Below are positions 1 to 64,000 of a DNA stretch of 64,000 bases, one piece after another; position 1 is the first letter of the stretch, and each line of letters opens with the position of its first letter. The stretch comes from Candidatus Culexmicrobium cathedralense (lineage in GTDB: Archaea; Thermoproteota; Methanomethylicia; Culexarchaeales; Culexmicrobiaceae), in assembly GCA_025061115.1 (NCBI GenBank), contig JANZKC010000002.1:224001-288000 (forward strand). Reading direction: 5' to 3'. Under the pieces are notes generated by a model that made no database searches, was not told where the DNA came from, and saw only the letters and a list, made by a program, of their open reading frames with translations. Both the position numbers and the translations under genes were made by a program.

Positions 1-568
1 CGTCGTGGAGAGGGAGGGCATATCAGTAGCTCATCCAGCTAGATTCATTCTAATCGGAACAATGAACCCTGAGGAAGGAGAGCTTAGACCCCAACTGCTA
101 GACAGAATGGCCCTCCACGTACAAGTAAACACGATTTACGACAGGGAGCTAAGAATCGAAATAATGAAAAGAAATTTGGAATTTGAAGAAAATCCAATAA
201 AATTCAGAGAAAAATATAAGGAAGAGCAAGAAAAACTGAAAAGAAGGATAGTAGAAGCTAAGAAAATACTGACCAAAGTCAGAGTCCCAACAAACCTAAT
301 TGAGGTCATAGCTAGAATGTGCATATCACTACACGTCGATGGCCACAGGCCAGACATAATAATGCTAAAAACAGCAAAAACGCTAGCTGCATTCGAAGGC
401 AGAACAGAAGTCAAGCCAGAGGACATACTTACCTGCGCATACCTAACGCTAAGCCATAGAACTAGGAGAGGAGGACTTGAGGAGCCTGCAACTCCAAAGC
501 AGATTGAAGATGCATTTTACAGAGCTCTCGAAGAAATAGCTATTAAAGTCGAAGCTCCTCAGCAGTAA
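1..568 (+). CDS. Mg/Co chelatase ChlI-type AAA+ subunit, C-terminal part (5' end outside window)
   Basis: [33 protein letters not shown] and the DGHRPD sensor region are ChlI/BchI/CobS motifs. The protein ends without a VWA domain. Confidence 0.85.
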   Translation, partial: VVEREGISVAHPARFILIGTMNPEEGELRPQLLDRMALHVQVNTIYDRELRIEIMKRNLEFEENPIKFREKYKEEQEKLKRRIVEAKKILTKVRVPTNLIEVIARMCISLHVDGHRPDIIMLKTAKTLAAFEGRTEVKPEDILTCAYLTLSHRTRRGGLEEPATPKQIEDAFYRALEEIAIKVEAPQQ

Positions 569-1286
569 GCTCAACGCTCCTTCTAGGCTCAATTCTCTCA
601 ATAATCCCATCTCTGATCCACGCAATTCTATCACTAACGCCAAGCATTTTCAAGTCGTGAGTTGCGCAAATAACAGTCACACCACTCTCAACGCAAATTC
701 TCTTAAGTAAAGAAACGATCCTAAGTCCAGACTCCAAGTCCAAGTTAGCTGTAGGCTCATCAGCAAGAATTATCGAGGGATTATTAGCTAAAGCCCTGGC
801 AATAGCAACCCTCTGCTGCTGCCCTCCACTTAGCTGATCAGGCTTATGATAAAGCCTATCGCCCAAACCAACCTGCTCTAAAAGCCTCTTGGCCCTCTCA
901 ATCCTCTCACTTCTCGGAACACCTGCAAAGAGCATGGGAAGCATCACATTATCCAAGGCTGTAAGGGATAAAATCAAGTTGAAAGTTTGAAATATGTAGC
1001 CTACCTTAAAGCACCTGAAAATGGCCAGCTCCTCAAAGGTCATTTCAGCCAAATTTCTACCTTCAACGTAAACTTCACCTTTGGTTGGCTTGTCAAGCCC
1101 CCCAATCATGTTGAAAAGCGTTGTTTTACCGCTTCCGCTAGGCCCCATTATTGAGAGGTATTCGCCCTTAAAAACCTTCAAATTCACCCCTTTAAGGGCC
1201 TTTACAACCCAGTTCTTCATGAAGTAATACTTATGCAAATCTACAGTTTCAACAATGCACTTCACAGCTAAATCAACTCCAACCAA
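543..1286 (-). CDS. ABC transporter ATP-binding protein (LolD/MacB-like)
   Basis: Walker A GPSGSGKT, signature LSGGQQQR, ILADEPT, H-loop ATHD. Confidence 0.92.
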   Translation of the reverse strand: MVGVDLAVKCIVETVDLHKYYFMKNWVVKALKGVNLKVFKGEYLSIMGPSGSGKTTLFNMIGGLDKPTKGEVYVEGRNLAEMTFEELAIFRCFKVGYIFQTFNLILSLTALDNVMLPMLFAGVPRSERIERAKRLLEQVGLGDRLYHKPDQLSGGQQQRVAIARALANNPSIILADEPTANLDLESGLRIVSLLKRICVESGVTVICATHDLKMLGVSDRIAWIRDGIIERIEPRRSVELTAEELRL

Positions 1287-1356
1287 AAATTTACATATTA
1301 AAATTTAAGTGTAGCGAAGTAAGATAGCTTGTAAGTGTGCATGGAAGTGATAAGCC

Positions 1357-1902
1357 GTGAGAGACTTCAACCTTCTCATAGCAACCCAAAGAGGTAGGGA
1401 AGACGACTGCATGTCGGAGCTGTGGTACCTCCTAAGAGAAGTTGGAGATGAAAAAGCCCTATACGACAGAACTGGAATTCCAGGACTAGTAATCGTCAAA
1501 TCATCGCTCAACCCATTTGAAGCAATTAGAAGGCTAAGGGAAATCGCTGAGGAGAGGCCATGGGAGTTCAGGTACGTCTTGAAAGTCACGCCAATAGAGG
1601 TAGTAGTACCAACCGAGCTCGAAAGGATAAGGGAAAAAGTAAGGGAGCTTTCAAGCAAAATAGATTTAAATGAAACATTTAGAGTCACGGTCAATAAGAG
1701 AGCTACTGCGCTTAGCTCAAGAGAAGTAATTGAGGTAGCCGCATCAGTTATAGATAGAAAGGTGGACCTGAAAAATCCAGACAAAGTCGTTCAAATAGAA
1801 ATTCTAGGTGAAGTTACAGGAATATCGATTATAAAGCCATCGGACATACTTTCCATAGCTAAAATCAAGGAGGAATTCATTAGAAAGATGAGGGAAGGGT
1901 AA
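1357..1902 (+). CDS. THUMP-domain RNA-binding protein (Tan1-like)
   Basis: NFLD-like N-terminus plus THUMP motif (TFRVTVNKR...KVDLKNPDKVVQIEILG). Confidence 0.8.
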   Translation: MRDFNLLIATQRGREDDCMSELWYLLREVGDEKALYDRTGIPGLVIVKSSLNPFEAIRRLREIAEERPWEFRYVLKVTPIEVVVPTELERIREKVRELSSKIDLNETFRVTVNKRATALSSREVIEVAASVIDRKVDLKNPDKVVQIEILGEVTGISIIKPSDILSIAKIKEEFIRKMREG

Positions 1903-1909
1903 GGCTGAG

Positions 1910-2524
1910 CTACTTCAACACTTCAAGAAGAGCTCCACGCTCAATTACTATGCGCTCAATAGCTTCACGCAAGTCAATTCCACTTCTAACCACTGCGTCC
2001 AGCTCAACATTACTAACGTCGAAAATCCTTCTAAGAACGTTCACCTTCTCATCACTTCTAATTTCCAATGCAGAGTTATCAATTACTCCGCCAACGGAAT
2101 CTACAAAAAAGCGAACAGCTGAAATGGCAGGTCCGGAATCCTTAGAAGCGCAAATGACTGCAAGTTCAGTTGAATCACTCTTAACTCCAACGGCTTCAAT
2201 AGCATCCCTAATCTGCCTCCTCCCAGAAATGTAGAGAATGATTTCAACTTCAACTCTATCGCAAACATTTCTACCCTCCGCAAAAGCTCTCAAAGCTCTA
2301 AGAGCAGCTGAAGCTGCATGCCTCCAAGAAGCTATGCAGTTAGCATCAACCACCTGTAGCACAACTCCAAACTTATCCCTACAGCTCTTAGCTACTTCAA
2401 GGATACTTTGAACATCCCGTTTTCCTTGCAGAGCAACTCCAGCTAAGCATATAAACTTCTTTTCAAGCTCCTCAACCGCAACTAGAATTGGCTTATTCAA
2501 CTTCCAATTCAGCACCAGAATCAC
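1910..2524 (-). CDS. cgi121: KEOPS complex subunit Cgi121
   Basis: VQVVDA..IASWRH...EIILYISGRRQIRDAIEAVGVK and C-terminal IERGALL are typical of Cgi121. Start codon uncertain. Confidence 0.8.
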   Translation of the reverse strand: MILVLNWKLNKPILVAVEELEKKFICLAGVALQGKRDVQSILEVAKSCRDKFGVVLQVVDANCIASWRHAASAALRALRAFAEGRNVCDRVEVEIILYISGRRQIRDAIEAVGVKSDSTELAVICASKDSGPAISAVRFFVDSVGGVIDNSALEIRSDEKVNVLRRIFDVSNVELDAVVRSGIDLREAIERIVIERGALLEVLK

Positions 2525-3125
2525 TGTCCTCTTTAAATATCAATGGGAAAAATTCTTCCACAAATTCCCTCCTAACTCCAACTTCAATAAGCTTAGTTCT
2601 TATTTCCTCAGCTTGCAACCCATCTTCAAGCCACTTATGAGCTAGGCTTTTAATGGTTTCATAGGGCTCCCACGGATATATTATCCAAGCATCGGTCTTG
2701 CTTACGTAGTAGTCTGGGACAAAGGTCGTCCAAGGCTTAACGTGAATCGTAGCAACCCTAATTTCATCTGCACCCTCATCAATTAAATGCTTAACAGCAG
2801 CAGTCAAACTACTTCCAGTATCTGAAACATCATCGGCTATGAGAACCTTCTTCCCTCTAACACTGGTTGAAACTGGCTGTGTAACCACTGGACTTCTAGA
2901 AGTCTCTGCAATTCCCTTGTAAAATTCAATTCTTAAACTCGCAATATCAGGAATGTCAAGAAGATCCGACAGCAGCCTAGCAACTATCCAACCGCCTCTA
3001 GCAATTCCAACAATTATCTCCGGATTAAACCCACTTTCCCTTATAACCTTAGCTAACTTAAGAACTTGAAGGTGAATTTCATCCCATGATGGAGCTATGA
3101 AACTCAGCCTATCCAACGCTGGCAC
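2493..3125 (-). CDS. Purine phosphoribosyltransferase (HGXPRT-like)
   Basis: IARGG, PRPP-binding VLIADDVSDTGSSL, WIIYPWE. Confidence 0.88.
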   Translation of the reverse strand: MPALDRLSFIAPSWDEIHLQVLKLAKVIRESGFNPEIIVGIARGGWIVARLLSDLLDIPDIASLRIEFYKGIAETSRSPVVTQPVSTSVRGKKVLIADDVSDTGSSLTAAVKHLIDEGADEIRVATIHVKPWTTFVPDYYVSKTDAWIIYPWEPYETIKSLAHKWLEDGLQAEEIRTKLIEVGVRREFVEEFFPLIFKEDSDSGAELEVE

Positions 3126-3136
3126 CAGCTTTAAAG

Positions 3137-3754
3137 CTAATTTGCAGCAGTATTTTTAGATGTTTCTATAGCTCTAAATCCTAACTCGAAAGCTCTTAAA
3201 TTCTCTTCTAGAAATCTGCTTGGAATAACCTCTTCAACCGCACTTAACATCAACTGTCGGTCAATGAGCTCCCTAAACACCGAAGTGAAAGCTCCAAGCA
3301 TTGCTATGTTAATTGAAGCTGGAAGCCCCACCTTAGAAGCTATGGAGCTCGCATCAACAACTTCAACTTCCCCAGCAACTTTCTTAAGTACATTCAACAC
3401 TTCACTGAAGCCCGGCATGCGCTCAACTCCAAGCAGAACTGAAACTGGAAGTATGGCTTTGGGGTTGACGATCACCCTAGAACTTCTCGACAAAAATTGA
3501 AGTGCCCTTAAAGCTTCAATGTAATCTAAAGCTATTAATGCATGGGCTCGCCCAGCTTCAACTAATGGGCTCTCAACATCCGAACCGAACCGAACGTAGC
3601 TTTGAACAACCCCGCCTCTCTGAGACATCCCCAAAGTCTCTCCAACCCTGACCTTGTACCCTGCTTTCAGGGCCCACAAAGCAATTACCCTAGACAGGGT
3701 TAGAATTCCTTGACCTCCAACTCCAACAATAACTAGATTGAACTCCTCCACCAA
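3137..3754 (-). CDS. iorB: Indolepyruvate:ferredoxin oxidoreductase beta subunit
   Basis: GVGGQG, ETLGMSQRGGVV; directly downstream of iorA. Confidence 0.9.
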   Translation of the reverse strand: MVEEFNLVIVGVGGQGILTLSRVIALWALKAGYKVRVGETLGMSQRGGVVQSYVRFGSDVESPLVEAGRAHALIALDYIEALRALQFLSRSSRVIVNPKAILPVSVLLGVERMPGFSEVLNVLKKVAGEVEVVDASSIASKVGLPASINIAMLGAFTSVFRELIDRQLMLSAVEEVIPSRFLEENLRAFELGFRAIETSKNTAAN

Positions 3755-3755
3755 A

Positions 3756-5609
3756 TCACTTCACCCCAATGGCATTAACGGGGCAAACCTGAGCACACAC
3801 TCCACAGCCAATGCATAAAGACTCATCGATAACTGGACCAGCAAACTCATCCCACAAAAGCGCTGGACAACCTAAACTTGAAATACAGCTCCTACACTTA
3901 ACGCACTTCTCCCTATTAATCGCAATGACGTGAAGCTTGCCAATGCGTCTCTTAGCTAGAAGTGCGCACTCCCTCCTAGCAACTACGACTTGAACGCCAT
4001 CAAAGCTGCTTAAGACCTTCTTGAAAACATCAACAGTGCGACGCACATCATACGGGTCCACAGCATAAACATGCTTAATGCCAATACCCCTAACTAAGTC
4101 AACTATGTCGACTTCCGTTGCAGATGACCCGTCAGCTCTAACGTTAATTCCAGGATGCGGCTGATGGCCGGTCATGGCCGTAGTTCTATTATCAAGGATA
4201 ACGACGACGATGTTCACGCCAAAGTGAACTGCATCAATCAATGCAGGTATGCCTGCATGAAAGAATGTTGAGTCGCCTATCGTTGCAACTACAGGCTTAT
4301 CGTAGCCAGCGTACTTTAAACCTAAAGCCATAGATATGCTAGCACCCATGCAGTGCTCAGTCCATATGGCTTCAAGAGGCTTTTGGAGACTTAATGCATA
4401 GCAGCCAATATCTCCAAATATCGGAATGTCCTCCCGCTTATAGCCCAGATCCTTAATTGCCTTTAACAAGGCATAGTAAGTTGCTCTGTGAGGGCATCCA
4501 GGGCACATTGGTGGAGGTCTAGATGGCACATCAAATTCTCGAAGTGGCTTTGGCGGCTCATAAGCTAAGCCCATGAAAGATGCAATCGCGCTCTTAACAA
4601 CTTCAGGCTTAAGCTCACCCTCCCTAGGAATTAACCCATTAAACTTGCCTAGAATCACAGGTGGATTTTCAACCAAGGTTGACAGAGCCCTCAATCGAAC
4701 TTCAATAAATGGCTCTAGCTCCTCAACTACTAGGATCTTCTCACAGCCCTTCAGCGCAGAATCCACAATGCTTTTGGGAAATGGATTCAGCATTCCCAGC
4801 TTGAAAATCCTCACTCCACTGATATTCAAGCTGTGAACAGCTTCAACTACATATGCGTATGAGATGCCCGAAGCAATTATGGCCAATCTCCCTTCGCCTT
4901 CAACCCTATTTAATGGGCACTCCTCAGCACATAACTCCGCCAGCTTCATCCTCCCATTAAGCCACTTATGCCTATTCAAATTCCACTTCATCGAAGCTCT
5001 AACGTACCTAGGCAAATCTCGGGGAAACCTAATTTCTCGGCTAACTTCCCGAACCACCCCTAAAAGCACATCACCAGTAGTATGGTTAACACGAGTAGTA
5101 GTCCTAAATAATACTGGAAGCTTAAGCTTCTCAGACAACTCAAAAGACCAAACAATGCCATCCTTAGCTTCCTGCGGATTAGAAGGCTCAACCATCGGAA
5201 GATTAGTTAATAGGGCGTAGAACCTACTATCCTGTTCAGTTTGAGTTGTATGGGGGCCAGGATCATCCGCAACTAAAATCACCATTCCACCATTAACGCC
5301 GCAGTAAGCTGCCGACATTAAAGCGTCAGCTGCAACATTAATTCCGGGAGCCTTCATAGTGACAAGAGACCTCAATCCAGCATTTGAAGCTGCAAGAGCC
5401 ACTTCAAACGCAACCTTCTCGTTAGCAAACCAGTCAACCTTAATCTTCAAGTGCCTCGCTACCCTAGCAAGCGACATAATTACTTCAGATGAAGGAGTTC
5501 CCGGATAGCCAGTAACTACGTGGACGCCGGCTTCAATAGCACCTCTAGCGATAGCCTCATTACCCATTAATAAGACTCGCGAGCCAGGCTTGCCCAGAAG
5601 CCTATCCAT
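3756..5609 (-). CDS. iorA: Indolepyruvate:ferredoxin oxidoreductase alpha subunit
   Basis: GNEAIARGA, YPGTPSSE, CPGCPH, DIGCY, TPP-binding GDSTFFHAG...DN, C-terminal 2x[4Fe-4S] ferredoxin. ATG 5609 chosen as likely start. Confidence 0.93.
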   Translation of the reverse strand: MDRLLGKPGSRVLLMGNEAIARGAIEAGVHVVTGYPGTPSSEVIMSLARVARHLKIKVDWFANEKVAFEVALAASNAGLRSLVTMKAPGINVAADALMSAAYCGVNGGMVILVADDPGPHTTQTEQDSRFYALLTNLPMVEPSNPQEAKDGIVWSFELSEKLKLPVLFRTTTRVNHTTGDVLLGVVREVSREIRFPRDLPRYVRASMKWNLNRHKWLNGRMKLAELCAEECPLNRVEGEGRLAIIASGISYAYVVEAVHSLNISGVRIFKLGMLNPFPKSIVDSALKGCEKILVVEELEPFIEVRLRALSTLVENPPVILGKFNGLIPREGELKPEVVKSAIASFMGLAYEPPKPLREFDVPSRPPPMCPGCPHRATYYALLKAIKDLGYKREDIPIFGDIGCYALSLQKPLEAIWTEHCMGASISMALGLKYAGYDKPVVATIGDSTFFHAGIPALIDAVHFGVNIVVVILDNRTTAMTGHQPHPGINVRADGSSATEVDIVDLVRGIGIKHVYAVDPYDVRRTVDVFKKVLSSFDGVQVVVARRECALLAKRRIGKLHVIAINREKCVKCRSCISSLGCPALLWDEFAGPVIDESLCIGCGVCAQVCPVNAIGVK

Positions 5610-7005
5610 GAAAACGCCTCCCAAATTTCCTCCCAAATTTTATTCTACCATAATCTACTAAAACTTTCATGGCCTCAGCAGCACCACGAGGAGATGAAAC
5701 GTTAGGTACTTGATTACCCTCAAGAAGTTTAACTCCCTCCTCAACAACATCGCCGTAAAGGAAAGAGGCGATAATAGGCTTATCAGGATAAAACCTCCTT
5801 GCATCGATAACAGCTCTAGCAGCCAATGTCGAATCCATGAAGCTTGGAGGAACACAGATTACAATTACTCCATCAAATTCCCTTGAGCTTAAGAGGATTT
5901 TAAGAGATTCAAAGTACCAATCATAGCTCGCATTAGCCGTCAAGTCTATTGGATTTCTAACGCTGCAAATAGGTGGAAGAATCGACATTAACTTCGACTT
6001 CAACTCACTTGAAGGCTCAGGAACCTTTAACCCCAAGCTTTCACAAGCATCAGTCGTTAAAACTCCAGGACCACCGGAGTTGGTTAAAATCGCAACCCTA
6101 TCTCCGCGAGCTGGAGGCTGAGTAGACAGAGCTTTAGCAGAGTTAAAAAGATCTTCAAGAAACTCTACTTGAATTATTCCAGCTTGCCTAAAAGCTCCAG
6201 CATAAACAGCATAAGAAGAAGCGAGAGAGCCGGTATGAGAAGAAGCAGCTCTAATTCCAGCATTGCTCCTTCCACCCTTCAAAGCTATGACGGGCTTTAT
6301 CAAAGAAGCCTCCCTAGCCACCTCTATGAGATGCCTCCCACGCTTAACACTCTCCATATATAGCGCAATCACCTTAGTGCCTTCATCCCCAGCCAAGTAG
6401 GCTAAAACTTCAGACTCATCAACATCAGCTGAATTCCCACAGCTAATGAACTTGCTAAATCCTATCCTACTAGCCCTAGCATATGCAAAAAGAACTCCTC
6501 CAATAGCTCCACTTTGAGAAATTAGTGATATTGGACCTGACTTAACCCTGAACTCTAGGCAGGCGTAGAGGTTTAAGCTGGTATTAACAACTCCAGCACT
6601 ATTTGGTCCAATAATCCTAACGCCATAAGACTTAGCTATGGATATAAGCCTTCTCTCCAAATCATAATTTCCAACTTCACTAAAACCGGCAGAAATAATC
6701 ACAGCTCCCTTAACACCCTTTACTCCACACTCCTCCACAACCTTAAGCGCTGCTTGAGCAGGCGTTGTCACAACTGCAAGCTCAGGAGTTTTAGGAAGCT
6801 TCAACACGGATTGATAGACTTTTAAGCCGAGAATTTCTCCGCCTTTAGGGTTTACAGGATAAACATCACCCTCAAATCCTCCCTCAATAATGTTCTTGAG
6901 AACTTCATATCCTATTTTCCCCGGCCGACTTGAAGCTCCAATAACAGCCACTGCACTGGGTTCAAGCATCTCCCTAATTTTTGGATCAAAAATCAGCCTT
7001 ACCAC
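5602..7005 (-). CDS. acdA: Acyl-CoA synthetase (ADP-forming) alpha subunit
   Basis: CoA-binding domain VAVIGAS, GPNS, SQSG, phospho-His motif SHTGSLA, NPIDL. Confidence 0.88.
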   Translation of the reverse strand: MVRLIFDPKIREMLEPSAVAVIGASSRPGKIGYEVLKNIIEGGFEGDVYPVNPKGGEILGLKVYQSVLKLPKTPELAVVTTPAQAALKVVEECGVKGVKGAVIISAGFSEVGNYDLERRLISIAKSYGVRIIGPNSAGVVNTSLNLYACLEFRVKSGPISLISQSGAIGGVLFAYARASRIGFSKFISCGNSADVDESEVLAYLAGDEGTKVIALYMESVKRGRHLIEVAREASLIKPVIALKGGRSNAGIRAASSHTGSLASSYAVYAGAFRQAGIIQVEFLEDLFNSAKALSTQPPARGDRVAILTNSGGPGVLTTDACESLGLKVPEPSSELKSKLMSILPPICSVRNPIDLTANASYDWYFESLKILLSSREFDGVIVICVPPSFMDSTLAARAVIDARRFYPDKPIIASFLYGDVVEEGVKLLEGNQVPNVSSPRGAAEAMKVLVDYGRIKFGRKFGRRFHG

Positions 7006-7025
7006 CCCTATAAAAACCCTAAGCT

Positions 7026-7325
7026 TTAAGCTCCACCATGAACCGTCGGCAGCAATATCAAGGTGTCTCCATTTTTAAGTTTAGTCTCAAGCCCATCTAG
7101 AGCTCCAATCTCAGCGCCATTAACTAGTACAAGCACATCTGGCTGAACTTCAGTCGAGTTAGGCTTAAACAGCCTCTCCTTCACTCGATCATCAATCAGC
7201 TCTCCCAACCTAGCTAAAGCCTTTCTCACAGTAACTTCATCTTCGGATGGAAAGGTTAAGTCGATCGAATCCCTACCCAGAAGACCCCTTAATGTCGCTA
7301 GCATTTTGACTTCAATTGAAATCAC
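7026..7325 (-). CDS. MoaD/SAMP ubiquitin-like sulfur carrier
   Basis: Beta-grasp pattern VLVLVNG...LKNGDTLILLPTVHGG followed by one extra Ala. Confidence 0.85.
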   Translation of the reverse strand: MISIEVKMLATLRGLLGRDSIDLTFPSEDEVTVRKALARLGELIDDRVKERLFKPNSTEVQPDVLVLVNGAEIGALDGLETKLKNGDTLILLPTVHGGA

Positions 7326-8188
7326 GCTGATACCCCCTCAAAGACGCATATGTACTCTTCATAGCGCCTCCCCATAAATACTTGCGGTGGAAGTAATTTT
7401 CGTTTCCTACCTTTCAGCGAATCAATAAAAATCCTATTTGCTTCAACAGCATCCTCGCACTTCAAAAGAGAAAGAGGAACATTCACTGAAAGGGGCCTAA
7501 GTGGAATGACATGTCGAGTAGACTTGTGAGGAAGCACCTTACCACTAAGCGCAAGCTCAACAACCTTCTCCTTGGAAATGCAGGGAATGCAGATAACTGC
7601 ACTACATGCCCCTGACTTCAAAAGATTCATGGCATCAAATTCAGTTTCATAGCTTACTTTGAAGCCTTCACGCTTCAAAATCTCCTCAAGCCGTTTAACC
7701 TCAAAGAGCATCTCGTATAAGCTCTGAGACCTCGATCCCAGCGCAAACACCCTACCCCTAAAAATCAATAGTGGAACGCGATTCTTGTGAGCATCCAAGT
7801 CAATTGATGAAACTTCAAAGCAGTCAAGCCTCTTAACCAACGAAGCCAGCTTAACTTCATCTCCCTCAATAGCCCTCCACCAAGACTGCACGAGAACTCT
7901 AGGATCACCATAATCAACTAGGCAAGTTGCAATTAATCGGCAGCCAAGCCTCTTCAACGCTTCAACCCTATGCATGCCATCCAAAACAACCAGAGATTTT
8001 TCATCAACTATGACTGGATCCCTAAGGAGGCCCTCTCTACTCATCTTCCTCATGAGAGATTTCAGGGAACTAGGAATTATTTCCTCATGAATGTGGAGGT
8101 CGCTTAGGAATTCAAGCTTCAACTTGACCCTAAAGCCCCTGTGCTGTAGCTCCAGCACCCTCGATGACACGTAAAATACACCTCGCAT
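7322..8188 (-). CDS. ParB/Srx-domain protein, probable free serine kinase (SerK/SbnI-like)
   Basis: LHIHEE, PVIVD, LDGMHRVEAL, LVDY, W-W and KSTRH motifs match the SerK family layout. Confidence 0.65.
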   Translation of the reverse strand: MRGVFYVSSRVLELQHRGFRVKLKLEFLSDLHIHEEIIPSSLKSLMRKMSREGLLRDPVIVDEKSLVVLDGMHRVEALKRLGCRLIATCLVDYGDPRVLVQSWWRAIEGDEVKLASLVKRLDCFEVSSIDLDAHKNRVPLLIFRGRVFALGSRSQSLYEMLFEVKRLEEILKREGFKVSYETEFDAMNLLKSGACSAVICIPCISKEKVVELALSGKVLPHKSTRHVIPLRPLSVNVPLSLLKCEDAVEANRIFIDSLKGRKRKLLPPQVFMGRRYEEYICVFEGVSA

Positions 8189-8189
8189 C

Positions 8190-8250
8190 AGGTCAGTGGA
8201 GGCGCATCACCTCACAGCGCCACTCGGCGCAGATCAATATCATCATCCCT
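8190..8250 (-). ncRNA. Box C/D sRNA candidate
   Basis: Minus strand: AGGG-ATGATGA (C box)...CCGA (D')...CTGA (D box)-CCT, about 60 nt, intergenic, with TTTAAA just upstream. Confidence 0.7.
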
Positions 8251-8281
8251 AAGCTTATTTATTTTAAACTCACTTAAAAGC

Positions 8282-9448
8282 ATGGGGCCAACAGTGAACA
8301 TTAAAGACCTGCCGCTCATGAAGATTATGGCTAAAGCTAATCTTGAAAGAAAACTATCATCAGCTTCAATTAGCAAAGCCAAGTCGGACTTCCACGCCAA
8401 AAGAAAGCCCAGACCATGCGGACTAACCATCCACTCGGCAATAGGATGCCCCAACAGCTGCCTCTACTGCTACATCCAAGATATGGGATTCGACTTCGCA
8501 GAAGCTAAGCCTTATGGGCTAACAGGAGACGAATTGCTATACGCGCTCCTCACAAACCCATACTTCATCCCAAGCAGGTGGGGAACATTTCTTGCTTTTG
8601 GAAGCATAGCAGACCCATTTAATGTTGCAGCAACCAACAAGACGATAGAGTATCTAAATACAATCAGCATACTAGGCAACCCCTGCCAATTCTCAACTAA
8701 AGCCCACATCGATGAGGGCCTAGCCCTAAAGCTTTCAAGCATCAACACTCCAATCAGCCCACTAGTGACTATAGTTACAATTGAAAAAGCAAGAATACTT
8801 GAGCCGCTAGCGCCCTCAATTGAAGAAAGACTTGAAACAATTAGAAACTTGAAAGAAAAGAAACTCAAGCCAATGCTATTCCTCAGACCAATAATACCGG
8901 GAGTAACCGACAACGAGCTCAGCAACATACTCAAGGCTGCAAAAAAGGCCGGAGCAGTTGGAGTGGTTGTGGGAGGATTAAGGATAACTAGGAGAATAAT
9001 TGAAAGACTGAGAAGCGCCAAAGTGGATGTAAAGCCAATACTTGAAAGAGCTCCAAAGGTCAAGTTGACTGAAGCGCAAATCCAAATAAGAAGCGCAGAC
9101 TTAAAAAGGAAAGCCATGACTGAAGCGAGGAAAATCGGGTTAATACCATTTTCCTCAGCATGCTGCGCAACAGCCTACGTAGCTGGCGTTCCATGCATAA
9201 ATCTATGCTGGCTTAAAGGAAGCTGCACAAAATGCCCCAATAATTGTCCAAGCAAAGTTCCTGAAATGAGTGAAAAGGACGTAAGTGAAGTTTTCAGAGC
9301 TATGGCTAAAGAGAAGGCATTAAGCGTGGAGGTTTCCCCAAGCATGGTGAAGATCGAAACGAGCAAAAAGCTGAGCAGGAGAAGCAAGGACGCTCTGAAG
9401 TATGCATTAAAAGTAATTCTAAGGAGAAAAGTCTTAATTAAACCATGA
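8282..9448 (+). CDS. Radical SAM protein (SplB-like family) with Cys-rich C-terminal region
   Basis: CPNSCLYC motif, DPF, STK, RPIIPGVTD; C-terminal CC...CxxxCW...CxxCxxxC. Confidence 0.85.
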   Translation: MGPTVNIKDLPLMKIMAKANLERKLSSASISKAKSDFHAKRKPRPCGLTIHSAIGCPNSCLYCYIQDMGFDFAEAKPYGLTGDELLYALLTNPYFIPSRWGTFLAFGSIADPFNVAATNKTIEYLNTISILGNPCQFSTKAHIDEGLALKLSSINTPISPLVTIVTIEKARILEPLAPSIEERLETIRNLKEKKLKPMLFLRPIIPGVTDNELSNILKAAKKAGAVGVVVGGLRITRRIIERLRSAKVDVKPILERAPKVKLTEAQIQIRSADLKRKAMTEARKIGLIPFSSACCATAYVAGVPCINLCWLKGSCTKCPNNCPSKVPEMSEKDVSEVFRAMAKEKALSVEVSPSMVKIETSKKLSRRSKDALKYALKVILRRKVLIKP

Positions 9449-9527
9449 GGCTAAAGCTTCAATAACACGTAAGCTCAAATCAATAGCTCCGAGTCATCTT
9501 AACGAAATTCAAGCTAAACTTATACTG

Positions 9528-9791
9528 CTATTCCTCCTCAGCTTCCACTGCCTCTTCTACTTCCGGAACTTCCTCCACGGAACTTCTAAGCTTAACTAAG
9601 CGAGTAATGTAGCCAGCAACCCTATTCCTAAAGCGCTTAGAGGTAATGTCGGTTAGCTCAGCAACAAGCTTCTTATTGGTCTCAAAATCTGCTGTAAACT
9701 TATCTGGATACTTTGCTAGCAGCTCTCTAGCTAACCTCTTAACCATTGCAGGGCGCACCTTACCCAAGCTCACACCCCAGCGGCTTAACAA
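9528..9791 (-). CDS. rps17e: 30S ribosomal protein S17e
   Basis: GKVRP..VKRLA..., [22 protein letters not shown]. True start is probably the downstream TTG. Confidence 0.95.
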
Positions 9792-9883
9792 ATTAAATTA
9801 CAGACTTTTAAAGATGTCTCCAGCTAAGCATAGCGAAATCTCTTTAACGAAGAAAAGATAAATAGTATGCGGGTGGCTGCAAA

Positions 9884-10114
9884 TTGCCTGAACTACCACT
9901 AGCACCAGTCGACAGACTTATTAGAAAAGCTGGAGCCTCAAGAGTTAGTGAAAGCGCAGCAGAAGCTTTAAGGGAAATTCTAGAGGAAATAGCGATTGAA
10001 ATTTCTAGAGAAGCAATAGAACTTGCAAATCACGCAGATAGAAAGACGGTCACAGATGAAGATATAAAGCTGGCAGCTAAAAGAATACTCAGAGCAGTAA
10101 GATACGCAGTCTAG
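9884..10114 (+). CDS. Archaeal histone (HMf family)
   Basis: ELPLAPVDRLIRKAGASRVS...HADRKTVTDEDI histone fold with the RKT/D motif. Confidence 0.95.
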   Translation: MPELPLAPVDRLIRKAGASRVSESAAEALREILEEIAIEISREAIELANHADRKTVTDEDIKLAAKRILRAVRYAV

Positions 10115-10145
10115 CCTAAACTTCACTTTTATTTGAGGTGAAAAC

Positions 10146-10373
10146 ATGGAGATACCGAAGCCTTTAGTGAAGCCTCCAGCCCTAACAAAGTATGGAAAGG
10201 TAGTCAAACCATGGAGAGAGGGGAGAGGCTTCAGCATTGGAGAACTAAAGCAGGTAGGATTAAATCCAAAAGAGGCTATGAAGATGGGCCTAAGATTTGA
10301 CAAGAGAAGGAAGAGCATTCACGAAGAAAACGTCAGAATTCTAAAAGAATACTTGACGAAAGCTAAGAAGTAG
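10146..10373 (+). CDS. rpl13e: 50S ribosomal protein L13e
   Basis: REGRGFSIGELK..GL...DKRRKS.HEENV. Confidence 0.9.
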   Translation: MEIPKPLVKPPALTKYGKVVKPWREGRGFSIGELKQVGLNPKEAMKMGLRFDKRRKSIHEENVRILKEYLTKAKK

Positions 10374-10414
10374 ACCAGAAAAAATAATTGAAACCAGACC
10401 CTTTCTTTATCAAG

Positions 10415-10524
10415 GCCGGGGTAGCCTAGTGGTAAGGCGCAGGCCTCGAGATCATACTGTCAGGGGCTGGAAAGCCTGTGCCCGCGATGCGGGCACGTGG
10501 GTTCAAATCCCACCCCCGGCGCCA
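10415..10524 (+). tRNA. tRNA-Ser(CGA) with 22-nt intron at 37/38 (10451-10472)
   Basis: Acceptor GCCGGGG/CCCCGGC + G-CCA, anticodon stem CAGGC/GCCTG, loop CT-CGA-G|A, long variable arm, T-loop TTCAAAT. Confidence 0.85.
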
Positions 10525-10697
10525 AATAACCTAAGACCAGCAGCCAGCACAAGCCATCAGCTCACATATGAACACAGTTTCAACTTAACCTCAAAATCAC
10601 TCCAAATCAATTCAACGCGCATCACATAAATCAAATATAAATTAGTAATTCACGTTAGCACAATGTTCTGAGAACTCCATCAAGGCGGGGAAAATAA

Positions 10698-11906
10698 TTG
10701 CTTTGGAAGGCACTTACAGGAAACGTCGGAGTAATGATGATTTCATGAATTCTCTTCGGCATAGGAACATCCATGGCTAACCCGTACTTTTCACTATATG
10801 CTAAAGCCTTAGTGGAATCGACCTACACATAGCCATAGTTAGCTCAGCTAGCGGATTAGCAGCACTACCCCTAATAATACCGGGAGGACACCTAACAGAC
10901 GTTATTGGAAGAAGGAGAATGATCATACCGCTAACGTGGGCCGTATCCATAATTTTCTCTGCATATTCACTAGCTCCAAACTGGACAGCACCACTAATCA
11001 TAAGGATGATAGACTCCTTCTTACACTTCTATAAGCCAGCTCTACACGCCATAATAGTTGACTCCCTCCCCCCCGGAAGTTAAAGCTAGAGGCGTAATGA
11101 TCACTTCAATAATACCAAGCATTCCATGGCTAATTTTCCCTCCAGTTGGAGGATGGCTAATAGACAAGTATGGCGTATATGGATTTCGATTAGCACATAT
11201 ATTGAGCGGATTAACTGGCATGGCTGCAGCCACTTTAAGAACGAAGTTCCTAATGGAGACATTCATTGAAGAGAAAATCAAAAGAAAAATCTCTCCTATA
11301 AAAGCCATATACCAGGCATGTGCTGACGTATTTAAAGTTCTAAATGAAATGCCTCGGCAAGTCGTTTACATATTAAATGGAAATCTCCTAATAAGCGGCC
11401 TCAGCACCTCAACCTGCAACTCATATGCAGTAGTCTTCGCAAGCGAGTACATAAACATCTCAAGAGAAGCATGGGGCTTGTTCAACACCATTGGCGCGAT
11501 CTCATCCATGATCCTCACATTAGCCCTACTACCATACCTCGACAAGCTCCCAAGAAAAATCATCATAGCCTCAGGACTAACATTTACACTTACAGTCTAC
11601 ACGCTTTCTCTAATGAAATATTGGTGTGCATTCGCTTCAGTGATCCTCGCATCCATTGCATGGTCAATACAATACCCAATATGGCAGACATACATGGGAG
11701 ATATCGTGAAAAGAGAGTTAAGAGGAAGGGTCAACGCCATAGTATCAGTTGCAATAACACTGGGACTTCTATGGTCCACGCTAATATCAGGCCACATCTA
11801 CACCATCAACCCACTTCTAGCATTCCAAGTGTCCATTATTGCATGCATAATTGAAGTAACCTACTGGGCCATAACGCTTAAAGAGCCAAGAATTAGGCAT
11901 TTATAA
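10698..11906 (+). pseudogene. MFS transporter pseudogene
   Basis: TTG start at 10698, in-frame TGA at 10746, frameshift near 10810, MFS motif A GGHLTDVIGRRR, then a second frameshift in the C-run near 11070 joining the 11058..11906 ORF. Confidence 0.8.
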
Positions 11907-11948
11907 TGCCAAACCCACTGTAAGGTAGAAGCTACAATATCAAATTAA

Positions 11949-12752
11949 GTGGTGCCCAAAATGAAACTAAAGGAAATATTGGAGCTCCTAATTAAAGGAA
12001 AGATTAGCATCCAAGAAGCAGAGCAGAAAATTAGACTACTAGCTTTAGAGGAAATTGAAAATAAAGTTAAGATGGATTTAGGGAGAGAGATGCGAAGAGA
12101 TGTGCCAGAAATAATTTGGGCAGAATACAAGGACGATGAAACCCTAAGGAAAACAATAATCAAGACAGTTGAAAAAACAGGTAAAGCCATAATATCCAAC
12201 ATTAAAACCGAGCAAATCCCAATCATAAATAGTCTAAAAGAAAAGTACGAAGTACGCATGAGCCTTTCAAAAAGAGTAGCAGTAATCAAGAATAAAAACC
12301 ACGCCAAAGCGGAAAAAAGAGGAAAGGTAGGAATAGTAGCTGCAGGAACAGCAGACATACCTTTAGCCGATGAAGTTAGATTCATAGCTGAAGAGCTTGG
12401 CTGCGAAACGGTAACTATATATGACGCAGGAATAGCTGCACTTCACAGAACCATAAGTGCGGCCAAAAAAATGATCGAGGAAGACGTCGACGTGATAGTC
12501 GCAGTGGCAGGAATGGAAGGAGCACTACCATCAGTAATCGCATCGCTAGTAAACGTGCCAGTTATAGGGCTTCCAGCCTCAATAGGATACGGCCCAGGTG
12601 GAAATGGCACAGCTGCACTAATGTCGATGCTCCAAGCCTGCTCCCCAGGACTACTAGTCGTAAATGTAGATAACAGCATTGGAGCAGCAATATCAGCAGT
12701 ACTAATAGCTTATAGAGCCGTCAGAACTAAATCTAAACAGGTGGAAACTTGA
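11949..12752 (+). CDS. larB: Nickel-pincer cofactor biosynthesis protein LarB
   Basis: PurE-like domain: AAGTAD, DAGIAALHR, AGMEGALPS, IGYG, MLQACSPG, VNVDN. Confidence 0.92.
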   Translation: MVPKMKLKEILELLIKGKISIQEAEQKIRLLALEEIENKVKMDLGREMRRDVPEIIWAEYKDDETLRKTIIKTVEKTGKAIISNIKTEQIPIINSLKEKYEVRMSLSKRVAVIKNKNHAKAEKRGKVGIVAAGTADIPLADEVRFIAEELGCETVTIYDAGIAALHRTISAAKKMIEEDVDVIVAVAGMEGALPSVIASLVNVPVIGLPASIGYGPGGNGTAALMSMLQACSPGLLVVNVDNSIGAAISAVLIAYRAVRTKSKQVET

Positions 12753-13984
12753 GAACCCTAATTATTGATCCCAAGCTAGCTGGGATATCAGGCGACATGA
12801 TACTAGCAGCCCTAATAGACTTAACAGGCAGGGCAAGCGAAATACCTCATTTAGCCAATATAATTGAAGAAGAGCTTGACCACTGCGAAAAATTTGAAGT
12901 CGATGTAATTGACGTTAAGAAGGAAGGAATTAGGGCGAAGAGCATTAAAATCAAGCTAATTGAAAAGAAAAAAGAGGTAGAAGCAATTAAAATTAAGGAG
13001 TATGCGAGGAAAATTGGAGAAAAAATTGGTCTTTCAGCAAGATCAATGTCCTTCGCATTAAAAGTGCTTGATGACCTCATAAGCGCAGAAGCAAAAGTAC
13101 ATGGAGTCGATGAAGCCTCAACCCACCTCCACGAACTAGCGTCAGCCGACACCTTCCTAGACGTCATAGGAGCTGCATGCATCCTAGAACGAGAAAAAAT
13201 CCTAAATGAAAATGTGGAAATATACGCAACCCCACCAGCGCTAGGTGGAGGACTAGTAAAAACGAGCCATGGATTACTACCTTGCCCAGCGCCAGCAACA
13301 ATCGAAATTCTTGCAAAGCACAAGTTCAGATACTCCCAAACGCCAATTGAAGTTGAATTAACTACTCCAACCGGCGCTGCAATACTAGTAAACCTAACCA
13401 GCAAACTAGTAGACTTTTACCCACCCATGAAAATTGAAAGAGTAGGTTATGGCGCAGGCTCCAAGGATCTGAAAGGCATACCAAACATACTGAGAGTTAT
13501 TGAAGGTCAAGCATTTAATTTAGCCCAAGACAAAATTGTTGTGCTCGAAACTACAGTAGACGACGCAACTGGCGAGATACTAGGATACCTAATTGAAAGA
13601 CTAATTCAGAAAGGAGCGCTCGACGTTGCCATAATTCCAGGAGTAGGTAAGAAGAATAGGCCTATAAACGTAATTAAAGTGCTAAGCAGATGGGAAGACC
13701 ATCAGAGCCTAATAGAAGTTTTAATGAGTGAAACTGGAACGTTAGGAGTAAGAGTGCAGGAAATTCCAAGAGCAGTAGCTCTAAGGGAAATAAGAAAAAT
13801 AACCGTGAAAATTAGAGGCAGACAACATCAGATAAACGTGAAAGTATCCAAAACAGCTGACGGAAAAATACTGAACATTAAGCCTGAATATGAAGATCTA
13901 AAGCTAATAGCTAGTGAGCTCAACATCCCATTAAGACAGGTAGAAAGCGAAGTTAAAAGGCAACTTTGCAAATTAATGATGTAA
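12749..13984 (+). CDS. larC: Nickel-pincer cofactor nickel insertase LarC
   Basis: AGISGDM, AEAKVHG, HLHE, HGLLPCPAPAT, ELTTPTGAA, ETTVDD, ETGTLGVR, KPEYED. Single unsplit ORF. Confidence 0.93.
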   Translation: MRTLIIDPKLAGISGDMILAALIDLTGRASEIPHLANIIEEELDHCEKFEVDVIDVKKEGIRAKSIKIKLIEKKKEVEAIKIKEYARKIGEKIGLSARSMSFALKVLDDLISAEAKVHGVDEASTHLHELASADTFLDVIGAACILEREKILNENVEIYATPPALGGGLVKTSHGLLPCPAPATIEILAKHKFRYSQTPIEVELTTPTGAAILVNLTSKLVDFYPPMKIERVGYGAGSKDLKGIPNILRVIEGQAFNLAQDKIVVLETTVDDATGEILGYLIERLIQKGALDVAIIPGVGKKNRPINVIKVLSRWEDHQSLIEVLMSETGTLGVRVQEIPRAVALREIRKITVKIRGRQHQINVKVSKTADGKILNIKPEYEDLKLIASELNIPLRQVESEVKRQLCKLMM

Positions 13985-13993
13985 ATAATAACA

Positions 13994-14398
13994 CTACTTC
14001 AGCGGCACATACATGCTTGACCTTGTAGCTCTCAAGCCTGGAGCTCCATGCACAACCCTTTTAATAGTTATGGAAAACTCGCCTAGGTAATGACCAATCA
14101 TTTCAGGAGTTATAGTTACCGGCACAAACTCCTTACCATTATAAACGTGAATGGTCAATCCAACCATCTCGGGTAAGATCACCATGTCTCTACAATGAGT
14201 ACGAATAACAACCTTCTCTCCCCGCTCCAAGCGCTTCTTCGCCTCCCTAATTTTCTCCAAAAGTTTCCTCTGCTGCGGAGTTAATCCTCGCTTCAAGCTC
14301 CTTCTCTGCCTAGCTGGAAGTAGCTGGATGAACTGATCCATAGGCATCTTCACGAGCCTATCGATAGTGTAACCCCTATACGTGAACTCTTTGGGCAT
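13994..14398 (-). CDS. rps19: 30S ribosomal protein S19
   Basis: [37 protein letters not shown]. Confidence 0.97.
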
Positions 14399-14468
14399 AC
14401 TATCACCATCACTAAACTTCTAGGGTATTGCTTGTTGTGGAGCTTATAAATGTTACTTTAACAATTTA

Positions 14469-15011
14469 ATGTTGAAGGTGCAAAGCGTGGTCATTGAAGT
14501 GGAGGTTAAAGCACAAATAGACGACCTAAGCGAAGTAAGGGAGAAAATCAAGACGCTAGGAGGAGAACTACAGTCAATAAAAAGGCAGGTTGATGTATAC
14601 CTGCAGCATCCCTGCAGGAACTTCAAGCTTACAGATGAAGCGCTAAGGCTAAGAAAGAGCAATGGCAAAGCATACCTAACCTATAAAGGGCCAAAACTGA
14701 GCCCAAGATCTAAAAGCAGATTGGAAGTAGAAGTAGAAGTCTCAGACCTAAAGAAAACCCTTGAAATACTAGTCAAAGTCGGCTTCAAACCCATTGGCGA
14801 AGTCAAGAAAATTAGGGAAGTTTGGAAGCTAAAAGAAGCAATAATAAATTTGGATGAAGTTGAGAATCTGGGAATTTTCATTGAAATAGAGATCAAAAGC
14901 AAAGACATGAGGAAAGCTGAAGAATCAATCCGTAAAATTCTAGAAAAGCTCAACATACCAGCAATTAAAACCACTAGGAAATCTTACTTGGAAATGCTTT
15001 TGGAAAAGTAG
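14469..15011 (+). CDS. cyaB: CYTH-domain protein (class IV adenylate cyclase / triphosphate tunnel enzyme)
   Basis: EVEVK motif, QVDVY, EALRLR, LTYKGP, LDEVENLGIFIEIE, SYLEM. Confidence 0.85.
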   Translation: MLKVQSVVIEVEVKAQIDDLSEVREKIKTLGGELQSIKRQVDVYLQHPCRNFKLTDEALRLRKSNGKAYLTYKGPKLSPRSKSRLEVEVEVSDLKKTLEILVKVGFKPIGEVKKIREVWKLKEAIINLDEVENLGIFIEIEIKSKDMRKAEESIRKILEKLNIPAIKTTRKSYLEMLLEK

Positions 15012-15087
15012 GGAGAGGACAGCAATTAGGATAATGCACTTAAAGGATTTTAAATAGATTATGAATTGAGGAGCGAGTTGATTAATC

Positions 15088-15678
15088 TTGAAGCTCGTTG
15101 AAATATTAAACGCATTAATTTACTGTGGCCCAACCACCATCGACGAATTAGCCAGAAAAATGCAAGTAAGTAAAGTGAAAATGAAAGATGCAATTATAAA
15201 GCTCGCAAATATTGGGCTGATCGAAAAAATCGATGAAAAGCACATCGACGCATCCATGAAAGTCTTAAACACAATCGTTCAGCGTAGAGTTAAAAGAAAG
15301 GACCTGCTCGAAATCATTGGAAGGAGAAAACCAGAATTTATGAACCACTTAAAGTTACTTGGAAAGCTAAACGAGTTATACCAAGAGCTTATAGGAGAAA
15401 AAGCCATTCCTCAATTCAAGTTCCTAAAACTACCATCAGAAAGAGAACTTGAAATTGGAGAAAAACCTCTTGAAGAGGCAATTGCAGATGCCCTCCTAAG
15501 CATCTTAGCAGATTTAGTATTCAACATACCCATAACCGACGTAGACAAGCTCATAGAGGTACTTAATGAAGCCAAGGGAGAAGCTAGAAATATTGCAATT
15601 GAAATGCTCAGAAGGTTTTACATGGACGTATCTAGGGAATATAATTTGCTGAAAAGAGTGCTAGAGGCTGTCGGGTGA
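15088..15678 (+). CDS. Hypothetical protein with N-terminal wHTH
   Basis: GPTTIDELARKMQVSKVKMKDAIIKLANIGLIE is HTH-like; overlaps the ilvA start (GTGA). Confidence 0.55.
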   Translation: MKLVEILNALIYCGPTTIDELARKMQVSKVKMKDAIIKLANIGLIEKIDEKHIDASMKVLNTIVQRRVKRKDLLEIIGRRKPEFMNHLKLLGKLNELYQELIGEKAIPQFKFLKLPSERELEIGEKPLEEAIADALLSILADLVFNIPITDVDKLIEVLNEAKGEARNIAIEMLRRFYMDVSREYNLLKRVLEAVG

Positions 15679-16904
15679 CAGCTGAAATGCAGCTAATAGA
15701 CGAAGTCCACCAGAGAATAGTTGAAGCAGCCAACATTCTACGAGAAGTAGTTCATAAAACTCCGCTCGACAAGTCGAGGACATTCAGCTCATGGACAGGG
15801 GGAGAAGTCTACTTAAAGCTAGAAAATTTGCAGAAAACTGGGTCATTCAAAGTTAGAGGAGCCTACTACAAAATAACCAAGCTCATCTCCAAGGGCAGAG
15901 TGAATAAGGTCGTAGCTGTCTCTGCAGGAAATCATGCACAGGGAGTAGCATGGGCAGCTGCAAGAGCAGGAATTGAATCCATAATATTCATGCCCGAATT
16001 CGCTCCAGCTGCAAAGATATCTGCAACTAGAGGTTATGGAGCTAAGGTTGTGCTATATGGTAAAAGCATAGAGGACTCATATAGCAGGGCAATCGAGCTA
16101 GCAAGTCAGAAAGACGTTGAATTCATCCATCCATTCAATGACCTAGACGTAATTGCCGGGCAAGGAACAATTGGAATTGAAATTCTACAGCAACTTCCAG
16201 ATGTGGATGTTGTGGTAGTTCCAATAGGCGGAGGAGGACTAATTTCAGGCATTGCAGTAGCAATGAAAAAGCAAAAACCAAGCATTAAGGTTGTTGGAGT
16301 TGAAGCAGAAGGAGCAGCTTCAATGTACAAGAGCATAGAGCGAGGACGCATAGTAAAGATACGCAAAACAGATACAATAGCAGATGGAATAGCCATCAAA
16401 AGCCCAGGGGAATACACATTCCAGCTAGTTAAAAACCTAGTTGACGACATAGTTCTAGTCAACGACTTCGAAATTTCAGAAGCAATGTTCAAGCTACTTG
16501 AAAGAGCTAAGGTAGTAGCAGAGCCAGCTGGAGCAGTAGCAGTAGCAGCACTACTGTCTGGCAAAGTCGACGTTAAAGGGAAGAAAGTAGTAGCAGTAGT
16601 TTCAGGGGGAAATGTAGATGCATCACTACTCGCAACGATATTGGAGAAAAGCTTGATCAGCGAGGGAAGAATTGTTAGAATAGTAGTTGAGCTGCCAGAT
16701 AAGCCCGGAACTCTAAAGAAAGTTTTAGGAATAATTGCAGAGGCAAGAGCAAACATACTAGATGTAGCAATAGATAGAGTTTCACCCCAAATCAAGCCCG
16801 GCAAAGCAATGGTGCTTATAACGGCAGAAGTTCAAGATCCAGACTACATCGACGAAGTCATCATCAGCCTTAAAAGGCTTGGATACACATTAAACATTCT
16901 TTGA
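15675..16904 (+). CDS. ilvA: Threonine ammonia-lyase with C-terminal ACT domain
   Basis: [16 protein letters not shown] (PLP Lys), [22 protein letters not shown] domain LPDKPG. Confidence 0.92.
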
Positions 16905-16914
16905 GGGTGAGAAT

Positions 16915-17304
16915 GTGAGGGAAATCATATTTACTGAAAAAGCACCCAAGCCAGTTGGCCCATACAGTCAAGCAATTAAAGCAGGCAACTTCCTCTTCAT
17001 TTCCGGACAAATACCCATAGATCCAGAAACAGGAAAGTTAGTTAATGGAGGAATCAAGGAGCAAACCAGAAGAGTTCTAGACAACATCAAAGCCATAGTT
17101 GAAGCGGCAGGCTACACCATGCAAGACATAGTTCAAGTATTCGTATTCCTAAAGGACTTAAAGGATTTCTCAGGATTCAACGAGGAATATGCCAACTACT
17201 TCAAGTCCAACCCGCCATCAAGAGTGACCGTCGGCGCAGAAATACCAAAGGGAGCGCTTCTAGAAGTTTCAGCCATAGCATTCAAGAGTGAGAGCATTGA
17301 ATGA
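16915..17304 (+). CDS. ridA: RidA-family reactive enamine deaminase
   Basis: [25 protein letters not shown]; follows the threonine dehydratase. Confidence 0.93.
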
Positions 17305-18235
17305 GAGAAGAAACTCAAATGAACTTCAAAAAGAAAAAATTGAATTAAAAAGCAGAGACCTCATCAATCTAGTAAAACAAGCAACAGCTATTCTAAAAAG
17401 CGAAAAAGAAAGAGGAGGCTATGAAAAGCTAACCGTCAGAAGAGGTCTGGTGAAAATACAAGACACATCTGGTCAACTAGTAGTTATAGGAGATATCCAT
17501 GGAGACCTAGAAACAATGCTAAAAATCTTTGAAAAGGAAGACATCCCTGCTAAGCTCAATGAAAAGAGGACATACATAGTATTTCTGGGGGATTACATCG
17601 ATAGGGGAGAGCTATCTCTAGAAGTGATGACATCAGTTTTAAGGATGAAAATAGCTCATCCCGAAAGGGTAGTCATTTTAAGGGGTAATCATGAAGGGCC
17701 TGACGACCTCATAGCTCACCCCCACACATTCCCCTACGAATTAAAAATGAAGTTTGGCAGCGCAGCTCCAATAATATACCTTCACTTTAGAAAGCTATTC
17801 AATGCAATGCCACACATAACGCTCACATCAAGTGGAATAGTACTTCTACACGGCGGAGTTCCAACCGAAGCTAAAAATGTAGACGAGATAGCCATGGCTA
17901 ATGAGCTTCACCCTGAAAAACCCCACTTAACTGAAATATTGTGGAACGATCCAGATGAAACTGGAATAACGGGAGCATACCCTTCACCTCGCGGAGCAGG
18001 CAAAATCTTTGGAGAAAACTATACTGATGAATTTTTGAAAATCGTTAACGGCAAAGTGATATTGAGGGGACATCAAGCCGCCTCGAAGGGATATAAGGTG
18101 AGCCATAATGGAAAAATAATTACTCTCTTCTCAAGGCTAGGCCCACCATATTGGAATTCTAAAGCGGCCTATGTTGTTCATCCATTAAGCCGCCCACCTA
18201 AAGAGGTAGTAAATAGCATTAGAACAATAACTTAA
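17288..18235 (+). CDS. PPP-family Ser/Thr protein phosphatase
   Basis: GDIHG, GDYIDRG, LRGNHE, HGG, LWNDP, RGHQ. Confidence 0.9.
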
Positions 18236-18332
18236 TCATTGACAGCTAATAGAGGGCAAAGCAAACTTTTTATAGCGTACCATTTAAAAAAGCTTAGTCT
18301 AAAATCATGGCGGATAAATGGAGTAGAGGACA

Positions 18333-18797
18333 ATGCCTAACTGGGGATATTCGATAATTGGGCTGGATCCCGATAAAACAGCTAAAGCTAGTGGTAGAGA
18401 TCTTCGTATCTCATTTAAGGCTGCACGTGAAGTTTGCGCGTTTATTAAAGGCATGAGCTTACTTGAAGCTCAAAAATATTTAGAAGATGTTACTCGAAAG
18501 AAGAAGCCCATTCCATTTAAGAGATTTACTGGAAAAGCCGCTCACCATAGGGGCATTCAAGGTTGGCCCATAGTTAGATATCCAGTTAAAGCCGCTAGGG
18601 AAATTCTAAAGGTCCTAAAGAGCGTTGAGGCCAATGCAGAATATAAGGGGCTTGATGTTGAAAAGCTTAAGATCATCCACATAGCAGCGCAAAAAGGCAC
18701 AAAATTGAGGAAATATATTCCAAGGGCATTTGGAAGAGCAACTCCCTACTTCAAGCAGCTAACACACATAGAAGTTGTAGTTGCTGAGGAGGAGTAA
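18333..18797 (+). CDS. rpl22: 50S ribosomal protein L22
   Basis: RISFKAAREV, RYPVKAA, PRAFGRATP. Confidence 0.97.
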   Translation: MPNWGYSIIGLDPDKTAKASGRDLRISFKAAREVCAFIKGMSLLEAQKYLEDVTRKKKPIPFKRFTGKAAHHRGIQGWPIVRYPVKAAREILKVLKSVEANAEYKGLDVEKLKIIHIAAQKGTKLRKYIPRAFGRATPYFKQLTHIEVVVAEEE

Positions 18798-18799
18798 GC

Positions 18800-19438
18800 A
18801 TGGTTAATGTTAAGAAACATTTCGTAATTGAAGGCTTAAAGCGAATGGAAATTGATGAGTACTTATCCATAAGACTCATGAGAGCAGGCTATGCAGGAGT
18901 TGAAATTCAGAGAACACCACTTGGCACGAGAGTCACAATCTACGCCGAAAGGCCAGGAGTAGTTATTGGGAGAGGCGGAGCAAACATCAAAGAATTAGCC
19001 GAAATACTGGAGAAAAGATTTGGAGTAGAAAACCCGCAAATAGCCGTAGCTCAAGTGCAAGTTCCAGAGCTAAATGCAAAAATCATGGCCATAAGAATTG
19101 CCAGGGCAATGGAAAGGGGAGTTCACTTTAGGAGAGCGGCATTCATAGCTTTAAGGCAAATAATGGAGGCAGGAGCAAAAGGCGCCGAAATAATAATCCG
19201 CGGAAAACTGAGAAGCGAACGTGCAAGATATGAGAAATTTAAGGCCGGAGAACTTTTAAAATCCGGAAAGCCATATGAAGACCTCGTCGACGAAGCAGTG
19301 GTTTATGTTGCATTGAAGCCTGGAATATACGGTATAAAAGTTAGAATTATGCCACCGGTCAAAACTCCTGATGACATAATAATTAAGGAGGTCTATCCAG
19401 CTAAGGAGGAAGAAGAAGTTGCCAATATTGAGGGTTAA
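18800..19438 (+). CDS. rps3: 30S ribosomal protein S3
   Basis: RAGYAG, KH motif PGVVIGRGG, GAKGAEI. Confidence 0.97.
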   Translation: MVNVKKHFVIEGLKRMEIDEYLSIRLMRAGYAGVEIQRTPLGTRVTIYAERPGVVIGRGGANIKELAEILEKRFGVENPQIAVAQVQVPELNAKIMAIRIARAMERGVHFRRAAFIALRQIMEAGAKGAEIIIRGKLRSERARYEKFKAGELLKSGKPYEDLVDEAVVYVALKPGIYGIKVRIMPPVKTPDDIIIKEVYPAKEEEEVANIEG

Positions 19439-19640
19439 CGAAATCAGGCGCATGAGCCCTGAGGAGCGCATGAAGAAGCTAGCTGAGCTTAAAGCAGAAT
19501 TAGCGAGAGCTAGAGCACTAGCTGCAAGTGGAGCCCCACTGGACAACCCAAAAATGATAAAAGAGATAAGGAAAACCATTGCAAGAATACTTACAATTCA
19601 AAGAGAAGAAGAACTGGGAATTAGGAGGTCTAAAAAGTGA
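19419..19640 (+). CDS. rpl29: 50S ribosomal protein L29
   Basis: LAELKAEL...NPKMIKEIRKTIARILT; operon position. Confidence 0.95.
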   Translation: MPILRVNEIRRMSPEERMKKLAELKAELARARALAASGAPLDNPKMIKEIRKTIARILTIQREEELGIRRSKK

Positions 19641-19921
19641 AGATAACCCCAAGAAACCTAGTCATGCATGAACTGATAGGATTAAGTGTTAAGGTAAGCA
19701 AGAGCACCCACCCAGGTTATGTTGGAATTGAAGGCATTGTAGTTGATGAAACCATGAAAACCCTTCACATCCTCCATGAAGGTAAAGTTAAGGTTATTCC
19801 GAAAAACTGCTCAATATTCGAGTTCACGCTTCCTGATGGAAGCATCGTAGAAGTTGATGGAAAGGTGATTTTGGCAAGGCCGGAAGATAGAGCTAAAAAG
19901 CCATATAGGAAGAGGTGGTGA
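19637..19921 (+). CDS. rnp1: Ribonuclease P protein component 1 (Rpp29/Pop4)
   Basis: [25 protein letters not shown]; conserved position between rpl29 and rps17. Confidence 0.93.
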
Positions 19922-19922
19922 A

Positions 19923-20276
19923 ATGCCGGCCAAAAATATTGGAGTGCCCGGAGTAAAAGCTCCTGAACAACAATGCGACGATCCGCACTGCCCATTCCAC
20001 GGCCACATAAAAGTTAGGGGAAAAATACTTGAAGGAGTAGTCGTGAGCTCGAAAATGCAGAGAACAGTCGTAGTTCAGCGAGACTACTTGCACTATGTGC
20101 CAAAATACAAGAGGTACGAGAAAAGGAGATCCAGAATTGCAGCTCACAACCCACCATGCATCAATGCCAAAGAGGGAGATAAAGTTAAAATAATGGAGTG
20201 CCGCCCACTAAGTAAGACCGTATCATTCGTAGTTATAGCTAAAGTGGAGGAAGAGAAAGGTGGCGAAACGAGGTAG
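19923..20276 (+). CDS. rps17: 30S ribosomal protein S17
   Basis: [28 protein letters not shown]. Confidence 0.97.
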
Positions 20277-20685
20277 AGGAGCAGTAGGAGTATCTTATAG
20301 GCATGGAGTTAGCCCAGGCTTGCCCGTGGGAGCCTACGTTAAATGCGCAGACAATAGCGGCGCAAAATTAGTGCAGATCATAGGCGTAGTTGGATCCAAA
20401 ACTAGACTTCGAAGATTACCGCAAGCGGCAGTTGGAGACATGGTCGTGGTCTCGGTGAAGGCAGGTACGCCAGAAATGCGCAGACAAGTACTAAGAGCAG
20501 TCGTAGTTAGACAGAAGAAGCCATATAGAAGAATGGATGGAACCTGGATCCAATTCGAAGACAACGCAGTAGTAATAGTAACCCCAGAAGGAGACCCAAA
20601 GGGAACCGAAATAAGAGGGCCAGTAGCAAGAGAAGCAGCCGAAAGATGGCCCAGAATAGCTGGACTTGCAACCATGATAATTTAG
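20260..20685 (+). CDS. rpl14: 50S ribosomal protein L14
   Basis: [26 protein letters not shown]. Confidence 0.97.
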
Positions 20686-21084
20686 GTGAAAAATATGAAA
20701 TCCCTATTTTGGAAAACTAAATCTAAAAAACCTAAAAAGCAAAGAATAGCACTATTTAAAGCTCCACTCCACAAAAGGCACAAGTTAGTATCAGCTCCTC
20801 TCTCACCCGAATTACGGGCAAAATATGGTAGAAGATCATTTCCCGTTAGGAAGGGCGATACCGTTCTAATCATGAGAGGAGACTACGCAGGTTATGAAGG
20901 TAAAGTTCTTCGCGTTGACTTGAAGAAATATAGAATTCATATTGAAGGAGTTACGAGAAGAAAAGCTGACGGGACAATAATCTACGTCCCAATTCACCCG
21001 TCAAAGGTTATGATTACTAAGCTAGACCTATCCGATCCAAGAAGAAAGGAAGCTCTTGAAAAAGCCAAGGTAGAGGTGAAGTAG
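20686..21084 (+). CDS. rpl24: 50S ribosomal protein L24
   Basis: APLHKR, KOW motif VRKGDTVLIMRG, PIHPSKVMITKL. Confidence 0.96.
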   Translation: MKNMKSLFWKTKSKKPKKQRIALFKAPLHKRHKLVSAPLSPELRAKYGRRSFPVRKGDTVLIMRGDYAGYEGKVLRVDLKKYRIHIEGVTRRKADGTIIYVPIHPSKVMITKLDLSDPRRKEALEKAKVEVK

Positions 21085-21085
21085 C

Positions 21086-21844
21086 ATGGGAAGAAAGGGT
21101 CCAAAAAGACACTTGAAGAGATTTCCTGCACCAGCATTTTGGCCAATACCAAGAAAAGCGTACAAATTTGCAGTTAAGCCAAGCCCAGGCCCACATCCCC
21201 TAGAAAGATGCATACCACTTCTAGTTGTTATGAGAGAAATTCTAGGATATGCGGAAACAGCAAGAGAAGCCAAGAGAATTATAAAGGAAGGGCATATTAA
21301 AGTCGATGGAATAGTTAGGAAAGACCATAAATTCCCAGTAGGGCTAATGGACGTAATTGAAATAACAAAGACGAATGAATACTACAGAGTACTACCGCAC
21401 CCCCAGAAGGGACTCACCCTCCACCCAATAACTCAGGAGGAAGCTTCATTCAAGCTATGCAGAATAGAAAATAAAACAACAGTAAAGGGAGGACACGTGC
21501 AGCTAAATCTCCACGACGGAAGAAACCACTTGATAAGAGTTGCAGACCCCAAAAAGCCCGTTGAAGACATCTACAAGACAATGGACGTGCTTAAAATATC
21601 CATTCCAAATCAAGATATACTTGACCACATCAAGTTCGGCGAAGGAACTATTGCAGTAGTAATAGGAGGCAAAAACATAGGCTTAGTAGGCAAAGTAGTC
21701 AAAATTGAGAGGGGATTTGGAAGGCTTAGAAGCGTAGTAACCTTGGAGAGCCCTAAAAACGACATATTCAAAACAAGCTTAACATACACATTCGCAATCG
21801 GAGTAGAAGAACCAATAATTTCACTGCCAAAAGAGGTGATGTAA
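21086..21844 (+). CDS. rps4e: 30S ribosomal protein S4e
   Basis: GPKRHLKR, PGPH, FPVGLMDV, LHDGRN. Confidence 0.97.
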   Translation: MGRKGPKRHLKRFPAPAFWPIPRKAYKFAVKPSPGPHPLERCIPLLVVMREILGYAETAREAKRIIKEGHIKVDGIVRKDHKFPVGLMDVIEITKTNEYYRVLPHPQKGLTLHPITQEEASFKLCRIENKTTVKGGHVQLNLHDGRNHLIRVADPKKPVEDIYKTMDVLKISIPNQDILDHIKFGEGTIAVVIGGKNIGLVGKVVKIERGFGRLRSVVTLESPKNDIFKTSLTYTFAIGVEEPIISLPKEVM

Positions 21845-21845
21845 A

Positions 21846-22385
21846 ATGGAAGTAGAGCAAAAGCAATTAATCAACCCAATGAAACAAGTAAGGCTCGCAA
21901 AGGTAGTCGTAAACATGGCAGTAGGAACTTCAGGAGAAAAGCTGGAAAACGCAGTTAAAGTTTTGGAAAGCTTAACTGGCCAAAAGCCATCGAGGAGAAA
22001 AGCAAAAAGGACGATAAGGGAATTTGGAATAAGAAGAGGAGAAAACATAGCATGCGTGGTAACTCTCCGAAGAGAAAAAGCTGTAGAATTCTTGCGTAAA
22101 GCTTTAGCTGCAGTTGGAAATAGAATTAAGGCATCAAGCTTTGATGATTATGGAAACGTTTCATTTGGAATTAAAGAACACATAGATATTCCAGGAACTA
22201 AATATGATCCAAATATAGGAATATTTGGCATGGATGTGTGCATATCCTTTGAAAAGCCGGGATATAGAGTCATGAGAAGAAGAATTAAGAGATCTAAAGT
22301 AGGTAAAGCTCATAGAGTAACTAAATTTGAAGCCATGGAGTATCTCAAGAGGGAATTTGGAGTTGAAATAGTTGAGGAGGATTAG
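21846..22385 (+). CDS. rpl5: 50S ribosomal protein L5
   Basis: [27 protein letters not shown]. Confidence 0.97.
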
Positions 22386-22387
22386 CC

Positions 22388-22552
22388 ATGGGCAAGTATA
22401 AGCCGCCGAAAATCAGGAAATTCGGAAAGGGAAGCCGCCCCTGCCGAAGGTGCGGCTCCTTTGGCCCAGTAATTAGAAAATATGGATTAAACCTCTGTAG
22501 GCAGTGCTTCAGAGAAGTGGCAGAAAAAATTGGATTTAAGAAGTACATGTGA
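22388..22552 (+). CDS. rps14: 30S ribosomal protein S14 (Zn-binding), 54 aa, absent from the ORF track
   Basis: Hand translation: [54 protein letters not shown]. Confidence 0.96.
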
Positions 22553-22562
22553 GGTGAAAGCC

Positions 22563-22955
22563 GTGACCATGATGGACACCCTTTCAAATGCGTTGGCTAC
22601 AATAATGAACAATGAAATTAGAGGCAGAAAGGATTGCATAATAACGCCAGCCTCAAAGCTAATTGCAAACGTATTAAGAGTGATGCAGAGGTACGGATAT
22701 GTAGGCGAAATAGAATTAATAGATGATGGAAGAAGTGGCAAAATCAGAGTTCAACTGCTTGGAAGAATAAATAAGTGCGGAGCAATAAAGCCGAGATTCC
22801 CAGTGAAGTACAAGAAAATTGAAGAGTGGGAAAAGCAGTACTTGCCAGCTAGAGACGTAGGAATACTTATAGTTTCGACGCCAAAGGGAGTAATATCACA
22901 TAAAGAAGCAAAACAAATGAAAATTGGAGGAATACTTCTAGCATACGTCTACTAG
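22563..22955 (+). CDS. rps8: 30S ribosomal protein S8
   Basis: DTLSNAL..I.NNE, DDGRSG, GRINKCG, STPKG. Start is GTG 22563 or ATG 22569 after the GAGGTGA SD. Confidence 0.96.
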
Positions 22956-22964
22956 GTGATTTAA

Positions 22965-23507
22965 ATGCCAAAGCTATTTAGAATCCATCAAAAAGTTGAA
23001 GTCCCTCAAGAAGTTGAAGTTAAGGTTGAGGGGTCAAAGGTAGTTGTTAGTGGCCCCCTAGGCCACCTCGAAAAGGACTTCTCGCATGCTAGGGGAATTC
23101 AAATCAGGCTTCTCGATGATAAGAACATCATTATCGAAGCATATGCCCCAAAAAAAAGGGAGCAAGCATTAGTAGGCACAATTGCAGGCCACATAAAAAA
23201 CATGATTAAGGGAGTAACTAAGGGATTTAAATATAAGCTTAAAATCGTTTACGCTCACTTCCCCATATCAGTGAAAGTTAAGGGAGACAAAATCGTAATA
23301 GAAAACTTCCTCGGAGAAAAAGTGCCAAGAATAGCTAAAATAGTTGGAGACGTGAAAGTTAAAGTTCAAGGAGACGACATCATAGTTGAAGGCATAGACA
23401 TAGAAGCCGTAGGGCAAACAGCTGCCAACATTGAGCTCGCCACCAAGATAAAAGATAAGGATCCCAGAGTATTCCTAGACGGAATATACGTATACTCAAA
23501 GGAGTGA
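22965..23507 (+). CDS. rpl6: 50S ribosomal protein L6
   Basis: YAHFPI, NFLGEK, DPRVFLDGIY. Confidence 0.97.
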   Translation: MPKLFRIHQKVEVPQEVEVKVEGSKVVVSGPLGHLEKDFSHARGIQIRLLDDKNIIIEAYAPKKREQALVGTIAGHIKNMIKGVTKGFKYKLKIVYAHFPISVKVKGDKIVIENFLGEKVPRIAKIVGDVKVKVQGDDIIVEGIDIEAVGQTAANIELATKIKDKDPRVFLDGIYVYSKE

Positions 23508-23926
23508 AGAACATGAGAAGTGAAAGCGAAAGATTGAAGAAACTACTAAAGCTCAGAATAAAATTAAAACGTAAAAAGCCCGAATTCCTTAGACCTTGGC
23601 ACTGGAGGCTTAAGCGCCTAGGCACGGCATGGAGAAGGCCCAAAGGGCTAGACGACAAGATAGCCCATAAGCGCAAGGGATACCCACCCCTGGTAGAAGT
23701 GGGCTACAGAGGACCGAGAGAAGTCAGAGGACTACATCCCTCAGGACTAGAAGAGAAACTTGTTTTCAACATAAAAGATCTCGAAGGCTTAGATCCTTCA
23801 AGACAAGCTATAAGAATCGCCCACACAGTAGGAAGAAGAAAGAAAGCAGAGATAGTTAAGAGAGCAATCAAACTAGGGTTAAAAATATTAAATCCGGGAG
23901 AATTTATGGAAGAAGCTAAAGAGTAG
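23504..23926 (+). CDS. rpl32e: 50S ribosomal protein L32e
   Basis: WRRPKGLD, GYRGP..VRGLHPSG. Confidence 0.96.
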   Translation: MKNMRSESERLKKLLKLRIKLKRKKPEFLRPWHWRLKRLGTAWRRPKGLDDKIAHKRKGYPPLVEVGYRGPREVRGLHPSGLEEKLVFNIKDLEGLDPSRQAIRIAHTVGRRKKAEIVKRAIKLGLKILNPGEFMEEAKE

Positions 23927-23939
23927 TGAGGGCGTGAGA

Positions 23940-24389
23940 ATGCCACTAACGCTAAGAACTGTCCGGAGACTAGCGGCAGACATCCTTGGAGTAGGGGAAA
24001 ATAGAGTTTGGATCGACCCGGAAAATCTAGATAAAGTAGCTGAAGCAATGACGAGGGAGGACGTAAAGATACTCATCAGGCAAGGCTTAATCAAAGCGCG
24101 TCCAGAAAAGAGCATAAGCAGAGCGAGAATACGCATGAAGAGAGAAAAGAAGAAAAGAGGGAGGCGCAGGGGACCTGGAAGCAGGAAGGGCCCAACAATC
24201 AGGAGAAAGGAGCTCTGGATGATAAAGGTAAGAGCGCAGCGGAAATTCTTAAAGATGCTCAGAAAACGCAGAATAATAAACAGGACAGTTTATAGGAAGC
24301 TTTACATGATGGTGAAGGGAGGAGCATTCGACAGCACCTCACAAATAAAAACGTACATCCGTGAGCACGGCCTAGCAAGGAGGAGGTAA
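23940..24389 (+). CDS. rpl19e: 50S ribosomal protein L19e
   Basis: [35 protein letters not shown]. Confidence 0.96.
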
Positions 24390-24390
24390 A

Positions 24391-24987
24391 ATGGCGAGAG
24401 GACCTAGATATAAAGTTCCATTTAGAAGGCGGCGAGAAGGCAAGACAAATTACAGGAAAAGGCTTAAGCTGATATTGTCTGGGAAGCCCAGGCTAGTTGC
24501 AAGAAAAACAAACAATTACATAATAGCTCAAGTAATTGAAGCCCGAGTCGAAGGAGATGCAGTCCTGGCAGCAGCCCATTCAAAAGAACTTAGAAACTTC
24601 GGGTGGCTAGCAGCATGCGACAATACGCCAGCAGCATACCTCACAGGACTGCTAGCAGGATATAAAGCACTTAAGGCAGGAGTGGAAGAAGCGGTACTTG
24701 ACATAGGCTTGCACAGGCCAATTAAAGGCGCAAGGATATTCGCAGTGCTCAAAGGGGCAGTAGACGCAGGCCTACAAGTGCCCCACACCGAAGAGATACT
24801 TCCAAGCGAAGATAGAATTAGAGGAGAACATATAGCTGAATATGCGAATAGGTTAAAGGAAGAAGATCCGATGCTATATGAGAAGATCTTCTCCCAATAC
24901 TTAAGGAGAGGGCTGCCTCCAGAGGATCTCCCATCCCACTTCGATGAAATTAAGGAAAAAATAATCAAATCATATGGAGGTGAGTAG
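24391..24987 (+). CDS. rpl18: 50S ribosomal protein L18
   Basis: [31 protein letters not shown]. Confidence 0.97.
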
Positions 24988-25611
24988 ATGTCTCAAGCTC
25001 AATTTGGCATAGAAGAATGGACTCCAAGAACAACTTTAGGTAAGCTAGTTAAGGAAGGAAAAATCGCTTCAATCCATCAAATATTCGCAGCCAATCTCCC
25101 CATAATGGAGCCACAAATAATAGACATACTTGTACCCGAACTAAAGCACGAAATCGTAGACATTAGCATCGTCCAAAAGCAGACGGACGCCGGAGAAATA
25201 AGCAGGTTTAAAGTTGCAGTAATAGTAGGCGATGAAAACGGGCTGGTAGGCATTGGAACAGCAAAAGCTAAGCAACTGAGATTTGCAATAAACAAGGCAA
25301 TTGAAAATGCAAAGCTAAACGTCATTCCAGTTAAAAGGGGATGCGGAAGCTGGGAGTGCTCCTGCAATAGACCTCACAGCGTACCATACAAGGTTGTCGG
25401 AAAAAGCGGCAGCGTAGAAGTCACATTAATACCAGCACCAAGAGGAGTTGGACTCGTAGCCGGAGATATAGCAAAAGTAGTTCTACGCCTAGCTGGAATA
25501 CAAGACGTTTGGACCAAGACAAAGGGAGAGACAAGAACCACGCTTAACTTCGCCAAAGCAACATATGAAGCCCTAAGAAAAACATACAAGTTTAAGTTTA
25601 TGGGAGCCTGA
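24988..25611 (+). CDS. rps5: 30S ribosomal protein S5
   Basis: WTPRTTLG, RGCGSWEC, PAPRGVGLV, GIQDVW. Confidence 0.97.
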   Translation: MSQAQFGIEEWTPRTTLGKLVKEGKIASIHQIFAANLPIMEPQIIDILVPELKHEIVDISIVQKQTDAGEISRFKVAVIVGDENGLVGIGTAKAKQLRFAINKAIENAKLNVIPVKRGCGSWECSCNRPHSVPYKVVGKSGSVEVTLIPAPRGVGLVAGDIAKVVLRLAGIQDVWTKTKGETRTTLNFAKATYEALRKTYKFKFMGA

Positions 25612-25617
25612 TGAGCA

Positions 25618-26091
25618 TTGCCAAAGCTACTCGCAGTAATAAGAATTAGAGGCAGAATAGGAGTTAGAGGAGAAGCACAAGACACTCTAAAAATGCTCAG
25701 ACTACATAGAAAAAACCACGCAGTAATAATAGACGACAGGCCATCCTACCTGGGAATGCTGAAAAAAGTAGCCGACTACGTGACTTGGGGAGAAATAAAC
25801 TCGGAAACGCTTGCACTACTCCTCAAAAGAAGAGGAGAGCTAAAAGGCGGCAAAAAATTAACTGAAAAATACATTAAAGAAAAACTCGGATTAAACAGCA
25901 TAGAAGATCTAGCCCATGCAATATTTGAAGGCAAGATATCGCTAAAGGACATTCCAGATTTAAAGCCCGTATTTAGACTTCACCCACCAAGCGGCGGATT
26001 CAAGGGAAGCACAAAAAAGCACTACAAAGCAGGCGGCGAGCTAGGCTATAGGGGAACAGCCATCAACGAGCTAATCAGGAAAATGTGCTAA
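25618..26091 (+). CDS. rpl30: 50S ribosomal protein L30 (archaeal long form)
   Basis: [29 protein letters not shown]. Confidence 0.96.
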
Positions 26092-26110
26092 TACTTGGAG
26101 GAACAAATTC

Positions 26111-26614
26111 ATGGTTAAAGACTTTTGGTTTGAAGATGCTGAGGGAGATGATTTCATCGACGAAGTAAACAGCATAAGCGAAGCAATTATGAAAATATTG
26201 AGAGAGCTCCTAAATCACCCTCTTGAAGATGAGCAATACAATGAGCCCCGCATATACAATTTCTCAATCTCACTCAACCCCATAGACGAACACGACATCA
26301 TAAATTTAAGGGATTTAAATTTTGAACGTTCATACTTTGAATATGATGAGCCTCTCATAGACATAGTTGAAGACAAAAACTCATTGAAAGTTTACGTCGA
26401 GCTTCCTGGAGTAAGGAAGGAGGACATCAAAATTAAGGCTACGGAAAGAAAAATAACAGTAGCCATAGAAAATCAAGATGGAAAGTATTATAAGGAGATA
26501 CACCTACCTTCAAAAGTTAAGCCTGAAAAGGCTAAGGCAACATTTAGAAATGGCGTGTTAGAAGTAACTTTTGAGAAGAAAAATTTTAGGCTGTGGAAGA
26601 AGCTGAAAAGGTGA
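26111..26614 (+). CDS. Small heat-shock protein Hsp20
   Basis: EPLIDIVE...VELPGVRKEDI...KATFRNGVLEV alpha-crystallin domain. Confidence 0.92.
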   Translation: MVKDFWFEDAEGDDFIDEVNSISEAIMKILRELLNHPLEDEQYNEPRIYNFSISLNPIDEHDIINLRDLNFERSYFEYDEPLIDIVEDKNSLKVYVELPGVRKEDIKIKATERKITVAIENQDGKYYKEIHLPSKVKPEKAKATFRNGVLEVTFEKKNFRLWKKLKR

Positions 26615-26619
26615 GTGCG

Positions 26620-27060
26620 ATGGTCGTTAGAAGAAGGAAGAAAATTCGAAAATATAGAGGTAGCAGGACGTGCGGATGGGGAATAACGGGACAGCATAAG
26701 GGACGAGGATTAAAAGGCGGATTTGGCAAAGCTGGAAGGCACAAGCACCACTGGACTTGGGTTGTAAAGTACGCTCCAGACTACTTTGGCAAAAAAGGGT
26801 TTAAAACCCCAATATCAACAACTCCAAAGGTAAATGCAATAAATGTAGGTTACCTAGACGAAATTGCAACCGAACTAGCAAAAAAGGGCTTAGTGGAAGT
26901 CAAAAATGGAAAAATTGTAGTCAATGTAATTAAACTCGGATATAATCGAGTTTTAGGATCCGGAAAGGTCACAAAGCCGCTTGTGGTAATGGCTCCATAC
27001 TTCTCAAGGAAGGCAGAGGAGAAAATAGCTCAAGCCGGCGGAGAAGTAATTAAGCTATAA
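26620..27060 (+). CDS. rpl15: 50S ribosomal protein L15
   Basis: RKYRGSRTCGWG, YFGKKGF, VLGSG. ATG at 26620. Confidence 0.96.
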   Translation: MVVRRRKKIRKYRGSRTCGWGITGQHKGRGLKGGFGKAGRHKHHWTWVVKYAPDYFGKKGFKTPISTTPKVNAINVGYLDEIATELAKKGLVEVKNGKIVVNVIKLGYNRVLGSGKVTKPLVVMAPYFSRKAEEKIAQAGGEVIKL

Positions 27061-27093
27061 ACAGCCAATTTAACTGGTAGAGCGTGAAACGCT

Positions 27094-28506
27094 ATGGTGC
27101 GCGCACTAGATGTAATTGAACCATTAATTAAAGTACTTCCAGAAGTTTCAAGGCCTAAAAGAAAGCTTGCCCTAAGAGAGAGGTTTATTTGGACTGCAAT
27201 AGTACTCACCATATACTTGATAATGAGTGAAATACCACTCTACGGAATCGTTAGAGGGGTAGGGTACGACCCATTCCTTTACATGAGAATGTTGTTTGCA
27301 TCCAAGCGAGGAACACTGATGGAGCTCGGAATAGGCCCAATAGTCACCGCAGGATTAATCATGCAACTGCTAGTAGGATCAAAAATATTAGATCTAGATT
27401 TCACGAACCCCGAAGATAGAGCTTTATTTACAGGGGCACAAAAATTAATGGCTGTTTTATGGGCTGGAATACAGGCATTCGCATACATTTTCGGCGGATA
27501 TTTCGGCTCACTTCCAATAGACGCTGCCATTCTAGTATTCGTACAGCTCGTAGCAGCTTCAATCATAGTAATGCTTTTAGACGAAATGGTGCAAAAAGGC
27601 TGGGGAATTGGAAGCGGCGTAAGCCTATTCATAGCAGCAGGAGTAGCTCAGCAAATAGCATGGCACACATTCTCCCCGCTATACGCAAGAGATGGAAAAT
27701 ACCTTGGAGCAGTTCTAGCATTCATACAAACCATAGTAAATGGAGAAAACATTTGGAATGCATTCGTAAGGCCCGGAGCCCTTCCAAGCATGGCTGGGCT
27801 ACTAACAACCATTGCAATATTCATCATAGTAATATACCTCGAAGGAGTAAGAATAGAGGTCCCAGTAGCACTCCCAAGATACAGAGGGCTAAGGACAAAA
27901 ATACCCTTAAAATTCCTATACGTATCAAACATTCCAATAATATTCACTTCAATGCTATTCGTAGACTTCAAAATAATATCACTCCTAATTTGGAGGCAAT
28001 TCAACCCAGATAACTCAAACGCGCTTCTCAACTGGCTTGGAATGTTCAACGCCACCGACAATAGCCCAATAGGAGGCTTGGCCTACTACGTAACTCCACC
28101 AACTGGACTTCAATCAGTAATGCAAGACCCACTCCACCCACTCATATACGCCATCCTACTGATAATCAGCGCAGTTATCTTCGCAGTTATATGGGTTGAA
28201 ACTTCAGGATTAAACCCAACAGATCAAGCACAGCAACTAGTACAAGCAGGACTTCAAATACCAGGCTTTAGAAGCTCACCCAAAATTATCGAGAGACTCC
28301 TCCGCAAATACATTCCAACACTTACAGTTCTCAGCGGCATCATAGTTGCTCTAATAGCAGCCATCGCAGACATCATAGGTGCAATAGGTTCAGGAATGGG
28401 AGTCCTACTAACGGTGGGAATACTCTATCAGTACTGGAGCATTCTAACTCAAGAGCAAATAGAAGAACTATATCCAGTAGTGAGAAGAATAATGGGAGAA
28501 AAGTAG
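27094..28506 (+). CDS. secY: Preprotein translocase SecY
   Basis: GTLMELGIGPIVTAG, GIGSGVSLFIA, LYVSNIP, IPGFR; about 10 TM helices. Confidence 0.97.
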   Translation: MVRALDVIEPLIKVLPEVSRPKRKLALRERFIWTAIVLTIYLIMSEIPLYGIVRGVGYDPFLYMRMLFASKRGTLMELGIGPIVTAGLIMQLLVGSKILDLDFTNPEDRALFTGAQKLMAVLWAGIQAFAYIFGGYFGSLPIDAAILVFVQLVAASIIVMLLDEMVQKGWGIGSGVSLFIAAGVAQQIAWHTFSPLYARDGKYLGAVLAFIQTIVNGENIWNAFVRPGALPSMAGLLTTIAIFIIVIYLEGVRIEVPVALPRYRGLRTKIPLKFLYVSNIPIIFTSMLFVDFKIISLLIWRQFNPDNSNALLNWLGMFNATDNSPIGGLAYYVTPPTGLQSVMQDPLHPLIYAILLIISAVIFAVIWVETSGLNPTDQAQQLVQAGLQIPGFRSSPKIIERLLRKYIPTLTVLSGIIVALIAAIADIIGAIGSGMGVLLTVGILYQYWSILTQEQIEELYPVVRRIMGEK

Positions 28507-28573
28507 CAATATTTTTAACTACAACAATAATAACTCAAACAGCTACTATAAACTAGGAGCGAGCGGGGCTGAA

Positions 28574-29071
28574 ATGCTAGATTGGCTCGTAAAACTGATA
28601 TCAGACCTATTAGGTCCATACAAGTACCCTCCACTATCCACAATATCAGTTTTAGCCATAAGCCTAGGAGTTGGTCTTACAACCGTCCTTGCAAATCACC
28701 TCCTCCTCGACATCAAAAAGCTGAGGAGCTACTCGCAGGAAATAAACGAGTGGAGAAGAGAAATGAGAAAAGCGCTAATGAGTGGAGATAGAAAGCTAAT
28801 GGTTAAACTTAAGAAGAAGGAGCCCTACATAAGGAAAATCGAAGCTGAAGTCATGGCTGAAAGAATGAAGCCATCACTCATATTCATGCTCCCACTCTGG
28901 ATATTCTTCATAATTTTCGCTGGAGCATTTACAACTGAAATTGGCTATGTAGCTCAACTCCCATTCACCCTGCCATTTGCAGGGGACAAAGCTAATTTCG
29001 TAACATGGTACATCATATGCTCACTCTTAACCCTTCCACTCCTCCAAAAGGCATTTAAGTTATCATTCTAA
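28574..29071 (+). CDS. DUF106 / EMC3-TMCO1 (Oxa1 superfamily) membrane protein
   Basis: TM-coiled coil-TM layout, MKP motif, C-terminal WYIICS; conserved position after secY. Confidence 0.85.
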
Positions 29072-29072
29072 G

Positions 29073-29357
29073 GTGAGAAAAATGCCTAGAGGAACCTACA
29101 GGTCGAGAAGCTATAGAAGGAGATATGTAAGAACACCTGGAGGAAGAGGGGTAATCCACTACTTTAAGAGAAGGCCAAATCCAGCTAAATGCGCAATATG
29201 CAAAAGAGAGCTTCACGGAGTTCCGAGATTAAGGCCATCAAAGCTAAGAAAACTGCCAAAAAGCTCTAGGAGGCCAAACAGACCATATGGAGGAAACCTT
29301 TGCCCAGCATGCCTAGAAAGACTACTTAAAATAACAGTCAGGGAGGCAGAAACATAG
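29073..29357 (+). CDS. rpl34e: 50S ribosomal protein L34e
   Basis: [21 protein letters not shown]. Confidence 0.96.
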
Positions 29358-29921
29358 TTGGCAAATAACCTAGTAATAACGGTTAGCGGCCCCCCAGGCT
29401 CAGGAAAAACTAGGCACGCCAAAAGAATAGCCGAAATCTTCGGGTTAAGGTACTTCTCAATTGGAAAATACTTCAGAGAGCTAGCATTAAAACAAGGAAT
29501 AACGCTGGAAAAATTCCACTTAAAGGCAGAAAGGAACAGCCAATACGACTTTGAAGTTGATAAAAGAGCCATCATAGAAGCTAAAAAGGGAAACGTTGTT
29601 CTAGATGGACATCTAACAGGTTGGATAGCAAAAAAGTACGCCGATATAAAAATATACTTAACAGCCCCACTGCGAATCAGAGCAAAAAGAATAGCAAAAA
29701 GAGATGGAAAAACACTCGAAGAAGCATTAGAGGAAATAAAAGTCAGAGAAGAAAGCAATAAGAAGAGGTATATGAAGTTTTATGGAATAGACCTCAACGA
29801 CCTAAGCATATACGACATAGTAATAAACACTGAAAAGTGGAGCGAACAAGAAGTCGAAGAAGTACTGGTAAAGCTCATCAAAAGCTACATTGAAAGGAAG
29901 AAACAGCGAAACTCTTTTTAA
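29358..29921 (+). CDS. cmk: Cytidylate kinase
   Basis: SGPPGSGKT, RIAKRD, RY.KFYGID; conserved position. Confidence 0.92.
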   Translation: MANNLVITVSGPPGSGKTRHAKRIAEIFGLRYFSIGKYFRELALKQGITLEKFHLKAERNSQYDFEVDKRAIIEAKKGNVVLDGHLTGWIAKKYADIKIYLTAPLRIRAKRIAKRDGKTLEEALEEIKVREESNKKRYMKFYGIDLNDLSIYDIVINTEKWSEQEVEEVLVKLIKSYIERKKQRNSF

Positions 29922-29964
29922 TTTCAATGAAACTTAGATTAGCAGCCCAAGAGAGGCGGAGAAT

Positions 29965-30249
29965 ATGGCTGCCATCGAAATCGGAAGAATATGCGTAAAA
30001 ATTAGAGGAAGAGAAGCAGGAAGAAAATGCGTCATCGTAGATTTAATCGACGATAAATTCGTACTAATAACAGGACCAAAAGACGTAAGCGGAGTTAAAA
30101 GAAGAAGAGCAAATATTAAGCACATAGAGCCAACGAAAGACAAAATAGAAATAAAGCCAGGAGCAAGCGATGAAGAAGTTAAAAAAGCACTCCAAGAAGC
30201 AGGCCTAATAGACAAAATGAGAGAAGTAGTAAAGATAGAAATAAGCTAA
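29965..30249 (+). CDS. rpl14e: 50S ribosomal protein L14e
   Basis: [37 protein letters not shown]. Confidence 0.96.
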
Positions 30250-30293
30250 AGTTCTATAAACCCGAAATCACCTAAAATTATGGAGGAATAATA

Positions 30294-31312
30294 TTGACAT
30301 ATAAGAGGATATTGCCAGCAGATATTAAAAGAGAAGTGCTAGTAAAAGCTGAAGAACCAACAAATCCAAACTACGGATGCAAGCCAAACGAAAGGCCAAT
30401 AAAGAAGCACATAGAGCTAGGAGTAATAAATCTAGACAAGCCGCCTGGACCAACAAGCCACGAAGTAGTAGCATGGGTCAAAAGAATACTACAAGTAAAC
30501 AAAGCAGGACACGGCGGAACCCTAGAGCCCTAAAAGGGCGGGGAAATCCGAAAGTAACAGGTATTTTGCCTGTTGCACTTGAAAAAGCCACAAAAGCACT
30601 CAGAGGAATAGTGCACGCCGGCAAGGAGTACATTTGCGTAATGCGCCTCCACTCATCAGTAAGCGAAGAAAAACTAAGAAAAGTATGCGCAGAATTCGAA
30701 GGACCAATATATCAGCGCCCACCCCTCAAATCATCAGTAAAAAGAGTAGTCAGAATTAGAACAATCTATTACATAGACATACTCGAAATATCAGGCAGAG
30801 ACGTACTAATGAGAATCGGCTGCCAAGCAGGAACCTACATAAGAAAACTATGCCACGACATTGGAGAAGTACTAGGCGTAGGAGCACACATGCAAGAACT
30901 AAGAAGAACAAGATCAGGACCATTCAAAGAAGATGAAACCCTAGTAACCCTACACGACCTAAAAGATGCATACGACATATGGAAGGAAGAGAAAGACGAA
31001 ACGCAGCTGAGAAAAGTCATACTACCAGTAGAAGCAGCAGTTGCACACCTACCAAAAATAGTGATTAGAGACAGTGCAGTAGACGCAATATGCCATGGAG
31101 CAGATCTAGCAGCTCCAGGAGTACTCAGACTAGAAACCGGAATAAAGCGAAACACCCTAATAGCAATGATGACCCAAAAAGGAGAACTCGTAGCATTAGG
31201 CCAAGCAAAAATGACAAGCCAAGAAATACTTGAAGCAGAAAAAGGCATTGTAGCCAAAACTGTAAGAGTAATCATGGATAGAGGAACCTACCCAAAAATG
31301 TGGAGCAGCTAA
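30294..31312 (+). CDS. cbf5: H/ACA pseudouridine synthase Cbf5, split by a 20-nt BHB intron: join(30294..30525,30546..31312), 332 aa
   Basis: Two ORF-track fragments join on intron removal to restore [26 protein letters not shown] and a PUA domain are present. Confidence 0.93.
30526..30545 (+). other. Archaeal mRNA intron in cbf5 (BHB type)
   Basis: AGCCCTAAAAGGGCGGGGAA. Central helix CCCT/GGGG, bulges AG|A and AA|A, intron hairpin GCCCT/AGGGC. It splits the catalytic Asp codon G|AT and contains an in-frame TAA. Confidence 0.9.
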
Positions 31313-31361
31313 GCAACGACAAGACAAATTAAAATACTTAAACTCATCCATTTGAATTAGA

Positions 31362-31465
31362 GCCGGGGTAGCCTAGCCAGGATCAAGGCGCAGGCCTGGA
31401 GAAAGACTCCCGTAAGCCTGTGCCCCACACGGGGCTCGCGGGTTCAAATCCCGCCCCCGGCGCCA
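31362..31465 (+). tRNA. tRNA-Ser(GGA) with 13-nt intron at 37/38 (31402-31414)
   Basis: Acceptor GCCGGGG/CCCCGGC + G-CCA, CAGGC-CT-GGA-G|A-GCCTG, long variable arm, TTCAAAT. Confidence 0.9.
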
Positions 31466-31871
31466 CCACAACATTACAAACCAATCGGAAGGGCAAAACT
31501 GCATTTAAACCACATACCTCAACTTCAATTAACAAACTCCGAACAATACGCTCCTAACAGCAAACACAAAATTATATAATTATAACCGCAAATTTATTCC
31601 AAAAACATGAAATAAAGGGTACTAAAATTTTATCTAAAATAATATGCCATGCAACTTGCTCTTAAAGTACATTGATATGGCACTCATGTGCCCCGAAGTT
31701 CCTAAACCACATAAAACGCGGGTTGGCTTTAAACTTACTGACATTAACTGCTCGTCTATCTCCTTAGCCGTGTATTTTATGTGAACCTTGAAATTGGCAT
31801 CATTCTACATATATAACACTGAAGAGAAAATCGACATGCTATGAAAAAACCTAGAGAACATAATTAATGCA

Positions 31872-32340
31872 TTAACTTAACAGGAGCCTCTCATGGCAGC
31901 TGTAGACATTAAATCTACGACCCCTAACAAAACCAACCAACGTTAAATTAGCTTTTCTTGCTAGATTCACTCCAGCGTCGCTCGGCGCAGAAATAGAAAC
32001 AAGAGCTGGAACGCCAAGTCTAACGGCCCTTAATACAATTTCACTAGTTAATCTACTGGTGCAAGCCATGATCAGCCTACTGAAAACAGCGCCACCAAAT
32101 AGTGCAGCTCCAACAGCCTTATCAACAGCATTATGCCTACCAATATCCTCAGCAAATCCAGCAACCCTCATGTCAAGATCGATCAGTATATCCGCATGAA
32201 CACCTCCAGTTCTCCTATAAATCTCAGAGCGCGCTAATTAAGTAGTTTTATAGCTTCAAGTGCATGATCAACCTCAAATTTAACCTTTGAAGAAACCTTA
32301 AATTTAGCCACACTATCAAGAAGCTTCAAGTGATCATCAG
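31872..32340 (-). pseudogene. fdhD: FdhD/NarQ sulfurtransferase remnant (C-terminal half)
   Basis: RTGGVHA...EDIGRHNAVDK...SRLTSEIV...SAP...GFVR. A frameshift/stop lies near 32235 and there is no N-terminal half. Confidence 0.8.
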
Positions 32341-32519
32341 TAGTTTGCGGAAAATAGTGAGAAACAAAGTTTATGTCAGAAAAACTTGCTGCGTAAACAA
32401 ACTATATGTTTTCTGCTCAGAAAAGTGTCGACAAAAGTGGGTTAGATCTTGGCTTAAAAGACAAATTTAAAATGAAACATAAGACACGGCCTAAGTCGAT
32501 TGAAATCTTCATTCTGACA

Positions 32520-33338
32520 TTATGTAGAGCGTTCACTGCTTAACACGAGCTTATCTAAGCTTCCGGAAACGTAGCCTTCAAGCTCCATTGCCACATACAA
32601 ATATCCTAACTCCTTAAGTTTCTTGGAAATCTCGTCCAGAATTCTTTCATCAAATAGTTTTTCACGTTCATCCCTGCCCACTTCTATCCTAGCAATTATT
32701 CCATGATCCCTAACCCTGACCAACTTCACTCCAGCTATCTTCTTAATAATTAGCTCTGCTTCTCCAACTCTCCTCACAGCCTCTGGAGTTATCCTAACTC
32801 CATATGGAAATCTGGAAGCTAAACAGGTCATTGGAGGCTTGTCGGCCGTGGGGAGCTTAAGCATTCTGGAAATAGCTCTAACATCAGCCTTTGTTAATCC
32901 AACTTCAGCTAATGGGCTTCTAATACCCAGTTCCTTCAAAGCCCTTATTCCAGGCCTATAGCTCTTCATGTCATCTGCATTGGTTCCGTCAACAACTACA
33001 CTTAAATTATGATGCCTCGCTATCTCAAGAAGCTTAGCCATCAACTCAAGTTTACAGTAGTAGCATCTGTTAGGTGGATTTCTGGCTAAATGCTCATTTT
33101 CAAGCTCATTTACATCGATAACCAAATGCCTAATACCTATAAAATTAGCTATTTTCTTAGCTTCTTCAAGCTCTCCAGGAGGCAGAAGGGGTGAATTGGC
33201 TGTGACGGCTAAAGCTTTATCTCCCAAAATCTGTTTAGCAGCATAAGCCACAAGTGTACTATCAACTCCTCCTGAAAATGCTACTAAAACTCCATCCTTA
33301 TCCTTAAACCAGTTCAAGAGCGCTTGATACTTCTCCAA
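32520..33338 (-). CDS. larE: ATP-dependent sulfur transferase LarE
   Basis: PP-loop SGGVDS, RCYYCK, DGTNADD..YRPG, CLASRFPYG, VRVRDHG, GY.SGSL. Confidence 0.92.
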   Translation of the reverse strand: MEKYQALLNWFKDKDGVLVAFSGGVDSTLVAYAAKQILGDKALAVTANSPLLPPGELEEAKKIANFIGIRHLVIDVNELENEHLARNPPNRCYYCKLELMAKLLEIARHHNLSVVVDGTNADDMKSYRPGIRALKELGIRSPLAEVGLTKADVRAISRMLKLPTADKPPMTCLASRFPYGVRITPEAVRRVGEAELIIKKIAGVKLVRVRDHGIIARIEVGRDEREKLFDERILDEISKKLKELGYLYVAMELEGYVSGSLDKLVLSSERST

Positions 33339-33362
33339 ATTCCCACCTAACAGCGCCGCGCA

Positions 33363-34574
33363 TTAGTTTGGGCCTTGATCACTAAAACATATTGCTGTGA
33401 TCTCTTTTAAGCTCTCAATGCTCTTTTCAAGCAGCCCATCAATATCCAATTTAGACTCTATCTCTAATACATCTTCAAGCTCAGCTCTTGTTACTGGTTT
33501 AGAAGGTCTAGCCCAGCAACCCTTAATTGGCGTGCAGCCAGAAGTAACTCTCATGCATGAAGCTTCGTAAGTTCCAATCCTTTTAGCTAGAGCTATGCTC
33601 TCATCCTTATCGAAACCTATTAGAGGCCTTAAAACAGGTAGCTCCGAAGCTTGATCTATAACTCTCAAGTTATCCAGAGTTTGAGAAGCCACTTGAGCTA
33701 AATTCTCACCAGTAACAATAGCTTTAGCACCAACTCTCTTAGCTAGCTCATTAGCAACTCTATACATCATCCTTCTACACAATACGCAAGTGTGCTTCAA
33801 AGCCGCTTTTCTAAAGGCAATTAAGTTATGCTCATGCCTGAAAACATAAACTGGCATTTCCTCTCCAACATGCCACTTCCTAAGTATTCTAACCACTTTA
33901 ATGAAGCGCCTCAAATCCGACTCATCACCTCCACGTGGAAAGTAAGCGAATAGAGGAATAACGCTGCATCCCCTCTTCATCATAAGCCATGAAGCAACTG
34001 GAGAATCTATGCCGCCAGAAATTAGGCATACAACCTTCCCCGCAGTTCCAAGAGGCAGTCCTCCTGGGCAAGGAACCCTCACATTATAAATATAGCACTC
34101 TTCATCTCTAACTTCAACATAAATTACCCTCTCAGGATTGTCCAAGCACACTTTAACTTTCGTTTCCTCCTTAACTATAGCTCCCAAGCGATTTTCCAAG
34201 TCTTTACTAGTAAATGAATGCGAGCCGGTCCTCCTAACCCTCACCGAAAATGATTTTGCATCTCCAATCAGCAAATGCGAAGCATCCCTAATGAACGCGC
34301 TTAAATCACTTAATTTAACAAACTTAAATGGCGCAGCAAAAACTAAGCCAAAAACTCGCTTGAGCAAATCTAGAGCCCCATTAACATCTTCAACTTCTAT
34401 GAGCAATCTAGACCACTTATGACGAACTCTACCTCTCAAGCCGATCTCCTTAAGCCCATCAATGATATTTTGAGCTAACTTCCTAACAAATCGCCTTCTC
34501 ACACTATTGGATTTTATAGCTATTTCACCATATGCAGCTAAAATTCCATCCCACTCAATGCTTGTTGACTGCAT
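33363..34574 (-). CDS. thiI: tRNA 4-thiouridine synthase ThiI
   Basis: YGEIAIKS, THUMP domain, GGLPLG, SGGIDSPVA, CVLCRR, GENLAQVASQT, RPLIGFDK. Confidence 0.93.
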   Translation of the reverse strand: MQSTSIEWDGILAAYGEIAIKSNSVRRRFVRKLAQNIIDGLKEIGLRGRVRHKWSRLLIEVEDVNGALDLLKRVFGLVFAAPFKFVKLSDLSAFIRDASHLLIGDAKSFSVRVRRTGSHSFTSKDLENRLGAIVKEETKVKVCLDNPERVIYVEVRDEECYIYNVRVPCPGGLPLGTAGKVVCLISGGIDSPVASWLMMKRGCSVIPLFAYFPRGGDESDLRRFIKVVRILRKWHVGEEMPVYVFRHEHNLIAFRKAALKHTCVLCRRMMYRVANELAKRVGAKAIVTGENLAQVASQTLDNLRVIDQASELPVLRPLIGFDKDESIALAKRIGTYEASCMRVTSGCTPIKGCWARPSKPVTRAELEDVLEIESKLDIDGLLEKSIESLKEITAICFSDQGPN

Positions 34575-34748
34575 TTCAATAAAGTTCAGAAAAACATGCT
34601 GATAAATCTCTCTATCTACAGCCTAAATTGCCGAAATCTCATAAATAAATCCAAATTGCAGCTGAAAGTTGAAGGGAATGATCCTACATGATCTTGAGCA
34701 GAATTTAAATGCAAGTAATTTAAGTTCGAGCATTAATATTGAATTAAT

Positions 34749-34811
34749 GGGCGATGATGCATCTTTAGCGGTTGCTGCCAATTGATGGCAGAACCCGGCA
34801 AGGCTGAGCCC
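34749..34811 (+). ncRNA. Box C/D sRNA candidate
   Basis: Terminal stem GGGC/GCCC, C-like GCGATGA, C'-like TTGATGG, D box CTGA at 34804-34807; intergenic. Confidence 0.6.
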
Positions 34812-34890
34812 AAACCCCCGAAGCAAATAAATACCACACAAGCAAAAATACTAATGAAAGCCGGGGTAGCTCAGCCTGGGAGAGCGTCCG

Positions 34891-35527
34891 TGAAAACCCG
34901 TGCTAGGAGCCTTACCGCTCTCCACAATTTTTTATTAACTCAACAGTTTATGGAATTCTATGGTATAATGGTAGGTGATGGAACGCTCTACCATAAGCAT
35001 AATTGCAAATATTTTTTTCACAATATCCGAAGGATACAAAGATTATGCACAACATATTGCAGGGCTAGTGTATCTACTTATAGGCAGGTATCCACGGATC
35101 AAATATAGATCAAAGGCTTTTCAGAATAGAGTTTAAGTCAAAAAGACTCTTCAACGCATTCATAAATTTAGGCTTTCCTTTAGGCAAGAAAAGTTCCAAC
35201 ATTTCCATTCCCACAATAATTTTATCACATGATAATGTTAATTGGCTAATACGTGGAATATTTGATACTGACGGATCTATTTTCTTTAGTAAAAAGCCTG
35301 GCATAGTAAACTACCCTACCGTTGAAATTACTAGTAAAAGCTTTACCTTACTTAAACAGATCAAGAACGCTTTACGAGAAAAGTATGGCATTTTAGCGCA
35401 TATACGCAGATCCAAAGGTGTACATGAATTGGCAGTATATGGTTCGAAAGAAATAAGTAAGTGGGTAAAGTTTATAGGGAGCAGCCATAAAATTAAATCT
35501 CGGCTCCTAGCACGGGTTTTCGGCGAA
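34891..35527 (+). mobile_element. BHB tRNA intron encoding a two-motif LAGLIDADG homing endonuclease (two +1 frameshifts as assembled)
   Basis: Motif 1 EFYGIMVGDG (~34953-34982), motif 2 WLIRGIFDTDGS (35243-35278), linker LGFPLGKKS..ISIP. Strict BHB and a 20-bp terminal stem. Confidence 0.88.
34892..35521. repeat. Perfect 20-bp inverted repeat closing the tRNA intron
   Basis: GAAAACCCGTGCTAGGAGCC (34892-34911) is the exact reverse complement of GGCTCCTAGCACGGGTTTTC (35502-35521). Confidence 0.97.
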
Positions 35528-35551
35528 GCTGAAGACCGGATTGTCGAGGGT

Positions 35552-36637
35552 TCAAGTCCCTCCCCCGGCACTAAAATTATTAAGTAATTCCTTTACGAAC
35601 GAACCGAATTCCGTAACATCATATTCCCAATTTTTCAGCATGCTGGGATCCCATACTGGATGAAAAACCCAAGCAGTCCAACCAGCAACCCTATCCTCCA
35701 TGTAGGAGATTAAGGGCTCCCCAAAACAGCTTCTACTCCCCTTTAAAAACTCATAATCCACCTCTTCCTCATAACCCCACTCAGTTACAAAGACGGGATA
35801 ATGCTCAGCGACCCGCCCCCAATAATAATCCCATTCCTTCATAGGCCTACCAGGATAAACATGAACTGCATAAGCTATGTTTTCACCTGAAATGGGATCA
35901 CTTAAAACTCCTCTTAAATCGTAAGCCCAATCTACACCTCCGACAATTATTATAACATCCGCATCCTTACCCCTAATTAAACGGATAATCTCCTCGGCCA
36001 AAGGCTTCCAATCTTCCCACTCAATCCATGCTGGCTCATTAAAAATTTCATAAAGAACATTGCTCCTACCCCTAAATCGCTCTGCAACTCTACTCCAGAA
36101 ATTTACAGCTAAAGTGAAGTTTGGATCATAAATATTCTCCCCATTCCAAGGTTCCTCATACATCCAACTAAAGTTTTCAGGCGTTTCAGTCTCACCCGTA
36201 ATGGGATTTCCAATCGCATGCCAATCAATTATTACATAAATACCTCTCTCCTCACACCATTCAACCACCCTATCAAGGTACCTCTCAAGGTAATCGAAAT
36301 ACCTCTTCCAAAACACTGGGTGAACTGGCACTCTAACGACATTTACATTCCACATCTTAATCACATCGAAAAGCTCCTCACCAAACTTCCCCTCCCAATC
36401 TAGATAAGCTGGATCTGCTATCCCCACACCCCTCAAAATCACCTCCTTTCCACTAGCAAGAAGCTCATTTCCAACAATCTCCAATTTAGGCAAACCTTCA
36501 CGTTTAAACCTGAAAATGCAAAGCTGATTGAGAAAACAAATGCACAAGCCCATAATCAAGCAAGCAACAATGAAAACCCCAAATCTCGACGGCCAACCTC
36601 TAAAAGCCAGCGTTTTGACCATAACACCTCCACCCAA
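35552..36637 (-). CDS. Glycoside hydrolase family 5 (cellulase-like), N-terminally anchored/secreted
   Basis: LRGV, NVVRVP, YVIIDWH, acid/base IFNEP, AVHVYP, nucleophile VTEWG, GWTAW; hydrophobic N-terminus. Confidence 0.9.
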   Translation of the reverse strand: MGGGVMVKTLAFRGWPSRFGVFIVACLIMGLCICFLNQLCIFRFKREGLPKLEIVGNELLASGKEVILRGVGIADPAYLDWEGKFGEELFDVIKMWNVNVVRVPVHPVFWKRYFDYLERYLDRVVEWCEERGIYVIIDWHAIGNPITGETETPENFSWMYEEPWNGENIYDPNFTLAVNFWSRVAERFRGRSNVLYEIFNEPAWIEWEDWKPLAEEIIRLIRGKDADVIIIVGGVDWAYDLRGVLSDPISGENIAYAVHVYPGRPMKEWDYYWGRVAEHYPVFVTEWGYEEEVDYEFLKGSRSCFGEPLISYMEDRVAGWTAWVFHPVWDPSMLKNWEYDVTEFGSFVKELLNNFSAGGGT

Positions 36638-36857
36638 CCCATACGAAAATTCACTAGTTAAATGTACTCCAGCATAATGCTAAATCAATAAACCCCAATC
36701 ACCTTCATTAAATTTAGCCGAAACTAACTTGCAGCCAACAGCCTTCACATAACTTCGCGATGCTCTGGTAACTGTTTCAATTTGAAGGCAAGTTAAATAC
36801 TCAAAACAAACTAAGTTGAAAAGCGCAAAATTTTATCCAGCCCACGCGAAATAGAGT

Positions 36858-36920
36858 TAGGGCGATGACTGATCAGAGTTAAGTTGACCTGATGATAGAA
36901 AGGCATTAGGAGGAGCCCTA
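36858..36920 (+). ncRNA. K-turn / box C/D-like sRNA candidate
   Basis: Terminal stem TAGGGC/GCCCTA, C-like GCGATGA, TTGA + CTGATGA internal D'/C', atypical D box AGGA; lies just upstream of tRNA-Gly. Confidence 0.45.
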
Positions 36921-36963
36921 TAATCACAAACAATTAAAAGCTGCACTCACATATCAACTGTAG

Positions 36964-37041
36964 GCGGCGGTCGTCTAGCCAGGACTAGGACACGGGCCTC
37001 CCGAGCCCGTTACCCGGGTTCAAATCCCGGCCGCCGCACCA
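36964..37041 (+). tRNA. tRNA-Gly(CCC), intronless
   Basis: GCGGCGG/CCGCCGC-A-CCA, CGGGC-CT-CCC-GA-GCCCG, CCGGG-TTCAAAT-CCCGG. Confidence 0.95.
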
Positions 37042-37144
37042 AACTCAAATTCAATTTAAGATTCATTGCACTTGAAATGCAAAGTCAAATTATCCATAAA
37101 TTAAGTCACGTAAAAAATTGAGAGTTAAGGGGAATATACGTAAT

Positions 37145-38326
37145 TTAATAGCTGTTCTTGACGAGCACTTCTTGGGCTGCTCGAACACCGCTTCCCAACT
37201 CTATTTCAAAGCCGAGGTCGTACAATGTTCTTTCGATAGCTGCTATAATTGCAATTACATCATTAGCATTTACAGGACCCATATGACCCACTCTGAAATA
37301 CCTATCCCTTATTTCTGGATAAAGTCCACCTGCAACCACAACTTTTCTCTCCAGCATTCCCTTAAGAAAGCTGCTTAATTGAACCTTTTCCGGCAGGTAT
37401 ACTGCAGTTACAGTTGAAGCAGCAATATCCTCCTTTTTAGCCATAACTTTTAAGCCAATTTCAGCCATTGCTTCCCTAAATGACTTTGCAAGAATTTTAT
37501 GTCGCTTAAATCTATTCTCCAAACCCTCCTTAAATATTAGCTCTAAGCTCTCATGAAGCCCAACTATCAAGTTAACTGCTGGAGTCGCGAAGTATTTTGG
37601 CTTCAAATTCTCATAGGAGCCCATTATGTCAAGCCACTTGCATAAGTTCATGTAATAAGGAGCATAACTCCCCTTAGTTTTATCAAGTTTTTTAATCGCC
37701 TTAGGAGATAGCCAAAGAATAGCTAAGCCTGGAGGGACTCCAATAGCCTTCTGACTTCCAGTTAACACCACATCTACACCCCAATCCTTCATTCTTATTT
37801 CCTCACCCGCAACGCTGCAAACTCCATCAACCACCAGAAGTGTTTCCTTATCCTTAAGGAAAGCTCCAAGCTCCTCAACTGGATGTCTAACGCCAGTACT
37901 CGTATCCACATGAGTTACCGTCACTAAATCATAATCCACTTCACTTACCTTGTTCAATATCTTCTCGCTCGAAACAACCTCTCCAGGCTCACCAGCCTTT
38001 AAGACATCAACTTCAACTGGATATCGATATAAAAGCTCCGCGAATCTATCCCCAAAAACTCCATTGGAAACTACAAGCACTCTATCCCCCTTCTCAATGA
38101 AATTCGAAACGCTTGCCTCCATAGCTAAAGTTCCTGAGCCGGCAAGCACCGCTACCTTATAGTCATTATCAACAAAAAGCAATTTCCTAAGGTCCTCCAG
38201 CGCTTCAGCGAATAGCCGAACGAACTCGCTGGACATGTGGCTTAAATGACCTATACTCAGGCTCCTAAGCACGTGAGGCTCAAAAGTAATTGGTCCAGGT
38301 ATAGCTAGAATCCTTCTCTCACTCAC
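37145..38326 (-). CDS. Class V aminotransferase (serine-pyruvate / alanine-glyoxylate type)
   Basis: IPGP, GSGTLAME, NGVFG.R, HVDTSTG, VDGVCS, GSQKA (PLP Lys), FRVGHMG. GTG 38326 follows a GGTGG SD. Confidence 0.9.
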   Translation of the reverse strand: MSERRILAIPGPITFEPHVLRSLSIGHLSHMSSEFVRLFAEALEDLRKLLFVDNDYKVAVLAGSGTLAMEASVSNFIEKGDRVLVVSNGVFGDRFAELLYRYPVEVDVLKAGEPGEVVSSEKILNKVSEVDYDLVTVTHVDTSTGVRHPVEELGAFLKDKETLLVVDGVCSVAGEEIRMKDWGVDVVLTGSQKAIGVPPGLAILWLSPKAIKKLDKTKGSYAPYYMNLCKWLDIMGSYENLKPKYFATPAVNLIVGLHESLELIFKEGLENRFKRHKILAKSFREAMAEIGLKVMAKKEDIAASTVTAVYLPEKVQLSSFLKGMLERKVVVAGGLYPEIRDRYFRVGHMGPVNANDVIAIIAAIERTLYDLGFEIELGSGVRAAQEVLVKNSY

Positions 38327-38711
38327 ATCAACCACCAACAAACATAAGCAAATAACTACCAATTTATCTCTAACGCTATTTTCCAAAATTCAACACACTA
38401 GATATTCGATGAGAGAAATGCATTAGGATAATTCCTTCCTCACTACTTATTTCAAGGCTTCAAATTCCAGCATCAAGCTTAACTTCCTAAATTCTAATAC
38501 AATAGGTACCTAACATGCACTCAAGCACGTAAGTACACAAAAATAAGAAAGTAGTCGTTTTTCATAGTTGGTAGCATTAAATATTCTGACTAGCATTTCA
38601 TGAAAGTTCAATTACAGCTCGTAGCTAAGTAAGATAGATATTCAACAACAATAACCATAATTTTGCGATTAATTTATTAGTTCGTATAGAGTTGATGCCG
38701 ATGGTGAGAGT

Positions 38712-39140
38712 TTGAGCAGTAAAGCTAGCGGAGAAGATTTTGCAAGTAGGATTGAAAGAATGGTGGGCTCACTTATAAGAGTCCACCTAATTGATGGAAG
38801 AGTAATTATTGGCAAGCTAGTCAGCGTAGATCCCGATTACCTGAATATGATAGTTGAAGAATTAACTGGCAGCGAGAATGAAACTGCATTAACGCTTATT
38901 CCAGGCACCTCCATCGGATATGCAAGATTCATTAAGCCAAAACTCGTCAAAGAGCCAAGCATCGAAGAAAAAATTTTAAGTTTACTTGAAAGAGAGCCAA
39001 ACTTAACGGTTAGGGAGATAGCTAAGATATTAAATCTTGAGCCAAATAGAGTTAGAAGCGCTCTGAGAAGATTGAAGAGGAAGGGTTTAATTAAAAGTGG
39101 AGATGAAACTTCTAAGCGCACCGGCAGGACTAAACCTTGA
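38712..39140 (+). CDS. Sm/Lsm-fold protein fused to a C-terminal winged HTH
   Basis: Sm1-like IRVHLIDGRVIIGKLVSVDPDYLNMIVEE, Sm2-like LIPGTSI, then ILSLLEREPNLTVREIAKILNLEPNRVRSALRRLKRKGLIK. Confidence 0.75.
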   Translation: MSSKASGEDFASRIERMVGSLIRVHLIDGRVIIGKLVSVDPDYLNMIVEELTGSENETALTLIPGTSIGYARFIKPKLVKEPSIEEKILSLLEREPNLTVREIAKILNLEPNRVRSALRRLKRKGLIKSGDETSKRTGRTKP

Positions 39141-40111
39141 AGTTGAAAATTAAACCCATAGCTTTTGAAAGCTTAGGCGTCAGATCCATGTGCACTTACA
39201 TCGAAACACCAGACATAAGTATATTACTAGATCCGGGAGTTTCACTTGGAAAAAGATTCAGCAAAATACCTCACCCAAGAGAGTACATAGCCCTTAAAAG
39301 CGCACGTAAAAGACTACTTGAAATCTCACGCAAAGCTGACATCATAATCATAAGCCACTACCACTTCGACCACTACACCCCACTAGGATACACCGACTAC
39401 ACTTGGACTTGGAGCATACCCGATGAAAGTGCATCAATCTATGAAGGCAAACTACTATTCGTCAAAGACTTTAGAGATAAGATCAACTTCAGCCAAAGAA
39501 AAAGAGGATGGATATTCAACAAAATGGTGAATGAAATAGCCTACAAAGTTGAAATTGCCGACGGAAAGACGTTCAAGATAGGAGATACCCTAGTAAAGAT
39601 AAGTGAGCCAGTTTGGCACGGCGAAGCAGACACACCCCTCGGCTGGGTTTTAATGACAACAATCAAACATGAGGATGAGACAATACTATTTGCATCAGAC
39701 GTTCAAGGCCCAATAAACGAGGAGGCACTTCAAATAATTTTAAGCGAAAAGCCAAATCTAACAATAATCGGAGGGCCGCCGACATACCTACAAGAATACA
39801 AAACTAAAAGCGATAGCATAACCTCCGCAATAAAGCACTTAAGCAAAATAGCGCTAGAAAGCCAGATAGTCATACTAGACCACCACCTTCTAAGAGATGC
39901 GGAATGGAGGAAATACATCAAACTACCACTCGAAAACGCCAAAAGAAAGGGAAACAAACTAGTAACCGCAGCCGAATTCGAAAATAAGCAAAATCAGCTT
40001 TTAGAAGCATATAGAGACAAACTATATGAAGACGAGCCGCCAAGCGAAGAATTCATCAAGTGGAGCAAAATGCCAAAAGCCAAAAGGAAGAAAACACCCC
40101 CACCAATTTAG
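39137..40111 (+). CDS. Metallo-beta-lactamase-fold hydrolase (UPF0282-like)
   Basis: ESLGVRSM, DPGVSL, ISHYHFDH, WHG, ASDVQGP, GGPP, LDHHLLRD. Confidence 0.85.
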   Translation: MKLKIKPIAFESLGVRSMCTYIETPDISILLDPGVSLGKRFSKIPHPREYIALKSARKRLLEISRKADIIIISHYHFDHYTPLGYTDYTWTWSIPDESASIYEGKLLFVKDFRDKINFSQRKRGWIFNKMVNEIAYKVEIADGKTFKIGDTLVKISEPVWHGEADTPLGWVLMTTIKHEDETILFASDVQGPINEEALQIILSEKPNLTIIGGPPTYLQEYKTKSDSITSAIKHLSKIALESQIVILDHHLLRDAEWRKYIKLPLENAKRKGNKLVTAAEFENKQNQLLEAYRDKLYEDEPPSEEFIKWSKMPKAKRKKTPPPI

Positions 40112-40198
40112 AAGCCAAGCAAACATGAAATTAATTATCAACATGAAAGTGGAATACTTCCAATAAGAATATTTACCATTACATCGGGATTAATTAGT

Positions 40199-40259
40199 GG
40201 CGATGACGACTCTGGCCCCGAAGACCGAAAGGAATGAATAGGATCTTGAGTGCTGAGCC
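40199..40259 (+). ncRNA. Box C/D sRNA; D guide predicted to target C34 of tRNA-Leu(CAA)
   Basis: GGC/GCC ends, C-like GCGATGA, CCGA D', GAATGA C'-like, CTGA at 40253-40256. The guide AGGATCTTGAGT is complementary to ACUCAAGAUCCU. Confidence 0.75.
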
Positions 40260-40532
40260 GTTTCTCATATCAATTGATGAATGTGATCTAATGCTACATC
40301 CAAGTAAATCCATAGGAAGCACCAAGACACGTATTTGTACTAATTTTTTGAGTTGCCTCTCGATAGAGCGAGTTAAATTAAAATCTCTTAATGATAGTTT
40401 GAAAACGAGGTTTGGTATGGCTGAAGGTAACTGCCACAAGTAGAATACTCGAAGCATACATATGTATCCTAGGGCACAAATACGCTGTATGAATTGCTTA
40501 AAACAGGTATCAGAACTCATTGGTTTGCTTTG

Positions 40533-40596
40533 GTACTTGAAGTCAAGTACTAGTACTATTTGGTACTATTTTGTACCTAAAAAATTTTAAGTACTA
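40533..40596. promoter_or_regulatory. GTAC-core palindrome/iteron array (putative operator)
   Basis: GTACTTGA-AG-TCAAGTAC, AGTACTAGTACT, and GTAC at 40553, 40563, 40573 (10-bp phasing) and 40591. Confidence 0.45.
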
Positions 40597-40914
40597 TAGC
40601 AATCTTGACACTTTCGAGAAAACATAACACTTTTCATACATTCCCATCGCAGCCTTCTAGCCAGAAAAATCTCTACGCATAGGAATGCGGTATATAATAA
40701 TTTTTAAGGTATAAAAGGTTAGCCTGACAAGCAGCCTCATGCACTTTAAAGAGCTTGACGGCCAGCTCAAGTCCTCTAACCTTCACGCGCCTCCTAATTG
40801 CGGAATAAAAGCCATCAATAAAAACTACAACTAGCTTCTTGTTGCACCAAGCAACATGAAGCGCAATTTTGACTGCACATTGATTTTTGTTATTTCAATG
40901 TCATCCCAACAGTT

Positions 40915-41177
40915 TAACTTGCCTCAACTTGATCAGCAATCTTATGCATGGAATTGTTACAGACTACATCTATCATCATTGAGGCAAGCTCACCCTACTT
41001 TCCCTCATGTAGATGCTTTTCAATTACTTCAAAGTCTAAGGAGCAGATTATGCATTTGGCTGAACGTGAGCCGCCAAGTCATTCCTTGACGATATCATTA
41101 ATTACACTGTGGTATTCAATTGTTGATTTTCAGCTCATACCACCTATTAAGCCAATGGTCTTCGTGAATTCTACCAA
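40915..41177 (-). pseudogene. Aspartate/glutamate racemase (RacX/YgeA-like) pseudogene
   Basis: Minus-strand translation KTIGLIGGMS*KSTIEY..IN...*LGGSRSAKCIICSLDF...CNNSMHKIADQV shows several in-frame stops and an internal deletion. Confidence 0.8.
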
Positions 41178-41413
41178 TTAGTGATTATGCTATCTTGTAT
41201 TAAGGTTATTATAAGGTAGGTTGACCCAAAATATTTTAAATTCTTAATGAACTATTTATTTTCATAAAATAAAAATACTTCACATAAATACAGGGTGTTT
41301 ATAAATTAAACTTTCAAGAAGTTATCATCATTATAAAATGTTTTATAGACAAGCATATTACAGGTTATGATGCATCGTAGAAATGAAGCTTTTAACGATA
41401 AATAATGGAGAAG

Positions 41414-42163
41414 TTAAATTTTTAATAGCTTCTTTACATTCTCGCCCATAATAAGTCTCTTGTAGGATTCATCTAATCCAGTGAACTCAATGGTTTTCAA
41501 TTCCAATTCAACGTGTCCAAAGGGTGTTTGAGTGCTAAATATGAGTCTATTGGGGTCCATGGTTTCAGGCATGTGTTTTAGGAACCTATCTACCCCTTGA
41601 TGTCCACCCTTCAGTGGGAAGGTTTCTAGGAATAGGTTTTGTAGATTTTGAGCCATAGGTGATCTATTCAAGAGCATTGCGGCTATGGAGGATTTACCGG
41701 TGATGAATTTAACATTTGGATTCATATATGCTAGGAATACGACGCCCTCAGGAGAATAAAATCTTGATTGCGCACTTTTAATGTATAATGGTACATCTAG
41801 TTTTTCGGCCAAATCAATTACTGGTTTAACTACTGGTGAAGTTATTGAGAAAGACTCGTTTTGTGGATCAATATATAATGCTTTGAAACCCCACTCTGAT
41901 ATGGCTTTCTTAGCCTTCTCCAATTCGGAATCTCCAAACCATGGATTTAAACGGTAAACTCCTATCAATCTATCATGCTTTCTAGTAGCTTCATAAACAT
42001 ACTTATTACCATTATCATAGTATGGTCCTGGCGGAGGTGCAACCACAACAGCCATATCCACGCCATTCTTATCCATAATGTTCAACAAATCCTCACTGGT
42101 AAACTTCTTCCTCCTGAAGTAAATGCTTTCACCAATAAATGTATGGGCATCGATGACTACCAT
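41414..42163 (-). CDS. Amidohydrolase_2-family protein (degenerate metal ligands)
   Basis: IDAHTF, NP, LIFSTQTPF, IMGENV; TIM-barrel pattern lacking several His/Asp ligands. Confidence 0.75.
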   Translation of the reverse strand: MVVIDAHTFIGESIYFRRKKFTSEDLLNIMDKNGVDMAVVVAPPPGPYYDNGNKYVYEATRKHDRLIGVYRLNPWFGDSELEKAKKAISEWGFKALYIDPQNESFSITSPVVKPVIDLAEKLDVPLYIKSAQSRFYSPEGVVFLAYMNPNVKFITGKSSIAAMLLNRSPMAQNLQNLFLETFPLKGGHQGVDRFLKHMPETMDPNRLIFSTQTPFGHVELELKTIEFTGLDESYKRLIMGENVKKLLKI

Positions 42164-42165
42164 CG

Positions 42166-42969
42166 CTACCCCCTCCTCCTTCTAATATCATCCAAAATAT
42201 TCTTAATATTCAACCCAAGAATCATTTCCCTATCCCTATCCGATATATCTGCAAGCTTAATCTTCAACGTTTCAAGTTCAATAGAACCTTGTGGAAAATC
42301 GGATGCATACAAAACCTTCTCTGGACCTGCAAGGTCCACTGCCTTTTCGATGGCTTCTACGCCATGGCATAAAGCCGTATCCACGTATACGTTGTCGAAC
42401 CATCTAGCCACAAGTATTGCATCCATATAGAAGGATTTCCCAAGATGACCTATTACTATGGGGACCTCTGGAAAGTTTTCAGCTAAATAACCCACTGCTG
42501 TAGGATGCGAGTAATCAGCTTCACCAGTATGCAATAGTAGTAGACCGCCATACTCCTGAAGTTTCTCAACGATGGGAAAAACGAGATCTCTATTATCTGG
42601 TGAGACAGCTTCGTTCCTCAAATGTATCTTTATGCCCCAAAAGCCATTCTTTAAAGCCCATTCGGCTTCCTCCACAGCCCTTCTCCTAAGATGTGGATTA
42701 ACCCTAGCGACGCAGTAAAACCTCTTAGGATACTTCCTCTGAACCTCTAGTAGGAATAGATTTGCCTCACTATAACTTCTATCCCTAGATATTGATGAAT
42801 ATGGCGGCGTTGTCACCATGGCATCCATTCCAAGACTGTTCATAAGCTTAATACGCTCTTCAGGGGTTGCTGGCGGCAAACCTTTTCCGGGAGGACCAAA
42901 ATGAGTATGGGCATCAATATAAGTCAATTCAACCACCTCTCCAAGCCTTAAATGCCTCCTCAAAAACAT
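42166..42969 (-). CDS. Amidohydrolase_2-family metal-dependent hydrolase
   Basis: IDAHTH, GIKIH, LHTG, IGHLG, YVDTA, YASDFP. Confidence 0.88.
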   Translation of the reverse strand: MFLRRHLRLGEVVELTYIDAHTHFGPPGKGLPPATPEERIKLMNSLGMDAMVTTPPYSSISRDRSYSEANLFLLEVQRKYPKRFYCVARVNPHLRRRAVEEAEWALKNGFWGIKIHLRNEAVSPDNRDLVFPIVEKLQEYGGLLLLHTGEADYSHPTAVGYLAENFPEVPIVIGHLGKSFYMDAILVARWFDNVYVDTALCHGVEAIEKAVDLAGPEKVLYASDFPQGSIELETLKIKLADISDRDREMILGLNIKNILDDIRRRRG

Positions 42970-43275
42970 ATGTGGAAGTGAATTAAAAGCTTAAGTATTC
43001 AATAAATTTGCAAAGCAAGTCCACGAGCTCACCCTTAAATCTCACATTTAAATCAGCATTAATCTTTGAGTGGTTATTGTTGGTAAGGTATTGGGAATAA
43101 ACATTAACGAAGCCGCTAAAAACAAGTGCACGGAAAATGGTATAAGGGAAGCACTTCGAATGCTCAATCACGTAGAAGCTAGAAGATAAATATGAGAATA
43201 GAAATATTGCGAAGTATGCTACCGGCCTAAAGCTTTGGACTTAATTAAGTCTAGGAAGCTTAGTGGAGCTGATTC

Positions 43276-43542
43276 TCAAGTACCATGGCGTTCATCATGG
43301 AGAAATCGTAGTTTTCGTCTTAGCTTTTTAACTCCTAGCCTAAATGCTTTGTCTTCATCGATTTCGCCGAGTTTAGAGGAATAAAGCTCTATAGGGTCTA
43401 TTAGTCCACGCGGCGTTAATAATATACTGCCTTCCTTAACGGTTATTATTAGCTCATCTCCCACTTTGATGCCTGCCTTATGCCTAATACTTGCCGGAAG
43501 CTTAAGTATTCCGCCTTTATATACCTTAACTACCTCATGCAT
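43276..43542 (-). CDS. AbrB/MazE/SpoVT-family DNA-binding protein (VapB-like antitoxin)
   Basis: VKVYKGGILKLPASIRHKAGIKVGDELIITV.EGSILLTP. Confidence 0.85.
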   Translation of the reverse strand: MHEVVKVYKGGILKLPASIRHKAGIKVGDELIITVKEGSILLTPRGLIDPIELYSSKLGEIDEDKAFRLGVKKLRRKLRFLHDERHGT

Positions 43543-43545
43543 AGC

Positions 43546-43590
43546 AGTAACCTTTATTACTAATAGTAACTTAAGGTAATAAAGATTACT
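43546..43590. promoter_or_regulatory. Inverted-repeat operator in a divergent promoter
   Basis: AGTAACCTTTATTAC (43546-43560) vs GTAATAAAGATTACT (43576-43590), 14/15 complementary; internal TTACTA-A-TAGTAA palindrome. Confidence 0.6.
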
Positions 43591-44043
43591 ATGAGAAGAT
43601 CTGCACTTTGCGATACAATATGCGTTTGGGCATTCTACTTCAAAGATTCAGCTTATCGTGAACATATGCTTAAGTTAAGGTCAAATTATTTGCTCATCAT
43701 ACCAGATATATGCTTTTTAGAGGCATCTTACCCAATATATGAAGCCAAAGGACTTAAGGAGCTAGAGAAATACTCAAAGTTTGTTGAAAACATATTCCTA
43801 GCCCGCAATATTAAGGTATTATTAACATCCCTAGATGACTTAGTTAAAGCCTTAAACCTAGCTACAAGTGAACCAGAAACCTTCATAGATGACGAAGGTA
43901 ACTTATGCTTATTTGATGCGCTAATCGCCTCAACGTGGATGAAGGCCAATATCCCTCTCATTACATCGAATAGTAGGCTCATGAAGTTCGGCGCAAGTAG
44001 AAATCTAAAGATAATAAAGTTGCGGAAGACTAAGAGAGAATAA
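43591..44043 (+). CDS. PIN-domain (VapC-like) ribonuclease
   Basis: ALCDT, E in ICFLEA, LFDALIAS, LITSN: PIN acidic pattern with the last Asp replaced by Asn. Confidence 0.78.
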   Translation: MRRSALCDTICVWAFYFKDSAYREHMLKLRSNYLLIIPDICFLEASYPIYEAKGLKELEKYSKFVENIFLARNIKVLLTSLDDLVKALNLATSEPETFIDDEGNLCLFDALIASTWMKANIPLITSNSRLMKFGASRNLKIIKLRKTKRE

Positions 44044-44154
44044 CTGTAATAAATAGTAATAGTGCGAACACTTTTCTAGAAGAATTATAATAATAAATAA
44101 TTTCAAAAGTAATTAATATTGAATTTCATTAAAAATTTAAATGTTTGAATTTGA

Positions 44155-44601
44155 ATGATGGTGAGTTTGGTGGTGTAATTTGCTTTTAGTTTTGAGTGGA
44201 GATGTTAAGTCTAGGTGTTGTTTTTAGACTAGGAGATGGAATTTTTAGCGGTATCAGTGATTGTAGGTTTTTAATCATTCCTTGGGCTTCAAGAGATTTA
44301 AGGAAAGAGAATTTTATGGAACTTTGTCGGAGAATTATTTTAGAGATTTGAATGTTAATTTAGTAATGTTTCTTGAGAGGAATGATTATTATCTAATATT
44401 GTGGAGAATTTTAGTGTTGTTAATGTTATTTATCTTCCTGGTGGCAATCCATTTATTTTTCTTGATGAATTTAGCAGAAGAGGTTTTGATGGGTTTATTG
44501 GGGATTTTAATGGTATTATTATTGGTAATAGTGCTGGTGCACTATTTTATCTAAACATTTTGTTAGTAATAGGAATTTTAATAGGATTTGTAGTGGTTTA
44601 G
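44155..44601 (+). pseudogene. Peptidase E (S51) / GATase1-like remnant
   Basis: VIYLPGGNPF...IIIGNSAGAL in one frame, with fragmented flanks in a strongly C-poor, AT-rich tract. Boundaries are approximate. Confidence 0.55.
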
Positions 44602-44616
44602 GTTTGTTTGGTTTTG

Positions 44617-45681
44617 TCAGGTGCGATTTCTTACAGTTAGAAGGTATATCGCGCTTATTGTTAGAGCTATGACTGTTAATGCAATTCCTAAAGTCATTAA
44701 ATCAGATTGATTGGGTGCGTGACTTACTTTACTGTATACTCCTAAGACACTTGAAGTTCTTAATTCGCCCGTATCTGCCCAGAACGATGCTGCATAGCCG
44801 TATATACCATTTGGTAGTGTTTCCTTAAAGTATACGCATATTTGCCAAGCAGGATGTAATGTGCCTTCTTCACGGCTAGCATAAAACATTCTTGATTCAA
44901 CATCCTTAACTAAGTCTTCGAGATTTCTGCCGCATAATTCTTCGGGGTGTTTGCTGAAATATTCCCTCATTAGCATGATAGTACTATTAACTGCTTCTTC
45001 CTCTGTAAATACAATTTTGTAGCTGGCTATCTTGGTGAATTTATATTTGTCATAGAATCCTATGCTAGCCCAATTCCCGCCGGATTCAAATAATCTGCTT
45101 GGGTTAGGCAGCCATAAACCAAAAAGTCGTGGTGTTGCGACATTACCAACCAATAATCTACAATAAATACTTACACTAAGATTGCTAACATAAACTTCGA
45201 CAAGGACATTATCCTCAACAATCGTTTGTCTATCATTCAGTACTTTCAGCTTATCTATCGCTCTCACAATTTCATCGTAAAATATAGATGAAGCATTAAA
45301 GAATTCCCTATACCTCCTTATGAAATTCGAAATGTATCTTTTAAAACCTTCAATATTATTAATCGATTTAATCTCGTCAGTTCTTAAAATCAATGAATCC
45401 CCATTAAAATATGTGTCGACCCAGTATAATTCACCATTCTTAAAGTAGCCATAAACCTTAAGCCCACCATCAACCTCATCGTTCCTAAGAACAAAACTAC
45501 ATTCATCGTTCAATATTCTAACGTCACTTACAGCATATTTATCAATATCAATAGCAAAAACATCTTCCAAGAACTCGCAAACCTTATCAATCTTAACATT
45601 CTGAAACTCAAAGCAAAGCATTGAAGTAGCTGATAATGCTCCTATGAGAAGCATAAATACAATGAATGGAACTGCACGCAT
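44617..45681 (-). CDS. Hypothetical secreted protein with C-terminal membrane anchor
   Basis: N-terminal signal peptide, PepSY-like PAW...WADTGEL, C-terminal TM helix followed by RNRT. Confidence 0.6.
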   Translation of the reverse strand: MRAVPFIVFMLLIGALSATSMLCFEFQNVKIDKVCEFLEDVFAIDIDKYAVSDVRILNDECSFVLRNDEVDGGLKVYGYFKNGELYWVDTYFNGDSLILRTDEIKSINNIEGFKRYISNFIRRYREFFNASSIFYDEIVRAIDKLKVLNDRQTIVEDNVLVEVYVSNLSVSIYCRLLVGNVATPRLFGLWLPNPSRLFESGGNWASIGFYDKYKFTKIASYKIVFTEEEAVNSTIMLMREYFSKHPEELCGRNLEDLVKDVESRMFYASREEGTLHPAWQICVYFKETLPNGIYGYAASFWADTGELRTSSVLGVYSKVSHAPNQSDLMTLGIALTVIALTISAIYLLTVRNRT

Positions 45682-45687
45682 GCAAAA

Positions 45688-46245
45688 TCACCCCGTTGGC
45701 AAAAGGAGATTTCCATCTCCATAAACTACCATACTTGACTCCTCACCCGCTGCAATATATCCAGTGTATAATACGCAATCACTAAATTTTACACCCCAAA
45801 CTGTAATTGAGGCAAATTCCAAAGATTCACGCACATTACGCTGTGCAGCGTAATAGCCAAAAAGTGCACTATAGAATTCCACTGCAAAACTACATAGTGG
45901 ATATGCAAAATCTGAACCTTCAGTAAACTGCGGATCCGTATTAATAAGGAAAGGCGCTAATCCGTGAAAGCCTATAAAAGCATAGCCACTTCCATCAGGA
46001 TTTGCATAACCATCATTGCTTAAATCGGTTGTATCAGCGCCATATAAATCATAGGTTTTATATCCTGCTAAGGAAGCGGCTGTAACTATGAAATTCGCAA
46101 GAGATTCATCGGAAGATTGCTCATCTGCAGGTACTTCCAATCTAGATCCCACAGCTATTGTAGTCTTGGCAAGTACAGCAGAATATGCAAGAATTACATT
46201 AGCGAACATTATAACCATGCAAATGGAAACTATGGCACGTCTCAC
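45688..46245 (-). CDS. Hypothetical secreted protein
   Basis: Signal-peptide-like N-terminus, GGTGA SD, C-terminal VVYGDG; 6-bp gap to the next gene. Confidence 0.55.
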   Translation of the reverse strand: MRRAIVSICMVIMFANVILAYSAVLAKTTIAVGSRLEVPADEQSSDESLANFIVTAASLAGYKTYDLYGADTTDLSNDGYANPDGSGYAFIGFHGLAPFLINTDPQFTEGSDFAYPLCSFAVEFYSALFGYYAAQRNVRESLEFASITVWGVKFSDCVLYTGYIAAGEESSMVVYGDGNLLLPTG

Positions 46246-46436
46246 AGTGATATCACCAAAGATTTAAATAAATAAAATAATTATATATTTTTCGGTATAT
46301 CTACATAAAAAAGTATTTTATATCAATTTGAATTATTAATAATAAATTGCTAATAATTAAGTAATTTTGAATTTCTTCTTAAGATTTAATTAAGTTGGAC
46401 TTAAATGAAATTCTTCAAGTACTTGTAGGATGGTCA

Positions 46437-47120
46437 TTAGATTAATTTACTAAGCAATTCTCTGCCTCCAATGCTCACCACTTTACCTCCCTCCATTAAC
46501 ACGATATTATTAGCCAATTTATCAGCAAGTAAATTATCATGAGTAGCTATAATCACTTTAGATCCTCTTGATAACTGATTTTTAATCAATTTAATTATTA
46601 ATTTACGTTTATCAGCATCTAAATTAGCTGTTGGTTCATCAATTAATAAGTACCTTGGGTTTAAAACTATAGCCCTAATTATGGAAATTAATTGGGCCTC
46701 GCCTGCTGATAGCTCCTTAGATTTCTTAAATGCTAGGTAATCGAGACCTAACTTTCTAAGAACTGCCATTACCGTATTAAATGCATTATCCTTAGAAAAG
46801 CCACGTATTAGCAGTCCATACATTAAATTGCTAACTACATTACCCTTAATGAGCAAGGGTTTTTCATGGACATAGACAATCTCTCTCCTGATGCGCAGCC
46901 TCTCATTTTCATGCTTTAACCTCCAGAAGTTAACTCCATTAACTATTACCTCACCTTTGAATGGCTTATAGATGAGCCCTAAGACCTTAAGAAGTGTTGT
47001 CTTACCAGCTGCATTGGGCCCTAAAACAGCGGTTACACCATTACCTAAGCTTAAGTTAACATCATTAAGTGCTAAAACACCATTAGGATACCTAAAGGAT
47101 ACGTTTCTAAGCTCTATCAT
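46437..47120 (-). CDS. tupC: Tungstate ABC transporter ATPase
   Basis: GPNAAGKTT, LSAGE, IDEPTANLD, ATHD; operon with tupAB. Confidence 0.85.
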   Translation of the reverse strand: MIELRNVSFRYPNGVLALNDVNLSLGNGVTAVLGPNAAGKTTLLKVLGLIYKPFKGEVIVNGVNFWRLKHENERLRIRREIVYVHEKPLLIKGNVVSNLMYGLLIRGFSKDNAFNTVMAVLRKLGLDYLAFKKSKELSAGEAQLISIIRAIVLNPRYLLIDEPTANLDADKRKLIIKLIKNQLSRGSKVIIATHDNLLADKLANNIVLMEGGKVVSIGGRELLSKLI

Positions 47121-47761
47121 TGCAGATATGCCCTCAAAGCTCTAACTATTATGACTATTGACAATACTATAGTTAGGAGTATTAGACCTAAACTTAATGC
47201 CTTCTCAAATTCACCTTTAGTGACCTCAAGAGCTATTGAGGTTGTTAAGACCCTCGTATAACCCCTTATATTACCTCCAATCAAAAGCGCAACACCCAAC
47301 TCACCAATAGCTCTAGCAAAACCGATTAGTGATGATGTTATTAATTGAGGCAATGACTCACGAATAACTAGTAATGCTGCCTGCTTTGATGAAGCTCCCA
47401 ATGAAATAGCTAACTCCCAAAACCTTAACCTATGCTCATGAAAAACCTCATAAAGTAGCGATATAAGTAAAGGAGTTATCAGTACAGCTTCACCTAACAT
47501 TATTCCCTGAGGTGTGTACAGTAGGTTGATAATGCCTAGGGGACCTGTACGGCTAAAAAGCATGTAAAATACTAAGCCAACAAGCACCGTTGGTAAACCT
47601 ACTAAGGCATTACTGATGCTGATTGCTCCGTGAGCTAACTTACTTTGAGAGCCAGCTATAAGGTAAGCTATTATCATACTCCATGTAAGAGCTATTAACG
47701 TAGCATTCAAGGATATGATTAAAGACCTTAATGTTATTTCAATGACCTCAGGATCTATCAT
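47117..47761 (-). CDS. tupB: Tungstate ABC transporter permease
   Basis: LPTVLVGL, SRTGPLG, GGNIRGYTRVLTTSI. Confidence 0.9.
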   Translation of the reverse strand: MIDPEVIEITLRSLIISLNATLIALTWSMIIAYLIAGSQSKLAHGAISISNALVGLPTVLVGLVFYMLFSRTGPLGIINLLYTPQGIMLGEAVLITPLLISLLYEVFHEHRLRFWELAISLGASSKQAALLVIRESLPQLITSSLIGFARAIGELGVALLIGGNIRGYTRVLTTSIALEVTKGEFEKALSLGLILLTIVLSIVIIVRALRAYLQ

Positions 47762-47790
47762 TTATACACCCCAAAATAATCATAACTAAA

Positions 47791-48696
47791 TTACGACTTA
47801 CTTAACTCTACCCAAATCATCTCAAGCTCACCATACTTATCCTTAGCTGGTAGGAAGAGCGATTGACCATACGTACTAACACCATAACTACCTATCAACT
47901 TCTGACCTTCATCAGACGTTACAAAGTCCTTAAACATCTTCGCAACTTCGTAATTTACACCACGAAATTTGCATGGATTAACTATGTATACACTATAGAT
48001 GTTTATGAGCAGGTCATCTTTACTAACTAGTGGCTCAAGATCTATTCTACCATCAGTTCTCAACTTAAGGTAAGTACCAATATCACTTAATGTGTATGCT
48101 CTCAACTCATTAGCTATTAGCAAGGTTTCGCTCATTCCAGAACCTGATTCCACATACCATTCGTTACCATGCGGGCTTAAATTAGCTAATTTCCAAATAT
48201 ATAATTCCCTAACGTGAGTCCCTGAATTATCACCTCTACTAACAAATACCGCTGAACCTTCCTCACCAGCTTTGTAGATCTTTTTAAATGCTTCAATAGG
48301 GTCTAAACCTTTAATTCCAGCAGGATCTTCATGGGGGCCTACAATTATAAAGTAATTGTAGGCTACGATATTACCGTTAATTAAGGTACTGTCATTAATG
48401 TATTTGATCTCAAGCAATGGTGCGTGAACAAAAACCATATCAACATCACCTTTAGCAGCCCTTCTTAATGCCTCACCACTGCCCACAGGTATGAACTGTA
48501 TTATCACATCGGGATGCTTCTCCTCAAATTTCTCAGCTAGATATTCCAACAAACCCGTGGCATATAAGCTGGTAGTTGTTGATATTCTTAAAGTAATTTC
48601 ATGCGGTGTTAGTGAGTTATATAGCACTACTGAAGCAATTATTAGAACTAAAGCCATGGCTATGTAGATTAAATGTTTAGAATTCAGTTCAATCAC
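47791..48696 (-). CDS. tupA: Tungstate ABC transporter substrate-binding protein
   Basis: TupA signature STTTS..TGLL, GSGEAL, VHAP, SRGDNSGTH, YTLSD. Confidence 0.92.
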   Translation of the reverse strand: MIELNSKHLIYIAMALVLIIASVVLYNSLTPHEITLRISTTTSLYATGLLEYLAEKFEEKHPDVIIQFIPVGSGEALRRAAKGDVDMVFVHAPLLEIKYINDSTLINGNIVAYNYFIIVGPHEDPAGIKGLDPIEAFKKIYKAGEEGSAVFVSRGDNSGTHVRELYIWKLANLSPHGNEWYVESGSGMSETLLIANELRAYTLSDIGTYLKLRTDGRIDLEPLVSKDDLLINIYSVYIVNPCKFRGVNYEVAKMFKDFVTSDEGQKLIGSYGVSTYGQSLFLPAKDKYGELEMIWVELSKS

Positions 48697-48720
48697 CGTT
48701 ATTAGATAACGGATAACGGT
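48695..48720. promoter_or_regulatory. Palindromic operator candidate at the tupA start
   Basis: ACCGTTAT-N10-ATAACGGT with nested CCGTTAT-TAG-ATAACGG, between a TTTTTAAA box and the GTG start. Confidence 0.55.
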
Positions 48721-49909
48721 TTTAAAAACTTACGACTAAAACGACTCAGCAAGGTAAGTAGTAAGAGTGTTGAGGAGCTAATCCCCAAGTTAACCAAGTA
48801 AGGTGGAGGTTATTCTGAATAAAACGATAATTGAATTACCAGGGGTTTATAGATTCTTATGAATCTAATGCAGCCTGCTCAATAACACGAGAAATAGATG
48901 CATTGATTAAAGCTTTCTTCGCAAAACTTATGTTAAAAATTAAAGCGCTAAACCTGCTCATCCTCTTACGGGATTTTCTTTATCTCTATTTTTACTGGTC
49001 TTCTATCAGCTAAGTCTTTTATGCAATTTCGGAGAGTTCTATCGCTGACCTTATACTCCATAAAGTTAGAATGCTCACTTAGGCCACTAAGAGGCTTGTA
49101 AATGACAAATTTAATGCCAATAGAATGCAGCTCTGCAATCCTAGTCTTAATCTTCTCCATCTCATAGAGGAAGTCCAAATGATATACGTCACGCACCAAT
49201 GTAACTCTAATAGGATAGCAGCCAAAAGCACCAGGCCCAGCAATTTCAACAGCATGAAATCTCAGCTCATGAAAGATGCTTTGAGAATCCGAAAATCAGC
49301 TTGAACATTTGCCTTCAATTTAGCATAACCCATAATAGGAGCCCCTACAACAGGAGCTATTGTAGATAATAGAATAACAACTAGGATCATGAAACTAATC
49401 CTCATAACTACGCATCCGCCGAAATATACAGTAATAACTTTTCTTTATATAAATTGTTATAATCTCTAAATTTGAAACATTTTTAAACTTAAAAAATATT
49501 AATAAAAAATATAAAATAGAAGTAACAAGCAGCTACTAGAATGTTTCAAAATATAGAACAAAAATATACAAGCATTTAACAAAACCAAAGCAATAATACA
49601 ATAATAACTATAATGATAATCGAGATTTTAATTTACGCATCGTCATATTTCAATAGGTGCAATGAAGGATATTGGCATTCGCAGCTGGACGTACTTGGAA
49701 AGTAGAGTATTAAGGCATAGTGGAGGCTTGCTGACGTATCTGAACGCGGTAAACTCACTGAAATAGGCTAAGTAACAGACTTTAGTAATAGATAACTTTC
49801 AGGCCAAGATGTGCTGGCTCTCGAAAGCTGATTTTTAGAACCCTACACGCCTCATAGTGTTGAGCATCCACTTTACTAGTCCAATGGTAGGCTTGTTCAA
49901 TACTAATAC

Positions 49910-50434
49910 TTAGGTGGATTTATTCTCGCTTCTTGGTGCCCGTACGTACCTTGGGGTTCTCAATTTATAAGCTAAATATTCCTTCCCAAACACCCGTTCA
50001 AGATAGGGCTCCTCCGCCTTTACAATATAGTAGTGGCAGCAAATGATGGCTATCGCCGCTAGAAAGAGCGCATAACCCGAGCGGCCGAGTAATGATATTC
50101 CCAGTAGTGCGAGGTAAAAATCTAGAAACTGCGGATTCCTACTCCAGCTATATACGCCCGTAGTTATGAGTATTGATACCTCCATTCCAAATACTCTACG
50201 TATTGGGCGAAACTCAATAATTCCATCCAGCGTTAAAGCGCTACCTATTACTAGCAAAACTAAACCGCTTATAAGAGCAGCCGTCCTTTCAATTGGAAGC
50301 AGCCAAACATTGTAAAGTGATGATGAAGCCACGAGAAATGTCCAAGCTGCATCTGTTACCCACCAGCAAATAGAAAGCCATAGCGGCAATGTTCTTACTT
50401 GTTCATAAATCCTTTTGTCTTGAGGAAAACGCAT
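49910..50434 (-). CDS. Isoprenylcysteine carboxyl methyltransferase / PEMT-family membrane protein, probably 5'-frameshifted
   Basis: LITTGVYSWSRNPQ, EEPYLERVFGKEY..Y...TPRY. A hydrophobic segment upstream lies in another frame. Confidence 0.7.
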   Translation of the reverse strand: MRFPQDKRIYEQVRTLPLWLSICWWVTDAAWTFLVASSSLYNVWLLPIERTAALISGLVLLVIGSALTLDGIIEFRPIRRVFGMEVSILITTGVYSWSRNPQFLDFYLALLGISLLGRSGYALFLAAIAIICCHYYIVKAEEPYLERVFGKEYLAYKLRTPRYVRAPRSENKST

Positions 50435-50783
50435 ATTGCGAATGTAGCGAAGACCACAGTAGCTACATAAAGTATAATGGCACCTTACCCCATTCTAAGG
50501 CTATATTTTCTAATCTTTAGTTTATTAAGACTATGGATTGAATTGTTCTCACCGATATTGTCATGATCAACTTTGAAATACAGCTTATTTTCCAGTACTT
50601 ATAGAAGGACCTACAGGCTGATTTACCGCATAATTAGTGACCATCATTAATGCCAACAACACATATGGATATAAACATCGCTAAAACTCAAATTTGCAAC
50701 ATAAAAATAAACTATAACCTATTGAAAAAATGAAAGATTATTCTAAACAGTGAAAAACTTAAATTTTGAAGTGAGCTCAAAAG

Positions 50784-51545
50784 GTGTTACTAAAGAAAAA
50801 TTTAATAATACTTTACGAAGACATAGTCACCATGATGCAGGGTAAAGAGAAGGTAGGTTCGCTCAGAAAGGAAATTGAGAGATTAATTGAAGAGGGAGAT
50901 CTTAAGGGACTACTTTATAAGGCCGGAGAATTGCACGGGCATCTTTGTCCATACCTCGCTTACGGCGTAATGGCAGGCTATATAGCGGTACGCGAGTTAA
51001 AAATACGGAGTACAGGCATGGAGGAAGTAATAGCAATTGTCGAGACAAATAATTGCTTTTGCGACGGCATTCAAATAGTGACTGGATGCACGTTTGGCAA
51101 CAGCGCTCTAATATTTAGGGATTTAGGCAAAACAGCCGTAACTCTAGCGAAGAGGGATGGTTCGGCAATAAGGATTGCCCTTGATCCCGATTTTGTGGAG
51201 TCAGTTAGGGAGAGATATTCTGAAGCATATAAGCTATGGGATAAAATTGTGGTTAAAAGGGAGAAAGCAACAGAAGAGGAACAAAGGAGATTAATGGAAC
51301 TCTTCGCAGAAATTGCCATTAACGAATTAGATCAACCTCCTGAAAAAATATTCAGAATTAAGCGCATGAAAATCAAGGTTCCTGAATACGCTCCAATTTA
51401 CGCATCAGTGAGATGCTCAATCTGCGGAGAGAAAGTCATGGAGACCAAAGCGAGAGTGAAGAATGGTAAACCCGTATGCATTGACTGTGCAAAAGGAGAA
51501 TATTACATTGTAGATGGAAGAGGTGTTTCAATGATTAGAGAATAA
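50784..51545 (+). CDS. FmdE/FwdE-family protein with C-terminal Zn finger
   Basis: HGHLCP, ETNNCFCDGIQIVTGCTFG, CSICGE...CIDC. True start probably at ATG 50832/50835. Confidence 0.88.
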   Translation: MLLKKNLIILYEDIVTMMQGKEKVGSLRKEIERLIEEGDLKGLLYKAGELHGHLCPYLAYGVMAGYIAVRELKIRSTGMEEVIAIVETNNCFCDGIQIVTGCTFGNSALIFRDLGKTAVTLAKRDGSAIRIALDPDFVESVRERYSEAYKLWDKIVVKREKATEEEQRRLMELFAEIAINELDQPPEKIFRIKRMKIKVPEYAPIYASVRCSICGEKVMETKARVKNGKPVCIDCAKGEYYIVDGRGVSMIRE

Positions 51546-51575
51546 GATGAATTCTGCCATGGAGTTGAATCCAAC

Positions 51576-52130
51576 TTGAAAGAACCATACTTTTCATCTA
51601 AAGATCTAGCTCTAATGTCCATCTTCGGGTGCCTATCATCCCTAAGTACTTTAACAACCGCTTTCATACCTGCCCCACTACCAGGACTATATGCATTAAT
51701 ATCGATACCAGTAGGCACAATTCTCGTGTTGACAGCTAGAACGGTTATTGGCAAAATTGGCGCAGCAACCTTAACCCAATTCATTAGCGGACTCATATCA
51801 ACATTCTTGCCTGGAGGCCCGCCGGTAAAGTGGATTATTGTTCCAGCATGGGCTGTAGGAGGAATAGTCATTGATACCTACTTCCAAATACTCAGTTACA
51901 CGAGAAAATCAAGATCATTCTACGCAATCATCGGATCAATCTACATTGTGCCTGGCGATTTCATTATTTACTGGGCTTTCAGCACATTTCTAGGTTGGAC
52001 ATGGCCAATACTCTTCTTCCTCTACGGATTTGTTGCCATACACGCCATCCTAGGAGGATTAACTGGCTTCTTCCTACCTGACATACTTGAAAGAATAAAA
52101 CCAGAGATCAAGAGAATAAGCAATGAATAG
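51576..52130 (+). CDS. Membrane protein, ECF transporter S-component-like
   Basis: FSSKDL N-terminus, GKIGAATL, about 5-6 TM helices. Confidence 0.55.
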   Translation: MKEPYFSSKDLALMSIFGCLSSLSTLTTAFIPAPLPGLYALISIPVGTILVLTARTVIGKIGAATLTQFISGLISTFLPGGPPVKWIIVPAWAVGGIVIDTYFQILSYTRKSRSFYAIIGSIYIVPGDFIIYWAFSTFLGWTWPILFFLYGFVAIHAILGGLTGFFLPDILERIKPEIKRISNE

Positions 52131-52345
52131 AAGCGCTCTCCCCTACACAGGAAGCTTAAAACAATACTGATAACGCTAATCCAACACGTATTATGCAGAG
52201 TTTACGAGTTACTACTCCTATACTCGGAGCAAATTGCACATTATTATGAATTACATAGGAGCTGCCAAAACGCATAGACATGTACAGCTAAATCTTGATG
52301 CAGCATGCAAAGCACTAAATAAGGCTTAATATTAAGATACAAAAT

Positions 52346-52948
52346 ATGGAAGGTGTGGTCCTAAAACTAGCAAGGCAGAGGAAGTCTATTAGGCATTACA
52401 TGGATAGGAACTTCAGCATTTCCAAGATCCTATATGCAATTAAAGCTGCCATGCAGGCACCTTCAGGCGCAAATCAACAGCCATGGTACTTCATAATAAT
52501 AGATGATCCAGAAATTAAGGCTAATATCAGAACGGCATGCGAAAAAGGAGAAAAGAAGTTTTATGAAAATGTTAGGGGAGAATTAAGGGATTGGCTAATG
52601 GAAAGGAAAATGAGCTGGAGAAAACCCTTCCTAACCGAAGCACCATACATCATAGCAGTTTTCTCAGAGCTAGGTAAACCCTACACAGTGCAAAGCACAT
52701 GGTTAGCGATAGGATATCTGCTACTGGCATTAGAAGAAGTTGGTTTAGCTTCCTTGACATACACTCCGCCAAATCCTAAAGAGGTTGCAAAGATATTAGG
52801 GGCATCCAGCAAATTTATACTACAAACACTAATACCTGTAGGATTTCCGCGAACTGATAAGCTGAAGGAACCTAGGAAAAAATTGCATGAAACAACGTTC
52901 TATAATCAATGGGGAACACCTCTTAGCAGTATGGAGAAAAGCGAATAG
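52346..52948 (+). CDS. Nitroreductase-superfamily flavoprotein, iodotyrosine-deiodinase-like
   Basis: RKSIRHY, APSGANQQPW, lid E..EKKFY...W.KPFL.EAP, SLTYTP. Confidence 0.75.
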   Translation: MEGVVLKLARQRKSIRHYMDRNFSISKILYAIKAAMQAPSGANQQPWYFIIIDDPEIKANIRTACEKGEKKFYENVRGELRDWLMERKMSWRKPFLTEAPYIIAVFSELGKPYTVQSTWLAIGYLLLALEEVGLASLTYTPPNPKEVAKILGASSKFILQTLIPVGFPRTDKLKEPRKKLHETTFYNQWGTPLSSMEKSE

Positions 52949-53048
52949 CATTAAACCCATTCACTATTTCCTTTAAATTTTACCTATCCCACTTAATCTT
53001 GAGGATTATAGTGAACTATGAGGAAAGCCAATTAGACCTAATCAATCA

Positions 53049-56000
53049 TTACGATGCCAGATCTTCTAGCAGCCCCTCGATTTCTTGATACTTCTTCTCA
53101 AGTTCTTTTAAAATGCCGTCTGGCGCTCTCCAATATCCCCTTGCATTAGCTTCTAAAAGTCTTCTAACTATCTTTTGTAATGCCCATGGATTTTCCTTTT
53201 TGATTATATTCGATATATCTCTGTTAAGTACAATTTTCTTTGCAACATTGGTCCACATCCAGTTTTCAACATGCCCCACAGTTGCAGCTAGTCCCAGTAG
53301 ATACTCCACCCTATCTGCAATCTTAGTGGCGCCACAATGTCCATGCTCCAACATTCCTTCAATCCACTTGGGATTTAGAAGACGTGTAACTACACCTCTT
53401 TTTATTGCTTCATCAACTCCCTCAACTTTAATTCTCTCCCTAGAGGTATCTGCTACTAGAACCATTGGCTTCACACCCCTAACGTTTTCCACGCTCTTCG
53501 ACAATCCTCCCAGAAACTCATAGTAGTGGTCTAAGTCCGTAATTTCATATTCAATAGTATCCCTAATCTGGGCCACTAAATCAACTTTTGATAAAAGAGT
53601 GTTGAAGACTTCATGGGCCTCGCAGCCTCTAACATCTTCGCCGTATGCATATCGCATGCTTTCTAAGTATGCATTCACAAGCTCTGACTCGCTATTCCAC
53701 ACACCGCTTTCAACTAAATTTGTTAGGGAAGTAGCGTACTCACCTTCAGGCGGGCCGAATATTCTAAGTATGGATTCCTCTCCAAGCTTATCTTTCTCTG
53801 ATAAAACATTCGCCTTAACATAATTCCATGTAGGAGGCTCATCCAGGCTCGCGACGAGTTTAAATGCCTTGTCCAGCAGCTCAACAATATTGTAAAAGGT
53901 ATCCCTAAATATTCCGCATATAGTTACTAGTACATCTATTCGTGGTCTTCTTAACTCTTCCAGGGGGATCACTTCCAAATCGCGAATATAAATCGACTTC
54001 CAAACAGGCTTAACACCTAGCAACCTGAATATGACGGCGATTGTTTCGCCGCCAGTTTTCATTGTTTCAAAGCCCCAGAGCACAACGCTCACAGTCCTAG
54101 GGTATCTTCCATGCTTTTCGTAATACCTTCTAACATACTCTTCTGCTATCCTTGCACCTCTCTCCATAGCTAAATCAGTGGGTATGTTGGTTGGGTCAAG
54201 CTGGTAGATATTGCGCCCTGTTGGAAAAACTTCCGGAGATCTTACGGGATCTCCTCCCGGGCCCGGATCGACATACTCTCCATTAAGCGCTCGGAGAACG
54301 CCCTCAATTTCACTTGAAGCCATCAAATTTTCCTTCACGCACCTAAGGTAGCTTAGAGAGGCGGACAGCTCACCTAAATTGATGCCCTTAATCTTAATTT
54401 TATTCAAAACATCCAGTAAATTCCTGTTCTCCACTACATGTAATTTTACAATCTCCTTAGCTACCCTCTCTATTTCCTCCAAAGCCTCAGAGTACCTTGC
54501 CCCATTATTTGCAATCTTTGAAGGTTTTTCCAGTAGATCATCATACTTTAAGCCCATAGACTCAGCAATAATGCGGTGAAGACTCTTGATCTTCCCTCTA
54601 TCATATCTCGCAATAAAGGTAAGATAATCTGCCAACTCATCATTAGATGGAAGAGCTCCTAGGATGTGAAGCCCCTTAGGAACAAGAGACCACTTATACT
54701 CGTAAATTCTGTCATGGATCTCATCTATGTTCTTTCCAAGCCCATGCTCGCTAGCTAAATCCACTATCTTCTTCAATAGCTCAGACGCTCTTTCCCTATC
54801 GTACTGCAATGCATCATAGTACTGACTTATGAGGCGCTCTAATTCCATAATGAAATCATGTGCACCGCCGACCATTAGAGTGGGACTCCTATGACCTACA
54901 ATAACTGCATAGCTCCTATGCTTTGCAATAGCAGCTTCAGAGGAATTTACAACATGATAAATGTAAATGTTGGGCAAGTAACTTACCAGGACATCTGGAA
55001 AGCAACTGCCCGAAAGACCTGCATCCTTACCCGGCAGGAACTCCAATGTTCCATGAGTCCCAAAATGCACTATTGCATCTGCCCTGAATTCCTTCTCCAA
55101 CCACTTGTAAAACGCTATATATTGATGATGAGGCGGCAAATCCCGCTTATGGTAAATTTTGGAGGGATCTTCATGCACTCCTCTTGAAGGCTGCACACCT
55201 ATAAACACATTACCTACCACTATTCCAGGAATCAATAATGAGTCATGATAGACCATTATATTTCCTGGGGGAGCCCCCCACCTCTCAATCACCCTCCTTT
55301 GCAGTTCCTCGGGAAGCTCTGCAAACCAATCCAAGTACTCATGCAAACTTACTTTGGGCATCTTGACAATGACATCTGCAGTGAGCACCCACTCCCCAGA
55401 ATTCACAGCTCCACTTCTTAAGAGCAGTTCCTTCAATTCTCTTCCATCAGGCACTCTGTCGATCAGATATCCTCTCTCCCTCATTTGAAAAAGAAGACGA
55501 GAAATACTTGCAAATACATCTAGGTAAGCAACTTTCCCCAAGTTTTCCTCTCCAGGCGGATAATCGTATATTATTATGGCAATCCTCTTCTTGCTGCTCG
55601 GCTTAAGCCGAAGATTCACCCAACCCAAAACTCTTCTTGCAAGTTTCCTAATTCTATCATTAATTGCAACGTATTCCTCTAGCCTCACACCCTCCTTTTC
55701 ATAGCGCTTTAAGCCATGAGTAACATGAGGCTCTATTCTGCCATCAAGCTCAGGCAGTATTACCGTAGTTACCATCTCTACTGGAGGAACACCAGCTCTC
55801 GACCTTTCCCACTCCTCCACCGTTATCGATGAAAGATGTATTCCATGAAGGATTGGGACATTCAGCTTTCTTAGAATTTCAAGCGCAACATCATGATTCC
55901 CTCCAACAGGCCCACCAGCAAACCTAAACCACAGCAGGTCAACCATGGCTTGAATGATGGGCTTGCCATTCTTCAAAAAGAACTTTTCGATGGCAAGATA

Positions 56001-56816
56001 ATACCTAAGGTCAGAACAGAATACTGGAACAACTCCAAGCCCAAGTTTTTCAAGCTCATTAGCGAGGGCCTTTGCTGCTGGAAGAGATTGATCATAATGG
56101 TGTCCACCATAAAACAGTATCCCTACAAGCGGTCTACCGCCATGCTCATAAGATTCTAAGTATTCATCCACGGACTTGAAAATCCTTCCAGATTTTAGGT
56201 CCTGCACGCCCATGCTAGGCATTACTTTCGGCTCGGGAATCTCCACTTTAAGCTTCAATTTCCCATATTCCTTAATCAGCAGTAATAGCATGGCAAAGTA
56301 ATTCTCCTCCGACGGATTTTCATGGCATTTAAGCACAAATGCATAGTTTCTAGCATGCCTAAAAATTCCAAGAGGAATTTTAGAGCCCAATTTCTCGAAT
56401 TTCTCCCTCATATCAACTATTTTGCCATAATCAATAGGCTTTTTCCTAAATAACCACCGAAGTACCGGCTTCTCCCGTAAAGCTGTAAATTTAGCTAATG
56501 AAAAGCTCCCCATCCTAGTTAGATTTATGAGATCATGTGAGCCGCCTATGAGCGTAACAACAGTCTTCTCATAATCATCCTTTAGAGCGTCAACGATAAG
56601 CTTACTAACAGTGTCTCCGCCTCGCACGTCGATCAACACAATATCAGCTTTATTCAAAGCGGCAACGAACTCGCCCGCGGAAATTCTACCTCTATCAACA
56701 TCATATGCATTGTAGAAAGTAAATTCAAGAGCATTATTAGTAACTTGATTCACCTTTTCAATTGCACGCAGCAGGGAGGGGCGATACTGGTAACCTATCA
56801 TTAAGACCTTTACCAC
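53049..56816 (-). CDS. cobN: CobN / Mg-chelatase H-family large chelatase subunit
   Basis: [65 protein letters not shown]. Start placed after a GGTGA SD. Confidence 0.88.
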
Positions 56817-56911
56817 CAAGATCACCGCGCCCTCAGCAAATAAAAATAAGTAACACTTATAAAACAATTTTTGTTACCATACCAATTGCGGATAACTGCA
56901 GGGGATTTGAA

Positions 56912-58909
56912 ATGCCACATCACGTGAAGCGATATACCTTTCCATTCACCGCAATTGTCGGTCAAGAAAAAATGAAAAGAGCACTAATTCTCAACGCCAT
57001 AAATCCTAGAATAGGGGGAGTTTTGATAAAGGGGCAAAAGGGAACAGCAAAATCCACTGCAGTCAGAGCACTCGCAGAGCTTCTACCTGAAATTTACGTA
57101 GTAAAAAATTGTCCATTCAACTGCAATCCCTTCGACCCAACCGAGATGTGCGATATCTGCTATGACAAGTATGAAAAAGGGGAGAAGCTCCCTTCAATTA
57201 AAAGGAAAGTCAAGATAGTTAACCTACCTCTAAATGCAACCGTAGATCGAGTAGTCGGCACCATCGACATAAAAAGAGCAATTAAGGAGGGAATAAAGGC
57301 ACTTGAACCTGGACTCCTAGCAGATGCCAATCGAGGAATCCTATACATAGATGAGGTTAACTTGCTGGACGACTATGTAGCAGATGTCCTCCTAGATGCA
57401 GCTGCAAGCGGAGTAAATCTAGTAGAGCGAGAAGGCATTTCAGTAGCTCACCCAGCTAAATTTATTCTCATAGGAACCATGAACCCGGAAGAGGGAGAAC
57501 TGCGACCACAGCTCCTTGATAGGTTCGGCCTTCAAGTAGAAGTTGAGGAAATAAGAGACCCAAAGCAAAGAGCTGAAATAGTGAGAAGAGTTGAGGAGTT
57601 TGAAAGTGATCCAATAAGCTTCATAAAAAGGTACGAGAATAAGCAGAGTGAGTTAAGAAGAAGGATTGAAAGAGCGCGTGAACTAATAAAGAGCGTAGAG
57701 ATAAGCGATGAACTCCTCCTATCCATCGGAAAAATATGCACGAAACTCAACGTAGCAAGCCATAGAGCCGAAATCACCATAGCAAGAACAGCGAAAACCA
57801 TTGCAGCATTTGATGCCAGAACCAAAGTTCATGAAGATGACATAATTGAAGCACTAGAATACGCGCTTCCACACAGGCTTAGGAAAAAACCATTTGAAAA
57901 ACCGCAGTTGCGGCAAGAGGACCTCAAAAAGCTAGTAGAAGATATCTTCGGAAAGCAAGGAAAGCCCTGCACGAATTCCAATAAAGAAAATGTAAAATTT
58001 TCCAATCAATCCGAAAAATTTCAAAGCAAGGAGAATTACGCTAGATTCGATGTTGGCGAAGTCGACCCCATGAACTTGCCATTAAGCATATTTGAAAGAA
58101 AACCCTTCCGCACGTGGAGATCAGGTAAAAGAGTTAAGTTAAAAGGTAAAGGGAAAAGAGGCATGTACATTAGCTACACAATCCCAAAAAATAGAGCAGC
58201 TGAGGACGTAGCAATAGATGCAACGATAAGAGCAGCAGCCCTCCAAAGTCATAAAAGGCGAAAACCCCATGCGGGCATAGCTATAGTTGTGGAAGATGAA
58301 GATATAAGGGAAAAGGTGAGGCATCAAAAACAACAATCGCTAATCACTATAGTTGTGGATGCAAGCGGCTCAATGGCAGCTCAACGGAGAATGGAGGCAG
58401 CAAAAGGCGCAGTAATGGCTATCCTTAAGGACGCCTACATACACAGAGATAAAGTTTGCTTCATAGCATTCCACGGATTAGATGCAGAAATCTTACTACC
58501 CCCAACTGACAACCTGGAATTAGCAGCTGAACTACTAAAAGAACTACCAACAGGCGGCAGAACTCCACTATCAGCAGGACTTGCAAAAGCCATAAAGATA
58601 ATCGAATTAGAAAAGAGGAGGAATCAATGTAAGCCGGTAGTAATCATAATAACAGACGGAAAAGCCAACGTACCCCTAAATAATCACTCGAACATTAACT
58701 ACGAAATAGCGCTCCTCGCAAGAAAATTAAGGAAACTCGATGCAACAACTATAGTCATAGACACATTGCCTGAACATATGAAAATGTCTGGAATCCCAAG
58801 ATGTATAAATGAAATTGTAAGCAATGCTGCAGCCCAATTAATAAAGTTGCCCGAACCCTCCGAAAAAACGCTTTACAACATCATAATTGAAGCATCCAGG
58901 AATGCTTAG
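56912..58909 (+). CDS. ChlD-type chelatase subunit (AAA+ plus VWA)
   Basis: [53 protein letters not shown] 56912. Confidence 0.9.
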
Positions 58910-58984
58910 AGGAGAAACCAAAGTCGAGGAAAGTTCTAATAGTTATAAGGTCAACCCAAAATTCAACCCAGCGATAAATAGCTA

Positions 58985-59284
58985 CTAACCATGAGGAACT
59001 ATGTTGAAGACAAGCCCAGATATTAAGCTCACCATCATAGTCACGAAGACAAATAGCGATATAAGAAGTAATTTGTGATCCCTATTCATGAAGGAAACCA
59101 AGGAAATTGCTAAAACCCTCGTATAGGGAGTTGCTATCAGAATACCTACCCCAAAGAAAGCCAGTATAATGGCTAAGCTCTTCAAGTTCAGTAAAGTACT
59201 CAATATCAAACTAGATATTAATAAGATTTCACTTAAGATCATCCCTATAAAAAGCACCCAGTATGCAACTCTATTCACATCCAC
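58985..59284 (-). CDS. DUF1634-family small membrane protein
   Basis: GILIATPYTRV motif, 3 TM helices, downstream of a TauE gene. Confidence 0.7.
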   Translation of the reverse strand: MDVNRVAYWVLFIGMILSEILLISSLILSTLLNLKSLAIILAFFGVGILIATPYTRVLAISLVSFMNRDHKLLLISLFVFVTMMVSLISGLVFNIVPHG

Positions 59285-59297
59285 CGCTCAACCACCC

Positions 59298-60311
59298 CTA
59301 GGGCAACTGAATGCCAAATATCAAGTATAGGCCTTTACGCAGCATTGCATATGCCAGGTAAAACGTTAAAATCGAAAATGTAGCTTTAAGCCATTTGACC
59401 TTTAATTTATTCATAACCCTTGTTCCTACGGTAGCACCTAGAGCAGTTCCAACTGCTATAGGCGCTACCACATCTAGCCTTATAGCTCCATGAATGTAGT
59501 ATACAACTGCGCTCGTTGCAGCGGTAACACCTATCATGAACTTGCTTGTCGCAATTGCAACTTTAACTGGAACATTCATCAAAATATTCATAGCTGAAAC
59601 TTTCAGGAAACCACCACCAATACCCAGCATGCCAGAACCCACTCCAGCTAGGAAAGACGCTAGCCAGCCCAACTTAGACCCACTAACAACATACTCCACA
59701 TTGACGTTCTCCCCCTCATCAAAATAATTCCCAGAAAGGTTCAGTTGCCTAGAAACAAAGTCAGGTTCAATTTGCTTGAAGCCCTGAGCACTCATCTTCC
59801 TCAACTCACCTTTCACAGAGTAAAGCTGCGAAAAGCCCATGTACAAAGCAAATGCAGAGAAGATTATGAAGAGATATTTTCCAGGCATGATTAAGGCTAG
59901 AAGTGCACCAATTAATGCACCTAGAGTAGTCGAGGTTTCAAGAAACATTGCAAGCCTGATATTGGTTATTCTTTGATCCACATAGGCAGATCCTCCTGAA
60001 ATGCTAGTTGCGACAACCGAAACTATACTAATCGCTATTGCCTCATGTATGGGCAAATTAAATACCGTTGAAAGAGTTGGAACAATTATCACTCCACCAC
60101 CAATACCCATAATAGCTCCAATAAAGCCAGCAAAGGTAGCAAAAGCTAGCAGCTCCAAATTCAAAATTGGATTAACAACATACTTCCCTTCATACGCTTC
60201 CCCAAGATAGGCAATTTCATTGTAAAATAAGACAATCAGCAAAATACTTATCAATGCAAAGACGCCAATCAATGCGATCTTCTTGCGCTCCACAGTTTCT
60301 AGTAAATCCAT
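59298..60311 (-). CDS. TauE/SafE (TSUP) family transporter
   Basis: Duplicated G.GGG motifs (GIGGGVIIVP, GIGGGFLKV), ATS, AIATS.FMIGVTA. Confidence 0.9.
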   Translation of the reverse strand: MDLLETVERKKIALIGVFALISILLIVLFYNEIAYLGEAYEGKYVVNPILNLELLAFATFAGFIGAIMGIGGGVIIVPTLSTVFNLPIHEAIAISIVSVVATSISGGSAYVDQRITNIRLAMFLETSTTLGALIGALLALIMPGKYLFIIFSAFALYMGFSQLYSVKGELRKMSAQGFKQIEPDFVSRQLNLSGNYFDEGENVNVEYVVSGSKLGWLASFLAGVGSGMLGIGGGFLKVSAMNILMNVPVKVAIATSKFMIGVTAATSAVVYYIHGAIRLDVVAPIAVGTALGATVGTRVMNKLKVKWLKATFSILTFYLAYAMLRKGLYLIFGIQLP

Positions 60312-60496
60312 TGCAAAGCACCCACAAGTTCAATTTACCTTGCTACATCGCACATGAACCCATCTTCAGCGCCAAAGTCTAAATACATTGATCATCTTTT
60401 AAACCTTGCCTACCATAAAATAACCAACATAACAATATGCCGAAGCAACTTTGAAATTAACGTATTTTCATAATAACTTAACGCATTAAAAGTAAA

Positions 60497-61039
60497 ATGG
60501 AGCGCAATGCCTTGGCGGAAAGAGTAGCTGTTGCAACCGTAGAAGCCTTCAAAGAGGAAAGAGCAGGCATAGAGCTCATGGACTGCATTTTCCCCTATGA
60601 CCCCCAGGTTAGCTTTGAAACCACCAAATACCCTGGAGTTATAATTTTACGCTCACGCTTAAGCCCATTTGAGATTATTAGCATTTTAAGAAAATGCTTC
60701 GTCAGCTTAACTCATAAAGTTGTTCCCATCCAGAAGTGGGCTAAAGCCTCAATTGAAGAAATTGTCGAAGCATGTATCGAGATAGCAAAAATCAGCATCC
60801 CAAAAAATTCAACATTTAAAGTTGAGTGCGGCAAAAGAGGGAGGATTATAAAATCTCGCTCTGCAATTGAGCGAGCGGTTGGCAGGAAAATCATCGAGGA
60901 AATTGGATGCAAAGTTTCTATGGAAAATCCAGAATACATAGTTGCAATAGAAGTCATTGGAAAAATTGCAGGGGTATGCATTGCCCCAAAAAGCATGATA
61001 TGGAGAAGGGAAAATCACTTTCGGTTACCTCTTTACTAA
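60497..61039 (+). CDS. THUMP-domain protein
   Basis: TFKVECGKRG...IERAVG...KVSMENPEYIVAIEVIG. Confidence 0.78.
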   Translation: MERNALAERVAVATVEAFKEERAGIELMDCIFPYDPQVSFETTKYPGVIILRSRLSPFEIISILRKCFVSLTHKVVPIQKWAKASIEEIVEACIEIAKISIPKNSTFKVECGKRGRIIKSRSAIERAVGRKIIEEIGCKVSMENPEYIVAIEVIGKIAGVCIAPKSMIWRRENHFRLPLY

Positions 61040-61104
61040 AAATATGTTTGAATTCAAGAAATGTTTAAATTATTTCATATAATTAGAGTAGAATGGTGAA
61101 ATAA

Positions 61105-62325
61105 TTGTCTGAAGTAATTGAAAGAGCGCTCGCCAAGCCATCAATATTCAAGGATGAAAGCAAGCTTTCAATAGACTACGTCCCAGAAAATTTACCCCAT
61201 AGAGAAGATGAACTTGAAACTCTTACAAGCTACTTTAGATTTATGATTGAAAAGCCTGGAGGTTTATGTCAAAAAGTTTTAATAGTTGGACCCGTTGGAA
61301 CCGGAAAAACGGCAACATCAAAGCTTTTTGGAAAAGTTTTTTCAAATCTCGCTGAAAAGAAAGGAGTAAAATTGAAGTACTTTCACGTAAATTGCCATAA
61401 AGACAGGACGCTCTACATGGTTTTAAAGCGCGTAATTAAGGGGCTCATGCCCAACTTCCCTGAAAGAGGACTCTCAGCTCAAGAGATGCTTCAAGCCATT
61501 TGGGATTATCTTGAAAGCGAAGATTCCTATGCCCTATTAACTCTAGATGAATTAGATTACTTCATTAGAACTGCTGGCGAAACAGCCCTATATGATTTAA
61601 TTAGAATGTCCGATGAGCTCTTAAATCTACCTCAGCGCTTTAGCTTCATATTTATTGCTAGGAGCCAAGTCTTCCTTCCAGCTCTTGATAAAAGCACGAG
61701 AAGCACACTTATGCACAACATAATTAGATTCAAACCCTATACCGCCAGCCAGCTGAAGGACATCCTAAAAGCGAGGGTTGAAGAAGCCTTTTTCGAGGGC
61801 GCCATTAGTGATGAAATCATATCTATAATAGCTGACATAGCATCCGAAACAGGAGATGCTAGGTACGCCCTTGAGTTGCTATGGAGAGCAGCTAAGTACG
61901 CTGAAGTAGAGGAGAGCAGAAGAGTAAAGCTTGAGCATGTAAGAAAAGCAGCTTCAGACATGCATCCATTCATGAGAGTTGAAGTTCTAGAAAACTTACT
62001 CCTTCACGAAAAGATTCTGCTACTAGCCATCGCTAGGACTTTAAAAACGGCAGATACAGCTTACGTCACCATGGGAGAGATCGAAGAGACATACAAGCTA
62101 ATATGCGAGGAACTAAATGAAAGGCCCAGAAAGCACACCCAACTATGGGAATACGTTCAAAACCTGAAAAATTTAGGGCTAATCAAAGCGAATGTAACCA
62201 ATGTCAAGCGTAAAGGCAGAAGCACCAAAATAGGCTTGGTTGAAGTCCCCATTGAAACTATTGAAAAAGAAGTATTAGCTCTAATTTGGAGGGAAAAAAG
62301 TGGAAGAGCAAAGCAGCATACTTGA
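61105..62325 (+). CDS. cdc6: Orc1/Cdc6 replication initiator
   Basis: YVPENLPHRE, GPVGTGKT, VNC, LDELD, F.PY, GDARYA, C-terminal wHTH with GR.T. Confidence 0.95.
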   Translation: MSEVIERALAKPSIFKDESKLSIDYVPENLPHREDELETLTSYFRFMIEKPGGLCQKVLIVGPVGTGKTATSKLFGKVFSNLAEKKGVKLKYFHVNCHKDRTLYMVLKRVIKGLMPNFPERGLSAQEMLQAIWDYLESEDSYALLTLDELDYFIRTAGETALYDLIRMSDELLNLPQRFSFIFIARSQVFLPALDKSTRSTLMHNIIRFKPYTASQLKDILKARVEEAFFEGAISDEIISIIADIASETGDARYALELLWRAAKYAEVEESRRVKLEHVRKAASDMHPFMRVEVLENLLLHEKILLLAIARTLKTADTAYVTMGEIEETYKLICEELNERPRKHTQLWEYVQNLKNLGLIKANVTNVKRKGRSTKIGLVEVPIETIEKEVLALIWREKSGRAKQHT

Positions 62326-62572
62326 AGAAGTATTCTCCTCCAGAGGAAGAGTAAAAGTGCTTCGAGTCCTAGTGAAGTTTAAAGAGCTAAATATATCTGA
62401 AGTAGCTAGAAAAGCTAACTTAAGCCACACAGCAGTTGAAAGACACCTAGAAAAGCTTAAGCAACTTAAATTAGTTACGGAGAAAAAATTTGGAAGGATA
62501 CGCATATTTAGGTTTAATAGCAAAAACCCCATTGCAGAAGCAATAAAAGATTTATTTGAAAAATTTGGTTAA
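62300..62572 (+). CDS. ArsR-like wHTH protein
   Basis: FSSRGRVKVL...ELNISEVAR..NLSH...HLEKL...GRIRI. Confidence 0.8.
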   Translation: MEEQSSILEEVFSSRGRVKVLRVLVKFKELNISEVARKANLSHTAVERHLEKLKQLKLVTEKKFGRIRIFRFNSKNPIAEAIKDLFEKFG

Positions 62573-63028
62573 GTGGAGATCATCATGAGTGGAAACGTGA
62601 AAATGATAGATATAACAGCCAAAAAAGTTCAAAAAAGAATAGCTGTTGCTAAAGGTAAAATCAAGCTGAAGCCGGAAACCATAAAAAAGATCGTCGAAGG
62701 CGAAATAGAGAAGGGAAACGTAATTGCAGCAGCAAAGCTGGCTGCAATATTAGCAGCAAAAAGAACGCCCACAATAATACCGCTCTGCCACCCAATTCCA
62801 CTGACAGGAGTCAACGTAGAAATATCAGCGAGAAAAGAGGAAATTGAAGTTAAAGTTGAGGTCAAAGCTGAGGCGAAAACTGGAGTTGAAATTGAAGCAC
62901 TTACGGCAGTTGCAATAGCACTGATAACCATATGGGACATGGTGAAGAAGCATGAGAAGGACGAGAAAGGACAATATCCAACAACCAAAATAGAAAATAT
63001 TAAAGTGGAATTGAAACTTAAGGAGTAA
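62573..63028 (+). CDS. moaC: Cyclic pyranopterin monophosphate synthase
   Basis: MIDITAK, KGNV, IPLCHP, TGVEIEAL, WDMVK. Confidence 0.94.
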   Translation: MEIIMSGNVKMIDITAKKVQKRIAVAKGKIKLKPETIKKIVEGEIEKGNVIAAAKLAAILAAKRTPTIIPLCHPIPLTGVNVEISARKEEIEVKVEVKAEAKTGVEIEALTAVAIALITIWDMVKKHEKDEKGQYPTTKIENIKVELKLKE

Positions 63029-63032
63029 CTCG

Positions 63033-63809
63033 ATGAGAATTTACTGCGTAGTTGGAGCTCGGAGAAGCGTTGGAAAAACAAGCCTAGTAGAGGAGTTAGT
63101 GAAGTATTTAGTCAAAGAAGGAGTAAAAGTATCAACTGTAAAACACGCTTCAAAAAGCATTGACATACCTGAAAAGGACACCTATAGGCACCTTCAATCT
63201 GGAGCTCAAATAACACTAGCAGTTGCTCCAACAGGGTCTGCCATATTTTTAAAAGAGAACGACCTAACAAAGCTCTTAGAAAAATACTTGCCTAAAAGCG
63301 GCATAATATTAATTGAGGGATTTAGGAAAACAAAATTTCCAAAAATAGTTGTAGCAACAGAATGTGGAGATCTAGAAATTGAAGGGCTAAATGGCCAGGT
63401 AATAGCAGTAGTTTGCGGAAGTGAGAATGCAAAGAAAGAGGCTGAAAGAAAATTTCCAAACGCACTAATATGCAATTTTAAAGACATAAGTAAATTAGCT
63501 GAGAAAATCATTAATGAAGCAATAATCAGCGAACACGATAAGCTAGCTAAAGCAAACTGCAAATTATGCGGTTATGAAAGCTGTTTAGAGTATGCAAGGG
63601 CAATAGTCTACGGATTAGATGAGCCAGGTAAATGCGCACTAGAACTTAGAGTTAAAGTGAAAATCGACAATCAAGACTTAAAGTTAAAGCCATTCGTTGA
63701 AAGTGCATTTGGAAAAGCGCTCTATGGGTTTTTAAGCTCACTAAAAGGTTTTAACTTAAACTTCAAAAATATCGTGGTGGAGGTCAAGCGTGAACAAAGT
63801 GCTTTATGA
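63033..63809 (+). CDS. mobB: MobB with C-terminal Fe-S domain
   Basis: GKT, VKH, DIPEKDT.RH, IEGFR, NCKLCGYESC...C. Confidence 0.85.
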   Translation: MRIYCVVGARRSVGKTSLVEELVKYLVKEGVKVSTVKHASKSIDIPEKDTYRHLQSGAQITLAVAPTGSAIFLKENDLTKLLEKYLPKSGIILIEGFRKTKFPKIVVATECGDLEIEGLNGQVIAVVCGSENAKKEAERKFPNALICNFKDISKLAEKIINEAIISEHDKLAKANCKLCGYESCLEYARAIVYGLDEPGKCALELRVKVKIDNQDLKLKPFVESAFGKALYGFLSSLKGFNLNFKNIVVEVKREQSAL

Positions 63810-64000
63810 CAGCTACGGAAGGCCCCTCCTAGGATTAAGAATAACGGTAACTCACAAATGCAATTTTAATTGCATATACTGCCACAGGGAAGGCGAAAAC
63901 CCGAGCGAGAGAGAGATGGCCCCCAATGAAATAGGGAAGATAGTTGAAATAGCAGCAAAATATGGCGTTTATAAAATCAAGCTGACTGGAGGAGAACCAC
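63790..64000 (+). CDS. moaA: GTP 3',8-cyclase MoaA (5' part, truncated by the window)
   Basis: Hand translation: MNKVLYDSYGRPLLGLRITVTHKCNFNCIYCHREG...KIKLTGGEP. Confidence 0.92.
   Translation, partial: MNKVLYDSYGRPLLGLRITVTHKCNFNCIYCHREGENPSEREMAPNEIGKIVEIAAKYGVYKIKLTGGEP

Follow-up and report, generated by a model that had tools for sequence, protein, structure and literature searches.

The 23S rRNA intron of Desulfurococcus mobilis carries I-DmoI, and similar elements form the closest described systems to the locus reported here. BHB introns encoding LAGLIDADG homing endonucleases have been described in the 16S rRNA genes of Thermoproteales (PMC4496867), and a table in PMC8598171, which cites a 16S rRNA study, lumps rRNA and tRNA BHB introns together and states that 'many contain' such ORFs. 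The short non-canonical tRNA BHB introns of crenarchaea are covered by two reviews (PMC4090602 and PMC4033280), and the size range quoted for archaeal tRNA introns is 11-175 nt (PMC2738675). PMC4090602 defines the BHB motif as a 4-bp helix with, on either side, a 3-nt bulge containing a splice site. Group I introns occur in bacterial and plastid tRNA genes, and some of them carry homing-endonuclease genes (PMC3984707). The route by which introns come to lie at 'seemingly random' positions in archaeal tRNA genes has yet to be explained. The term 'homing' does not occur in the available portions of PMC4090602, PMC4033280, PMC8450103, PMC3218864, or bioRxiv 10.64898/2026.10.13.758758, and searches of the openly accessible main-text literature returned no paper that describes a homing-endonuclease gene within a BHB intron of an archaeal tRNA gene. 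The present locus and its relatives supply a testable route to such intron gain.

This study analyzed a window of 64,000 nucleotides (the whole stretch of DNA examined) from Candidatus Culexmicrobium cathedralense, and the parts of the tRNA gene and its intron described below lie on its + strand. The 5′ exon of a tRNA-Phe(GAA) gene, comprising the acceptor 5′ strand, the D arm, and the first 4 nt of the anticodon stem (tRNA positions 1-30), occupies 34860-34890, and the 3′ exon, comprising G31, the anticodon loop, and the remainder to A73 with CCA not encoded, occupies 35528-35570. The two exons are separated at tRNA position 30/31 by a 637-nt BHB intron (34891-35527). Joining the exons in silico yielded a clean cloverleaf tRNA-Phe(GAA) in ARAGORN, and ARAGORN run with introns allowed recovered the gene with a 637-nt intron; the exon and intron coordinates and the 30/31 position proposed in an earlier note on this DNA were thus upheld. 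The spliced exons match, at 100% identity, an intron-less tRNA-Phe carried by another genome of the same class (G032, locus L002). Among the 46 tRNAs identified by ARAGORN with introns allowed in the 1.98-Mb genome, a MAG-like assembly of 25 contigs with a completeness of 99.99% and a contamination of 7.65%, the gene at 34860-35570 was the only tRNA-Phe, and neither that run nor a BLAST search with the gene found a second copy in the genome (G000). The default ARAGORN run and the Rfam tRNA model both missed the gene, as the earlier note had foreseen for standard tRNA finders; an essential tRNA may therefore be counted as absent from genomes of this kind. The host carries two EndA-family genes (PF01974; 110.7 and 81.6 bits), whose coordinates in G000 are C1:462959-463216 and C2:433801-434061, and one RtcB gene (PF01139; 601 bits). 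The gene is very probably the single, essential tRNA-Phe(GAA) of its genome, split by a member of a mobile BHB intron family that encodes a two-motif LAGLIDADG endonuclease.

A misassembly, in which reads would fail to span the junctions, was rejected by comparison with Logan contigs. The X1 contig spans the whole stretch with 0 differences, although X1 is not independent of the window, whose DNA may have come from that sample. X2 is a run that belongs to another study, and its contigs cross both the 5′ junction (record 9) and the 3′ junction (record 14). Sequences in X1, X3, and X5 that skip from 34890 to 35528 or carry short inserts were considered as intron-less alleles of the same organism and were rejected, for they differ by 3-6 positions per approximately 43 nt and represent the tRNA-Phe of other organisms. 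A group I or group II self-splicing intron was likewise dropped: cmscan across 34500-37300 returned no ribozyme family of Rfam at E ≤ 1, and the region gave only a neighboring tRNA-Gly at 36964-37038 and a sub-threshold mascRNA match on that same tRNA.

The junction has the geometry of the BHB definition, with a 4-bp CGUC/GGCG helix between two 3-nt bulges. Its 5′ half (34883-34891) consists of the outer-helix AG (34883-34884), the central-helix CGUC (34885-34888), and the bulge CGU (34889-34891), with the 5′ splice site placed between G and U after 34890. Its 3′ half (35522-35530) consists of the central-helix GGCG (35522-35525), the bulge AAG (35526-35528), with the 3′ splice site placed between AA and G after 35527, and the outer-helix CU (35529-35530). 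The central helix contains one U-G pair, and the inner stem is a perfect 20-bp helix formed by a non-coding 5′ arm (34892-34911) and a 3′ arm (35502-35521) that doubles as the C-terminal codons of the endonuclease. In an unconstrained fold at 37 °C, the 20-bp stem had a probability of about 1.0 and the 4-bp central helix a probability of about 0. Nucleotides of the D-stem 3′ strand take part in the outer 2-bp helix and in the first central-helix pair, and these helices compete with the D stem, so that a fold specific to the pre-tRNA has to be assumed. The motif was earlier termed a 'strict' hBHBh′; its geometry was found at exactly those positions, and the word 'strict' needs qualification in view of the shared D-stem nucleotides and the unconstrained fold.

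The support for the predicted central helix is covariation, not energy. Across 10 distinct long pre-tRNAs, 97.6% of the cells in the pairing scheme were paired, compared with 34-44% when the partners were slid, and changes on both sides occurred at 8 pairs, a level reached by 0 of 500 shuffles. Four of these compensated pairs lie in the 20-bp stem. The central helix was paired 4/4 in all 25 pre-tRNAs compared (10 long and 15 short), and in 5 of the 25, CGCC/GGCG is replaced by CACC/GGUG, where a C-to-U change in the intron matches a G26-to-A change in the exon.

We further examined the coding content of the intron. The interior had been read as a two-domain LAGLIDADG protein, and its translation matched Pfam LAGLIDADG_3 (PF14528) in the C-terminal part with an E value of 5.9e-10 and a score of 39.7 bits (cut-off, 22.5); both motifs, GIMVGDG and GIFDTDG, are present in this copy. 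The protein does not occupy a single open frame. The first piece (34950-35018) has an ATG start and the first motif, EFYGIMVGDG, and ends in a T7 run (35012-35018) at the first +1 frameshift; the second (35014-35121), in the second frame, ends in a T4 run (35118-35121) at the second +1 frameshift; the third (35117-35587), in the third frame, contains the second motif, LIRGIFDTDGS, and the LAGLIDADG_3 match and runs through exon 2 to a TAA at 35585-35587. The coding sequence is spread over three frames because of two 1-nt insertions in T runs, and the three pieces together span the full length of the homologues. The 3′ stem arm lacks 1 nt relative to the 9 other long introns described below, which puts the usual stop codon out of frame. 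The endonuclease gene in the window is a pseudogene.

The two extra Ts are polymorphic in the contigs compared (X1, X2, and X3), which reveal the presence of variants and not their absence. The X2 contig is without both extra Ts and the X3 contig is without the one in the T7 run (35012-35018), whereas the X1 contig (depth 76) agrees with the window; pure assembly error is an unlikely explanation for the frameshifts. Removal of both Ts, which gives the X2-like form, opens the frame for 211 aa, with the stop 17 nt past the tRNA 3′ end, in contrast to the 9 relatives that stop in the anticodon loop. The X2 contig indicates that the decay is recent and polymorphic. Most likely, decay of the endonuclease gene is at its outset, and the RNA elements for splicing are still intact.

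Long introns at the same site were identified in four MAGs of the genome contig collection, in a further genome (G408), and in seven metagenome loci, giving 10 distinct sequences with the window included. The other nine all come from 'Desulfurococcales archaeon' MAGs or metagenomes, and the intron is thus represented in another class of the phylum. The window intron shares 64-67% identity with every other long intron, and no recent donor is among those sampled. The ORF is intact in four of the 10 (L014, L017, L112, and L113) and broken by frameshift or nonsense in five (the window, L015, L016, L116, and L117); the tenth (L118, 377 nt) has an internal deletion of about 290 nt that keeps both ORF ends. 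In nine of the 10, the stop codon of the ORF is U33-G34-A35 of the anticodon loop, within exon 2, and the last approximately 10 codons form the 3′ stem arm. Four intact homologues were scanned, and P0002, P0004, and P0006 had both LAGLIDADG_2 (PF03161) and LAGLIDADG_3 (PF14528) above cut-off; in the fourth, P0005, LAGLIDADG_2 fell below it (21.9 bits versus 25). Apart from L113, whose motif 1 reads GGE instead of GDG, the intact ORFs keep both acidic motif residues.

A profile of the close family with one distant member (A2) weakly matched an intein endonuclease domain (1e-7) and the PDB chain 2dch_X, a 'putative homing endonuclease' (9.7e-6), and a profile of the close family alone (A3) matched no PDB chain at E ≤ 0.01. 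In a phylogenetic tree obtained by a quick search with a midpoint root, in which the unaltered C-terminal piece alone stands for the window, the endonucleases of tRNA-Phe introns formed one clade (SH-aLRT 100). The tree omits two of 76 distant loci, in which the open frame from the match start is shorter than 150 aa, the decayed intron ORFs (L015, L016, and L116-L118), and matches that had open frames longer than 1000 aa (intein-like) or were not fetched. The node joining the intron clade to its sister has a support of 88 and is drawn open, and the tree therefore gives no direction of evolution.

The distribution of the intron is patchy, as expected of a homing intron: orthologous sites in close relatives are empty, and the same element is found in another class. 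In a pattern search allowing 1 mismatch in 18 nt, the 30/31 junction motif was found in none of the 61 other genomes of the window's class, which represent nine families and include four genomes of the same family; among the 61, the genome from the same genus (G001) has a completeness of 57% and yields no tRNA-Phe. The tRNA-Phe gene itself was read in 11 loci out of 40 BLAST relatives, and the ThiI-tRNA-Phe neighborhood is kept with an uninterrupted tRNA-Phe in a genome of the same family (G004) and in one of the same order (G008). Because the rest of the class is without the intron and the orthologous site is empty, the intron was most likely gained in the window's own lineage, as judged from these genome comparisons.

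Shorter introns at the same site were examined as well. We identified 28 distinct short introns of 15-84 nt at 30/31 with the same BHB, and intron-less, short-intron, and long-intron alleles of this position were all found. Five of the 28 keep long-type arms, a number matched in 0 of 200 shuffles, and three of them (L111, L120, and L121) retain 12-16 nt of arm per side. The series expected of invasion, decay, and loss is thus represented by four intact, five frameshifted or nonsense-bearing, and one deleted long intron and by five short relics with long-type arms. The earlier note had suggested that the intron is a living intermediate between selfish introns and tiny tRNA introns. The decay series and the arm-keeping short introns speak for this suggestion; the ORF in the window itself is a pseudogene, and the family may conceivably have originated in the reverse direction. 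Short introns at 30/31 are common in the tRNA-Phe genes of the phylum, and the site itself is therefore not unusual.

The nearest relatives outside the intron clade are free-standing genes, which we infer to be homing nucleases. In 55 of 76 loci, mostly in DPANN archaea, these genes end within 60 nt of a tRNA gene or inside it; the adjacency counts use ARAGORN calls with introns of up to 1500 nt, some of which show odd anticodons and probably represent intron-bearing tRNAs that were parsed wrongly. In one genome (G338), a tRNA-Phe interrupted by a short 30/31 intron is preceded, at a distance of 31 nt, by an intact free-standing homologue with GNG at the GDG position of motif 1. A more distant homologue in the same phylum lies within a 23S rRNA gene (L155). 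An 831-nt 'intron' called by ARAGORN in a tRNA-Gly (L042) looks false, with a poor D stem and a complete tRNA that starts right after the ORF.

The proposal that this is a mobile homing intron in a tRNA gene, dependent on the host splicing endonuclease, is backed at the level of sequence by the empty sites, the long introns at the same site elsewhere, the ORF decay series, and the presence of EndA and RtcB. We infer the following course. The tRNA-Phe gene would be transcribed into a precursor of approximately 711 nt, in which the intron ends would form the 20-bp stem and four exon nucleotides would pair with the final GGCG of the intron. This pairing would expose two 3-nt bulges 4 bp apart, the two-subunit EndA of the host would cut within both bulges, and RtcB would join the exons into a normal tRNA-Phe and probably circularize the intron. 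In lineages with an intact ORF, the translated protein would cut intron-less tRNA-Phe genes around the 30/31 junction, and repair of the break from an intron-bearing copy would spread the intron by homing. Across the phylum, the family spans intact, frameshifted, and internally deleted forms and extends to relics of about 40 nt.

Several other explanations were weighed against this course. The order of events may have been reversed, with short ORF-less 30/31 introns being old and vertically inherited, a tRNA-associated LAGLIDADG gene entering the intron loop later, and the short forms not being relics. Short introns are far commoner than long ones, numbering 15 against 1 in a 401-genome sample of the phylum and 17 against 5-7 in 61 relatives of G041, counts that rest on junction pattern searches allowing ≤ 1 mismatch in 18 nt, by which a more diverged 3′ junction would be missed. 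Furthermore, 23 of the 28 short introns have no similarity to the long arms, and for most of them descent from the long form is therefore not established; free-standing homologues adjoin tRNA genes, as does the one beside the short-intron tRNA-Phe of G338. However, no intron of this junction was found in the 61 class genomes, which argues that the intron and the ORF arrived together in the window's lineage; L118 derives directly from a long intron by internal deletion; and L111, L120, and L121 retain arms of the long type. The ORF end in the stem arm and its stop in the anticodon loop point to a long co-evolution of ORF and intron. We consider the reversed order unlikely, although it deserves serious attention. 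Descent of an ancient intron in the window's lineage, with many losses in relatives and no horizontal gain, would agree with the window copy being the most divergent of the long introns (64-67%), as expected from long separation, and precise loss is plausible for tRNA genes. Nevertheless, the absence of the junction from 61 genomes of nine families would demand many independent precise losses, and the ORF, which is still open in one of the sampled populations, does not fit easily with a long residence in the absence of homing; such descent appears improbable.

LAGLIDADG proteins of organelles can double as maturases, and the protein might no longer be, or never have been, a homing nuclease and might serve the host or the intron otherwise, for instance as an RNA chaperone of the maturase kind or as a factor that binds tRNA genes. 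The GGE of motif 1 in the intact L113, the GNG in the free-standing homologue of G338, and the regular placement of relatives against tRNA genes are in keeping with such a role. A useful function would not decay repeatedly, however, and the ORF is broken or deleted in six of 10 long introns; protein-dependent BHB splicing requires no maturase, and the remaining intact ORFs keep both acidic motif residues. This role seems quite improbable. The MAG-like assembly, with its 25 contigs and 7.65% contamination, and the blindness of the Rfam tRNA model to the gene could also be taken to indicate an assembly chimera or a never-spliced tRNA pseudogene. Both junctions are nonetheless bridged by contigs from another study, the gene is the sole tRNA-Phe of a genome scored 99.99% complete, and 25/25 related genes conserve the BHB and stem, with compensatory changes, so that an artifact or a dead gene is extremely improbable. 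On balance, the sequence comparisons support the reading that a mobile LAGLIDADG BHB intron invaded a tRNA gene and that it links selfish introns to small non-canonical tRNA introns.

The intron series suggests one way in which archaeal tRNA genes gain odd introns. A broader reading is that homing by intron-encoded LAGLIDADG proteins is an overlooked route to archaeal non-canonical tRNA BHB introns, that the widespread short tRNA-Phe 30/31 introns are its relics, and that the element belongs to a larger tRNA-gene-targeting LAGLIDADG lineage, whose members are carried by the intron in tRNA-Phe and, in DPANN and some Sulfolobales-like genomes, stand free beside tRNA-Thr, tRNA-Arg, and tRNA-Phe genes. 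We put this reading forward tentatively, as a real possibility that falls somewhat short of an even chance. If it is true, a short intron at the cut site would also shield the tRNA gene against cleavage by this lineage. Intact members of the family are candidates for thermostable meganucleases, with a predicted target of approximately 20-30 bp in a conserved tRNA gene.

Compared with known systems, the window intron resembles the archaeal rRNA LAGLIDADG BHB introns in its BHB junction of the tRNA-splicing-endonuclease type and its internal LAGLIDADG ORF, and patchy distribution and ORF decay are common to both. It differs in that the host gene of its family is a tRNA gene, interrupted at position 30/31, and in that the C-terminus of the ORF is encoded in a stem arm, with the stop in the exon 2 anticodon loop in 9/10; the proteins of tRNA-Phe introns, moreover, form a clade of their own and match the solved archaeal intron endonucleases weakly. 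With group I tRNA introns, the element shares the character of a mobile endonuclease-bearing intron in a tRNA anticodon arm, whereas those introns are self-splicing ribozymes and the window intron has a BHB junction predicted to be cut by protein and no Rfam ribozyme at E ≤ 1. Free-standing homing-endonuclease genes beside their targets are matched by its nearest relatives, which adjoin tRNA genes, whereas the window gene lies inside the tRNA gene, within a putatively spliceable intron. The short crenarchaeal tRNA BHB introns are alike in their non-canonical position, their BHB paired between exon and intron, and their two-subunit EndA host; in contrast, the window intron, at 637 nt, is several times the quoted maximum and is protein-coding. 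An intron of this kind would bring its own homing endonuclease and borrow the tRNA-splicing enzymes of the host, and its natural stages from intact to relic form a series connecting the protein-coding introns of rRNA genes with the tiny introns of tRNA genes. Unlike the short introns, this family offers a mechanism of gain at the DNA level, namely homing.

The tRNA-Phe(GAA) gene at 34860-35570 (plus strand) was, as read from the sequence, split in two by a 637-nt intron (34891-35527). Exon 1 (34860-34890, plus strand) covers the 5' strand of the acceptor stem and the D arm and extends four bases into the anticodon stem, and exon 2 (35528-35570, plus strand) runs from G31 through A73. When joined in silico, the exons formed a regular cloverleaf with the anticodon GAA in ARAGORN. 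The joined sequence also matches at every base locus L002, an intron-less tRNA-Phe in the same-class genome G032; the intron position is therefore unambiguously 30/31. The earlier note had predicted that standard tRNA finders would probably miss or split this gene, and it was indeed missed: ARAGORN at default settings reported only tRNA-Gly(CCC) (36964-37041) in the window, and the Rfam tRNA model detected the gene neither in the region at E <= 1 nor among its 44 hits in the whole genome. ARAGORN called the 637-nt intron once introns were allowed, and the gene was then the sole tRNA-Phe among 46 tRNAs of the genome assembly (1.98 Mb, 25 contigs, 99.99% complete, 7.65% contamination). A BLAST search of this genome with the gene likewise found no second copy.

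Two further interrupted genes in the window, which ARAGORN called as tRNA-Ser(CGA), with an intron of 22 nt (10415-10521), and tRNA-Thr(GGT), with one of 13 nt (31362-31462), were seen by the Rfam model and by intron-allowing ARAGORN, not by default ARAGORN. The 46 tRNAs called with introns allowed included no tRNA-Trp and some odd anticodons (agg, agc and acg). Further heavily interrupted tRNA genes may be unrecognised in this genome.

We examined the exon-intron junctions for the bulge-helix-bulge (BHB) geometry described in the earlier note, and every element of it was confirmed: an outer helix AG/CU, a 4-bp central helix CGUC/GGCG containing one U-G pair, two 3-nt bulges (CG|U and AA|G) and a perfect 20-bp inner stem pairing 34892-34911 with 35502-35521. 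The junction satisfies the BHB definition given in the accessible part of PMC4090602. Both the outer helix and the first pair of the central helix draw on D-stem 3'-strand bases. An unconstrained fold gave the inner stem a probability of about 1.0 and the central helix about 0; because the D stem was not formed either, this fold is a poor guide to the structure of a tRNA. The structural case is carried by comparative data. When 10 distinct long pre-tRNAs were aligned, pairing held in 97.6% of cells, compared with 34-44% when the partners were slid, and both sides had changed at 8 pairs, 4 of them in the inner stem, a result reached by 0 of 500 shuffles. The central helix was paired at all four positions in each of the 25 pre-tRNAs examined (10 long, 15 short), and in five of these sequences a change of exon G26 to A was matched by an intron C to U change. 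No ribozyme family matched the intron region (Rfam models, E <= 1). The genome encodes one RtcB and two EndA-family genes, the latter in agreement with the two-subunit EndA expected for non-canonical sites in the accessible part of PMC4090602.

The intron interior encodes a two-motif LAGLIDADG protein spread over three frames. Both motifs quoted in the earlier note were present, but not the single continuous frame that it implied. The first piece begins at ATG 34950 (plus strand) and includes the motif EFYGIMVGDG, and the third, in the third frame of the same strand, contains the motif LIRGIFDTDGS, with a match to Pfam LAGLIDADG_3 (E 5.9e-10). The three pieces tile the close homologues (193-230 aa) end to end, with 61-68% identity over the C-terminal piece; LAGLIDADG_2 and LAGLIDADG_3 were both above cut-off in three of four scanned homologues, LAGLIDADG_2 falling below it in P0005. 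DNA alignment of the long introns and run contigs placed the frame breaks in a T7 run (35012-35018) and a T4 run (35118-35121), each one T longer than in relatives. The 3' stem arm is one base short relative to theirs, a difference that renders the stem perfect and takes the usual stop codon out of the reading frame. The ORF of each of the other nine long introns ends in RRS-stop, its last Ser codon lying across the splice site and its TGA stop coinciding with exon-2 anticodon-loop residues U33-G34-A35. If the window intron were circularised, its third frame would end, after LLARVFGE, at a TGA formed by the first three intron bases (34891-34893, joined to 35522-35527); this could be a chance coincidence.

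Haplotypes were drawn from contigs of four DNA sequencing runs, which record presence and carry no frequencies. A 5604-nt Logan contig (depth 76) of run X1, which may be the source sample, equals the window sequence. Run X2 belongs to a different study; one of its contigs (3318 nt, depth 80.7) spans 34700-35395 and differs from the window only by one substitution and by the loss of a single nucleotide at each of 35012 and 35118, and a second contig (1615 nt) spans 35427-35750 with no gap. The X3 contig lacks the T at 35012 and shows no other T omission. The three contigs differ in their T-runs and therefore represent three haplotypes of one near-identical intron. The open frame reaches 211 aa, from ATG 34950 to TAA 35585-35587, with both Ts removed, 61 aa with one T removed, and 52 aa in the window form. 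Decay of the endonuclease gene is recent and still polymorphic between samples.

A scan of one genome per species identified the protein at 63-65% identity in four 'Desulfurococcales archaeon' MAGs, in all of them inside tRNA-Phe(GAA), in introns of 633-666 nt at the same site. A metagenome scan added seven loci, all in tRNA-Phe at 30/31. After near-duplicates were dropped (L114 resembling L015, and L115 resembling L016), 10 distinct long introns remained, including that of the window. Identity is 64-67% between the window intron and every other member, and 66-96% among the other nine. The ORF is intact in four (L014, L017, L112 and L113) and carries frameshifts or a stop in five (the window, L015, L016, L116 and L117). 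The 377-nt intron of L118 keeps both ORF ends and has lost about 290 nt between them. In the tree, the tRNA-Phe intron endonucleases form one clade (SH-aLRT 100).

The intron has a patchy distribution. ThiI (33363-34574, minus strand) lies directly upstream of the window tRNA-Phe, and it directly precedes an uninterrupted tRNA-Phe in G004 (same family) and G008 (same order), which identifies an empty orthologous site. Downstream, a GH5 cellulase-family gene (35552-36637, minus strand; PF00150, E 1.2e-38) ends at 35552, its terminal codons thus running across the last 19 nt of the 3' exon. Among 11 tRNA-Phe loci inspected in relatives, eight were uninterrupted, two had an 11-nt intron beside the anticodon and one had two other introns. 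A pattern search with the 18-nt 3' junction motif (up to 1 mismatch) matched only the present genome among 62 of its class. In the phylum sample it matched 18 of 401 genomes: the present genome, two with chance matches outside tRNA genes, and 15 with tRNA-Phe short introns of 15-43 nt at 30/31. Among relatives of the 'Desulfurococcales' MAG G041 it matched 25 of 61, namely 5 complete long introns, 3 cut by contig ends (2 with long-type coding sequence) and 17 short introns (21-84 nt). Three of these relatives agree in their contig coordinates with genomes flagged as same-phylum, which places long-intron hosts in the window's phylum, not its class.

Five of 28 distinct short introns (L111, L120, L121, L132 and L125) resemble the long-intron arms beyond the BHB-fixed bases, with scores reached by 0 of 200 shuffles of each; the other 23 lacked this similarity. 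In L111, for instance, the intron (43 nt) amounts essentially to the long-intron stem with a six-base loop closing it. Together with L118, these five introns form a series grading from the intact mobile intron down to relics. Runs X1, X2, X3 and X5, from the same vent and sediment communities, contain tRNA-Phe genes of other organisms with short 30/31 introns that start TGGAA... and finish ...GATCCGGCGAA, like the long-intron ends; one has the central helix CGUC/GACG, in which U-A replaces the window's U-G pair. Multiple introns were apparent in tRNA-Phe of L095 (G298; D-loop and T-arm insertions plus a 15-nt intron at 30/31) and L007 (G022; D loop and anticodon loop).

Distant homologues (30-37% identity, L018-L093) were free-standing genes, mostly in DPANN archaea. 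At 55 of these 76 loci the open frame ends inside, or <=60 nt from, a complete tRNA gene (tRNA-Thr(GGT) 21, tRNA-Arg(CCT) 13, tRNA-Phe 7, tRNA-Thr(TGT) 5, others 9), and clades in the endonuclease tree correspond to the tRNA partner. At three distant loci examined, no partial copy of the tRNA was found upstream; at L042 the first ~15 nt of the tRNA are duplicated about 800 nt upstream. A close-family profile matched 29 of 401 phylum-sample genomes, with the intron type in the present genome only, and many matches with open frames >1000 aa look like inteins. In a 2.9-Mb same-phylum genome (L149, G338:C9), an intact 222-aa LAGLIDADG_3-like ORF (1453-2121; GNG instead of GDG in motif 1) stops 31 nt short of a downstream tRNA-Phe (2153-2256), which has a 30-nt intron at 30/31; by occupying the presumed cut site, such a short intron might shield the tRNA gene. 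A sister gene (L148, G308:C7) lies 77 nt upstream of tRNA-Val, and one homologue (L155) is located in 23S rRNA.

On comparative evidence, we suggest that EndA would excise the intron, which may circularise, and that RtcB would join the exons. The endonuclease would be translated, from the precursor where its stop sits in exon 2, and would cut intron-less tRNA-Phe DNA, leading to homing; the intron was probably gained horizontally in the window's lineage. Full-text searches of the accessible main texts yielded no description of a tRNA BHB intron that carries a homing-endonuclease gene. The word 'homing' is absent from the accessible text of two tRNA-intron reviews, the tRNAscan-SE 2.0 paper and the split-tRNA paper (PMC4090602, PMC4033280, PMC8450103, PMC3218864) and of a 2026 preprint (bioRxiv 10.64898/2026.10.13.758758), which, in that text, describes the arrival route of Asgard tRNA introns as still open. 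The accessible part of PMC2738675 gives archaeal tRNA introns a size range of 11-175 nt. BHB introns, LAGLIDADG homing genes in archaeal rRNA introns and short non-canonical tRNA introns are already known; what appears to be new, as far as we could find in print, is a homing-endonuclease gene within a tRNA BHB intron, together with a decay series leading to the short form.
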